From NCBI GenBank assembly GCA_051530055.1, contig CM121341.1:7232784-7296783 (forward strand): 64,000 nucleotides of DNA, read 5' to 3'. The position numbers and the translations under genes are program-made. Origin of the DNA: Neoechinorhynchus agilis. Its lineage: Eukaryota; Animalia; Acanthocephala. Positions 1-64,000 of the stretch are shown one piece after another. The stretch's first letter is position 1; every line of letters starts with the position of its first letter. Below the pieces are notes generated by a model that searched no databases, was not told the DNA's origin, and was given only the letters and a program-made list of their open reading frames with translations.

Positions 1-271
1 TGCGTTAATTGGTTTCATTTTAGATATTGATTTTAACTTTTTCTGCATATGTGAATAAAGCAATTGAGATTAACATCGGCAATTCGAATCAGCCGGTAAT
101 AAATCTTTAAAAAGGTTGAACATCCAGCTTCGACAATCGATTTCTGATGTTGTGCGTTCGAAAACTATTAGCGATTTCCTTCACATAAAGTAAAAAATGA
201 TCTTTAATTCCACTAAAAGTTTGTTGGAAGGGGGAAGCTGTGAACGGTCTTTCCAGCTTATCCTGTGCAGA

Positions 272-359
272 TGTTCCCGCCGGGAATCGAACCCGGATCT
301 CGATGTAAATGCGCTTTTCCGCGTAAATAACTCCGTGCTTTCCTCTTAGCTACCGGAAC
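272..359 (-). tRNA. tRNA-like gene copy with an acceptor-stem mismatch and a 1-nt insertion
   Basis: Variant of the 757-843 sequence. Confidence 0.55.
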
Positions 360-756
360 CCGTTATTATTGCCAAAAACAGCTATGTAAATACATTTAAA
401 AACTAAACACATAATTTTTACAAGTTTAAATTGTTTTTCAAAAAACAGTCCTATCGATAACAAGCCTGCATAGAGCGAGCAACGCATTGAAATGTTATTG
501 GTTTCATTTTAAATATTGATTTTAACTTTTTCTGCATATGTGAATAAAGCAATTCGTTAACATCGGCAATTCGAATCAGCCGGTAATAAATCTTTAAAGG
601 TTGAACATCCAGCTTCGACAATCGATTTTTGATGTTGTGCGTTCGAAAACTATTAGCGATTTCCTTCACATAAAGTAAAAAATGATCTTTAATTCCACTA
701 AAAGTTTGTTGGAAGGGGGAAGCTGTGAACGGTCTTTCCTGCTTATCCTGTGCAGA

Positions 757-843
757 TGTTCCGGCCGGGAATCGAACCCGGATCTCGATGTAAATGCGCT
801 TTTCCGCGTAAATACTCCGTGCTTTCCTCTTAGCTACCGGAAC
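757..843 (-). tRNA. tRNA-like gene, 87 nt, anticodon ambiguous (TTT or TTA), extended or intron-containing anticodon arm
   Basis: Reverse complement: GTTCCGG TA GCT-AAGAGGAA-AGC A CGGAGTATTTACGCGGAAAAGCGCATTTACATCG AGAT CCGGG-TTCGATT-CCCGG CCGGAAC A. Perfect 7-bp acceptor stem, canonical T-arm/B-box and a D-arm. Confidence 0.7.
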
Positions 844-1243
844 CCGTTATTATTGCCAAAAACAGCTATGTAAATACATTTAAAAACTAAACACATAATT
901 TTTACAAGTTTAAATTGTTTTCAAAAAACAGTCCTATCGATAACAAGCCTGCATAGAGCGAGCAACGCATTGAAATGTTATTGGTTTCATTTTAAATATT
1001 GATTTTAACTTTTTCTGCATATGTGAATAAAGCAATTGCGATTAACATCGGCAATTCGAATCAGCCGGTAATAAATCTTTAAAAAGGTTGAACATCCAGC
1101 TTCGACAATCGATTTTTGATGTTGTGCGTTCGAAAACTATTAGCGATTTCCTTCCCATAAAGTAAAAAATGATCTTTAATTCCACTAAAAGTTTGTTGGA
1201 AGGGGGAAGCTGTGAACGGTCTTTCCTGCTTATCCTGTGCGGA

Positions 1244-1330
1244 TGTTCCGGCCGGGAATCGAACCCGGATCTCGATGTAAATGCGCTTTTCCGCGTAAAT
1301 ACTCCGTGCTTTCCTCTTAGCTACCGGAAC
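1244..1330 (-). tRNA. tRNA-like gene, same as 757-843
   Basis: Same sequence in the next repeat unit. Confidence 0.7.
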
Positions 1331-1730
1331 CCGTTATTATTGCCAAAAACAGCTATGTAAATACATTTAAAAACTAAACACATAATTTTTACTAGTTTAA
1401 ATTGTTTTTCAAAAAACAGTCCTATCGATAACAAGCCTGCATAGAGCGAGCAACACATTGAAATGTTATTGGTTTCATTTTAAATATTGATTTTAACTTT
1501 TTCTGCATATGTGAATAAAGCAATTGCGATTAACATCGGCAATTCGAATCAGCTCGCAATAAATCTTTAAAAAGGTTGAACATCCAGCTTCACAATCGAT
1601 TTCTGATGTTGTGCGTTCGAAAACTATTAGCGATTTCCTTCACATAAAGTAAAAAATGATCTTTAATTCCACTAAAAGTTTGTTGGAAGGGGGAAGCTGT
1701 GAACGGTCTTTCCTGCTTATCCTGTGCAGA

Positions 1731-1810
1731 TGTTCCGGCCGAACCCGGATCTCGATGTAAATGCGCTTTTCCGCGTAAATACTCCGTGCTTTCCTCTTAG
1801 CTACCGGAAC
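1731..1810 (-). pseudogene. tRNA-like copy with a 7-nt T-arm deletion
   Basis: gggaatc is missing relative to the other copies, which destroys the B-box. Confidence 0.6.
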
Positions 1811-2048
1811 CCGTTATTATTGCCAAAAACAGCTAACCTTCCATCGTAATCGCAATTGCTTTATTCACATATGCAGAAAAAGTTAAAATCAATATTTAAA
1901 ATGAAACCAATAACATTTCAATGCGTTGCTCGCTCTATGCAGGCTTGTTATCGATAGGACTGTTTTTTGAAAAACAATTTAAACTAGTAAAAATTATGTG
2001 TTTAGTTTCTAACTGTGTTTCCTAGAGATAAAACGCTAACCTTCCATC

Positions 2049-2134
2049 GTTTTGTAGCTAAGTTGAAAGCACGAAGTATTTACGCGGAATAGCGCATTTG
2101 CATCGAGATCCGGGTTCGATTCCCGGCCGGAACA
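2049..2134 (+). tRNA. diverged inverted tRNA-like copy
   Basis: GTTTTG TA GCTAAGTTGAAAGC ACGAAGTATTTACGCGGAATAGCGCATTTGCATCG AGATCCGGGTTCGATTCCCGGCCGGAACA; T-arm intact, 5' acceptor strand altered. Confidence 0.5.
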
Positions 2135-2982
2135 TCTGCATAGGATAAGCAGGAAAGACCGTTCACAGCTTCCTTCTTTCAAGAAATTAGTTATAACTTT
2201 TAGTGGAATTAAAGATCATTTTTTACTTTAGGTGAAGGAAATCGCTTATAGTTTTCGAACGCACAACATCAAAAATCGATTGTCGAAGCTGGATGTTCAA
2301 CCTTTTTAAAGATTTATTACCGGCTGATTCGAATTGCCGATGTTAATCGCAATTGCTTTATTCACATATGCAGAAAAAGTTAAAATCAATATTATTGTTG
2401 TCGGAATGAAGATATATTTAAAGATCTTCTCAAATTGATTTTTTTAGTTGATAAATATTTGCAATTTATATGTGAAAAAGTCATCTAAGCATAAAATGTC
2501 GGCGATAATTTTTTGATTGCGTTGATTACTTTAAATGTTTCAAGAAACCTACATGCTCATTTGTTGAAAACGACGTCGAACGCTTTAAATTTTCGAATCT
2601 AGCAGTCGTCGAATCTCTTCGATTTATCGATTAATTCAACGAAAAACCCCCAGAGAAGATAAAAATCATGTCGATCAGGGATCGTAGTATTTAATACTCT
2701 TATAGAAAGAAAAAAAACAACCAGGAACACTTCACGTCGCTGAATTCCCTTACGAAGCAAGGTACATAAACTACTGCCATTCTGAATTATTATCGTCTTT
2801 AAAAACGTCGTTTTCGGATGAAAACTGACCATTAATCGGATAATTTACATTGCATTTATCGTTAGCCTTGCGTAGTAACCTGTAAAGTTTTGGTCAAACT
2901 ACCATTGTTCGCTTAACCTCCAGCACGAAATCGTAACTTTCGTTAGCGTTGCAATTGCAAAAAAAACTCAATTAGAGATTAA

Positions 2983-5900
2983 ATGATCTGTTTCTTGTTT
3001 CTCGTTCTTGTTCTACATAAAATCATCCATACTAACGGAAAAAATATTTTTTGTTATTACACAAATTGGGCCCAGTATCGACCAGCCGAGTTTGCTTTCA
3101 ATCCTGAGCATCTAAATCCGTTTATTTGTACTCACTACATCTACGCGTTTGCCGTTGTCCATCGATCAACGTATAAAATACAACCTTATGAATGGAATGA
3201 TGAGGATCAGGATGCTAGGCAGCCTGGAATGTAAGCTAATGTATCATTGAACTATTAGGAATAATTTCAGAAATTTTATATACGAGTTATTTATTCTATT
3301 GAACAAAATTGTTCTTTTTGTCGTCCTCCATCGCATCAGTTTTATTATGATTGTTCGTCAACTTCCTTGATGGCCGCGTTGGATCGCTGCAAGCATATCG
3401 CTGATGGCATATTTCAGCATCTTTCCCAGTGCTTCTTTTCTGAAGCATCCCAACGTTTCCACCTCAATCGGGATAAATATGCCCATCGAGCGAGGAGTAT
3501 TTATGCCGCTTCTTTTCCTCGCGGAAGCTGGCGACTGCCCCCTGCTGCGTGTTGGGGCAAGTAAAATCCCAAAAAGTATTTTTATTGGAAACTCATTTTA
3601 TAAGCGCAATATGCGTTTAGATCCTCATATAATTAGACTTTTTGTTAAAAAATTGAACAATGAATATTTTGAACGTAACCTCGGTCCGAGTGGATTAATT
3701 AGACGCTGAATGATATTCAAAAGTGATATTTTCGCGAATTTTCGCATGTACACCACTGGGAATTTCAAAATTGAACAATGAATATTTTGAACGTAACCTC
3801 GGTCCGAGTGGATTAATTAGACGCTGAATGATATTCAAAAGTGATATTTTTGCATGTACACCACCGGGAATTTCTCTAAAATCACTGCTTCCCTTTTTGT
3901 TAAAAAATTGAACAATGAATATTTTGAACGTAACCTCGGTCCGAGTGGATTAATTAGACGCTGAATGATATTCAAAAGTGATATTTTTGCATGTACACCA
4001 CGGGAATTTCAAAATTGAACAATGAATATTTTGAACGTAACCTCGGTCCGAGTGGATTAATTGCATGTACACCACTGGGAATTTCAAAATTGAACAATGA
4101 ATATTTTGAACGTAACCTCGGTCCGAGTGGATTAATTAGACGCTGAATGATATTCAAAAGTGATATTTTTGCATGTACACCACCGGGAATTTCTCTAAAA
4201 TCACTGCTTCCCTTTTTGTTAAAAAATTGAACAATGAATATTTTGAACGTAACCTCGGTCCGAGTGGATTAATTAGACGCTGAATGATATTCAAAGGTGA
4301 TATTTTTGCATGTACACCACCGGGAATTTCTCTAAAATCACTAAAATTGAACAATGAATATTTTGAACGTAACCTCGGTCCGAGTGGATTAATTAGACGC
4401 TGAATGATATTCAAAAGTGATATTTTTGCATGTACACCACCGGGAATTTCTCTAAAATCACTGCTTCCTTTTTGTTAAAAAATTGAACAATGAATATTTT
4501 GAACGTAACCTCGGTCCGAGTGGATTAATTAGACGCTGAATGATATTCAAAAGTGATATTTTGGATTTTCGCATGTACACCACTGGGAATTTCAAAATTG
4601 AACAATGAATATTTTGAACGTAACCTCGGTCCGAGTGGATTAATTAGACGCTGAATGATATTCAAAAGTGATATTTTTGCATGTACACCACCGGGAATTT
4701 CTCTAAAATCACTGCTTCCCTTTTTGTTAAAAAATTGAACAATGAATATTTTGAACGTAACCTCGGTCCGAGTGGATTAATTAGACGCTGAATGATATTC
4801 AAAAGTGATATTTTCGCGATTTTCGCATGTACACCACTGGGAATTTCAAAATTGAACAATGAATATTTTGAACGTAACCTCGGTCGAGTGGATTAATTAG
4901 ACGCTGAATGATATTCAAAAGTGATATTTTTGCATGTACACCACCGGGAATTTCTCTAAAATCACTGCTTCCCTTTTTGTTAAAAAATTGAACAATGAAT
5001 ATTTTGAACGTAACCTCGGTCCGAGTGGATTAATTAGACGCTGAATGATATTTAAGGGTGATATTTTTGCATGTACACCACCGGGAATTTCTCTAAAATC
5101 ACTGCTTCCCTTTTTGTTAAAAAATTGAACAATGAATATTTGTAACGTAACCTCGGTCCGAGTGGATTAATTAGACGCTGAATGATATTCAAAAGTGATA
5201 TTTTTGCATGTACACCACCGGGAATTTCTCTAAAATCACTTCGGCACTTTTCCTCAGTACCGATATTAAATATCTTTCTGGATTTTTAGGTATTCAAGGT
5301 TTATCAGGGAAGTGAGGAAAGGACAGGGTAGAGCCTTGCTGGCAGTCGGAGGTTGGAACTTCGGCATGCGTGTGGCTTCACCAATGATGGATGATTCACA
5401 CAAACGGGCGATATTCATTAATAGCACAATGGAGCTTCTAAAAAAATAGTAAGTTTTTCGAGCATTGAAAAAGTTTTAAAAACGTACAATTAGCGACTTT
5501 GATGGACTGGATGTTGATTTTGAGTATCCTAATAATCAAGACACCGGTGGACGCCCTGCCGATAAAATGAACTTTTTGATTCTAATAAAGGTTACAAATC
5601 AACTGAAGTTTTAAGCTGATCTCTCGTTCAAACAGGAAATTAGAGACGCCTTTAATGCTGAGCTCCTTCGATCAGGACGAGCATACCTTTTAACTGCAGC
5701 TGTCGCACCACTACCAAACAGGGCAAATAACGCCTATACTCCTGGTCAATTGGCAAAGTTGGTCTCAAATCTTTCAAGGTCTTCAACCGACTCAAATTTA
5801 TCTTAGATATGTCGATTATATCAGCGTTATGGCATATGATATGCACGGTGCTTGGGAGCGAACAGTTGGGTTCAATGCACCACTGAAGTCTTCGTTGAAC

Positions 5901-6525
5901 ACAAGCTCCCCTTTCCACGATTGGAGCGTAGTAAGCTATATAACGAAAAAAATGACATTAATTTAACTGATGATTTCTTTAAGAACTCAGCTATTAAGTA
6001 CTGGATTAATGATCAACATTTTCCCAGGGAGAGGATTAATCTGGGTCTAGCACTCTACGGTCGGACATTCACGCTTCAAAGTCCAAATGATTTAAGACCA
6101 TATTACGGAAGGAACCGAGGACCCGGTATCGCTGGACCTGGAACTCGTGAACCAGGAGTTTTGAGTTTTGTTGAAATTTGGAAGAAGTATTTACCGGATC
6201 AGAAGCATCCGCGGTGGTTTGATCTTGAACGGTTTGTGCCATATATTACCGACGGAAATGAATGGGTGACTTTTGATGATGCAGAAAGTTTGCTTCTTAA
6301 GGTTAGCAGCAATCTTTAACACTTAGTTATAATACAAAAAAATAGGTGAATTTCGCAAAATGTTACGATCTGGGAGGACTGATGTTTTGGGCTCTAGACT
6401 ATGATGATTTCAATGGCCAATGTGGAATCAGCGTTAATAATGATAAAAAGTTTCCTTTGATCCGAGCATGCCGACACTTGTTTGAACATCCTCTAAACGT
6501 TGACGTTTGTCGCATTGTAATCTGA
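2983..6525 (+). CDS. GH18 chitinase, secreted, 7 exons, no chitin-binding module seen
   Basis: Signal-like N-terminus, CYYTNWAQYR, CTHYIYAFA, LLAVGGWNFG, catalytic FDGLDVDFEYP, VMAYDMHGAW, GLALYGRTF, WVTFDD, GGLMFWALDYDDF. Exons ~2983-3230, 5290-5447, 5494-5590, 5636-5756, 5807-5930, 5984-6300 and 6346-6525 with GT-AG introns; intron 1 is ~2.06 kb. Confidence 0.93.
3362..3570 (-). mobile_element. decayed CRE-like non-LTR retrotransposon, C-terminal restriction-like endonuclease region
   Basis: Translates as ...FIPIEVETLGCFRKEALGKMLKYAISDMLAAIQRGHQGS, resembling the FxPxAVETLG...IAIQRGNAAS motif of CRE-type ORFs. Lies in chitinase intron 1. Confidence 0.6.
3640..5240. repeat. ~118/137-bp tandem satellite, 13 core copies, in chitinase intron 1
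   Basis: Core aattgaacaatgaatattttgaacgtaacctcggtccgagtggattaattagacgctgaatgatattc repeated 13 times with alternating long and short spacer variants. Confidence 0.95.
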
Positions 6526-6566
6526 AGCTTTTTATGCGTTGATTATTAAAAAGATGGTTTTCTTCA

Positions 6567-6657
6567 ATGGAATTGTGGGGATTCGAACATTGGTCCCGGT
6601 TTGCACGCGATTCGAATTTCCAAGTTCAAACCTTGAAACCGCTGACCATTCCAACAT
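6567..6657 (-). pseudogene. degenerate Ser/Leu-type (long variable arm) tRNA
   Basis: Reverse complement GTTGGAATGGTCAGCGGTTTCAAGGTTTGAACTTGGAAATTCGAATCGCGTGCAAACCGGGACCAATGTTCGAATCCCCACAATTCC; A-box-like and GTTCGAATCC B-box, 8-nt anticodon loop, poor T and acceptor stems. Confidence 0.5.
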
Positions 6658-6849
6658 ATTTACTCACAGAACAAAGGAGTATTTCTAAAGTATTAAGATC
6701 GTTTCAAAGGACTTTTATTGTATATCGCTTAGCTAAATTCCATCGAAAATGTTTTAGTAGCAATTTTAACAAGCTTTTAGATTATTTCTTTGTAAGAAAT
6801 TAATATCATGACTTTTTTGAAAGACAATTTATTGATCTAATTATACTCG

Positions 6850-7620
6850 TGGCATCGACCACGACCCAGCTCGCAGCCCGTCCCATGTCTTAAGAAAGTC
6901 TTACCCGTGTGGTCGCTTCACTCATTCAACGACCCAATTAGTCGCATAGTTTTAAGGCGGACTTCCTGAGCGACCCATATGTCTCGACCTGTGGTGGCCA
7001 CGCTTCCAATGTCTATTCGAACCAGTCGAATAGATAGCTCCGCTTGACTCCATTTTGTATCCGAGATGGAGATATTCAATGTGTGCCACACATGCGACCT
7101 CAATTTGCCGTCCACCTTTTTTGCCAAGGTTGCCAAATGCTCGAAATAGAAGGCAGCCCGTAGTTTATGTAGTAACTTAGGGATATACAGGTTGCTTGGG
7201 ATAACAGGAACATAGTTTCATGTGCTGTGAGATCGCGAGCCCGTTAGTAGAACAATTCTAGTTTGGGAAGCTCCTCATTGTCCTCACGCTCGATATTTGA
7301 TCCAAGCCGTATTGATCGATCGGATTCTGGGAGCAACAAAGTTGAAATCAGAAACATTCAAGGCCACGATTTGACACTTTTTTGTGGTTGATATTAAGGC
7401 CTACAGAGGCCGAACCAGGAAACACCAACGAGTGTAAGGACATCCTCGATGTATATACATTTGAGTTTCGATCGCAGGCTGCAAACGATTTTGGTCATAA
7501 CTAGGGAGAAGCCCAATGGACCAAGAGGATTTTCCTGTTGAACTCATGCCTCTGATCAAATGACTCGGTCTTCGTCCACTAAGAAGTATCGGCACGCCTC
7601 TGGTGCATCGTTTCGCTACT
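6850..7620 (-). mobile_element. decayed CRE-like retrotransposon reverse transcriptase fragment
   Basis: Frameshifted segments VQQENPLGPLGFSLV, SLRSKLKCIYIEDVLTLVG, GLNINHKKCQI and LNISISDTKWSQAELSIRL match CRE RT motifs (GVQQGDPLGPLLF, WYLDDG, QASLPVRLGGLG). Confidence 0.7.
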
Positions 7621-8494
7621 GATTTCGCCTTATAATTCTCTCTTTTAGCTGATGAAGATGAGATATTTGGATGATCAAAAAAAATTAATTTCTAACAGAA
7701 GCCAATCTTTCACTTTATTCGCGGAAACCCTCGAGATTTTGCATGGCTCTTTCGACATCAGTGTAAAAAAATTGCTAAGGTATTCCCTTTTTTTATCGTT
7801 GGCGGATCAAACAGATCCTTTGTAGAATACACGAAGATCACGATCACTTCTTAGAATTCGCTGGGTTCTATATTACCTAATTTGCTTAACTCAACGTTCG
7901 GTGTATGTCTAAAAAATTATTTGAGTATGAAAATTATGAATTGCACATAAAAGTCATGGAGAATTTCAGTTTTTTTAAAAACTAGCGAATGAAATCCTTT
8001 GACTTTTATAAAGATTTTTCGGGCGTTAACCAATCAAAAGTCAGAACATTATTAGCGTTGAATAAACCGATTTACCTCAATCGTTAGTCATGCTGTTTCG
8101 CAATCCAGGAAAAATTAAGAACCCAATGAAGATTTAATATCCCCATATCAAAAAACTAGACGCCGAATTGAGAGTGCAGTCACTTGAGCGTGGTCATTTC
8201 TGTTGCTAGTAATTTCCGCCTATTCCTCGGGCATTCAAGTTTTCCAGTCCTTGAAAGTAGTAATTTTAAACTTCCCAAAATGAAAATCTAAATATTTAAT
8301 TTCCCATCTTTGTCCGGTTCCTCGTTATGCCCAATTTCACGTAACAAACTACTTTGCCATCACGCTCCTTTTCCGTTTGTCATGGTTATTTTAGTAGGAA
8401 ATGTCAAAGCGTAATAACTATTTGTTTTTCTGCCATTGGACCAGTTTCCGATAACAGAAAAACCAATGTCATTTAATCAAGTACAATAGAACGT

Positions 8495-9145
8495 CTTTTA
8501 TACGCGAATTAATTGGGACCGAACAACATTCCGATAAGAGATTTTTTCGGATAATCGAACCCCAATGTGATTTATCCCATTTTTAAGCTGGACTACAGAT
8601 ATCAAATTAATTAGCATGCGACGATGGGAAGTGGTTTAAAGCAGTAAAATTGTGGTCGTTATTGATGAGAATAATCACTTATTTGATTTCTGTACCCGAT
8701 CGCAGAGATTCGTTTTTTTTGTTGCAGGGATGATAACATTCTGATCCGAATAAAATTGACGTTTCGGATAATCGATTTTCCATTGTATTTAACTTTAAGA
8801 AACAATTTTCCCAGAGAACATGCTTTAAGTTCGTTTTCTTTGACAGCATCTTGAAAAGATTTCATTATAAAAATCTCAACTGGGAATTTTTTCTCTGAAA
8901 CTTCAACACAGTAGAATTTCGTTTATGCGCCTATTAATTGGGACCGGGCATTATTCGGATGCGATATTTTTTCTCCGGATAACCAAAAATCCAACATGAT
9001 TGATTCCATTTTTAAAGCTGGACTACAGATATCAAATTAATTAGTATGCGGCGATGGGAAGTGATTTCTACCAGCAAAATTGTGGTCGTTATTAATGGAA
9101 ATAATCACTTATTTGATTTCTGTACCCGATCGCAGAGATTCGTGT
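8495..9145 (+). repeat. two diverged direct copies (~8495-8715, ~8920-9145) of a ~215-bp dispersed repeat; a partial inverted copy lies at ~55345-55440
   Basis: Shared aattaattgggacc...aagctggactacagatatcaaattaattag...atttctgtacccgatcgcagagattcg. Confidence 0.8.
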
Positions 9146-11139
9146 TTTGCTGAACGCAGTAACATAAAGTTCATGAAGTTTACATGTGGAGATAATCGAC
9201 GTTTGGCTATTAACACGGACTTTCCATTGGGTTCGGATTTCATTAGACGTCGTTAGCATAAACTGGATTCTTCGCTTTAAATTCAAGACCATGATTTGTG
9301 AAGAAACAAAATTAAACAAAATACATAGTCTGGCGTATACGCTGCTTAATATGCCATGTCGTCCGACTACATTTCCGCCACGCTGTCTTGGTTGTCAAAG
9401 CACTCTCACAAATTCCTGATGAGCCATATTACTTGAAATCCAAGTAGTCCGGACACTCTGTCAATTGAACTAATCTCCCGTAGGCTCAGCTATCTAAGTG
9501 GTCTCCCCTTTAGCACAGAATGACACCATTTGTTCCTCCAGGCAACATCGCCTGGCAGGTGATTCTCCCATCATGTATATACAAAATTCGCTTTCTTCAT
9601 CCTTAACGATCTAGGCGATCTTCTCGTTGATGAGAAAAACTTGCATCGTATACTTATACCACTTTTTTCCCCAAAAAATAGAGGGGAGTATACTTTTGGT
9701 GAACATAATCCGTTGGTCGTAACATATTTGATTTACAGGGGAAATTTTACACATATTTAAAAACTTCAAATAAATCAAATATGTTATGAAAGGCAAATTA
9801 TTTTCACCAAAAGTTTACATTGATTAACCCGATTGAATTTTGAGGAACTTTTTTTATCGTGATATTTTGACAGTAGAAGACGTCCAGATGACAGGCGAAA
9901 TGCTTAAAAACGATGTCGAAAATTGAGGCCACAATCTTTTGATTGGTTTCAGATGTACAGTCCCGAATCAGTCGGTCTGGACGGTTGAAAGCGTTTGTTA
10001 ATTCCTACAAATAATTCGATTGATTTTGTGTTTAAACCAACCATTAAGATCGAATTAATTTTGACCGATGAGCTCCGACATAAAACTTACTTTTTTTAAG
10101 AACAACCAATTTTTTGTATGTAAGCTTTTTACTCGTAGTCGCGATTATTCATCGTGGAACGTCAAAAAGATATACTTTTAAAAAGTTTATGTAGTTGACA
10201 GCAAATATATGCGGATAATTGACTATTTTGCATAATCGACATTAGTACCAACAAGTGTTTATCCCTATTTTTTGAAATTTAAAAAAATAGTTTAAAAACT
10301 TTGATTTCAAGACGTGCAGCTAACTATTTTTATCGTAGAGTGAGCAATTCACAAAGGGGCTGCTTAATCCTCGAGGCAATTGATGATAAAAAAATGTTGG
10401 CGTTCCCATCGGAACTTGAGCTCTTAGATAAAGAAAATCCGAAATATTTCTTAGAAGTCTTTACCCACAGCAAAGAATTTTTAATGGAGACGTTCTGCTA
10501 ACTTCGCCTGGCACAAACTGATAATGAATCTAGAACGTCTTTTGGTTAAAGACTCTTCAAATGTTTTTATATGACGGAAAATTTAAAAGAATTTATTGAT
10601 TCCAATATTTGGGCGCAGTTTCTTTGTTAAGGTTGACAAAATGAGCAGTTCACTCACAAAAAATTAAATATTCCGATTATTAGTATTATTGGGTTCCTTA
10701 CGAAACCTTAACGTCTCACTTTGGTATTTTAGCACACCCTAAAGCAGCATGTTTATCATCAATGTCGAAAAAGCATTTCTTTATCCGTAACCCTTTTACG
10801 GGCAACTTTGGGGGGAGTATAAACTGGGTTAGCTGAGAAGAGTTGGCAACATGAGCATGCGTGCAAGCGCGACATTTGCCTGCAATATGGGAGTACCGAG
10901 ACAAGCCTACTTTGCTTCCCTTTGTCTTTTTTTTAAGAACGTGCGAAGAAGTATTTTGTTTCTATTGTTTTCTGGCGCATTCATTGTATTGAACGCTAAA
11001 TCAATCAGTACGAGAGAGAGCGAGAAAAAAGAAGGTAGAACTAATCAACAACTTTCGTCTTATTTCCTATTACAATAACCTTGCAAACAAGGCCGAACAC
11101 TGTTCAATGTTTTGCGGAATTATCCAAAAAATAGTCGAT

Positions 11140-13369
11140 ATGTGCATGGTCAACTACGGATACGACTGTCCAAAGCAGCAGGAGGAAGAGGACGAAAGGC
11201 GTTTCGATGCTAATGGACGGTAAGTTTAACTGGAAAAAACACCAAAATTCCTAACGGATCGGGGTTAATTGTCATCTCGTGGCTTCACAAAGACAATTGG
11301 GTTTTCACCTCTTAACATAGTTTATAGCATTTTGAAGACTCTCTTGGGTGACGCTAACTTCGTGCTTCATAAAAACGAAGTTTACTAATGCATATCTGCT
11401 CGACTAAACGGAATAAAGAGTTAGCTGCCTTCATTGGCGAGTAAAATATGAATTCTAGTAGTCAACCTATGCATAATCCATCCATATTTGATCATTTTTG
11501 TTTTCATATTAGAAAACGACCAGCGATTTTCTGTAACAACTACTCAGTTTGACTATCATCAGATAAGGATAACGTTTCAATTAGTATATTCATTTTCTGT
11601 TCCAAAATATCGATCGACTTTCTGAATTCAATGTATTCATACGATTTATTAGAAATCTAGCTGTTAAATTTTCTGGGTTAATTGGAGTGAAACTTTGTAC
11701 GTTTGCATAAATGACAAATTTCGGACAAATCACTTTAAGCGATTAATCGGTAAGTGAGCGATTTCTCTTCTGTTTTGATTGGGGATGCCAATTTACTTGG
11801 TTCGCATAAACAATGGTACTTTGCTTCGCAATCCCATGCGCTTCCAAGGCTAAAATTGTTTTAACAACAGCGACGAGCTTTGTGTTAATGACTTTTAGGC
11901 AGCACTTCTTTTTTTGAATAATTGCTTCAGTCAAAGAGGATGGAAATTGTATTTTCATTGATAGCAGAAACAATTAAAAGTATCACAAACGGATCCGTTC
12001 AAAACTCCGAACAACAGGATGGGAAATGGATTGGTTGCGAAAAGCATTTTAAGCATCCCAAAAATTGTATGATTTTCTCAAAAATTACTGATTACCTAAT
12101 TTTCGAAGGCCCATTTGAAGCGCTTATGAACCAAATGTTTGAAGAACTTATTGTTGTGACAATTTTGCTTAAAGAACTCATGATCATGAAATCCATCAAT
12201 GAATTAGTTTGATTCGTTTTATAGAGACCTAAGTAAGCAATTTCATGTATTCTAAATATGATTGAAAAATCCCACCAGCTGAGTCTTTAAGTAAAAAACC
12301 TCCTAAAAGTCAAATCTTTATGATTGCCCGGAAAAATCAAAACAGTTAAGGATCCGTTTTCATTAGAGGACCAAAATAATCTCAGATTGTAGTCCACTTT
12401 ACATGCTGTATAAAATATCAACCGTTTATCTTTTCTGTACTTATTTGTCTCTAGAAAGTCAAAATTTCGTCGGTAAAAAGGTTAAAAATATTACGATGAC
12501 ATCCATATATCTTTTTTATGATTACATCCACGCCCGTCGACCGGTGTCAACTTTGATTAGTTCTCTGATACGCAGTGAACCGAGGGCCAAAAATCGTTAT
12601 CAAAACTAGAACCAACCACTATACGCCTTCTGCTGCATTTTCAAAGGAATTCGTCCCTATCTCTCGGGATCCTCATTACTGCAATCGCATTATCTGCTCT
12701 ACTAGAGATTGATCGATGCGGGAACTAGAAGGCAAATAGCGATTTCGCCAAATACGAGCCTGCTCAGGCGCAAAGGAATGCGACTAATCTTGCCCTTTTA
12801 CTTGTTTTCACCCCGTCATTCGTCAACCTTTTCCTCCTAACCTCAGCTCATGTCTATCAAAAAAAGTTACCTGTCCGACATCTCGTCGTCTGCTGCGCCC
12901 AACATGAGTTGGTTGAAATCATTTCAACCGCGTTCAGCCAAGATACTAAAAAGGTTCCGCGTTTTACCGATCATTCTCTACCACCATCATCATTCGTTTT
13001 ATTTTCTTAACATTCGTTCAGCTCAAAATCGACAAAGGAAAATTGGACTCAAACAGACGACTGGGACGAAGAATATGTCGACACACGGTCTTATTGCTTT
13101 TCGTCCGAGAGTTTAGTCGCCCGTAATTGTGCCAAAAATGGATTAAAGTATGAGCTTTACCAAGTCGATAAGCCTACTACAATCAATAACCGATGGTTCA
13201 ATCCAGTTCAAGCTTATGTTTTATTTTTAATGGTAAGTCTTTATATTCCGAAATCAACGAAATTTTTTTTGCTTAGTGTGCCCATGTGGGAGTTTCCATT
13301 ATTTATAGAACCAAGAGAGCCAGTCTCCCCACTCCTCGTCGTCTTCGAGGATACACTTCATGAAATGAG
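11140..13369 (+). CDS. candidate small spliced gene with a C-terminal hydrophobic segment, unknown function
   Basis: Exons at ~11140-11219, 13022-13231 and 13277-13369 join in phase with GTAAGT donors: MCMVNYGYDCPKQQEEEDERRFDANGR-SKSTKENW...VQAYVLFLM-CAHVGVSIIYRTKR...YTS*. No recognised homology; extra exons are possible. Confidence 0.35.
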
Positions 13370-15910
13370 TCACTCTGCCTAGTCAGCAACAAATCAAACA
13401 ATAAGCTGCCTGTCTTTTAATGGAAAAAGACAATACTTCATTTCCAACACTATTTAATAAGCACGCTTAGAGAATCAACTTTGTTTGATCTTCAATGCAT
13501 CTACACGATTTTCCCAATTTTTAAAAAGATAAAGTGATTTTTCAGAACGATTTCTCATTAAAATAATTTCTGCGTACACGCCATTAATCTCTTTCAGTTC
13601 TCAATGAAAGTTGTCTGATTGTCTTTAAGGTATGTTATGCGGAAGCGCCAAGGTGGCACAATCTGTATTTTATCCCATAAACAGCACTTGCAAGGGCGTC
13701 TTGTTTCTGCAATGGGACACAAGACCATGCATATATAATGCTTTTCCCAAATGCACCAATAGGAAATGCTCCTTGAATAGCGTACCGGAGAAATCCAACG
13801 GCAACAATTCTTTGGTCGGTGATGAAGATAACCGTCGACAAGAACCGGTGATGATATGATTTTTTTTTCGTTCAAATTATTCAAAAATGAAATTATTAAT
13901 TGTAGTTCTACTATCGACAAATTATTTACAGGCTTAAAATTATCAAATAAATCAATTCAAATAATGTTTATCTCGCTTTTTGTTTTGTTGACCGAGTTAT
14001 CGTGAATTCTAAGCGAAATATTTTTTAATTGTCGAAAATCAAAGAAATTTTTATCGAATCGTGTAATTTTAAATATGCAAAATATTTCTCTCATTTTTTA
14101 AATATTCATCGTGTGTCGTAAAAGTGACCGTCTTAAGATTTTATTTATCCATCAGTAATAAAAATATCTTATTTCAGATCATAGATATTTCATGAAACGA
14201 TGGGACGTCTTACAGCTCAGATTTTGTCGTATGCTTTTTTTTAATTTAATCAACAATTTTCTCTTGAAATAATAATGTGAAAAATATTGACTAAAATGCA
14301 AGCTAAATAATTTTTCAACTTTTGTTTGAATATTTTATAAGCGCTTTATTTATTCTTGCTAAATCCAGTTAAATTAATCGTAATTTTTTCAAATTATTCA
14401 CCTTTGTCTTTTGATAATTATGAACAAAAAGTTATCTTCATTTTGTTAAGGACGCAGAAGGAAATTTTTGTCTCAATCTACTTTCGAAATTGCTTTTATT
14501 TTTGTAGAAAACTCCAGAAAAGTATAATTTGTAATTTAATTTTTAATATCGACTTCATAAATTAAGGTTCACAATTGATATTATTAGGTTCCATAAACAC
14601 GTGAAATAAAAACAGCACCCTAGGAACCGTCGCATTTTCGCCAGACTGAAAAGCAGCCCTGCACTATTTGTAGTCAAATACTTAGTCGCAAATATCAGGG
14701 AGAAGAAATTCAGCGGGATTTCTGTCTGAAACGTAAATAAAACAAGATCTCGTTCACTTTAGGAGTTCTCTGGATAAAAATAGCAGCATGCTCAGACGAA
14801 TGTATAGTCATGTAATTGATATCAAACGCAAGTTTATTAGCTTTTCTTAGTTAGAATATCAGAAAGTTCTATGTCTGGAGTTCCAGTTGGAAAAATTGCT
14901 GTCATTAATAACTATGCGCTTATTATTGTGGAATAACTTTCTGGTTTGCGGGAGGCCAAAGATAAAGGAATTAGTTCGCTCAACGTTATTTGATTTCCTG
15001 TCCTTGTCATTTTCAAGAGCGTACTTAAGTTGTACTTACCGTCAGACCGTAAGTAGTGGAAATTATCTTCTGCACCATTCCCATTTTGAATTTATTGTTA
15101 TCTTTTTCGTTTCTTATCGCACAATAAAATGCTTTGTTCTAGTTAGATGTAGAACCCGTGGATTTAACGTCGTTTCCCTTTAATTTGACATCCCATGAGT
15201 TTCATTGGAAAAGTGTCTCTAAAGTGCCCTGCGTCTAAGGAGAGTCAACAAAGGAATTCGTGGTTTTGCCCAAATACCGTTTTCGAAAACTGTCTTGTAC
15301 GGCGCATCTCGATTTACTCCAGCATTCCTTTTAGATGCCTCTTGATATCGCTTTAAAAAGTTCTATACGAATTCTATTTTTAGTTTCGCATATGCGAACG
15401 ATTGTAATGGTCTTTTATTCCGGTTAACTGATTATGCCTGTGACTTTCCTCAATGGTTGATAATATCTTCAGTACCGTTTTCCGGACTAGTGGAGATAAT
15501 ATCATAATGTTTGAGTTTTCCTATCCATTCCCTTAATGTACCCTCCGGCTACGCACCACATCTATTTCAAACTCAGTGTTTACGGCTTTCTCTACGACCT
15601 TATTTTGCGCATACATTTCTCAAAAATAGAAAATTCGTAGTTTTTTATATAGAGGCTCAATGAGCAAAACCCATAGACTCACCTACCTAATCTTATTAAA
15701 ATACACTCAAAACTTCATCGTTTTGATTCATCCAAAAGCTGTTAATAGTCGCTCATCTTAGTGTCGATATATAAATACCCGGATGCTGCGCATTTGTCTT
15801 ACAATTACTATCAAACCTCTCATTCCGCAACCTCTATACCATGTTTGCTTTGCATCTCCGCCTTGCATAAAGCCATATCCCCTTCAAATGAGTCTAATGT
15901 CATTTTTCAG

Positions 15911-18900
15911 GATACGAATCAACCGTCGATTTCTGCAATGATAAACTCATCTGACAAAATGACATCGAGATCTTCTTTCACAGAAGCATCTACTCCTTTT
16001 GTTCCATTAGCTATGATTCCAAACGCTGGTTCGGATTTTAGTATGGAATCCTCGCTTGCGGACTCGTTTGAAGCCAACGATTGGGGTTTCGCTCTCTCCA
16101 GAACTAATATTGCCGATGAATATGAGAAGCATTTTTTTCAAAAGGTAACCAGCCTCTTATAAAACGTGTCCCTCATTTACATCCAGGACCATTCTAACCT
16201 CGTTTCCATGGATGAACTACTAGGACCTGTTGTTTTATCTCTCAAAAATGAAGACGATGGAATTAAAAAGTATTTAATGAGATGTATTTTGAGGTTTGTT
16301 AAGTCGATCAAACTTCTCTTAACTCGAACTTGAAAAAAGATTATCCTCTGGATCGAGGTTTACTGTTATAGACTATAGTAGCATTGCTCATAAAGAACCT
16401 CAACACATTTATAAGAGAATAGTAAGACAATTGGATCCGAGATTATATCGCAACAACCTACAACCAGTATCACTTATGAATTGTCTCGACGTAAGTCGTC
16501 ATATAAATTATTCCTTGGTTGTTTTATGGTGAAGAAATTAAAATGATTTGAATTTCTTCGCCATAAAATAACCAATATGAACAGTTCAATCTTCAAACAT
16601 AAATTATTCTCTCAGGCATCTCGTCAAATTATGGAATTCGACAAAAAAATGGAAATTAATGCTTTTAAATTTGGAATTTTGTATCAGCGAAGCGGACAGG
16701 TGAGCTTAGCATTCCATTTTGTGCCGAAAAATCTTCCATCAAAGTTGTAGTTGACAAATACTTTTAACAATGTGCCATCTTTATGCAAACCCATCTTAGT
16801 GTAGTCTAATGAATGTCATTTCATCATAGTTCTTTGCTTCTACCACCTTTGCCGGCACTTTAGGGTTTCAATTTTTGACTTTTGTTAAATTGCTGACATT
16901 TACAAAAAAGATAATAGGATTTATAATTTCGGGATTTTCGTTTTTTATCAGGTCTTTGTCGTATGTTTTTACCTGATCGGAGAGTGCCAAATTCGCAGTC
17001 GTAAAACCAACTCCAGTTACTAATTTAAATTTTATTTATGGCACAAAGACATGAAAAATGTGGAATTAAAAGATCTTTTTTCAGTAGTCGTGGCAATCTT
17101 TCTTTATCTTAGACGACAGAGGAAGCAATTTTAAGTAATCGTGGACACAGTGAAGTCTTTGAACGCTTCTTGGATAATATTGCAGAGCGCGTTCGATTGC
17201 AGAATTTCGATAAGTAATGAATCATTTACAGTGTACACTGATGATTTTTGTCCCTTAAAGCAGGTATCTTGGCGGACTCGACAAATGCGGTGACATTGAG
17301 ATTGAGTCGTATTACACAAAGTTCAAAGGCAAAGAGATTATGTTCCATGTTAGCACAATGATCCCCTATAGATCGGGAGATCGACAACAATTGGAACGAA
17401 AGCGACATATTGGCAACGATATTGTGATAATAGTATTTCAAGATTGTGCCGACACTTCATTCACTCCAGAAATGTTCCAATCAAAATTTTCTCATTGTAT
17501 GATCGTAGTTAGACCTAAGGAAACATCCGATGGAACGTCGTACGAGGTGAGTACATTGAACACCGATCGCTTTTTTGCTCAATGTACATGTTCAGATCAA
17601 TGTATTGAAACGAAAAGACGTTCCAGATTTCCCACCACCGATACCATCTCGACTCATTCCAAGCGGGCCATATCTCAAAACCTTTTTGCTAACAAAACTT
17701 ATCCAGGCAGAATATGCATGTTACCGCGCTAAACAATTTCGAGGTCTTCAGACTACTGCAAGACGGTGCTTATTGGAATCACTTGTTCTTAAAATACGAC
17801 CTGACGTGTTCCGGCACTCTCCGGACTCCAATACTTCTTCGTTATCTGTAGGATCTTTATCGTCCTCCCCTTCACTGTCCTCTGGACGCAACTCTGTTAT
17901 TTACACCGTCAAGAAAGCATTGCTGAGCAAGAAAATGAGGCAAAAGCTGGCTGACCAAAATCAAGCTGCAAGAGCAAAATCTCTTCCATCGGAAAGTGAG
18001 CCGAGGTTACCGGAGCTAAGAGGAGAATTCACTGAAGAGGACGATTTTGCCGAAATTAGAAGGATGAGAAATTTGTCCGACTCAAACCCATACACAAAAG
18101 TAAACATTTACACTTTTGTGGATCACATTTAATTTCTCTGACTTTTAGATGCTTCTAAGACCGTACTCAACGTAAGTGGAGATTTAAAAAAACAAAATTT
18201 AAGGCCAAAAAGCGATCGCAATTTGCTATAAAATTTTTTTTTAATTTTATCTTATGCGACTAACAATTTTCAAGTTGTGTCGTGAAAAAACAGAATTTGG
18301 TTACCATTTTAACCATCTATTAATTTGAAAATTGAGAGTTTGAACAATCGGACGTGCTATCTGATGGGATTAAACGGATTTTGTCTTATAAAATGAAATG
18401 TATTTTTAGTCCGAAAAAGAGCGTGTTAATGAATTAATGTAATCTTTGTACTTCTGGAAACGTAAGTTGCTTGGTTTGGTGAATAAAAAATTTCTTACAT
18501 AAAATATTATATTTTCTACGATATATAAAAAGTTTAATTAAATATTTTTGAAAATTAGCTATATGGCATGGCTTAGTCAAGACAGTTTGGATAAAGCAAA
18601 TGAACAGACTCCAATGATTGAAAGCGTAGAGGAAAGGGAAGAAGATGCTTCTGACAAGTCTACGGAATCGTCTTCAACAACGACTACTGCAATGAGTCCC
18701 CTAGTCAATCAGTCCATGGTCAAAGAAGACATTATGTCCTCGCGTCAAAGCTCAATCGACCGCGAGAACGATCTTCACATAAACACCATTGATCGTAAGC
18801 TAGTAAGTATATTATGTGAGGATTTTTGAGGCGAAACATACACGGATATTTAGGCACAAATGAAGCGACGATTTAAGTCACTCAACTCCATTGGAGTAAA

Positions 18901-18976
18901 TCAAGTTCAATCATTGATTAAGCACAAGAACCACTCATTGACTAATTTGCCGGCAATCACATCTAGTGAATTTTGA
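15911..18976 (+). CDS. RAP1GAP: Rap1 GTPase-activating protein (multi-exon; true start uncertain, may be upstream)
   Basis: YEKHFFQK-DHSNL...LGPVVLSLK, FKFGILYQRSGQTTEE, YLGGLD, EIMFHVSTMIPY...QQLERKRHIGNDIVIIVFQD, FLLTKLIQAEYACYRA..F...AR..LLESL; about 10 exons with GT-AG introns; ends ...TSSEF*. Confidence 0.93.
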
Positions 18977-19179
18977 TAAATTGGAAACGAGGTTGATGTA
19001 AATAGGAAGGTTTAATTAATAGACAATTTCTTGGTCTTGAGTTTGGGCGTTACATCCGATTTGAGTGTCTAAGATCGAATCACTATTAACCATTAATCTT
19101 TCGCAACATGCATAGTCAATTCTAGTTTATTATTTCAAGATGAAACTATATATTTTGCTATTATTGTAATCGAGTACAA

Positions 19180-20067
19180 TTAAGTCTCGTCCTCCTCTTT
19201 TTGATGATTTTCAGCTGAATAATTTTGATGTGTACTTTCTACATGAAAATCCGCGGGACCTTTTTTCTGAGCGTACGTCTCAGCATTAGGAGAAGAATAA
19301 TATGGATCATTCGGCAAGTTTTCATAAGATGGGCAATGTCCATGAGCAGCCAGACATGTTTCACACTGGCAAATATTACCAAAATTGCAGTTATTAAAAG
19401 CACATTCGTTGCAACCACATCCAGAATAGGCGCAATGCTCACATTGACAGTCATGGTCATGCTCCTCTCGCCTGAAAATGAATATAATTAATCTTCCGAC
19501 GGCTACAGTTGTTCCAAACATGAGCAGGAAAAACCCTATGAGCACAATAAGCCGGTTTATCCATTGTGACCAGCAGAATTCGTTATAGCAGATAACGGTG
19601 CCATCCACGCAAATGCATTGCTCACCGCAGTACTCGAATTTTATGAAAGCTAAATGGTCAAATATTTGTCCTTGTGTATTTCCATTAATACCAATATTGC
19701 AAGATTTTGTGCTATTTGATTGACCGTTGAGCACACAGGAATGGCAACACTGTCCATAAATCACATTTCCATTCTCCAAAGGACAATCTTGGTCTAGACA
19801 GCGGAGAGGTCTACAATTATAGGAGTGATCGTTAGTGCATCGGCAGATGGAACAAGGGTCATTTTGTGATGGATTAGTCCAAATGTATCCAACTGGAACT
19901 TTCTGGAGTTTGTCGTTGATTGGGACGATACAAAATTTATCGTCCTGAAATTCGTTATCACTGTAAATGTCCACCGATTTTGCGTCTCGATAAGTGAATG
20001 GAAGGTTAATACCGTTGAGTTCACCGAAGACCACGGTGGCTATTAAGAGTTTAATAAACGTTTCCAT
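19180..20067 (-). CDS. intronless type I membrane protein: signal peptide, VWC-like Cys repeats, TM helix, Cys-rich cytoplasmic tail
   Basis: 295-aa ORF; CSICRC...CRPLRC...CP...GQCCHSC (VWC spacing), a second partial CICVDGTVIC, TM LIVLIGFFLLMFGTTVAVGRLIIFIF. Confidence 0.8.
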   Translation of the reverse strand: METFIKLLIATVVFGELNGINLPFTYRDAKSVDIYSDNEFQDDKFCIVPINDKLQKVPVGYIWTNPSQNDPCSICRCTNDHSYNCRPLRCLDQDCPLENGNVIYGQCCHSCVLNGQSNSTKSCNIGINGNTQGQIFDHLAFIKFEYCGEQCICVDGTVICYNEFCWSQWINRLIVLIGFFLLMFGTTVAVGRLIIFIFRREEHDHDCQCEHCAYSGCGCNECAFNNCNFGNICQCETCLAAHGHCPSYENLPNDPYYSSPNAETYAQKKGPADFHVESTHQNYSAENHQKEEDET

Positions 20068-21549
20068 GCTTTCAAAGGATCAAGGAAGTAAAATTTTTGT
20101 GTATAAATGAACACTGTACGGGTTTTTATAGCTTAAATGCCTTTTTCCTCACAAGTGTTGGCTTTGTCATTTGAGGGGTGGATGTGGTGGTGGTGGAAAA
20201 ATGAGTAACTCGATGTTTGAGTCAAAAGACGTTCTGTCAGACAGTTGTGCAGGGGCTCTAAACGAAAGCTGAAGCGAAATTTAAGTTGCTGGAATGCGCT
20301 GAATCATTCGATCTCAATTTAAGATGCGGCGCATTTTAACCTTACTTGGTTGTGATTTAAACATCATTAGAAACTGAACGGGGATGTACGGGGAGCTGTC
20401 ATTGCTCGACACTCAAATCGAAGCTGCCTTTAATTACGGAAATGTCAAAGGAGACAACGTCAAAAAGTGGTCCTCCGGGTTCCTGCAACGTGAATCGAAA
20501 TTAACATTTGCATAAAGTTAAATTTGAGGTGCTATAGTTTCAAATAACTTTACTCACTTTAGAGAAACGCCATTAATGATTCATATCTTGAGAATAAGGT
20601 CGATCGATCTATTCAGAAACGTACACTCCAAGAAGGAGGATCGGGGAAGCGTAACTATTTTTTCGTAAATATCGATTAAAATGTTAAAATTTGTCAAAAA
20701 GCATTTTCGGCGCAATTTCCCAACGCTGATAAATTCCAGCTCGCAATAATTGAAAGCAATCAAAATGCCATAAACGATACACTGATGTCCGTAAATACGT
20801 TTTGTCAATTCATTCAAACTCATATATTTTTAAAACACTCTCATTGAAGTCGTGGTGGCTTTCCGTATACATAAATCAAATGTTACTTAATTGTGCAATG
20901 GAAAAGGCATTGTTTTTTGTATTTAATCCCGAGAATACTTATTTTTATCAAATGAATGGGTCGAATCTGGCACCCATTCGTGACAGTTAAACACATTCAA
21001 GATATTTTTGAAATCTGGCCAGTCGGTAACTTTTCAGTATCTATGTATGGCCTTTTTTTTCAAGGAAAAATTATCAGCAATGAAAAAGCCACACATAGAT
21101 AACCCATCATTATATTTGCCAGCCTGCTAGGATACATTTTGACTAAGGTACTTACACAAAAGTTGTTAAAAATTGTAAATTAGAATGGGTTGTATCATTT
21201 TATCAAAATCATATTTTCTAAATTCAGCAACGAACAATCTCGGCAAAAATTATATAAATTCATTAAATTATTCTCTAAGAATTCTTTGAAGTGTATTTGT
21301 CGAGATGTTTTAAGGAGCTCTTAATGGTCAGGTTAAACTATCGAAATGACTGTAAATTCCTGCTTTACAAAATTCGAGTGAACGAAACTTGCGAACTAAG
21401 CGAATTTACCGTGCTGAAACGAAATTCGAACGTTATCTTGTTTACATTACTTATAACTTGAAACAATTTTGGATACTTCTGTCATTATTTATTGTTCCCC
21501 TTATCTCTGAGAATAACTTACTGATTTTACTCTTGACCTCTGAAAAGGA

Positions 21550-22735
21550 CTAGGCCTTCTAGCAAGCTTGACACATTCATTTTAGTTATTCAGTATTGAA
21601 AAACTTTTCTTCGTGGCTAATTCACGGGGAATCGACGTTATCCTTAAAGTTTTTCTTTATGATTGATCTTGTAAAACTTGTTTCCGTTAAAAATTATAAC
21701 TAAATACTACCAATTTTCCTGGATTTGTTGCACCTTTAGGAAATAAACAATACAGTAAAAAATTAGAAAATCTATAAAAATAGCACGGCATTTCAATGAT
21801 CGGGTCAAAAATATTCATACAAAGGAGATAATTATTGTAGAACGCGGAGGTAGTATTAAAAATTGTTTCTAAAATTTAATTAAAAACTTTTCGAACTAAA
21901 AAAGTTTCATACAAAAATGAGATAATTATTGGAACGCGAAGGTAGTATTAAAAATTGTTTCTAAAATTTTATTAAAAATTTTTCGAACTAAAAGTTTCAT
22001 ACAAAAATGAGATAATTATTGTGGAACGCGGAGGTAGTATTAAAAATTGTTTCTAAAATTTTATTAAAAACTTTTCGAACCAAAAGTTTCATACACAAAT
22101 GAGATAATTATTGTGGAACGCGAAGGTAGTATTAAAAATTGTTTCTAAAATTTTATTAAAAACTTTTCGAACCAAAAGTTTCATGCACAAATGAGATAAT
22201 TATTGTGGAACGCGAAGGTAGTATTAAAAATTGTTTCTAAAATTTTATTAAAAACTTTTCGAACTAAAAGTTTCATACAAAAATGAGATAATTATTGTGG
22301 AACGCGAAGGTAGTATTAAAAATTGTTTCTAAAATTTTATTAAAAACTTTTCGAACCAAAAGTTTCATACAAAAATGAGATAAACGCGAAGGTAGTATTA
22401 AAAATTGTTTCTAAAATTTTATTAAAACTTTAAAGCACAAATATTAAGAAGAATATTAAAAATTGTTTCTAAAATTTTATTAAAAACTTTTCGAACCAAA
22501 AGTTTCATACAAAAATGAGATAATTATTGTGGAACGCGAAGGTAGTATTAAAAATTGTTTCTAAAATTTTATTAAAAACTTTTCGAACTAAAAGTTTCAT
22601 ACAAAAATGAGATAATTATTGTAGAACGCGGAGGTAGTATTAAAAATTGTTTCTAAAATTTTATTAAAAACTTTTCGAACCAAAAGTTTCATACACAAAT
22701 GAGATAATTATTGTGGAACGCAAAGGTAGTATATG
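21550..22735. repeat. composite repeat: ~270-bp unique-like leader plus ~10 copies of a 92-bp minisatellite
   Basis: Unit gagataattattgtggaacgcgaaggtagtattaaaaattgtttctaaaattttattaaaaacttttcgaac...; leader shared with ~27130-27600. Confidence 0.92.
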
Positions 22736-24536
22736 AATTTCAAACTAGTCTCGCCGTCACCTGTAATGCCACAAACGTTTCGCTTTCCTCGCCCCCTCCC
22801 GGTTAATTGTTTATTTCATGCAAATTGGCGTCTATTTTCTCGATCAATAATCAACAAAACCCTATTATGGAATAAATACGCCTGTATTAATCTTTGACAA
22901 GAACCAGCACACGATGCTTATGCTGCTTTCCTTGCTCCGTCTAAAGGATCGCATACGCCGCCCGTCTCTATGAGAACATCAGACATCACAACTGCCACCC
23001 AGCTCGTTAGCACGTCTTATTCCTCCGATCGACATTCCTTTCCAAGTCAGTTTCGTACGGTTCCGTGTCTTCTTTAACTCATCTTCGCAATCCCGTCACC
23101 AAGCGACGGCAAGTGCATTTCTCACCCCTCGAACACTCATTGAGTTTTGTGATAAACTTCAGGTGATTGTAATGACCTCGCCGACACTGGTCAGAAGACA
23201 AGATAACATCTCATCGGCACCGATCGCCATAACGCCACTATCTCTTCTGCAAACAAACTGTCCGAGTCTCGTGTCTACACAACAAATCAAAGCAATACAA
23301 GAGCAATGTTCGGCATCACAATCTCAAAAAAGAAACGCTGATGATCGAGATAATTTGCTTTCAGTCCGTTGCTGCAGGTGCTCGGCTAACATACAAATGA
23401 GGAACGAAGCAGAACCAAAGAGCTTTCAACAAACTAACAGGTATTTTTGTTTTATGATTTCGAATAATTTCGATAAACTAATAACCCGTGGCTGCTTTTC
23501 GAAAGATTAGAGTGTGCCCGAGGAATCCTTCTTGTAGACGACTGGCTACAATTCCATTATTTCTAATTGAATTTTAGGGATTTTAGAAGAAAATGTTGCA
23601 CTATTATAGTATATAAATATCCTTTTGCTTTTCAGACGTTAGACATAGAAATATAAAACCAAATTTTACCACGACTACTCAAGTACTTTTTCAACTTTGT
23701 GAGATATTTAATCTTGATTACAAGATTTTTATATTTGTCGATTTGGCATATTTACTCGCTGAATAGCCTGAAACGTGAACTTTAAAACTAGATAATCATT
23801 ATTTTTTGTGGCGTTAACCATCAACGATTTAAACTGTAGTAACCGCACAGTTTATTTCGAATAATTTCAATTTTATCCATCATAGGCGTTCTATATAGGT
23901 CCACAGCCCGTTAATCTTTAAAACTAATTTAAAGTAGTGAAACTAGATTTGGTGGTATCTGCATAGGTCAGCCATAAAAGCCCTATTCATCAATCCAATT
24001 TATGCTACTAGAGAATGTCTTCTCAGGTGTCTGACATGGTAAGATAAATCTCCAATGCAAGTTGACTGAAGCACCCTGTCAATTCGATGGTCCTTTCGCG
24101 CAGTTATAAAGATAAGACCGTTTAAGTATTATTCGCTTGATCGACAAACAGGAGATGAAATGCGACTATGGACAGCGGGTGATAATGATTTGTATAGTCG
24201 CTGGAATTCTAGACAGCTATTTTACTTCAAAAGGGTACGCTGGAGCGTGCTCCTAACTTCCTATTTTGATTAAGACTTATTTTTAATCTTCTGAAACTCA
24301 GCTTAAATATGTGACGATGATCAACATGATTTAAGGGTTATTTATTTTAAACATAGCATTGTAAAACTTCAAGATTCGAATTTCACGAAAGTTTTCTATG
24401 GCCGAAATGATACGTGTGTCGCATTTCTTACTAGTGGCACAATTGGACATTAAAGAAATTCGGTGCATTGTCTTAATGACACTCAGTTTATGAACTAAAA
24501 TGGAAATTTAGCAGAAATCTCGTATATTTGAGACTA

Positions 24537-26095
24537 GATTTACAAAAAGAACAGCCTATAATTTTAAAACTCATTGATATTGTAAATTTTTAAGCTGCAA
24601 ACGAGCTGATTGTTGCTTTAAAGAATCATCTCTCCTTACTCTAGGACTACATTTACAAAAAGAACAGCCTATAATTTATAAAACTCATTAATATTGTAAA
24701 TTTTTAAGCTGCAAACGAGCTGATTGTTCCTTTAAAGAATCATCTCTCCTTACTCTAGGACTACATTTACAAAAAGAACAGCCTATAATTTATAAAACTT
24801 ATTAATATTGTAAATTTTTAAGCTGCAAACGAGCTGATTGTTGCTTTAAAGAATCATCTCTCCTTACTCTAGGACTACATTTACAAAAAGAACAGCCTAT
24901 AATTTATAAAACTTATTAATATTGTAAATTTTTAAGCGGCAAACGAGCTGATTGTTGCTTTAAAGAATCATCTCTCCTTACTCTAGGACTACATTTACAA
25001 AAAGAACAGCCTATAATTTATAAAACTCATTGATATTGTAAATTCTTAAGCTGCAAACGAGCTGATTGTTCCTTTAAAGAATCATCTCTCCTTACTCTAG
25101 GACTACATTTACAAAAAGAACAGCCCATAATTTATAAAACTCATTGATATTGTAAATTCTTAAGCTGCAAACGAGCTGATTGTTCCTTTAAAGAATCATC
25201 TCTCCTTGCTCTAGGACTACATTTACAAAAAGAACAGCCCATAATTTATAAAACTCATTGATATTGTAAATTTTTAAGCTGCAAACGAGCTGATTGTTCC
25301 TTTAAAGAATCATCTCTCCTTACTCTAGGACTACATTTACAAAAAGAACAGCCTATAATTTATAAAACTCATTGATATTGTAAATTCTTAAGCTGCAAAC
25401 GAGCTGATTGTTCCTTTAAAGAATCATCTCTCCTTACTCTAGGACTACATTTACAAAAAGAACAGCCTATAATTTATAAAACTTATTAATATTGTAAATT
25501 TTTAAGCTGCAAACGAGCTGATTGTTGCTTTAAAGATTCATCTCCCCTTACTCAGGACTACATTTACAAAAAGAACAGCCTATAATTTATAAAACTCATT
25601 GATATTGTAAATTCTTAAGCTGCAAACGAGCTGATTGTTCCTTTAAAGAATCATCTCTCCTTACTCTAGGACTACATTTACAAAAAGAACAGCCTATAAT
25701 TTATAAAACTCATTGATATTGTAAATTTTTAAGCTGCAAACGAGCTGATTGTTGCTTTAAAGATTCATCTCTCCTTACTCTAGGACTACATTTACAAAAA
25801 GAACAGCCTATAATTTATAAAACTCATTGATATTGTAAATTCTTAAGCTGCAAACGAGCTGATTGTTCCTTTAAAGAATCATCTCTCCTTACTCTAGGAC
25901 TACATTTACAAAAAGAACAGCCTATAATTTATAAAACTTATTAATATTGTAAATTTTTAAGCTGCAAACGAGCTGATTGTTGCTTTAAAGATTCATCTCT
26001 CCTTACTCTAGGACCACGTTTACAAAAAGAACAGCCTATAATTTATAAAACTCATTGATATTGTAAATTTTTAAGCGGCAAACGAGCTGATTTTT
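24537..26095. repeat. 114-bp tandem satellite, ~14 copies
   Basis: Unit atttacaaaaagaacagcctataatttataaaactcattgatattgtaaatttttaagctgcaaacgagctgattgttgctttaaagaatcatctctccttactctaggactac. Confidence 0.95.
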
Positions 26096-26142
26096 TTTAC
26101 GCCCTTTAATAGTTTATTCTGAATGGTTACTTTTCTTTACAT

Positions 26143-26293
26143 TCACCACCTCCCCCCGAATTCCAGCTTTTGTCCTTCCTCGACCGTCGCCATCACGCTG
26201 GCAGCATTGCCCCGTTGTACTGCTAGCGAGATATTTTGTCGAAGGAATACGCCTGCTCTTGAGTCTCCGGTTGCCTCTCTCAATTTCTTCGAG
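26143..26293 (-). mobile_element. 5'-truncated CRE-like 3' end
   Basis: Encodes SKKLREATGDSRAGVFLRQNISLAVQRGNAASVMATV; near-identical to the 34922-35075 part of the second copy. Confidence 0.75.
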
Positions 26294-27129
26294 GACTTAT
26301 TACTATTGTAATCTTTTAAGCGACAAAAAGCTAATTGCTGCTTTAAAGAATCATCTTCTTACCTCTTAGACAAGATTTACAAAAAACTAAATTTTTTAGG
26401 CGGCAAACAAACCTAATGACCTTTAGAATTAGATTTACAGGAACTTGCTCAATACTTTTGGTTCTAAGTGATTTGGGAGGTTGACTTCAATTCTTAGACC
26501 TGAATATAATCAATACTTGTAGAGGTCATCAATTCGTGTTCGGTGATCTTGGCAATTCGATTTCCATTGAGTACTTTTAAGTAGCTATCTGCTTATGCAC
26601 TCGTCTGAAATCCGTTCTCGTTTTGATGAATAAGTTTTACTGGATCTAGAATCTAGCTATCGTTTTATTTTCCCGATATTATTATGCTTGTAATTGAGCA
26701 CAATCTGAAAATCTATAAGATCGAACGCTCCGATTTAAAAAAATCGTGATAGCAAGTTGTTTCTTAATGTCTTCATCTTTACAATATTTCACTTTTTGAC
26801 AAGTAGTTCGCTTCTCGTTGGATACTTTAAATGGATGAAGTAGCGTTTCTGACGGTTGCCCTTTTCCGAATAGAGCAACCTGATACAACGTGATTGTCCT
26901 CTTTGACCTTATTCTCCCCCGTCAACCTTTTATGTTCCTGATATAAATTCTTCGTCTAGTGAAACCGGAACAATTAGTTTTCCTCAAAGAATTGTTTTAA
27001 GTGAATCACAACAATTTTTCTGATTTTCTAATGCTAACTCCGATCCATAAAACCTGTAATATTTGGTCAAACTTTTGCTGCTTCGCTTGTTTTCGTCCGA
27101 TTTTCAAAAGTAATAACTTGTTAAAAAGG

Positions 27130-28180
27130 ATTAGGTTTCTAGCAAGCTTGGCAACTTAAAAATGGGTAATTAATAGGCAAATAATAAAATTGCGAGTCAG
27201 TAATAAGTTCTTTAATTCAGTATTGAAAAACTGGCCTGCGCCGATGAATAGGGGCGTCGAAGAAACTATAAATTATGTATGCTCTTAAAAAAAATTCATG
27301 GGGAATCGACTTTATCCTTAAAGTTTTTCTTTATATGAGTGATCTTGTAAAACTTGTTTCCGTTGAAAATTATGATTTGTTGCACCTTTAGGAAATAAAC
27401 AATACAGTAAAAAATTAGAATATCTATAAAAATACCACGACATTTCAATGATCGGGTCAAAAATATTCATACAAAGCTGATAATTATTGTAGAACGCGGA
27501 GGTTGTATTAAAAATTGTTTCTAAAATTTGAACCGTTAGAAAATAAACAATACAGTAAAAATTTAGAAAATCTATAAAAATAGTATGGCATTTCAATGAT
27601 CGAACCAAAAGTTTCATGCACAAATGAGATAATTATTCTAGAACGCGGAGGTAGTATTAAAAATTGTTTCTAAAATTTTATTAAAAATTTTTCGAACCAA
27701 AAGTTTCATACAAAAATGAGATAATTATTGTGAAACGCGAAGGTAGTATTAAAAATTGTTTCTAAAATTTTATTAAAAACTTTTCGAACCAAAAGTTTCA
27801 TACAAAAATGAGATAATTATTGTAGAACGCGGAGGTAGTATTAAAAATTGTTTCTAAAATTTTATTAAAAATTTTTCGAACCAAAAGTTTCATACAAAAA
27901 TGAGATAATTATTGTAGAACGCGAAGGTAGTATTAAAAATTGTTTCTAAAATTTTATTAAAAATTTTTCGAACTAAAAGTTTCATACAAAAATGAGATAA
28001 TTATTGTGGAACGCGGAGGTAGTATTAAAAATTGTTTCTAAAATTTTATTAAAAACTTTTCGAACCAAAAGTTTCATACATAAATGAGATAAACGCGGAG
28101 GTAGTATTAAAAATTGTTTCTAAAATTTTATTAAAAAATTTTCGAACTAAGAGTTTTATACACAAATGAGATAATTATTG
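27130..28180. repeat. second copy of the composite leader plus 92-bp minisatellite (6-7 units)
   Basis: Same leader (ctagcaagctt...ggggaatcgac..tatccttaaagtttttcttt...gatttgttgcacctttaggaaataaac) and unit as 21550-22735, same orientation. Confidence 0.9.
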
Positions 28181-29144
28181 TATCAATATTACGATCCTTT
28201 CTAATTCCGTATAAAAATCTTTTTTGAATTAGGATATTTCGTTAACAATGAATGCTGAAGCGAGGTTTCCTAGAGAAAAAATCTTTTCAGCTCTAAAATC
28301 TCGAAGGATTATCTCATGATGAAGATATGGTTCATAGCTTAAAACAAAGAAATCCCAACGAATTTATCGAGAACTCGGTTACTCTTAACGACTGCTGTAA
28401 AAATTGGCGTCCGAAAAACCCCGATTTAACACAATAATTATAAAATTTCGAATTTTTGATCTTTTCGCCATAAACCAAGGAAACCAAATCCTTTGCTACT
28501 AGGAATTAAATTCGGTTTTGGGTCTTAATTTAGTTTGGGGTTATTTGCAGCATTACTTACTCTGATTTTTACACAAAATCTTCATTTCTTAATCCATTTA
28601 ATCTTCTACTGTTCTTCTACACCCCTTTGTCGATCAAAACGTTAGAGAATTTCTCTTGTCTAAAATTACAATTTTTCTTCTTATGTCTTGCGTCGGACGA
28701 GCAGCGTAGAAAACCCTTCATGTTATTATCGAAAACCAACACCGATTCTTCATCTCGAGGCCTTCACCTTTCATCATCTCGAGAGAGAGGATGTCAACAA
28801 GCATTTTACAAGGAGATACGACACTTTTGGATTTATTTGGTATCCTTTTTAATTTCATTCTGTTTTGCCTTTAATACAAATTCTCTCGATTTAATATTGC
28901 CGATTTTCGCTTATAAGGACAACGAAATCTCACGTAATCCCTACGCTTCCGTGGTCTCCAGTGATTTCATAACGAATACCGCTAATCAGGTCAATGCCGA
29001 GAAGTTCTCAAGTTTCCCATTTAACCAATGCTTCTTTAAACTTACTATTTTTAATAATGTTAAAATTAAAAATTCCTAGTATCATCCGCACTAATTATTG
29101 CTGCTTTTTAAGTTTTCCTAAAGATATGAAGGAATTTTTGATTA

Positions 29145-30060
29145 AACAAGTTTTCAATCTATTGAGCTAAATTGTGTTTTTAAATGGAAAGATAAAAGAT
29201 TTCCCCACCCAAATGTCCATTTCGAAAATCAAAACTTGATCACTTAAAGATTTTAATCTATTGAGCTAATTTTTGTTTTTAAATGGAAAAGATTTTCCAC
29301 TCAAATGTCCATTTCGAAAACCAAAACTTGATCATTGAAGCGGCTTAAAAATCTAGTAGTATTTCAAAAGGTTTCAATCTATTGAGTTAATTTTTGTTTT
29401 TAAATGGAAAAGATTTCCCCACCCAAATGTCCATTTCGAAAACCAAAACTTGATCACTTAAAGATTTTAATCTATTGAGTTAATTTTTAAATGGAAAAGA
29501 TTTTCCCACCCAAATGTCCATTTCGAAAACCAAAACTTGATCATTTAAAGATTTTAATCTATTGAGCTAATTTTTGTTTTTAAATGGAAAAGATTTTCCA
29601 CTCAAATGTCCATTTCGAAAACCAAAACTTGATCATTGAAGCGTCTTAAAAATCTAGTAGTATTTCAAAAGGTTTCAATCTATTGAGCTAATTTTTGTTT
29701 TTAAATGGAAAAGATTTCCCCACCCAAATGTCCATTTCGAAAACCAAAACTTGATCACTTAAAGATTTTAATCTATTGAACTAATTTTTGTCTTTAAATG
29801 GAAAAGATTTTCCCACTCAAATGTCCATTTCGAAAACCAAAACTTGATCACTTAAAGATTTTAATCTATTGAGTTAATTTTTAAATGGAAAAGATTTTCC
29901 CACCCAAATGTCCATTTCGAAAACCAAAACTTGATCACTTAAAGATTTTAATCTATTGAGCTAATTTTTGTTTTTAAATGGAAAAGATTTTCCCACCCAA
30001 ATGTCCATTTCGAAAACCAAAACTTGATCATTGAAGCGGCTTAAAAATCAAGTAGTATTT
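29145..30060. repeat. 87-93/121-bp tandem satellite, ~9 units
   Basis: Core aatctattgagctaatttttgtttttaaatggaaaagattttcccacccaaatgtccatttcgaaaaccaaaacttgatca; some units carry a ~30-bp extension. Confidence 0.93.
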
Positions 30061-32506
30061 CAAAAGATTAATTTTTTGAGTGAAAATAAGCCGGACTCTG
30101 TCACTACGAAACCCTTGAAACATGCTCAACTTGTAACCGCGAGCCATTTGCTACTGCAATTTCATTTTCACATATTGATTACTTCGAATACTTTACCCGT
30201 TTTTCCTCGCTTATGCTCATAAATTTGATTTTAAACATTAGAATCAATTCTTTATAATAATATTCATTTGTTTCTACCAAAAACGAAGATTGATAAATTT
30301 CGAAAGTATACTCTCTTGGAAGTGTGGGGAATGTTATCACCGAGAAGATCTCACCTCAGTCATCTTGTGAGACGAAAATCTATTTATGCCTATCAGCTTT
30401 GTCGATAGTTTACAAGTCGCCGGGAATTGTGTCCAATGTCTCGGCGTTCGGGTGATGATCGAAGAATTTTTCATTGTTAAATAGTTTTTCTGCTCTTTCA
30501 AATGTGCCTTGTGAAATTCAAAGTTATACTGAATCTGCCCCTAAAGTACGACCGCTTTCGGTACTCTAAAATGCAAATTTGAGCATTCGAGTAAACTATT
30601 TTTCGCATCGATTTTGACCAGAAAAGTTCTAATCTGCGCAAAATGCCCTGAACAATACGGTTATAAGTATGTACCAATGCCCCAGTTGAATTTTATTCTG
30701 TTCAGCGTTATATTTCGTCCGTTTTGGTTGGACAACTTTGTTTACACCGATAAATGTAACCGGCTGAGCCACGTCTATGCTATTTGGGTATTCTTGTTAT
30801 ATTAATTTTTGGATACAAACATGGCTCCTTTCACTCCCCAAATCCTACTTTTCTCATATATTTTACCTTGAGGTGTCAAAAGACGTTATGAAGATCTGAA
30901 GAAAATATTGTTATTCTGCCCCGTTGCCAGAATTCCGTCCTTTGTTTTTTTTGGCACTATCGCCTACCATATAGAACCCGTCACTCGATCAACGACTACT
31001 AATACGTTTCGGTGAACCGTTTTTTAGTGTTTTGACCCGATGAACAGTAGCAAGTGTTCAGTTAAAAGGTTTGAGATTCTCATTGTTTTTGTGGCACTCG
31101 CAATTGATCAACACCGTTCGTGATGCAGAAACAAAGCTCCATTTACTTAGCAAACGCTCCTGTTCGAGCGCATATTTGCTTTCTCGTGGTGCTATAACAC
31201 TCTTCATTGTTCTTTGAAGACAACCAATACTTTCTTTGATAGGGAAGTGCTCTTGCATCTTAACTGTTAGATAGTATAAGAAATTCGGACACTCGTTTCG
31301 ACTACACTGACCCCATGAATCCATACGATGTTTGGGCATAATAAATAGGACTATCTTAGCCGAAAACTCGAATTGTTTGTTTTTGAACTCTAGTAAGACT
31401 GATCATTAGATTAGGATTTTATAGCATTTGTCCAAAGTGACCAATGGGATCTTGTATTGATTCCCACGTCGGCATCATTATCGTACACCGAAGGCATACT
31501 TTTAGCATTCTCTGGAGATTAAAGATCTCTATTAGTATGGTAGACAGATGGCTTTATGAGCTCGGAATACATCTCTTGCCCCGGTCCATATGCATAATCT
31601 GGTCATTAGCCCTTTGGCTCCAGTTCCCGTTTCCATTTCATGAATCAATGAGCGTAACATGTTATGTAATTTTTTCCTCTCAAATCTTAAAATAAGAGGC
31701 AATGGACGCTACAAAAGATGCGGGAAAATGAATTTTCTTTAGGCTCTCAATCTAGACCAACTGATTTTTCATCAGGAGAAGTGCGTGGTTTTTTTTACCA
31801 TGGACTGTATTTCTTAAAGACTTTTCGTGTTGTAACTGTGCCTAAACTTCCGACATTTTCTAATCAAATGGTCATTAAAAGCGAAAATTAGAACCACTTC
31901 GACTCCTATCCTAATTATTCATATCCTCAAATTGTTATCTTCAAACATTTATAGCTTTATACTTTCTAGAACACACTTTCATTCTTTAGCAATTCAAAAT
32001 CGCTCTTTTCAAGTATGTAAATTTATTAAAGGATTTGCATTTACATGAATGCTGATTTTGAGTTTTATAACATTTCTGAAGAGTAAATAACGGATATTCT
32101 TAGGACATGTTGCAATGTCATTATGCCTTCTTCTTTGTTACAAGATTTTCTCATCCCGCTGCATTTGTCTTCTAGTCTTCATCATTGGTGCAAACAAGAC
32201 GTTTCCAAACACAAAAATGCAATCCTCTTAGGTTTCGCAAACCATTTACTCTTGGTACCAGTCACATATCAAAGTACTGAGAAAGAGTTAAACTTTTTCT
32301 AAGAGATCGTTTCGATCTCGATTGTCGGTTTTCCATTTTGAAAAAAAGCGACGATTTTTCCCTATGTAATCCGCCGCGTAATTCCGTGAAAGCAAACGCA
32401 AAACCTGCCCCGTTTCCCCAATTTCTATTTCAGGTCATCCACCTCCTCTCAACACTGCTCAAGCAGTCCGTCTACGCAGGATAACCCGCTGATCAACTTG
32501 ACGAAA

Positions 32507-34657
32507 ATGACTTTAGTTGAGACTGTGAGCTTCAGCACCAGTGACTTTACTGACAATTTCTTGACCTGTCCAACATGTCTTGCTGGTTTCAACGACTCCG
32601 AGAAAGCTCCTAAACTCCTTCCATGCTCGCATACGGTCTGTAGGGATTGTCTTGAGCAGATAGTTCGACAGCAGCGGCTTCCATCAGAGGAGCATGATGG
32701 TTCGCTCAGCGTTCATCAAGCATCCGGATCATCAGCAGAAGCATTCCGGTGTCCGGTATGTCGAAAAGCGATTCTTTTACCACGAGGAGGTCTCAACAGT
32801 CTTCCACCGAGTTATATAGTCAATCGTTTGATGGATCTTATTAAACACAAAAAACAACGTGATTTTATTCCGAAGTGTAAAACGCATTCGTATGAATCTC
32901 TCCTATTCTGTGAGACGTGCGATTGCATTTTCTGTCCTCTATGTGATAACACCCACCATCAACGGAGATCCGCCTCGGATCACATTGTAGTTCCATTCGC
33001 GACCGCCCTTAAACGAATGACGGAAATCCTGCACTACAAATGCGCTCAGTGTAGATGTTCCCTTGACGATGCAACCGGTAGTATCCGTACTGAAATGGAG
33101 CGTCTTGATCAAAGTGTCGAGGCTGCAAGAAATGCTATAAAGAATTCATTCAAAGAAATAATGAATCACGTCGAGCAGCGACGTGACCAACTTATCGATT
33201 CGCTCAATATGCTTAAGCAACAGAAAATGCAAGCGTTAGCTGAACAACTAAAACTAGTCGGAAACGAGCGGTCCAAGATTGACGTCGAATGGATTGAACT
33301 TGAGACTAATCCTGACATTCGAGCAATGAGTGCTGAAATTGAACGGCTCAACGGCAGACTAGATACTTGTCAGCTTTTGTCTGAACCAAGGGAAAACAGT
33401 TTCCTCAGATTCGAGTTCAGGCATAATAATGCCCTATGCGACCTTAGTCACGCTATTTCATCTTTCGGGCGTCTTCGAGTTTCAAACACTTATCCACCCT
33501 TGTGTACGGCTAAGATTGACGGAAACGTCTGTGGAGTTACGTGTTCGGTTCATGTAACCGCTATCGATTACAATGGAAATGTTCAAAACGTCGGGGGCGA
33601 TCCATTGTCTGTGTCTGTCACTAATCCCAAAGGCGAATCAATTCCTTATCAATTGTCGGACTCCCTGACAGGTTCATATAAGATTGCCTTTCTGCCACAA
33701 TGTTCAGGACGTTACAGAATTGATGTACGAATATTCAATCGGCCGATACATGGTTCACCTTTAGAGGTTCATATAAGCGATCACAATAATCCAATTTGGA
33801 AAGAACGTAGTCCTAACTTAATATCAATGCCAACTGCAATATGCCTGCTAAACTCATCGATACTCCTTGTCCTTAGCACTGGTAACCGGAAGTTGTTAAA
33901 AATATCGACAGAGACCGGGGACATTATTGAAGATATTAAACTCACTGAAAAACTCACTTATTCAACTATTGGACTCTGCCTCTGCAGTCAAACTGCATAT
34001 ATCCTTGACTGGCGATCTTCATCCAAGCTCACAAGCTTGACTTTAAGTGCAAATGGAGATGTTTTGGAACAGAGACTTATTGAAGTCCAATGTGACTTTA
34101 TCGAACCTGTTATGATTACAAGCGGACAAACATGGGACACTTTACCTGCATCTCGTTCTTATCCATTTAACTTGTTCATCTATGATAGTGCGTTGAACGC
34201 CATAAACGTCCTTGGTCCAGAAGGACAGTTCATCCGAACTCTTCCAACAGATCCACATTACGTTCGTTGTATCTGCACTCTGCCAACGACTGCAAGTATT
34301 CTCTTTTCTTCGAAACGTGGGATTTACTTTCTTGATCCTGATGCTTCTATCCCTCAACTTATTTCTGACCAGACTTGTACATTCACCAGTATGTTTTGCC
34401 CATCCGACTGCGAACTCATTGGAGCACGTTCATTGAGAGATGAAAACCGGTGTCTCATCGAAGTTTACGAACTTTGTGTTCAAACAAACGCATCTAATGC
34501 TGAAATCAATACTGCGAGATGCTTAAAGCTACAACACTGCATTGACAGCTTCTCGTTTCCATTACACTGCCCATCTTCCATGTGCTCGGATTCCGACGGA
34601 CACTTGTTCTGCTCCGACCTTACCAACAGTACAGTCAACAAGTACCGATACGAATAG
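32507..34657 (+). CDS. TRIM2/3-like E3 ligase (RING, B-box, coiled coil, filamin, divergent NHL-like C-terminus), intronless CDS
   Basis: TLVETVSFSTSDF...FLTCPTCL...PKLLPCSHTVCRDCL...FRCPVCR; B-box CKTHSYESLLFCETCD..FC..C; filamin VTAIDYNG...GGD...GSP; terminal HLFCSDLTNSTVNKYRY. Confidence 0.93.
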   Translation: MTLVETVSFSTSDFTDNFLTCPTCLAGFNDSEKAPKLLPCSHTVCRDCLEQIVRQQRLPSEEHDGSLSVHQASGSSAEAFRCPVCRKAILLPRGGLNSLPPSYIVNRLMDLIKHKKQRDFIPKCKTHSYESLLFCETCDCIFCPLCDNTHHQRRSASDHIVVPFATALKRMTEILHYKCAQCRCSLDDATGSIRTEMERLDQSVEAARNAIKNSFKEIMNHVEQRRDQLIDSLNMLKQQKMQALAEQLKLVGNERSKIDVEWIELETNPDIRAMSAEIERLNGRLDTCQLLSEPRENSFLRFEFRHNNALCDLSHAISSFGRLRVSNTYPPLCTAKIDGNVCGVTCSVHVTAIDYNGNVQNVGGDPLSVSVTNPKGESIPYQLSDSLTGSYKIAFLPQCSGRYRIDVRIFNRPIHGSPLEVHISDHNNPIWKERSPNLISMPTAICLLNSSILLVLSTGNRKLLKISTETGDIIEDIKLTEKLTYSTIGLCLCSQTAYILDWRSSSKLTSLTLSANGDVLEQRLIEVQCDFIEPVMITSGQTWDTLPASRSYPFNLFIYDSALNAINVLGPEGQFIRTLPTDPHYVRCICTLPTTASILFSSKRGIYFLDPDASIPQLISDQTCTFTSMFCPSDCELIGARSLRDENRCLIEVYELCVQTNASNAEINTARCLKLQHCIDSFSFPLHCPSSMCSDSDGHLFCSDLTNSTVNKYRYE

Positions 34658-34921
34658 CGAAGAGGTGGAAGGGAATCACCAACAACCCGATATCGCCTAT
34701 TTTGTGTACTTTCTAACAATAAACGATTACTTTAGATTACCAGTGCAAAAGAAATTACGGGCCACAGAAGGACTCTGAGCTCTTGTGTACCACTCTTATG
34801 CAGTTCATTGGAACGACAAATTAAGGTTATAATAACTTTTAAAGGCGAAAATTAGGTTGCGTTAGAAATCCTGTATAATTTTTGAAATTCAATCAATCTT
34901 CATTTCTCGACAATTAACATA

Positions 34922-35165
34922 CTCACCACCTCCCGCCGAATTCCAGCTTTTGTCCTTCCTCGACCGTCGCCATCACGCTGGCAGCATTGCTCCGTTGTAC
35001 TGCTAGCGAGATATTTTGTCGAAGGAATACGCCTGCTCTTGAGTCTCCGGTTGCCTCTATCAATTTCTTCGAGACATCCTTGAGCAGAGAGAGTGCCGAG
35101 CTGCCGAGCGCTCCATATTAGATCTTATCCCTTGCATCTCCAATGCCCAGTCGTCTTTTACTAAG
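34922..35165 (-). mobile_element. 5'-truncated CRE-like 3' end (second copy)
   Basis: YGALGSSALSLLKDVSKKLIEATGDSRAGVFLRQNISLAVQRSNAASVMATVEEG. Confidence 0.75.
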
Positions 35166-36149
35166 AACCTCTAATGCAGATTCCTATGAGTAACAGAAAC
35201 AAACTAGGACTCATCGTAATTAAGCATCAAATGATGAGTGCAAAATTTTGGTTTATAATTTCTTTTTTGCTGTAACACGAAAAGTTCCAAATATTTGCCT
35301 ACGCGTGATTTGTTTAGATGGTTAGACATGAAACGTCCATAGATTTTTATTTTTCATGAACTAATGTGGGGCAAGAAACAAGCTTAATAAATCTGACTAA
35401 GCTCGTTAGAAATCTCTTCTTCCGATTTGATATTGTGAAGAGATTTCTAATGAGCTGATTGTGATAAGACACGAAAAGCGTAGGCTGAATTCACACGTTT
35501 GTTTCTAATTTTTAATCGACTAAAATAATAGTAGATTTATTCTTGGGGTTTTGTTAGAACTTTTTAGGGCAAGAAACAAGCATGCGATTTTTTTTATAAT
35601 CATCCATGTCCACCGCCACTACGGCGTTGGAACTTCTGAACGCCGACAAATTTAAGTCTGTCTGAGGATCCCACCCGAAATAGAGAGAATATTTTATAAG
35701 CCCACAATTCTATAAAACGACGAGATCTTCCTCTGCCATGAGTGCATCTCTGTATCTCTTTCAGAAGATTCACAAACTGATATGCTTTAATCATCGTTTA
35801 TCTAAAACCATCAATGCTTTATTAAGATCGTTTTTACGAATCTCCGTTTCGCAAATCAAGGATAGGCCCACGTTTGAAATGAGATCAGGAAAATGAACGT
35901 TGAATATTACAAAATATTTACGGTCGATGTGAGCTCTCTTTTTACCAATGCCCCACTGTCTAAAACGATTATAATAACACGTTGCTCCTTTGTTCAATCT
36001 TCTGACGACGAAAAGTTTTTGCTGGTGGTGTCGATGCTTCTTTGTTATTTCTACTGAAATTTTTGTTCGGAAAATATATTGTATTATTAATTACCAAAAG
36101 GAAATTGGAACCTTTGGATCCTTATGAACACTAGAGTTCTGATAGGATA

Positions 36150-36720
36150 AATGAATGCGGTTGTTGATTTGGGCGGGTGGGCGAATCGGTGGTTATTGTT
36201 TGCAGGAGCGTTTTTTAAGGTTGGTCTTTCCTCAGAATCATTTCAAGTTCTGGTATTCGATCGAAGATTGGGCAGCATTAAAAAAAGGAGCGTAGGTTTA
36301 GGGAGGTTCGAGGTCGATAAAGGATGAAACGAATTAGGATTACGATTGTTGTGCTCGTGTGAAAATGGGAATAAAATGTGGTAGATTGTTTGTTGAATCG
36401 GGAAATCAATTGTGCAAATTTTAGATGCTCTTCTGTGAAACGTTTCAAATCGAAGGATTAGTGATTGAGGAAGGTTGCAAAAGACGGGATAGCCGTAGGT
36501 TAGGGAAGAGGGTAAAATAAAGCTTTGGTAAAATGTGGAGAGATCGGTCGAAGATTTTAAAGGTATTGCGTTTGAGAGAAAGTGTAATGTGCGAGTCCCA
36601 TTTCAGATTTGATCTAAATTCTAGACCTGGAATTCTGAGGGAGGTGATTCGTAGGATGTCATTTGGAAACTTGAAGTAATTATCTAATCCAATGGTGCAG
36701 GAGTATGACCGTATTTGAAT
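36150..36720 (-). mobile_element. decayed L2/CR1-type LINE ORF2 C-terminal fragment
   Basis: LRIPGLEFRSNLKWDSHI and SLTYGYPVFCNLPQSLILRFETFHRRASKI resemble LGVxxxxxLxWxxHI and LEYAxPVWxxL...LExxQKRAxxII; strong purine/pyrimidine strand bias. Confidence 0.6.
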
Positions 36721-36803
36721 TCAGGTTGCTACATTCTTTTCTCGGCTTTTTGGCATGAAGCCACACAGCTAAATGATTGAATCATTTAGACTCTGATGCA
36801 TAC

Positions 36804-36950
36804 GGTAAAGAGTTTGTAAGAATCCTTCAGGATTCTCAGATACCTCCCGGAGAGGCGACACTCATCAGTGAGTTTCCTGCTCCCTTCAATGGGATATTTC
36901 GTCCCCTTTGGCTCTGCGTCATTGGTGGTAACGGATTCGAACCCATCCAC
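36804..36950 (-). mobile_element. SINE-like element copy A (B-box GGGTTCGAATCC plus hammerhead-core body)
   Basis: Homologous to the copies at 38095, 38270, 49371 and 49735; retains CTGATGA, GGGACGAAA and GGTATCTGAG. Confidence 0.6.
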
Positions 36951-37425
36951 CTTGAAGCAGGGATAAAAACGGAGGTTAGAGTTCGATTGTACACCAATAA
37001 AGGGATCACTCTGGTAAACACTTTTAAGAAAAAGCGAGACAATAGGGACGAACGATTCTTTTCATCAAAAAGAGAATCGCTCGACATAAGCAAGCACACT
37101 TTGAAACATCCCATAAAGATTTTGATGGCTCTCTTACTTTGATGAATTAAAAAAACGTCTTGTTGAGTTCAACGAAATGGAACGAACCAAAACTTTTGCT
37201 TAAAGCGCTATCGACCAGAATCGAAAACGCCACATAACGCAGGGAGCGGTCGGCAATGGCGAACCCGAGCCATACAACAACAAATAACCACAAAACCTTT
37301 TAGATGATGGCGAGGTTTCCCCTTTCGACCTATATCTTAATTCAAAAAATTTACTAAAACTATTTTCTTGATATGATTATCGTTCTCGCTATAGCATTCT
37401 TTATTCTTACCCTACGAAAACGTCC

Positions 37426-37797
37426 TCAAACATTCTTAAACGCTCGGATCATCTGAGCCAACTTCCCGGTATGTTTTAAATACTTGTAACTAAGATAAGC
37501 ACCGACTCCTGAGAGAAGTGGAACAACGCCAATTACTTCTCCAAGATAAAGATTGGCCAAAACCGTATTGATGATCAAGGTTTGTTTACCAGTTGACGAA
37601 ATTTTATCATAATCGACTTTAACTTCTTTTAACGTCCGAACAACCGGATCGTCGCGTTTGATCGCAGCAAAAAACGTCTTCGCAAACTCAGTCGTAGGTT
37701 CTGACAATGCATCGTCCTGATGACCATAAGCCAATGCACGAATCCTGATTTGTTTTGGAGCGAAGATAGCAACTCGTTGAACAGCGCGGCAAAACAT
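37426..37797 (-). CDS. small probable mitochondrial membrane protein; weakly ATP synthase subunit g-like
   Basis: 123 aa; Arg-rich presequence-like N-terminus with no acidic residues; LYLGEVIG resembles subunit g FYVGEIIG. ORF likely real, function tentative. Confidence 0.55.
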   Translation of the reverse strand: MFCRAVQRVAIFAPKQIRIRALAYGHQDDALSEPTTEFAKTFFAAIKRDDPVVRTLKEVKVDYDKISSTGKQTLIINTVLANLYLGEVIGVVPLLSGVGAYLSYKYLKHTGKLAQMIRAFKNV

Positions 37798-38040
37798 TAC
37801 GGAAATCTAAGGCACTAACGATCATGGAGTCGATAATGCATTAAAAACGGAAGAATGGGATATTAGCAGGATTACGTCATTAAGATCGCGGCGATTCACG
37901 TTGGAAAAGAGTCTAAACAGTTTTGATTTTAATGTTCAATCAACCTAAAGGCACATGGGTCCTATTCTTTGTTAATTAACAATGAAATGTATTATTGATA
38001 GATATTTTTTCGATACACGGCCGAATGGACACCCGCGGTC

Positions 38041-38576
38041 CACCGATTTCGGTCTGGGAAGCTCCGGTCTGCGCTCAATGTCCCAAGACCGTCCGGTAAA
38101 AGAGTTTGTAAGAATCCCTCCGGATTCTCAAATACCTCCCGAGGAGGCGGGACTCTCATCGGTGAGTTTCCTCCCTTCAACGAGATATTTCGTCTCAGAA
38201 GACTACCGGCTGAGCCACATATAAAAATTCTAAAAAAACCGGAAAGCTTATCCAGGATAAAGTGGCGAAGTACATTCCGTAGTGTGCTGAGGTGGTAAAG
38301 TGTACTAAAGCTCCCGATTCCAGTTTGTTGGGTCAACTGTTTCAAATCCGTTACCGCCAAAGGGAGAACAATAAAAAGGGGACGAAATATCTCGTTGAAG
38401 GGAGGAGGAAACTCACCAACGAGAGTCCCGCCTCCTCGGGAGGTATCTGAGAATCCGGAGGGATTCTTACAAACATTGAGCGCAGACCAGAGCTTCCCAG
38501 ACCGAAATCGGTGTGTATGGGAAAAATAGCAATCAAAAGACTACCGGCTGAGCCACATATAAAAATTCTAAAAAAG
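38041..38576. repeat. inverted pair of SINE-like copies (B, -; C, +) with an extra 38-bp direct repeat
   Basis: 38041-38192 is inverted at 38381-38512; aagactaccggctgagccacatataaaaattctaaaaaa occurs at ~38199 and ~38537. Confidence 0.85.
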
Positions 38577-38984
38577 TATTATTATTCTTGACAAGTGACA
38601 GATTCATCGTTTTTTTTAATGAGGATCTATCGCTAAATTTGATGGACATTTGTAAATATTTTTTTTGTTGACAATGATTAGATGAGTTTGTTATTTTGCG
38701 GTCGCTTATGAACACGTGAAAAGGATCGCGTTAAAGACGAATTCGAACGCGGGCTTGAAGATCCCGAATTCCCGGATCAAAACGAACACTGTCGTGTGTT
38801 TGAATTTTAATAAAATGACTGGTGCAATCAGTCGAAATATTCGTTTTTAACGCAATCCCTCTCGTTTGTTCAAAAGCGACCGTAAAATAATAACATTTGT
38901 TCGCAATGATTTTCCAAACTTAATGATTTTAGAACTCTTTTTGTTGTAAAGAAAGCAAACGGATCTAAAAGTCGACCAAAACGT

Positions 38985-39455
38985 TTATGCCTTCCAGGCG
39001 ATCACGTACATTGAAGTTGTCCGGTGCAGTAAAACTACAAAGCTTTGTTCTCTGAAATGCGCTGAAATGGCAAAATCGAAACCGGTAAGTACGTTCCACT
39101 GATTCCCGTCAATTAATCTCGCCTCCAAATACGCTTTAAAGTTCTCGCAAATCATATCCTCTGATGCTCCAGGCAACTTGAACAATATATCCAAGGCATA
39201 AGTAAAAGAATTCAATAAGATGGGATCTAAACTATACGACAACAAATAGAAACGAGTTCTAAAATTTTCCTCTTGAGTAATTTTCTCTTTTGGGGCCACT
39301 TTTTCGTTCACTTCAACATTTTTGGCCTTGGCAGCTCCTACTTCTTGTTCAATCACTTCCTCAACATTACTAGTTTCGCCGGTTAAAGTCGTCCGCTCAT
39401 TCACACTTTCCTTAATCTCTTCTTCTTTCTCCTCCATTTTGTCGACAATTTCCAT
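38985..39455 (-). CDS. dynein light chain (LC8/DNAL4-family)-like domain with an acidic N-terminal extension
   Basis: C-terminal ~85 aa ...EDMICENFKAYLEARLIDGNQWNVLTGFDFAISAHFREQSFVVL...MYVIAWKA matches LC8 spacing (IAxxIKxxxDxxxxxxWHxIVGxxFxxxVxH). Confidence 0.7.
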   Translation of the reverse strand: MEIVDKMEEKEEEIKESVNERTTLTGETSNVEEVIEQEVGAAKAKNVEVNEKVAPKEKITQEENFRTRFYLLSYSLDPILLNSFTYALDILFKLPGASEDMICENFKAYLEARLIDGNQWNVLTGFDFAISAHFREQSFVVLLHRTTSMYVIAWKA

Positions 39456-40454
39456 AAAATCTCCGAGAAGTCATATCGTCTAGCAACGAGTGGACGGCGA
39501 AAGTAAACAATGTAAATATCCAATGTGTTCAATTGTAATATTCGATCTTAAAAATAGGATGCTATTCGGGAAATGGGGCGGGTGATTTTGAGAACAACAA
39601 AGGAACATTTTCGTCCAATTTTCAATTAGCGTTTTAACATTCAGAGCACTCAGCAGAAATCACTTTGCATCAACATTGATTACTGCTATCGCAATGCTTT
39701 GTTTTAATTAAATAGTTGCATTTATCTCGTCCATTCCGGTTTTTAGATTCAATCCTTTCTTCATAGTCAAGGATCCAATTTGCCGATTTTTTAGTCATTT
39801 TTTGTTTTAATAGTCTCTACCAAATCTTACCAACATTCACACCACCGCTTTGGATCACTCAGTTGCCGTCTTGGTGCAACGGTCGAAAGGACGGATGCAG
39901 CGTTCCGCTCCGTTGATTAGTTAGACTTATAATTCTCCTGTTCTCGGATCGCCAGTAATTCGTCCCAGTCTCTTAAACAATTGATTGACCAGGTCCTGCG
40001 GTATCAAACGACCCGAGCGTCTCGACGCCAAATGAAACGAAATAATGATTTCGACCCAAGTCAAATGATGTGCCCAAATTCAGCCGTGTTCGATAAAGTT
40101 GGAAAATTTCGAAAAAGATCGATGGGTAAAATATAACGTTTATGTGTGTCCAGGAATCAAAGACGGGATTGAATAATCGAGTGTTTTGGAAGGATTCTGG
40201 GACAAAAAAGCACTATCGCCTCAGTTCTACAAAATTGTCCAAAATATTTGTGAACTGAAGTTGACAAATATCAAGAGAACTATTGATAAACATGAATCGA
40301 TCACACGTTTTATGTTTGAACGTCGATGAATACGAACAATATTTACCAATGTTTGTCTAACATTGCCGAGTGTAGTCACTTGGATAATTCGACGTACCCA
40401 TGAAATTCGCACTTGGGTGTTCTTTTGTGAGAGAAAATACACGAAGAAAGTCCT

Positions 40455-41357
40455 ATGGGATCATCAAGTTCTCAAGGAAGTAAAGAAACGGATAATAAAC
40501 AAGACAAAAGTGATCGTAATGATCCAGTAACAGATTTCATTCAATTCTACGACCCGTACACCGGACAATTCGGAACCACTAATACTGCACCACCGCCGTC
40601 ACAATTGCCGCCACCGCCGCCAAACTATCCAGTATATCAAAATAATCAATCAATCCCTTTGTCGCAGCCCAATAATGGTCCTCGTTTGATCATTCCACCG
40701 GATTCGAACCAAGAACCAGTGGTTGTGATTTCTGCTAATCAATATTTCAGTCAGATGAGACCACCACCACAGTTAAAGCAACAAACAAATCAATCAATCG
40801 ATAAAGAAGATATGGTTTACCTTCCGTCCAGAATAGTAGAAGCACTCCTCAATAGAAATCAACAACAGCAACAACCTTCATTCCCACCGCCACCACAATT
40901 ACCAACAATAATTCAAGCACCACAACCGGTTATTCAAGAAATGCCACATCCATCGATACCCACTTCCTATGCTACCCAAAATCCACCTACCATTATACTT
41001 CAAATTCCATCTTGTCCACAACTACAACCAGTCCAAGCTCAATCAAACGAACAGACGATTGCACCGCCGGATTTTAAGCCTTTATTGTCGATGCCGTCTC
41101 CAAACTCGCCGTTCATTAACCCAACTACGTTAAATCCTTTTTATCCGGCAAATATCATAACATCCTTCCTCGATCCAATGAATCCGCAAACCTACGTTGC
41201 TGTACCTGAGCGAAAACCATTTGTAGATGGCGGTAATGCGTGCCATCAGTCCAGGTCACCGTCCAGGAGAAATCGGAGGCATAGAAGAAGACGTTCTTAT
41301 GGACAGGAACGATATATAAGAGATTACAGTCCTTGTAGACGACGCAGCATGCGTTGA
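40455..41357 (+). CDS. intronless Pro/Gln-rich protein with an MGSSSS N-terminus and an Arg/Ser-rich C-terminus
   Basis: 300-aa ORF with strong compositional bias; long for this AT content. Confidence 0.75.
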   Translation: MGSSSSQGSKETDNKQDKSDRNDPVTDFIQFYDPYTGQFGTTNTAPPPSQLPPPPPNYPVYQNNQSIPLSQPNNGPRLIIPPDSNQEPVVVISANQYFSQMRPPPQLKQQTNQSIDKEDMVYLPSRIVEALLNRNQQQQQPSFPPPPQLPTIIQAPQPVIQEMPHPSIPTSYATQNPPTIILQIPSCPQLQPVQAQSNEQTIAPPDFKPLLSMPSPNSPFINPTTLNPFYPANIITSFLDPMNPQTYVAVPERKPFVDGGNACHQSRSPSRRNRRHRRRRSYGQERYIRDYSPCRRRSMR

Positions 41358-41599
41358 CGTTGCCTCTTTACTAAAAAAAGGAGATCACAGTATCGGGGTC
41401 GTTTTTCTGGTTCACGGATTCTCTTAAAATGATTTCTATCGCACCGGAGCGGAATGCGAGTTTTTAGATTAACCTCTTTTTGTTGTGTAGCGGCGACAAA
41501 AATTATGTAAATTTATTGAATCGATATTTCGGATCAATCCAGAGCCTTTATCAAAATTGCTTGTGTCGCAAGAGACTATGTCACCTCTCGTCAGCTACT

Positions 41600-42430
41600 G
41601 GTTGAAAATCATCCGTCTGTTTAGTTATGAAGCCTAACAGCTCGTTTTTCCAGGATTTGCCTTTCTACTAGGCATAGGATGCTATCAATCCAGCGCAGAG
41701 GGTCTCGACATCTTCGGCCACAACGGATCCAATCATGATATTTTCTCGGAGTGACACGGCCGTACAATAATGTTGATAACACTCCCAACATTTAAAGTTC
41801 TCCGAATCAATATATTTCTAACTTGATTTATTCGTTATCAAGTACAAAAGGTACTGGTCAACGCTTCGCAACCATAAAAAAGAATGAGACGCAGAATGGT
41901 TGTGATTTCCTAGACATTTCCTGGTACGGCGTCTTTTTTGAGGATTAGATACAGGACTCCAATGTTCTGTCCAAACTTCTCGATAATCTTATGCATTTTG
42001 ACGCCCTGATACTTGATGAAGTCAATTTTAGGTAATGCACCGCCGTTTATCTGTACTAAACACTCGATGTGTTCTTGATCTTCATGGCAGTTGAACTTGA
42101 ACGACAGTTAAACTGCGCCCGATTCATCAGGGATGATTTGTCCATGGATCGTTTCCGGCGCAATCCTTTCCGAGGCTTCATTTTAATATGTCGAGTTGAA
42201 GAAATCCGATTGCCGTGTGCTAGATCTTCGATTCCGGCAATTTAAATCGTTCTCACAGACGTTTGTGAGTTTTTTATGTTGTTGCACTTCCATGACCTTC
42301 TTAGCACCGTTTAGCTATCCTTGCAGAAGTCTAGACGTCCATTCGTCACGCTCAAAATGGGCACACGATTTTAAAAAGGTTGCACAAATTCCAAACGAAC
42401 TCGTCGTCTTTGGCCAGATCGATTTCGATC
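41600..42430 (-). mobile_element. heavily decayed LINE RT relic
   Basis: IEIDLAKDDEFVWNL..LFKI (cf. LDLxKAFDxVxHxxLLxKL), QINGGALPKIDFIKYQGV (cf. INGxxxxxVxxFKYLGV), QILEKRAVRL. Confidence 0.45.
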
Positions 42431-44030
42431 ACTGGTCAGCTTTCTCGTCCACGAGTTAATGAGAGATTACTTCGATTTTGCCCGGAAATCCACAGGGTCA
42501 AAACTAGAAGTTGAAACAGTGGTGAGCAAATGAATTTCGGAGCGCCTCATCAACGATTTTTTTTGCCTTCTGAAGTCAAAGTTCATAACAGATCTTTCCT
42601 TCGAATAGCTCCCGAAGTCTCACGACCTTCCCTGCGTCGTCGTCTTTGGCCCCATCGATTTCGATCACTGGTCAGCTTTCTCGTCCACGAGTTAATGAGA
42701 GATTACTTTGATTTTGCCCGGAAATCTACACGGTCAAAACTAGAAGTTGAAACAGTGGTGAGCAAATGAATTTCGGAGCGCCTCATCAACGATTTTTTTG
42801 CCTTCTGAAGTCAAAGTTCATAACAGATCTTTCCTTCGAATAGCTCCCGAAGTCTCACGACCTTCCCTGCGTCGTCGTCTTTGGCCCCATCGATTTCGAG
42901 CACTGGTCAGCTTTCTCGTCTACGAGTTAATGAGAGATTACTTTGATTTTGCCCGGAAATCCACACGGTCAAAACTAGAAGTTGAGACGATGATGAGCAA
43001 ATGAATCTCGGAGCGCCTCATCAACGATTTTATTGCCTTCTGAAGTCAAGGTTCATAACAGACCTTTCCTTCGAATAGCCCCGAAGTCTCACGACCTTCC
43101 CTGCGTCGTCGTCTTTGGCCCCATCGATTTCGAGCACTGGTCAGCTTTCTCGTCTACGAGTTAATGAGAGATTACTTTGATTTTGCCCGGAAATCTACAC
43201 GGTCAAAACTAGAAGTTGAAACAGTGGTGAGCAAATGAATTTCGGAGCGCCTCATCAACGATTTTTTTGCCTTCTGAAGTCAAAGTTCATAACAGATCTT
43301 TCCTTCGAATAGCTCCCGAAGTCTCACGACCTTCCCTGCGTCGTCGTCTTTGGCCCCATCGATTTCGAGCACTGGTCAGCTTTCTCGTCTACGAGTTAAT
43401 GAGAGATTACTTTGATTTTGCCCGGAAATCCACACGGTCAAAACTAGAAGTTGAGACGATGATGAGCAAATGAATCTCGGAGCGCCTCATCAACGATTTT
43501 ATTGCCTTCTGAAGTCAAGGTTCATAACAGACCTTTCCTTCGAATAGCCCCGAAGTCTCACGACCTTCCCTGCGTCGTCGTCTTTGGCCCCATCGATTTC
43601 GAGCACTGGTCAGCTTTCTCGTCTACGAGTTCATGAGTAAGATATCACTTCGATTTTATTGTTTTCCATCATAAAAGAACAATGGGGAATGAGGATCCCG
43701 AGCCCCACACTTTCGCGCGATCTCAGATTTTGCTCGGTAATCAACACGGCCAAACTAGAAGTTGAAACAGTGGTGAGCAAATAAATTTCGGAGCGCCTCA
43801 TCAACGATTTTATTGCCTTCTGAAGTCAAGGTTCATAACAGACCTTTCCTTCGAATAGCTCCCGAAGTCTCACGACCTTCCCTGCGACGTCGTCTTTGGC
43901 CCCATCGATTTCGAGCACTGGTCAGCTTTCTCGTCTACGAGTTCATGAGAGATTACTTTGATTTTGCCCGGAAATCTACACGGTCAAAACTAGAAGTTGA
44001 AACAGTGGTGAGCGAATAAGAGACTTTTCC
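42405..44030. repeat. ~235-bp tandem repeat, 7 copies (one interrupted by a ~100-bp insert near 43640)
   Basis: cagctttctcgtc recurs at ~42437, 42673, 42908, 43142, 43377, 43611 and 43923. Confidence 0.95.
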
Positions 44031-44089
44031 TTCGAACCCGACAACTCGATCGAACGAGGCATATCAAACAGGATAAATTTATCGAGAAA

Positions 44090-46368
44090 TAAATAAAACA
44101 CCCATTTTCCGTTCGATAATAAATCCGGAATAAAACATGAGGGTGTTGGGAAACTTCTTCGCGACTCTGAAGAGGATAAAAATTTGGAGCAACGGATTAA
44201 CAGCGTTACCCTCCTCTGATTCCTTTTCAGATAACCGAAAAAAAGCTTCCTGACGAAGACGTCGAAAATTTGAAGAAATAAAACACCCATTTTCCGTTCG
44301 ATAATAAATCCGGAATAAAACATGAGGGTGTTGGGAAACTTCTTCGCGACTCTGAAGAGGATAAAAATTTGGAGCAACGGATTAACAGCGTTGCGCTCCT
44401 CTGATTCCTTTTCAGATAACCGAAGAAAAGCTTCCTGACGAAGACGTCGAAAATTTGAAGAAATAAAACACCCATTTTCCGTTCGATAATAAATCCGGAA
44501 TAAAACATGAGGGTGTTGGGAAACTTCTTCGCGACTCTGAAGAGGATAAAAATTTGGAGCAACGGATTAACAGCGTTGCCCTCCTCTGATTCTTTTTCAG
44601 ATAACCGAAGAAAAGCTTCCTGACGAAGACGTCGAAAATTTGAAGAAATAAAACACCCATTTTCCGTTCGATAATAAATCTGGAATAAAACATGAGGGTG
44701 TTGGGAAACTTCTTCGCGACTCTGAAGAGGATAAAATTTGGAGCAACGGATTAACAGCGTTACCCTCCTCTGATTCCTTTTCAGATAACCGAAGAAAAGC
44801 TTCCTGACGAAGACGTCGAAAATTTGAAGAAATAAAACACCCATTTTCCGTTCGATAATAAATCCGGAATAAAACATGAGGGTGTTGGGAAACTTCTTCG
44901 CGACTCTGAAGAGGATAAAAATTTGGAGCAACGGATTAACAGCGTTGCCCTCCTCTGATTCCTTTTCAGATAACCGAAGAAAAGCTTCCTGACGAAGACG
45001 TCGAAAATTTGAAGAAATAAAACACCCATTTTCCGTTCGATAATAAATCCGGAATAAAACATGAGGGTGTTGGGAAACTTCTTCGCGACTCTGAAGAGGA
45101 TAAAAATTTGGAGCAACGGATTAACAGCGTTGCGCTCCTCTGATTCCTTTTCAGATAACCGAAGAAAAGCTTCCTGACGAAGACGTCGAAAATTTGAAGA
45201 AATAAAACACCCATTTTCCGTTCGATAATAAATCCGGAATAAAACATGAGGGTGTTGGGAAACTTCTTCGCGACTCTGAAGAGGATAAAAATTTGGAGCA
45301 ACGGATCAACAGCGTTGCCCTCCTCTGATTCCTTTTCAGATAACCGAAGAAAAGCTTCCTGACGAAGACGTCGAAAATTTGAAGAAATAAAACACCCATT
45401 TTCCGTTCGATAATAAATCCGGAATAAAACATGAGGGTGTTGGGAAACTTCTTCGCGACTCTGAAGAGGATAAAAATTTGGAGCAACGGATTAACAGCGT
45501 TGCCTCCTCTGATTCCTTTTCAGATAACCGAAGAAAAGCTTCCTGACGAAGACGTCGAAAATTTGAAGAAATAAAACACCCATTTTCCGTTCGATAATAA
45601 ATCCGGAATAAAACATGAGGGTGTTGGAAACTTCTTCGCGACTCTGAAGAGGATAAAAATTTGGAGCAACGGATTAACAGCGTTACCCTCCTCTGATTCC
45701 TTTTCAGATAACCGAAAAAAAGCTTCCTGACGAAGACGTCGAAAATTTGAAGAAATAAAACACCCATTTTCCGTTCGATAATAAATCCGGAATAAAACAT
45801 GAGGGTGTTGGGAAACTTCTTCGCGACTCTGAAGAGGATAAAAATTTGGAGCAACGGATCAACAGCGTTGCCCTCCTCTGATTCTTTTTCAGATAACCGA
45901 AAAAAAGCTTCCTGACGAAGACGTCGAAAATTTGAAGAAATAAAACACCCATTTTCCGTTCGATAATAAATCCGGAATAAAACATGAGGGTGTTGGGAAA
46001 CTTCTTCGCGACTCTGAAGAGGATAAAAATTTGGAGCAACGGATTAACAGCGTTGCCCTCCTCTGATTCTTTTTCAGATAACCGAAGAAAAGCTTCCTGA
46101 CGAAGACGTCGAAAATTTGAAGAAATAAAACCCTATTTTCCGTTCGATAATAAATCTGGAATAAAACATGAGGGTGTTGGGAAACTTCTTCGCGACTCTG
46201 AAGAGGATAAAAATTTGGAGCAACGGATCAACAGCGTTGCGCTCCTCTGATTCTTTTTCAGATAACCGAAAAAAAGCTTCCTGACGAAGACGTCGAAAAT
46301 TTGAAGAAATAAAACACCCATTTTCCGTTCGATAATAAATCCGGAATAAAACATGAGGGTGTTGGGAA
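44090..46368. repeat. 185-bp tandem array, ~12.5 units (retrozyme-like)
   Basis: Near-identical units; cttcctgacgaagacgtcgaaaatttgaag is present 12 times. Confidence 0.97.
44431..44460 (+). ncRNA. minimal type I hammerhead ribozyme motif (representative of 12 copies)
   Basis: CUUC CUGACGA AGACGUC GAA AAUU U / GAAG: 4-bp stem I, CUGANGA and GAAA core, short stem II, palindromic AAUU stem III, predicted cut at 44456/44457. Confidence 0.7.
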
Positions 46369-46543
46369 AAGAGGCTTTCCATGCTAGCTCTCGAGAGCGA
46401 TGCATGAGAAGAAGACACGAAAGAAACGTGTATACGTCACTGATGCACACCGCTGGCAGAATTTCTAGATTTGCCGCACACACACGGACACTCATCTTTC
46501 TTTTGCTCGTGCGTACACAAAACGAGCGTGTAGACGGCAGTAA

Positions 46544-48242
<1,699 letters not shown>

Positions 48243-49370
48243 ATGTATAATGATCAAAGTAATATGTACATTGCGATAGGGCGGCAAATGAAGTTTGTGC
48301 GTTTGAGCAAATAAACGTGCAGTGATCTGCTAATGATCTTTGAACGTGCAAAAACTCTTTTTTTTAGATTTGCCAAGTAGTTTCAGAGCTACACCGAAAA
48401 AAAAAGAAAATTGGTCTAATAAATGAAATGAATTGTTGGCAGATTACGAAAGGGTTTGATCGTTCTTGGACAACATTAAAAGGTATTTTCAGCGGATTTT
48501 GTGCAGTCATAGAGAGCGTTTCGTAAAAAGTTTGGTAAAGAAAGTTTTGTCAAACACAACCTTACTGACATTATAAAAGTTCGAAAGATTTACTGTCGTG
48601 CAAAACAAATCGCTTCCAGATTTGATCTCCCATTACTCGATAGACGAAGCGTCGTTTTATTGCGTTCACTAACAACTACTAATACTACGTTCGCTTAGTT
48701 CGCCATTCGGAATTTATCGTTCAAAACCGAATGTATGGATAGCAGAATACTGGAAATGGTGTGTATCCTCCGTAAACGAACAGCGGAAATACCATTCTTG
48801 GTCGTCGTGAACAACACATCGATATCTTGGTTATAACGCGAAGTGGATGATTTCGGGGATGAATCGTAACGACGTCTCCATTTATACACCTAAAGTTTGG
48901 CAACTTAATGCATTCTTATTTTCAATCAAAAGTATAACGTTTGGAAACAATAAGACGTGGGTTTGGGAACAACCTTTTCGTAGATTTTCGAATAACGAAT
49001 ATCATTTTTTTGCCGTAATCGGGTACAAATTACTATGTTGCTTAGAAGTATTGCTAGAACTAGAAAGTCAGAACGGCAGAGCATAAACTATCTGTGTAAG
49101 ACCGTTTCAAACATATAACATCTCTAAACAACTTAATAAAATGTACAAACTGTGTCATTTCATTTAATGCAGCCCAATTATTGAATTATTTTTAAGTCTT
49201 TAAGTCTATCCAATTGTTCCTTCGAATGGATGTGTATTCTCAATGGCGAATTGTTACACACTCGAGTTTTATTGAAGTCAACCTTGGGAATTTTCAAGAG
49301 ACTTAGGTACCACCACATCCATTTTTAGATGCTTGAGAAGGAGGCTGAAGCCTTGAAAATTCCCAATAAA

Positions 49371-50046
49371 GATTCCCGAGGAGACGGGGCTCATCAGTGA
49401 GTTTCCTCCCTTCAACGAGATATTTCGTCCCCTTTTTATTGTTCTCCCTTTGGCGGTAACGGATTTGAAAAGGTTGACCCAACAAACTGGAATCAAGAGC
49501 ATTTGTCCACTTGACCACCTCGACACAACTACGGAATATACAAACTCAGCCAGTTTTTCGACTAAGGGTGAGCGCTGTATTCTATTTTAAGGTTTTTTTA
49601 CTGGCAAACCGGTTTGTTTTCAAATCATCATTAAATTTAGTTTGTCCCTTATACCGGGCTTATTTTTTTAGGCATAAATCCAAATCAATTACATCAGAGA
49701 AGTGATATAACCACAAAGTTTCTAATGCACGGTTAAAAGTTTGTACATTCCTCCGGATCCTCAGATACCTCCCGAGGAGGCGGGACTCATCAGTGAGTTT
49801 CCTCCCTTCAACGAGATATTTCGTCCCCTTTTTATTGTTCTCCCTTTGGCGGTAACGGATTTGAAAAGTTGACCCAACAAACTGGAATCAAAAGCATTTG
49901 TTCACTTGACGACCTCGACACAACTACGGAATATACAAACTCAGCCAGTTTTTCGACTCAGGGTGAGCGCTGTATTCTATTTTAAGGTTTTTTTACTGGC
50001 AAACCGGTTTGTTTTCAAATCATCATTAAATTTAGTTTGTCCCTTA
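49371..50046 (-). mobile_element. tandem duplicate of the SINE-like element plus flank (copies D and E)
   Basis: 49371-49645 repeats at ~49770-50046; tRNA-Ser-like 5' GTAGTTGTGTCGAGGTGGTCAAG, ...TTCAAATCCGTTACCGCCA, then the hammerhead-core body. Confidence 0.7.
49760..49828 (-). ncRNA. hammerhead catalytic core with non-canonical strand order (intact copy E)
   Basis: GGGAC GAAA UAUCUC -15 nt- CUCA CUGAUGA GUCCC -10 nt- GAGGUAU C / UGAG; stems II (5 bp), III (7 bp) and I (4 bp) all pair. Confidence 0.5.
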
Positions 50047-50418
50047 TACTCGGCTTTGAGGATTGCATTCGGTTGTGGTTGGATATATTGTTATTTAGGC
50101 CGCTTGTTGGCACCCAAGGGATCGCGTCAAAGAGAAGAATGCATATTTCGACTGATTGGAATAAAACGACTCGGATTCAATCAGTCAAAATATACATTCT
50201 TCTTTTTAACGCGATCCCTCGGGTGTCGACAAGCAACCTAAATAACAATACGTCATTTATGCTCATTGTTTGGAACTTAAAGACTACGTAATTGTGATTC
50301 CGGTTTCCCAAATCAATTCATAATTTTGTTTATGAAGATTTTTCCCTATTTTGTAATTAAAGATAAAATTCATCAACAAATTTACGGATTCTTTAGATGA
50401 ACACTTTACACTCGATTA

Positions 50419-51108
50419 TTAGACCAACTTTCTCTTTAGAAGTGATCTTAGAGCCGGTACAATCTCACGTGCAAAGACGTACATACTATCAGTCTTACAG
50501 AAGAGACGATCGATATAGTTGGACATTGTGATATACCTGAAGATCTCATCCACTTTATCATGGGAGCCCTGAGATAACTTCTGACCCATTGTTTGATGTC
50601 CAGCACGTTGGCAATCCATTAAAATATTCTTAAGGCTTGATCGGTCAAACTCGAATTGAACGTCAAAAAAGGTGACCATTGTTTGTACAACCGAGTGCAC
50701 TTTGATCTTGAATAGGTCAATTGCATCAAGTTCCTTCTGACCAAGTTCATCAGTTCGTTCAAGAACCGCAACTTTGACGATCACGCGCATGGACTGATCC
50801 ACGAGGCGTTTCGCGTATTTCTTGTCTCCGGTATGATGAGCGATTGATTTTTTCAGAACTGAAAGGAGCGTCTTGTATGTATCATCGATTAGCATGCTCG
50901 CTGCTTTTGAGGTTGCGAATCGCGATGCTGCATTACGTCCAGCCTTCATTAAACTCTGCTTAAATTTGGATTCTTGGTCAGTCTCTGGGATGTTTCGTAA
51001 ATATGGGCAAATTATTAACTCTGAACGCTTACCGTTATCCGAAGACGATGAATCAGGTAGTATTTCGCTGGATTCTATACTGACAACTGTCGGTTTTTCT
51101 TTGTCCAT
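50419..51108 (-). CDS. TNFAIP8: TNFAIP8/TIPE family protein, intronless
   Basis: ASRFATSKAASMLIDDT...HTGDKKYAKRLV...VIVKVAVL...F.FD...L...C...KLSQGSHDKVDEIF matches the family layout. Confidence 0.88.
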   Translation of the reverse strand: MDKEKPTVVSIESSEILPDSSSSDNGKRSELIICPYLRNIPETDQESKFKQSLMKAGRNAASRFATSKAASMLIDDTYKTLLSVLKKSIAHHTGDKKYAKRLVDQSMRVIVKVAVLERTDELGQKELDAIDLFKIKVHSVVQTMVTFFDVQFEFDRSSLKNILMDCQRAGHQTMGQKLSQGSHDKVDEIFRYITMSNYIDRLFCKTDSMYVFAREIVPALRSLLKRKLV

Positions 51109-51259
51109 TATGCAAATGCAACCGTCTTAAAAAATTGATACGCAAATTCGAGGTTTTATTCAATACCAATTTCTTAGTTATGGCTAATAGATCGCTTTTT
51201 GTGCCCAAATAAACCGTATTAAAACTGCTAATGAAGAAAATCTCGATTTTCAGGATAAA

Positions 51260-51690
51260 TGAGGGTTTATCCGCATGGTTTTACAGTTGTAGGAAAAACA
51301 AAAAAGTTAGTCTCTGGTGTAATATTAGAGTAATTCTCCTCTTGCGCCCAGAAATAATGATTGTGTTGAAAATGAGCACACATCAACCCACGTTTAAGCT
51401 TGAGAAATACCTTTTAAATTTGCTAATCCGATGGACTGTCGATTATTCGAATGTCAGTTATCCGGATCAGAATGTTGTGCTACTCAACTAATATTGCTCG
51501 AAGAGAACTAGAGACTTCGTAGCGAAAAAAAGAGAAAGGTGTGCAATGGAATACAGAGAAAAGTGATTATTTTCAACACTAAAGCTAAAAATTATGTAAT
51601 TCTCTCTTTTTTTTTGCTTTTTAAGCACAAGTTTTATAATTCTTGGAAGGTAATTATCCTCCTGCGCCCAGAAATAATGATTGAGTGTTG
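51260..51690 (+). mobile_element. decayed pogo/Tigger-like fragment; further copies at 54590-55235
   Basis: NEGLSAWFYSCR (CENP-B HTH-like LxxWF) and YPDQNV...RTRDFVAKKEKG (DDE-proximal-like); the repeat itself is certain, the pogo assignment is tentative. Confidence 0.45.
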
Positions 51691-52796
51691 AAAATTAAGC
51701 CCAACCTTTTTCGAAGAATTTCGTCCTCGTTCAAGCGTACGGAGTCCGAGAATATGAGACATAAATGAAGAGTACAAAGATCTTAAACCGTCATTAAAAT
51801 CGACTGCCATCGATACAATACCAAAAAACGTACTTCATAAAAATTGAACCGATTCTACGCTTTAGAATGGGCACTTAAAATTAATTTTATTCGCACTTAA
51901 ACGTCTCTCCCCATGAGGAAACCGTAAGACGGCGAAAGCTCGCCCAAGTGTCAATTTTTAAAAAACATGATGACAAATAACCCTTCCTTAGTATTTGATA
52001 TATATTAATCTGTTTAATAGGACCGAGATTGCCGGATGAGTGAGAGATTTTAATTAGCACGAAGCTACAATAAAGTGATATATAAAAAGAATTCATTTTT
52101 AAATAATAGGAGAGTAGTGTTTTTCGTTACAAGACAGTGGCGAATAGGAGATAAATCAGAAACGATTGGTTGTTAAAGTGTTTTCACAATGGAACTACTA
52201 GACGAGTATGCCTACGAATGTTTTCTATTTACCAAAAGCTTTGTTTTCTAATGGATAGTTGATGTTTTCATAGAGTTACGAGATGAAAAACTTATTGGAG
52301 ATCAAGTCTATTGATTTAAAAGAAGGTGAAAGTTCAGTATTGACGAAGACAAAGTTTTCCATTGAATGCCCAGGGTCAGTGCATTAGGTTTTCTCATTTT
52401 TGATAAACCAAAATGGGTTAACAATGAATCATCTACACACCTACGTATTTGTAAGTTAACATTTCGTTGTCAAGATGAAAACGTGCCAGGGTTTCAGAAG
52501 CGAGAAACAGTGAAATCGACAGACGACTGGGAAGTGCTATAAAGAATAGAGGGTGACTGAGCATGAACTTAAATGTAATGAAGAACGAGCACTTTACACG
52601 GTATTTCACATGAACGATTGTGGATTTTTGTGGATCTGAAACAGAACTAAAACATTTTTATTGCGCAAAAGACGACTTGAGGAAATTCGTTCACTTTGTA
52701 TCGCTTAAAATCAATTATACGACTTGATTATACTCACTTCGAATTTACAAATGTATATTTACTCAAAAACCACGCATAAGTCGGTATTTAGGGCAC

Positions 52797-55700
52797 TCAA
52801 ACCTCACCAACTCCTTCATAAGTTATTATAAGATCCGAGACCTTTGAAACCAACTTCCATCGGTCTTTGTTGCTGACGATTATTCCTGGAAAGCATAGAT
52901 CTTAATCGTAGAAAACCTCGAGCTACACGTACCTGATTTGTCAAAATAATTAGATTCTATTTCTATACCAACCTCTTTTGCTGCTCGCTCAAATAAGCTA
53001 AAAAATGGACTAATGGGATAGTGTTAGTTTATTATGAATCTTGTTTGATCAAATGTTGCCATAAAAACTCACTTCATTTCACTCTCTTCATATTCTGGAA
53101 TTCCTACTAATAACGAGTTCGTTTCTGACACAGGAACGGATAAAATGATTGAGAGGTCCTTTGGAGCTTTTGCTCTTTTCTAAACTCATTTTATGCTTTA
53201 TAAAATGATATATTTATGTAAAAACTCCGTCAGGTAAAAATAAACCGGATAAACTAAGATGTCTTGTATAAAAGGCGCTAAGCTACGCACTTAAAGGAGA
53301 TTCACCCTAGTTCACTACGTTTCATTTAGTAGCTGGTTTGAGGGGTCAGTGTAACCAATCCACGAATGTCCATGAAAATCGAGTAAAAAAAACAATATGT
53401 GATCCAGAATGTTGATAAAACTGAAGTGCCTTCACAAAACCTTTACTAAATTCCGATATTTAAAATTGATTATCAAATTTGGCAAAGAAAAAGTTTTTGA
53501 ATTTAGGAACTTTGATTTTTCAATGGGAACATTAAACTTTAGCTTACCAGTCGTTTACAGATCCTCGACTGCATTCGACCTCTGGATCTCCTTATTACAT
53601 GGAAATACCTTTCTCGGATGATATATAAAGCGAGCATCTTCAATGCACTGACGCTTAGCCATTTCTCTCGGTCTTTGTGTTCATAGTTCATTGGAACGAA
53701 ATAGACGGAATCATAAGCAATCACTTGATCGGTCATTATGAAATCATTCATTTGAGTGATAGTTCGCTTCAGAAATAGTTTCGAGGATTCTACGGCTACC
53801 TTCAGCGGATCCCTATCGTGCCAGATGAATAACCGCGAACATTGGGATAACGCAGAACCAGCCCGAGAATTAAATATTTCCTTTTTTTTCGAAAAGCACG
53901 AATTATTGAAAGACAATAACACGATACTTACAGAATCGATCAGGAGAGTCTGTAGACACAAAGCGAAATCACTGGCGGATAAATCAAAATTGTTATCGAA
54001 CCGCATACAAAATGTAGGTAGTGAAATAGTGTCGCGGCTATACCTTTAAATACTGGTCAATTCTGGAATCCGATACCATTATTTTTATTATCACTAACCT
54101 GTATTTCTCCATATACTGACGCTCGAACACCAGTGCTAGTCCATTTCGAGCTCGTGGATGGGCAAGTGGGAAGTACTGCTTTGTGTCCTCAATGGATATG
54201 CTAAGGAATCATGTGGATCGATCACTAAAAGGCCTTAAACATACCCGAGCTCACCAAAGAACTCATTTAAGCGTGCTTGACCGTCTGATTGGGAAAGGTT
54301 GAATATGGTATACATATTGATGCTCGTACGAAAAAAGTCGGATAACGTCCACCAGTATTGAAAGTATCCGTTTAGGCGACTATTATGAAAAAAGGAATCT
54401 GTACAATATTGGAAACCTTTATGGGGATTTAAGTCATGAATAAACCCTAATGGCTTATGAGACTCGTTCCCTGATTACATGAAACTAGAGAATGCATTAA
54501 GAATGCTACTTTACATTGCGAAAACAAACAAAAAACTCATATGGCAATCACAAATGGTCCAACTCCATGAGTACGTTGAAGAAAATAAGCTAATAAATGA
54601 GGATTATCCGCATGGTTTTACAGTTGTACGAAAAAAAGTTAGTCTCTGATGTAATATTTAGAAATAATGATTGAGTGTTGAAAATGAACACACACATCAA
54701 CCCACGTTTAAGCTTGAGAAATACCTTTTAAATTTGCTAATCCGATGGACTGTCGATTATTCGAATGTCAGTTATCCGGATCAGAATGTTGTGTTACTCA
54801 ACTAATATTGCTCGAAGAGAACTAGAGACTTCGTAGCGAAAAAAAGAGAAAGGTGTGCAATGGAATACAGAGAAAAGTGATTATTTTCAACACCAAAGCT
54901 AAAAATTATGTAATTTTCTCTTTGTTTTGCTTTTTAAGCGCAAGTTTTATAATTCTTGGAAGGTAATTCTCCTCCTGCGCCCAGAAATAATGATTGAGTG
55001 TTGAAAATGAACACACACATCAATCACGTTTAAGCTTGAGAAATACCTTTTAAATTTGCTAATCCGATGGACTGTCGATTATTCGAATGTCAGTTATCCG
55101 GATCAGAATGTTGTGCTACTCAACTAATATTGCTCGAAGAGAACTAGAGACTTCGTAGCGAAAAAAAGAGAAAGGTGTGCAATGGAATACAGAGAAAAGT
55201 GATTATTTTCAACACTAAAGCTAAAAATTATGAATAAATTGGTCTCTGTTTCTCATCAGCAAACTAAAAATACATCCATGAACAACTTTTTTTAGAATTA
55301 CGTAATTATACCCTAATTTCCCTTTTTCAAAATCACTTCCCCTCCCAAAGCTTTTAAAAAAACACTAGTTTTTCGGTTATCCGATAAAAATGTAGCATCC
55401 GAATGATGTGCGGTCCCAATTAATTCATGCATAAACGACGTTCCACTGTATTAGATTTCGGATTCAATGTGGAATATATCGCTTCGTGAGTTTGTTAGGA
55501 TCTCGCGATCTCAATTTCGAGTTTTTAGTGCATTATCCGGCATTTATTTCAATGGATTTAAAGACACTAATATTTCAGATTCGGTTTGAATGATAAATTT
55601 ATAAATATCTTGGGCTATTTTAAAACGAGTGCTGTTCATAAAAATGGCAAGTACCTGTGCTGATAGGTGATGATTGGAACTCCGTTGGGAAGATTATCTT

Positions 55701-56836
55701 GCCTAAATAAGACATAATCTTGTATATTTTACAGAATAAAGTATTTACGGTTGATTGACCCTGGAACTGTGCGTTTCCAAAATTCCACAATATGAAAGAT
55801 AAGTTCGCTTTGGTATTCGACCATTTGAATACAAATCAGTGAGTGCTACCAATACGCACCTAAAGAGCCCTGTCTATTCTGTTTAATCACTAAAAAACTT
55901 ACCATAAAAGGTAAACATTGTCCCTCGAAGTCAGATAGGCAATCTGATAGGCAACAAGTGCACTTGGATATGGATGGTAGCTGGATCGATAGTACATTTC
56001 GAGGTCTGACTCCGCTGTTGAGGTAGTTAGCGATTGTCGACTAGAATCTGCTCGATCCAGTATGGCTTTCCACTAAGCTTAAATTTAAATCCAACAGTCC
56101 AAAAATATGGCAACTTACTGGTATGTGGTTAAGTTCCGTTTCGAGTTCATCCTTGTTGACGACCAGTTTCACTTGATTAGCTGATATCACATTCGAAAGG
56201 TGGAACGGGCGCAGACTTGTTAGAATACGGATATATTAAAAAAAACACGAAAAAATATTGAAGACTTACTTGTCAATAATATAGATTTCATGATCTGATC
56301 CTAGCAGCTTTATTGCATCTAGACAACCTCCGCAATTTAGAAGAATAACGATAATGCACTGATCTCGGTATACACTGAACTCTTGTTCTAGAACATTAAT
56401 CGTGCGGACTGTGCAGACGGAGTACATCACATGTTCAGTTGCAAATAGATTCTAAGGGATGAGATGGATACTAAATGTTATTGCTAGTATCCTAGGCAAA
56501 AAATCAATTATTAAAAACTCGCTTTAGCTGATATAATGGTCATAAATACGGTTTTGACATTTATAAGCATCATCGACAAATAAATATTTAATCTCCATTC
56601 AAATTCTCGTAATGTTTTTTTGTCGTAGTTAAAAATGATTGATCATTTGGAGCAGAAAAATTGTGGTATTGTAATTTAGAAATTATATCTCAAGACGCTC
56701 AACAAATTTTCCGGATAGATACCCTTAGAATCATCCATGTACAAATTGAGTCCGTAGTTTCGGACAAAAAGACAACTACTCGTTGATCTCGTAATCTAAG
56801 GTAGAAATCACTGATTGGATCCTTTATTATAACCAT
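52797..56836 (-). CDS. CDC45: DNA replication helicase cofactor CDC45, ~13 exons
   Basis: Assembled from short exons: MVIIKDPISDFYLRLRDQRVVVFLSETTDSICTWMILR / NLFATEHVMYS...LLNCGGCLD / SLRPFHLSNV / SALVAYQIAYLTSRDNVYLLW / CVLVALTD / RLNGYFQYWWTL...GQARLNEFFGELG / LSASDF / LLVGIPE / LFERAAKE...YFDKS / DRWKLV...*. Collinear with CDC45 throughout. Confidence 0.9.
54590..55235 (+). repeat. two tandem ~315-bp copies of the 51260-51690 element inside a CDC45 intron
   Basis: Near-identical to 51330-51600. Confidence 0.9.
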
Positions 56837-57544
56837 CCCAACTGATTATATGATTTCGGCATAAGGGGTTTGAGTAAATGCCGGCGGCGTCCTTGACAGA
56901 TTGAACAGGTTTGTTCAATCTTTACTCGTCTGAAACGTATATAGAAAGTAGATAAATAAGAATTATTAATTGTCGAAATTAAATGTAAACAACTAATCAT
57001 GTTCGGACGCCGTGCACTAATTCATATACGATTATCACTGAGTCTAGTAATAAATTGTGGCTATTAGAAGAAATAATAAGCTGAAGTAATTAAAAAAAGC
57101 ATACACTTATGAATTTCGAGAGGTGAGTTATGAATATAACATATTTATATTTCAGTGCAGGATTCACATATTCGTCCACTCCCGAGATGCTTGGCATGGA
57201 GATGATAGCTGTCCAAATTATTTTTGGATAACAGGATCACAATATGATCAAGACGAAATTAAAACATCGATTTTTGGAAAGTACTTGCGGTTGTTTTAAA
57301 TCGCAAGTTAGAGACACATAAAAGCAGAAAAATGTAATTCAGCGTAAAGTTTTTGGGCAATAAATGAACAATTTAGAATCTAACATAACGTGTTAAACGA
57401 TTTGTTTGTATCTTTAGAGCACTTGAGACCTCATTGGACATAATGTGAATTTAAATTGCGTCCATAGAGTCTGACATAATGCTCTAAACGATTTGATTAT
57501 CAAGAAAAATCCGAACGAATAAAAATATTTCGAAAAAGGAAACC

Positions 57545-58582
57545 TCATTCGGGTCACCTAAAAAAGGTTTTTATTGTTTTGTATGGCTCGGGTATCCGGG
57601 GAGATCGCTATTACCGTGGTTCGGACGAGTTTAAAAATGCTCAAAACGATTTAACCATCAAGAGAGAAAAATCCACCGGGATGATAGAGTTGAAAGGCTT
57701 GTTCGGGTCACCTAAAAAAGGTTTCCATTGTTTTGTATGGCTCGGGTATCCGGGGAGATCGCTATTCCCGAGGTTCGGACGAGCTTAAAAATGCTCTAAA
57801 CGATTTAACCATCAAGAAAAAAATCCATCGGGATGATAGAGTTAAAAGCCTCGTTCGGGTCACCTAAAAAAGGTTTCCATTGTTTTGTATGGCTCGGGTA
57901 TCCGGGGAGATCGCTATTCCCGAGGTTCGGACGAGCTTAAAAATGCTCTAAACGATTTAACCATCAAGAAAAAATCCACCGGGATGATAGAGTTAAAAGC
58001 CTCGTTCGGGTCACTAAAAAAGGTTTCTATTGTTTTGTAGGCTCGGGTATCCGGGGAGATCGCTTTCCCGGGTTCGGACGAGCTTAAAAATGCTCTAAAC
58101 GATTTACACAAGAGAAAACGTCGAGTTAAAAATGCTCTAAACGATTTACCACAAGAAAAAAATCCACCGGGATGATAGAGTTAAAAGGCTCGTTCGGGTC
58201 ACCTAAAAAAGGTTTCCATTGTTTTGTATGGCTCGGGTATCCGGGGAGATCGCTATTCCCGAGGTTCGGACGAGCTTAAAAATGCTCTAAACGATTTAAC
58301 CATCAAGAGAGAAAAATCCACCGGGATGATAGAGTTGAAAGGCTTGTTCGGGTCACCTAAAAAAGGTTTCCATTGTTTTGTATGGCTCGGGTATCCGGGG
58401 AGATCGCTATTCCCGAGGTTCGGACGAGCTTAAAAATGCTCTAAACGATTTATCGACCAAGAGAGAAAAATCCATCGGGATGATAGAGTTGAAAGGCTTG
58501 TTCGGGTCACCTAAAAAAGGTTTCCATTGTTTTGTATGGCTCGGGTATCCGGGGAGATCGTTATTCCCGAGGTTCGGACGAG
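57545..58582. repeat. 154-bp tandem repeat, 7 units, relatively GC-rich with several short hairpins
   Basis: ttcgggtcac recurs at ~57548, 57702, 57854, 58005, 58193, 58347 and 58501. Confidence 0.95.
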
Positions 58583-58799
58583 CGGAACAAAACAACAAAA
58601 ACCTTCTTTTGTTTGATTGACCGATGAAAAGATTTGTTTTTCGTTTGGAATATTTCAATAAAATATATTTTAGTTTGGGCTGGACCCACAATTCTAGTAG
58701 AGAAATCGTAGACTTGGAGGAACACAACAGAAACGTCTATTGATAAAAAAAGATCAATTTTTTTGTTTGATATTAAGATTAAAAATCTCCCGTTTTTGC

Positions 58800-59000
58800 C
58801 ATCTCCAATTAACAAACCGGTTTTACGGAGCACAAGGCCGCAAGTTGGCCATGTCGCCGCCATCGCATAACGCGCATTTCGTGCAAATGGAGGAGATGCG
58901 TGCATACGAGGCGATGGTGTCAAGTTCCAGCACAGATTAAACCAAATCGAACAACGATGGGAGAGTGTTCGAGGCAATCTCCTCAGACGACTAATTTCCT
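58800..59000 (+). mobile_element. decayed Tc1/mariner transposase C-terminal fragment
   Basis: SPPSHNA (cf. DNAPxH) and, across a 1-nt frameshift, SSTDLNQIEQRW (cf. SPDLNPIExxW). Confidence 0.45.
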
Positions 59001-60511
59001 AGTTATCGGGACGCAAATAGACATTCTTGAATTTCATTAATGACATTCGTAGTGAAAGGTCAGACGCCTAAAAATATGGATCATTTTCATCATTACACCA
59101 TTTATACCGCTTTTTTTAGTCTTTAACTAAGTGTCGGACAAAAGTACCAATAAAATTCCTTTTAAGGAACATTTTTAGCTTAAAACACCTGGGCCTTGTT
59201 CTTTAATTTGAGAATTTCCTCACTCCTGTAAAATCTTTCTCTTTCGCCGCTTACAAATTCCAAGAATTCTACGAGATCCTCGACGAATCGTTTGACACAA
59301 AAACTTTATCAAACAATTTTTATGGTCGTGTTCTTCCTAAAAGTGTCGGAATAATGATAAAGTTTCGGGTTGAAAGATATCGTAACGTCTCGTCTATGGA
59401 TCTGTTTTTTTTTAAATTTATTATCTACAAATGTGAAATATTATTGTAGAATCACCACCTTTTCATTTGTGTATAAAATCGATTTATTATTTTTCGACAA
59501 ATGAAGTTTTTGATCGGACGAACTGTTAATCAATTAAATGATTTTTCTCACAATTTCCCCGACAGTAGAGCATTCCCTTAAAATACTTTACATTGGTCAA
59601 TTCTGCGAGTTAAAACAAAAATTCTTCAAAAAAAACAAATAATAAGATCCAGATTTCAGCGTGTGGCTAAACGAAAATTTTAGTCCGACGATGTAACGAG
59701 AAATCGTGGTCATTATGAAGAGGGGACGCCAGGAAAGAGACTGTGTTTGGTACGATTACATATCCGTGACGCTTGTTTTCTTTGGATTTCTGTAAGGGTT
59801 TCTTGTAGTGGCACCACTGTGAATCGAACTACTGACTCTTAAGTACTATTCAATTCTGTTTGATCAATAAGTTTTTCAATTAAAGGTAACTCTTGAGAAC
59901 TTTAAGTACTTAAATTCGGTCCTCGGAGTAGAACTGCTTAATTAATGGTCTTCTTTTTAAACTAAAAAGATTACACAAAATAAATGTGATTTTTTTGCTA
60001 CAATCCAACGCATTTTCAAATGTAATTTAGAGTCTTTAAAGGAACCGAGAAAACGAGAATCTCACCTGTAAAAAAACGGTGCCATCAAGTTTCCATGGAG
60101 GATGAGTAATATTTTGCGCCAAGAACTCTAACATTCTAATCGCTTAAAATGTACTTATTTTTTCAAACAAAAGTTTTAAATTATTAAGGTGGGAAAAGTG
60201 TTCAATGATAATGTTTTGATTGAACTTCAAGTTCTCCCTCTAAAACAGTAATGGACTAGTTTCTGTTTCAAGATTGAATTGTTCATATTGGTTGTTTTCT
60301 AGCACGAAGAAATTAAAATGATTTTACCCTTAAAATCCGATTGATTTCGGAGGAACAATCTTGCATGCGTTTATTATTTAAAGGCCTCGATCGATGGGTG
60401 TACAAGAGGGTAAAATCATTTTAAATTCTTCGCCAAAAAGTTCATTAAAGATAATTTAAAGCGATGTTCGTGGCATGTTCGACTTCGTCCAAATCGTTAA
60501 CACTTTCTAGA

Positions 60512-60967
60512 ATGAGTTCATCAAGTGAACGAAAATCATTTGGAGAGAGGCTTATTGATTGCCACGAGTGCATTAAAAAGGAACTTCTACCGACAATTAC
60601 TACCAATGCTTGCAAACTACTGGGATTCGCTTTGAAGGATGAATCGCAAAAGGTGCTAATAAAGAAGTTTTCTGATCGGCTAGCAAAGGAGTACATTTGT
60701 AGAATTGACGAACTGATGGACAAATACAAAAGCATTTGCGAAGATTCTCAAGTCATGGAGGAGAAGCATCATTGTATTCCGCTTTTGTCTAAAAATGTTG
60801 AACATCATGTGGCGATGGTGCTCAGGACGACGTTGAATGATGCTTGTAAACAACAGCGAATTCTCATTGAGGAATTAAAAACCGAATCAGAAATGCTCGA
60901 GAATGAAATCAAAAAGTCGATTGGTTCTGTAGTTGATGCTTTTAAAGATTTAAACAACTCGACTTAA
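60512..60967 (+). CDS. ~150-aa helical/coiled-coil protein, possibly PMF1/Nnf1-like kinetochore subunit
   Basis: Open frame with a heptad-rich C-terminus; the family guess rests on size and layout only. Confidence 0.55.
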   Translation: MSSSSERKSFGERLIDCHECIKKELLPTITTNACKLLGFALKDESQKVLIKKFSDRLAKEYICRIDELMDKYKSICEDSQVMEEKHHCIPLLSKNVEHHVAMVLRTTLNDACKQQRILIEELKTESEMLENEIKKSIGSVVDAFKDLNNST

Positions 60968-61348
60968 AGTGTGAGAATTCTCCATAATTTATGTATTTAG
61001 CTATGAAGACGAAGTCTAGAACTATCAAGAAAAATTTACTTTTATTAAAACGACAAAAACAAACATTAAAAGATTAATTTTGCCAAACTCTTCACTCTAA
61101 AGTATAAATAATTTTTACAAATATACGAAAATCTAGTCATTAACATCTTCGCACTCACAAAATCTTTTATCATTTCAGTCAAACAAAACATTTCAAGATT
61201 TTCGAAAGTCAATTCGCATTACAAGTTGCAAATTGAAATTGGAAAGGCTAATTGTTCCGCCATTTAAATTTATTTGCAATGAACGATTTTGAGTACACTC
61301 GAAAAATAAAATTTGTGTTGTATTTGTGTACGGTTCGTATACAAAAAA

Positions 61349-62065
61349 ATGACCGATTATTTTGCACAAAAGAGAAATAAAGAAGTAGACAAGATTTTGG
61401 TAAACTGTGTAGATCTCGTGAGTATTTTGGACGAAATCCAGAGAATCAGGAGAAAATGCGAGGAGAATCTGTCGGTCTTAAGCTTCGAACAACAGAAACT
61501 AATAATATTGATTGGTATCGCGAACAATGCTACAGAGCTTAGAACTTTCCTTGGATTCAATGCTGACATTATTGATGACAATTCAATTTTCCTCGATTAT
61601 TTGACTGATTTTTTAAACGAGCTTTCGTCCTTTTATGATAATAAAACAACAATAAACGTTCACGAATTTTGCTCCGGCACAGGAATCAAGAACTTAGAAA
61701 AGTATTTTCGGCCCCATTGTCCATATTCAGATTATCCCATGGACAATGAGGATCATCTGGAACAATTAAGTGAAATAAAAATGAATGCTGTTGCAAGAAA
61801 GTTCGAATGTTCTATGAAACAGCCGATTCGAACGAAAGGAAGTTTTGAAATTGAAAGAATGGAAGAGTCATTGACCGAAATCGACAAATACGTGGAATAC
61901 AAAACGGACGATAATTTGATGGTACCAGAGTTAAATCTAAAAATTCATAGAAGAACAAAGGCTTCGATCGTACAATTTTTTAAAAGAATGAAAGCGAGAA
62001 TAAAGTGGCAGTCGTGTGAAAGCCGCGATTGGTTTCGTGTTCCTTGCTTTGATGTGTTCTACTGA
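61349..62065 (+). CDS. hypothetical protein, ~238 aa, intronless
   Basis: Long ORF in AT-rich DNA; no motif recognised. Confidence 0.65.
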   Translation: MTDYFAQKRNKEVDKILVNCVDLVSILDEIQRIRRKCEENLSVLSFEQQKLIILIGIANNATELRTFLGFNADIIDDNSIFLDYLTDFLNELSSFYDNKTTINVHEFCSGTGIKNLEKYFRPHCPYSDYPMDNEDHLEQLSEIKMNAVARKFECSMKQPIRTKGSFEIERMEESLTEIDKYVEYKTDDNLMVPELNLKIHRRTKASIVQFFKRMKARIKWQSCESRDWFRVPCFDVFY

Positions 62066-62134
62066 ATATAAAGCCGATTGTGATTTGAACTCGAGTCGCT
62101 TTTGATCCATAATCGTGGCTATCACAATCACCTA

Positions 62135-63160
62135 AAACCGTAAGCCACTAAAATCTTAAAATAAATCTAAGATAACACAATGTCAAGTAACTAATCAAAT
62201 TTCAAAAAACTCCCATAAATCTAAACTCTTTAAAAAGTATATAAAAGAAAAAGCTAAATCATTAGCTCGGTAACTCCATTGAAAAAATCTGACTCACCTT
62301 CTATGAAATCCACAAGCGTTCGATTGATTTCTACGATAACATCGATTTAAAACAAACGAAAATCTCAAAATATGCAACCTGACAAGACCGAAAAACGCTA
62401 ACAGTGGCAAACACAAATATAACCAATAATAAATCAATATTTAACTCATAAATAACCATCCCCGTAACTCTAAACCTGAAAAAAAACCCTCTAAATAACC
62501 AAGAAAAACTATCAAACATAAATAATAGCACAACTCAAAGAGAACAGAAAAAAATTAGATGAAACAAGTAAAAATAACCAAATCGATCAAAGGCTGAATA
62601 ATACCCAAATGAATATTTTATTGGGATTCTTACAAATATCCATTAAAGTAAAAAATAACTCTCAACAAAACGAATAACATCTCGGACTAATAACCTAATC
62701 TTCTATTTATTTACCCACTAAAAATCATGCCAAAATAAAAACTTGCACCAGCTCAACTGACTTTCCACCCAAAAAGATTAACATATCAAATCTTACCACT
62801 ATTAATAAATTTTAAAAACCCAATAAACCATATAAACTAAAAAGAGATAAAACCCCCACTGCTCCCAATATTTAAATAACTAATAAAATTTACTCTCAGC
62901 TGAACTTAAAATACAAAAAACATATAAAAAATGCCATTCCGGCTTAATAGAGAGAGTACTTAAAGAATCAACTTCCTCAAAATTTGTTTTATCCAAAAAA
63001 TTGATAAACAGAAAACCAAAAAATAACAACTCCAAATCTCATTAAATCTTTTCAAGTGACTAAATTCCAACTTATCAGAAATAGAAAAGGCACTTAAGAA
63101 GAAGACGATAGCACATGACCACGAGATTAAACAAACCCGAAATCTACTAGTAAACAAATC
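62135..63160 (-). pseudogene. NUMT: decayed cob 3' part followed directly by nad1
   Basis: G+T-rich minus strand; cob FLDKTNFEEVDSLSTLSIKPEW (~62933-62990); nad1 PNK...GIIQPLID, RSCQVAYFEI and EINRTLVDF.EGESDF (~62290); stops and frameshifts throughout. Confidence 0.85.
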
Positions 63161-63639
63161 TACTAGTGATGATGATCAACAAAAATGGAATATCGATGAC
63201 AAGTATCTGCTTTTTTCCTGCTTATTAACTATCGAAAAGTGCCTTTATTTGCTTAATATTGTATTTTAAATAAAATAACTCAATGCGAACTAAAGTTTTC
63301 CTTATGAACATGAAAAATAATTGTGTTCGGGATAATGGAGAAGACGAAAATCCGATAGAGATATGCCAATAATTAGGTTTATCAATTGTTAATTAATACT
63401 GAACGAAATTCAAGTTTACAAGAAGGATTTTGCATTCGCCGTTAGCGCTTTAATCGTGATCATCAAACGAAATCGAAGACAGTAAAGAAGTGTCCGTTGA
63501 TGGTAATGCCGAATGAGTAAAAGTTGAAATATCTTCATTTTGCGCAGTTTTTTTATAATGATTCAATAATAGAATACTGATTATAAACTGTTCATTAAAC
63601 TCTTCGGACAACGCCGGTGGCCAATAAAATTTAATCAAA

Positions 63640-64000
63640 AAAATTGTACTAGACCCATAGCCACAAATCTAAAATCTTTTACCTCAAAAATAATCTTTAA
63701 AGAATAGACTAAAAGACAATACAAAATAGAGAATTATCCACCAAACAACCTTTTTTTTGCCTTTAATCTTCTTTAAAACGGAACCGCAATCAACAAAACT
63801 AAAGATCCACTCTAGACAAAACAACAATTTTTTCTATGGCAGAAGAAAATCAAACAATTAAAATAGTTAAAACACCAACTACCACTAAAATGGATACGTT
63901 TAAAGTGTAAGAATAAACCAATAAAGATAACAGCTAAAGAGACATTTTCTGAAAGCAACAGTAGAATTAACGAACGTTACGAATCATAATCCTTTACTAA
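63640..64000 (-). pseudogene. NUMT: nad5 fragment
   Basis: LVVVGVLTILIVWFSSAMEKIVVLS (TGA=W, ATA=M) resembles nad5 ...AxxExDxKKIxALS; same strand bias as the cob-nad1 relic. Confidence 0.55.

Follow-up and report, generated by a model that had tools for sequence, protein, structure and literature searches.

Tandem arrays of tRNA genes are known from the acanthocephalan Pomphorhynchus laevis, where genes of the same isotype follow one another at periods of a few hundred base pairs, with scores that fall to ‘pseudo’ (PMC7310846). Examples are Ala-CGC genes every ∼336 bp and Glu-TTC genes every ∼1076 bp, and a Lys-TTT cluster in this species includes an ‘Undet NNN’ member (PMC7310846). Introns of 14–15 nt are present in its Tyr, Ile-TAT and Leu-CAA genes, and its Lys-TTT and Val-TAC genes are intron-less (PMC7310846). 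Clusters of tRNA genes and pseudogenes with fast turnover are general in eukaryotes (PMC2888827).

The locus described here lies on contig CM121341.1 of the nuclear genome of Neoechinorhynchus agilis (GCA_051530055.1), at the left end of a 64,000-nt stretch of DNA that was analysed as a whole (the window). We conclude that it is probably a local tandem array of tRNA-derived pseudogenes. Seven head-to-tail units and one inverted partial unit make up the array, ∼3.7 kb in all. A tRNA-like sequence of 87 nt is repeated every 488 bp on the minus strand, and the plus strand has one diverged, inverted copy of it. The array is flanked by an HSP20 gene on one side and a GH18 chitinase-like gene on the other, both ordinary, unique genes, and it fills the intergenic space, starting ∼60 bp past the HSP20 stop codon. 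The window also holds a TRIM2-like ORF with 100% identity to an N. agilis protein.

Within the window, TRF reported a 487-bp unit repeated 3.8 times at 8–1835 with 97% matches; together with unit alignment, this places the end of unit U4, then U5, U6 and U7, and 25 nt belonging to one more unit, at 1–1835 (minus strand). The array continues beyond the window's left edge. In the DNA extended to the left (L001; window position = L001 position − 4172), TRF found 6.8 copies of the 488-bp unit at L001 2683–6007, and unit alignment revealed three further tRNA-like copies (U1, U2 and U3, at L001 2977–3063, 3463–3549 and 3951–4037), each identical to the consensus. The tandem array meets the inverted segment at 1832–1847 (plus strand), as defined by sequence reading and alignment; the junction carries the 16-nt motif GCTAACCTTCCATCGT, which occurs a second time at 2034–2049. 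The inverted partial unit itself, a mosaic of ∼1.1 units, spans 1847–2393 (plus strand) by inverted-repeat and alignment comparison. A preliminary description of this DNA had noted a tandem tRNA-like gene with an inverted copy, which is borne out by five copies in the window, by a family model built for the element (R1), by Rfam and by TRF.

As in the P. laevis arrays, compared here by their published description, one tRNA type is arranged head-to-tail at a fixed period with degraded members, in this case seven copies 488 bp apart, of which two are damaged, and an inverted copy that is damaged as well; both species are acanthocephalan. The two differ in that the N. agilis arm is aberrant in every copy, including the best ones, and no functional founder is visible. 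Tandem or clustered tRNA genes with rapid turnover are also shared with the arrays of Entamoeba (PMC2652664) and the clusters of zebrafish and other eukaryotes (PMC2888827), but the Entamoeba and zebrafish arrays consist of working tRNA genes and take up a large share of the genome, whereas N. agilis has a single 3.7-kb array of aberrant copies. The P. laevis and general eukaryotic precedents (PMC7310846, PMC2888827) both favour the pseudogene array.

Five copies (U1, U2, U3, U5 and U6; five of the seven in tandem, five of eight overall) are identical, which counts against a pseudogene array. U5 (757–843, minus strand, 87 nt) represents the family consensus, scoring 46.5 bits against the Rfam tRNA model (RF00005, gathering score 29), and U6 (1244–1330, minus strand) is the same in sequence and score. 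The remaining three copies carry disabling lesions, which supports the pseudogene reading. In U4 (272–359, minus strand, 88 nt; 40.4 bits, with alignments in agreement), a single U has been inserted where the anticodon loop begins, and a C-to-G substitution disrupts one acceptor pair. U7 (1731–1810, minus strand) lacks 7 nt (GATTCCC), a deletion that takes out the T stem's 3′ strand together with some of the T loop and destroys the B box; it is recovered by alignment and by R1 (96.8 bits) and is not reported by Rfam. In the inverted copy, INV (2049–2134, plus strand; 28.7 bits, under the gathering score), the acceptor 5′ strand reads GUUUUG, with two G–U pairs and one base lost, the D-loop GG is altered (AGAGG to AGUUG), and the anticodon arm has three changes. 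The acceptor and T arms, previously described as perfect, are so in five of the eight copies and not in U4, U7 or INV.

The body of the intact copies is that of a canonical tRNA. At minimum free energy (MFE), the 87-mer folds into a cloverleaf whose acceptor stem has 7 bp, T stem 5 bp, T loop 7 nt and anticodon arm 34 nt, with an energy of −30.8 kcal/mol (z = −2.95, with none of 200 shuffles as good), and a search for the T-arm/acceptor pattern gave four matches against none expected. The textbook consensus sequences for the Pol III promoter elements are TRGCNNAGTGG for the A box and GGTTCGANNCC for the B box. By sequence reading, U5 carries an A-box-like element, TAGCTAAGAGG, at 826–836 (minus strand; tRNA nt 8–18), matching 10 of 11 consensus positions, and a B box, GGTTCGATTCC, at 768–778 (minus strand; tRNA nt 66–76), matching 11 of 11. 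Good A and B boxes are combined with perfect acceptor and T arms in the five 46.5-bit copies, and this intact promoter and minihelix weigh against a plain pseudogene array. In its favour is the position of the first T4 run 3′ of the U5 tRNA-like end (700–703, minus strand; +54 to +57), which may serve as a Pol III terminator and lies behind a long trailer; 54 nt is farther than one would expect in a working tRNA gene. ARAGORN called copies as tRNAs, but the anticodons conflict, being Asn-att in U4, Met-cat with an intron at 32/33 in U5 and U6, and Ala-agc in INV, so that no single anticodon identity holds across the copies; the program also gave spurious introns of 475 and 792 nt. These inconsistent calls again point to pseudogenes.

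The anticodon arm sets the element apart. In U5, the extended 34-nt arm CGGAGUAUUUACGCGGAAAAGCGCAUUUACAUCG occupies 786–819 (minus strand), as defined by folding, enumeration and sequence reading. In the MFE fold, CGG.AGUA pairs with UAC.UCG, above which come an internal loop and a GC hairpin of 3 bp, reproducing the ∼34-nt arm with a paired stem and GC cap that was noted at the outset. The aberration consists of a 13–18-nt extra segment and an A·A mismatch within the stem. Within the arm, a 6-nt direct repeat, ATTTAC (AUUUAC in the RNA), lies on both sides of GCGGAAAAGCGC. All eight copies have kept the extended arm, even INV, which has diverged by 8%; this persistence does not sit easily with decay and would fit a role for the arm.

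U33 and a purine at position 37 are near-invariant in tRNAs. We enumerated every removal of a single contiguous intron in three stem registers, and no removal in the normal register combined U33 and purine-37 with a 7-nt loop on a 5-bp stem. In that register, position 33 becomes A or C, while a register shifted by one places a pyrimidine at 37. U33 and a purine at 37 occur together in one solution only, a Val-UAC reading with G37, discriminator A and a 13-nt intron at 37/38, which requires the stem to be 7 bp long. This reading had gone unnoticed in the preliminary description, as had the ATTTAC repeat around GCGGAAAAGCGC, the lesions in three copies and the P. laevis precedent for decaying arrays (PMC7310846). 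The two readings that it did propose, UUU (Lys) with A33 and UUA (ochre-reading) with C37, were both recovered by the enumeration, and its broader view of a tRNA-derived element with a non-canonical anticodon arm is supported. No parent isotype stood out when four intron-removed versions were aligned to a panel of human tRNAs, a comparison that gives a lead only; the top scores, 16–19, were shared among Ile, Tyr, Thr, Val and Lys.

Work on the yeast and Xenopus endonucleases has defined what an intron needs, namely insertion at 37/38, pairing of position 32 with intron position −3 (counted from the 3′ splice site), and a 3′ site that lies in a bulge. In the MFE structure, the pair between position 32 and intron position −3 is absent in all three registers (U·U, A·A and U·C), and there is no bulged 3′ splice site, the normal-register site lying inside a U–A/A–U helix. 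A bulge–helix–bulge motif (two 3-nt bulges with 4 bp between) is likewise absent from the MFE fold. The element resembles intron-containing pre-tRNAs (Tyr-GUA, Ile-UAU and Leu-CAA) in having an extra 13–17 nt in an anticodon arm that folds as an extended helix, and it is similar in length to the P. laevis Tyr and Ile-TAT genes (87–88 nt). It differs from them in lacking a canonical loop on a 5-bp stem, the 32/−3 pair, the bulged 3′ site and the bulge–helix–bulge.

These results bear on whether the copies could be a functional family of unusual decoder tRNAs with an intron, reading as Val(UAC) with 13 nt removed and a 7-bp stem, Lys(UUU) with A33 and 17 nt removed, or ochre UUA with C37 and 15 nt removed. 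The intact cloverleaf body and promoter boxes of most copies, their 46.5-bit scores and the identity of five of them would suit such a family, as would the U33, G37 and discriminator A of the UAC reading, and the implied introns of 13–17 nt are close to the 14–15 nt of the P. laevis Tyr, Ile-TAT and Leu-CAA genes. We nevertheless judge it very unlikely. No reading respects all the near-invariant features, each having A33, a pyrimidine at 37 or a stem of 7 bp; the stem is also interrupted by the A·A mismatch, and the 32/−3 pair and bulged 3′ splice site are missing. The Lys-TTT and Val-TAC genes of P. laevis are intron-less, disabling lesions have not been purged, and the trailer runs for 54 nt before the first T4 run. 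An ochre reader in particular is not expected, because standard stop codons apply in the window's long ORFs. The lack of a normal anticodon loop after any single-intron removal, along with the unfit splice-site geometry, argues instead for pseudogenes.

The inverted segment offers a view of how the sequence has diverged. Its arms are 92–98% complementary to the tandem units, with arms of 174–199 nt reaching 98%, and it is a mosaic: the distal spacer is 97–98% identical to the tandem units, identity is ∼91% across the tRNA and trailer, where there is a 10-nt indel, and 40 nt just upstream of the inverted tRNA are replaced or diverged. The tRNA part of INV (91.9% identity) and the adjacent trailer (90%) have diverged equally (Fisher p = 0.77), and the INV fold is no better than shuffles (z = −0.93). 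Four stem substitutions in INV all leave the bases paired, which on its face counts against neutral decay, but all four are one-sided transitions, shuffles do as well, and compensatory, two-sided changes number zero. The G–U to A–U and U–A to U–G changes reported for the inverted stem are real, while the preserved pairing, given one-sided transitions and the similar identities of tRNA and trailer, fails as evidence of selection. This neutral-looking divergence supports the pseudogene array. Among the tandem units, the tRNA part is less substituted per column (1/87) than the spacer (33/400; Fisher p = 0.018), which would point the other way; the difference is gone when clustered changes are treated as single events (p = 0.45). 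Because it is significant per column and not per event, we do not rely on this test.

A Pol III-transcribed, non-translational element, whether a tRNA mimic, a source of small RNAs, a tDNA boundary between HSP20 and GH18 or a hairpin-RNA locus formed with INV, is in our view unlikely, though it has several features to commend it. Sequence reading and folding show intact promoter boxes and an intact minihelix of the kind that RNase P/Z processing and CCA addition require, all eight copies keep the extended arm, and the array fills the space that begins ∼60 bp past the HSP20 stop codon. The 174–199-nt inverted arms, 98% complementary, could form double-stranded RNA upon read-through, and head-to-head tRNA gene arrangements have been suggested as a possible small-RNA source (PMC2888827). 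Against these stand the absence of covariation and the decay of the diverged copy at the rate of its trailer. The element shares with mascRNA-type RNAs and SINE heads a tRNA-like cloverleaf in which anticodon function is degenerate or missing, but mascRNA/menRNA (RF01684) was rejected with scores of 23.1–25.5 bits, far under the gathering score of 42.5, no curated tRNA-like family matched, and Rfam gave no other RNA family. Conservation outside the locus was not found either: a protein search with a 63-aa antisense ORF spanning the tRNA-like copy gave no candidates, and exact patterns for the anticodon arm and 5′ body had no matches in JGI metagenome and GTDB genome contigs, which are mostly prokaryotic and make weak negatives.

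A degenerate anticodon region behind A and B boxes is also what the head of a tRNA-derived SINE looks like, and the ATTTAC repeat around a 12-nt palindromic insert (GCGGAAAAGCGC) resembles a target-site duplication or excision scar. The copies might then be the head of a SINE or other mobile element, secondarily amplified in tandem as part of a genome-wide satellite, which we regard as quite improbable. R1 matches exactly the known copies and nothing else in 68 kb around the locus, where we found no dispersed copies or fragments, SINE tail or transposon sequence. The element has no SINE body, and unit ends show no A-rich or simple-repeat tail; the earlier suggestion of a SINE head was rejected for this locus. 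SINEs are rare in acanthocephalans and rotifers, at 0.38% of the repeat fraction in P. laevis (PMC7310846). Dada transposons target tRNA genes and make 6–7-bp duplications (PMC3706591); the examples compared here are GCG- or TAGC-type and differ from ATTTAC, and the repeat at this locus encloses the 12 nt only, with no transposon sequence. A Dada excision scar is a low-confidence suggestion. The term satellite, also applied previously, is not supported at this locus. Satellite DNA forms long homogeneous arrays, with units that number from many tens to thousands, and usually occupies several loci. Here, 6.8 tandem units and 1.1 inverted units (seven and one by copy) are bounded by the unique HSP20 and GH18 genes, with no other copy in 68 kb.

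The array repeats, seven times head-to-tail, a 488-bp segment in which the single tRNA-derived gene already had an aberrant anticodon arm, and a rearrangement added the inverted mosaic copy. On the pseudogene reading, unequal crossing-over or replication slippage would have expanded the array, and lesions would have piled up without removal by selection. Transcription by RNA polymerase III is probable, because most copies keep the A and B boxes, the acceptor/T minihelix and the discriminator A. End trimming by RNase P and RNase Z and CCA addition could then yield an 87-nt tRNA-like RNA. Its anticodon arm appears unfit for the splicing endonuclease and the ribosome; the RNA should therefore not decode, and the array would therefore play no part in translation. 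Should it have an effect, this would be incidental, for example through small-RNA fragments or through Pol III occupancy between two genes.

As it stands, the locus is of minor importance, adding one decaying tRNA array to those already known in this group of genomes. There is a slim chance that the 87-nt RNA belongs to an expressed, lineage-specific tRNA-like Pol III family in which the extended arm (7-bp stem, internal loop and GC mini-hairpin) is functional, either as an intron-containing tRNA (Val-UAC or ochre) under relaxed acanthocephalan splicing or as a mimic binding a tRNA-handling enzyme. Were a processed, charged or conserved product real, it would be an animal tRNA that breaks the U33, purine-37 and 5-bp-stem rules, or a new tRNA-mimic RNA. 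For annotation, tRNA finders will call these copies as conflicting or ‘pseudo’.

The window has a eukaryotic composition (~37% G+C, long exons and numerous tandem repeats), and its TRIM2-like ORF of 719 aa matches, at 100% identity, NCBI protein ACOME3_001706 from the mullet-parasitising eoacanthocephalan Neoechinorhynchus agilis, with Pomphorhynchus laevis and bdelloid rotifers as runners-up in the protein search. TRF placed a 487/488-bp repeat unit at window 8–1835. Through the window's annotated GH18 protein we retrieved an overlapping chromosome stretch (L001, CM121341.1:7228612-7249308; offset 4172), which gained 4.2 kb on the left side, and TRF on this stretch located the complete array at L001 2683–6007 (6.8 copies, 96% matches). 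An HSP20 gene occupies L001 1643–2622, and ~60 bp (L001 2622–2683, window −1550 to −1489) separate its stop codon from the start of the array, on the same strand as HSP20. Next comes an inverted partial unit (window 1847–2393), and ~590 bp beyond it a GH18 chitinase-like gene opens with its first exon at window 2983. One tRNA-like sequence sits in every unit, on the minus strand in the seven tandem copies (U1–U7) and on the plus strand in the one inverted copy (INV). HSP20 read-through into the array would yield antisense tRNA-like RNA, and such RNA, together with the inverted copy, could fold back into a long hairpin (window 995–2393) whose arms of 174–199 nt are 98% complementary.

The tRNA-like copies of U1, U2, U3, U5 and U6 are the same 87-mer with no differences. 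This consensus folds as a cloverleaf at −30.8 kcal/mol (shuffle z-score −2.95, with 0 of 200 shuffles folding as well), bearing out the 34-nt anticodon helix proposed in the preliminary description. In the arm stem, CGG.AGUA lies opposite UAC.UCG with one A.A mismatch; above it, an internal loop leads to a 3-bp GC hairpin capped by a six-base A-rich loop. Read by eye, the A box (nt 8–18, TAGCTAAGAGG) agrees with the textbook consensus at 10/11 positions and the B box (nt 66–76, GGTTCGATTCC) at 11/11. Against the Rfam tRNA model, for which the gathering score is 29, the consensus copy scored 46.5 bits, U4 40.4 and INV 28.7.

We enumerated the anticodons given by all single contiguous-segment removals in three stem registers, and no single removal makes a canonical anticodon arm. 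In the normal register (stem CGGAG/CAUCG, 17 nt removed), position 33 is always A or C, and an intron at 37/38 leaves the loop UAUUUAA with anticodon UUU. Shifting the register by one (stem GGAGU/ACAUC, 15 nt removed) permits U33, with a pyrimidine always at position 37 and anticodons CAU, UAU, UUU or UUA, the 37/38 solution being UUA with C37. A shift by two (stem GAGUA/UACAU) gives U33, G37 and anticodon UAC with a 13-nt intron at 37/38, and rests on two extra base pairs that create a 7-bp anticodon stem; no standard cytoplasmic tRNA is known to have one. The enumeration recovered both readings proposed earlier, UUU with A33 and UUA with C37, and added the UAC reading, which was missing from that list. 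ARAGORN calls conflict correspondingly between copies: U4 was called Asn-att, U5 and U6 Met-cat with an intron at 32/33, and INV Ala-agc, in addition to spurious ‘introns’ of 475–792 nt.

The fold was then read against the general splice-site criteria of the eukaryotic splicing endonuclease (32/intron pairing, 3′ site position and a bulge-helix-bulge). None of the three registers pairs position 32 with the intron base located 3 nt upstream of the 3′ splice site, the 3′ splice site of the normal-register reading is buried in a helix, and the consensus-copy fold contains no bulge-helix-bulge motif. By eye, the arm holds a direct repeat, AUUUAC-GCGGAAAAGCGC-AUUUAC (window 793–816(−), same place in all copies), in which GCGGAAAAGCGC, between the two ATTTAC hexamers, is a near-palindrome. 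Given this repeat, the extra arm segment may be an old insertion rather than a true intron; the sequence suggests that 18 nt were inserted and 6 nt duplicated, possibly as the scar left by transposon excision. Dada elements target tRNA genes and generate 6–7-bp duplications (PMC3706591). In part 1 of 4 of the P. laevis tRNAscan table, 14–15-nt introns occur only in Tyr-GTA, Ile-TAT and Leu-CAA, and the Lys-TTT and Val-TAC genes are intron-less; the table has no suppressor (Sup/TTA) entry throughout (PMC7310846).

The remaining copies are damaged. U4 (272–359, minus) has an extra U where the anticodon loop begins, and a C-to-G substitution disrupts one of its acceptor pairs. In U7 (1731–1810, minus) a 7-nt loss from the T arm also removes the B box. 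INV (2049–2134, plus) has seven changed positions and one deletion; its acceptor 5′ strand is degraded, and of the two G residues in the D loop one is altered. A functional unconventional tRNA (Val-UAC with its 7-bp stem, Lys-UUU carrying A33, or a tRNA reading UUA) would break near-invariant tRNA rules, with these unpurged lesions present alongside it, and decoding is unlikely. Most copies keep the acceptor/T minihelix as well as their Pol III promoter boxes, so it is plausible that they are transcribed and end-processed to give an 87-nt tRNA-like RNA.

Among the tandem units, variable substitution columns appeared depleted in the tRNA part (1/87 vs 33/400 in the spacer, p = 0.018), but spacer changes cluster, and counted per event the difference was gone (3/87 vs ~25/400, p = 0.45); all three tRNA-part events are damaging. 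INV is a mosaic: relative to the tandem consensus, its distal spacer (189 nt) is 98.4% identical, its tRNA part 91.9%, its 60-nt trailer 90% with a 10-nt indel, and its 60 nt upstream 66%, the proximal ~40 nt being essentially unrelated. Divergence of the INV tRNA part thus matches that of the neighbouring trailer (p = 0.77), and INV folds no better than shuffled sequence (z = −0.93). Its four stem substitutions (C-G to U-G twice, G-U to A-U and U-A to U-G once each) do keep the pairs, but all are one-sided transitions with zero two-sided compensatory changes in the INV stems, and a shuffle control equalled or beat this retention in 500/500 trials. This is the pattern that the preliminary description had named as refuting a functional RNA, displayed here by the one diverged copy. 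A non-translational role, as a tRNA-like RNA, tDNA boundary or hairpin-RNA locus, would fit the intact promoter boxes and the retained extended arm, beyond which it has no positive evidence.

The eight copies at this one locus are best explained as tRNA-derived pseudogenes in a local tandem array. Unequal exchange would have amplified a 488-bp segment whose tRNA gene was already aberrant; rearrangement would afterwards have added the inverted mosaic copy, with the 16-nt motif GCTAACCTTCCATCGT at two junctions, and the array would at present be gathering lesions. The motif lies on the plus strand at 1832–1847, where the tandem array joins the inverted segment, and at 2034–2049, immediately 5′ of the INV tRNA-like copy in place of the normal upstream sequence, and it looks like a scar left by a template switch or a rearrangement. 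A covariance model derived from the copies found none beyond the eight in 68 kb, and blastn with the 488-bp unit found no dispersed fragments there. The alternative of a SINE head or satellite, also raised earlier, fails at this locus because the array has no tail, is not dispersed, and is short and bounded.

Comparable clusters occur in the acanthocephalan P. laevis, whose genome is reported to have 551 tRNA genes, including 29 classed as pseudogenes, with Ala-CGC arrays (~336-bp period) in which scores start at 54 and drop to 24 (‘pseudo’), as well as Glu-TTC arrays (~1076-bp period) and a Lys-TTT cluster with ‘pseudo’ members and one ‘Undet NNN’ member (PMC7310846). Rapid turnover of clustered tRNA genes and pseudogenes is general among eukaryotes (PMC2888827), with Entamoeba the extreme case (PMC2652664). 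Two N. agilis papers describe neither tRNA genes nor the 488-bp repeat. We found no related repeats via ORF translations and no match in exact-pattern scans of metagenome and prokaryote collections; an attempt to assign a parent isotype to the copies gave none.

The neighbouring GH18 chitinase-like gene (window 2983–6525(+)) has a signal-peptide exon at 2983–3234 and more exons at ~5312–5449 and 5829–6525. NCBI model ACOME3_001703 is only 199 aa long and spans just its C-terminal part, which makes the annotated gene look truncated or split. Nested tandem repeats (periods 75, 120, 137 and 253 bp) lie within its long intron at 3987–5240. Further along, a 114-bp array (x13.7) with the same 92-bp repeat arrayed on either side (21806–22732, 24532–26092 and 27600–28182) may represent either a composite repeat structure or a large element. 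More tandem arrays lie at 42401–43637 (235/469 bp x5.3), 44091–46369 (185/369 bp x12.3), 57543–58583 (152 bp x3.7) and 29148–30030 (~92/301 bp). The 185-bp array is just upstream of a gene for a DYRK-like kinase, with ORFs 46547–47473 and 47589–48242, and slightly overlaps the first of them; minisatellite-like arrays are unusually abundant across the window.
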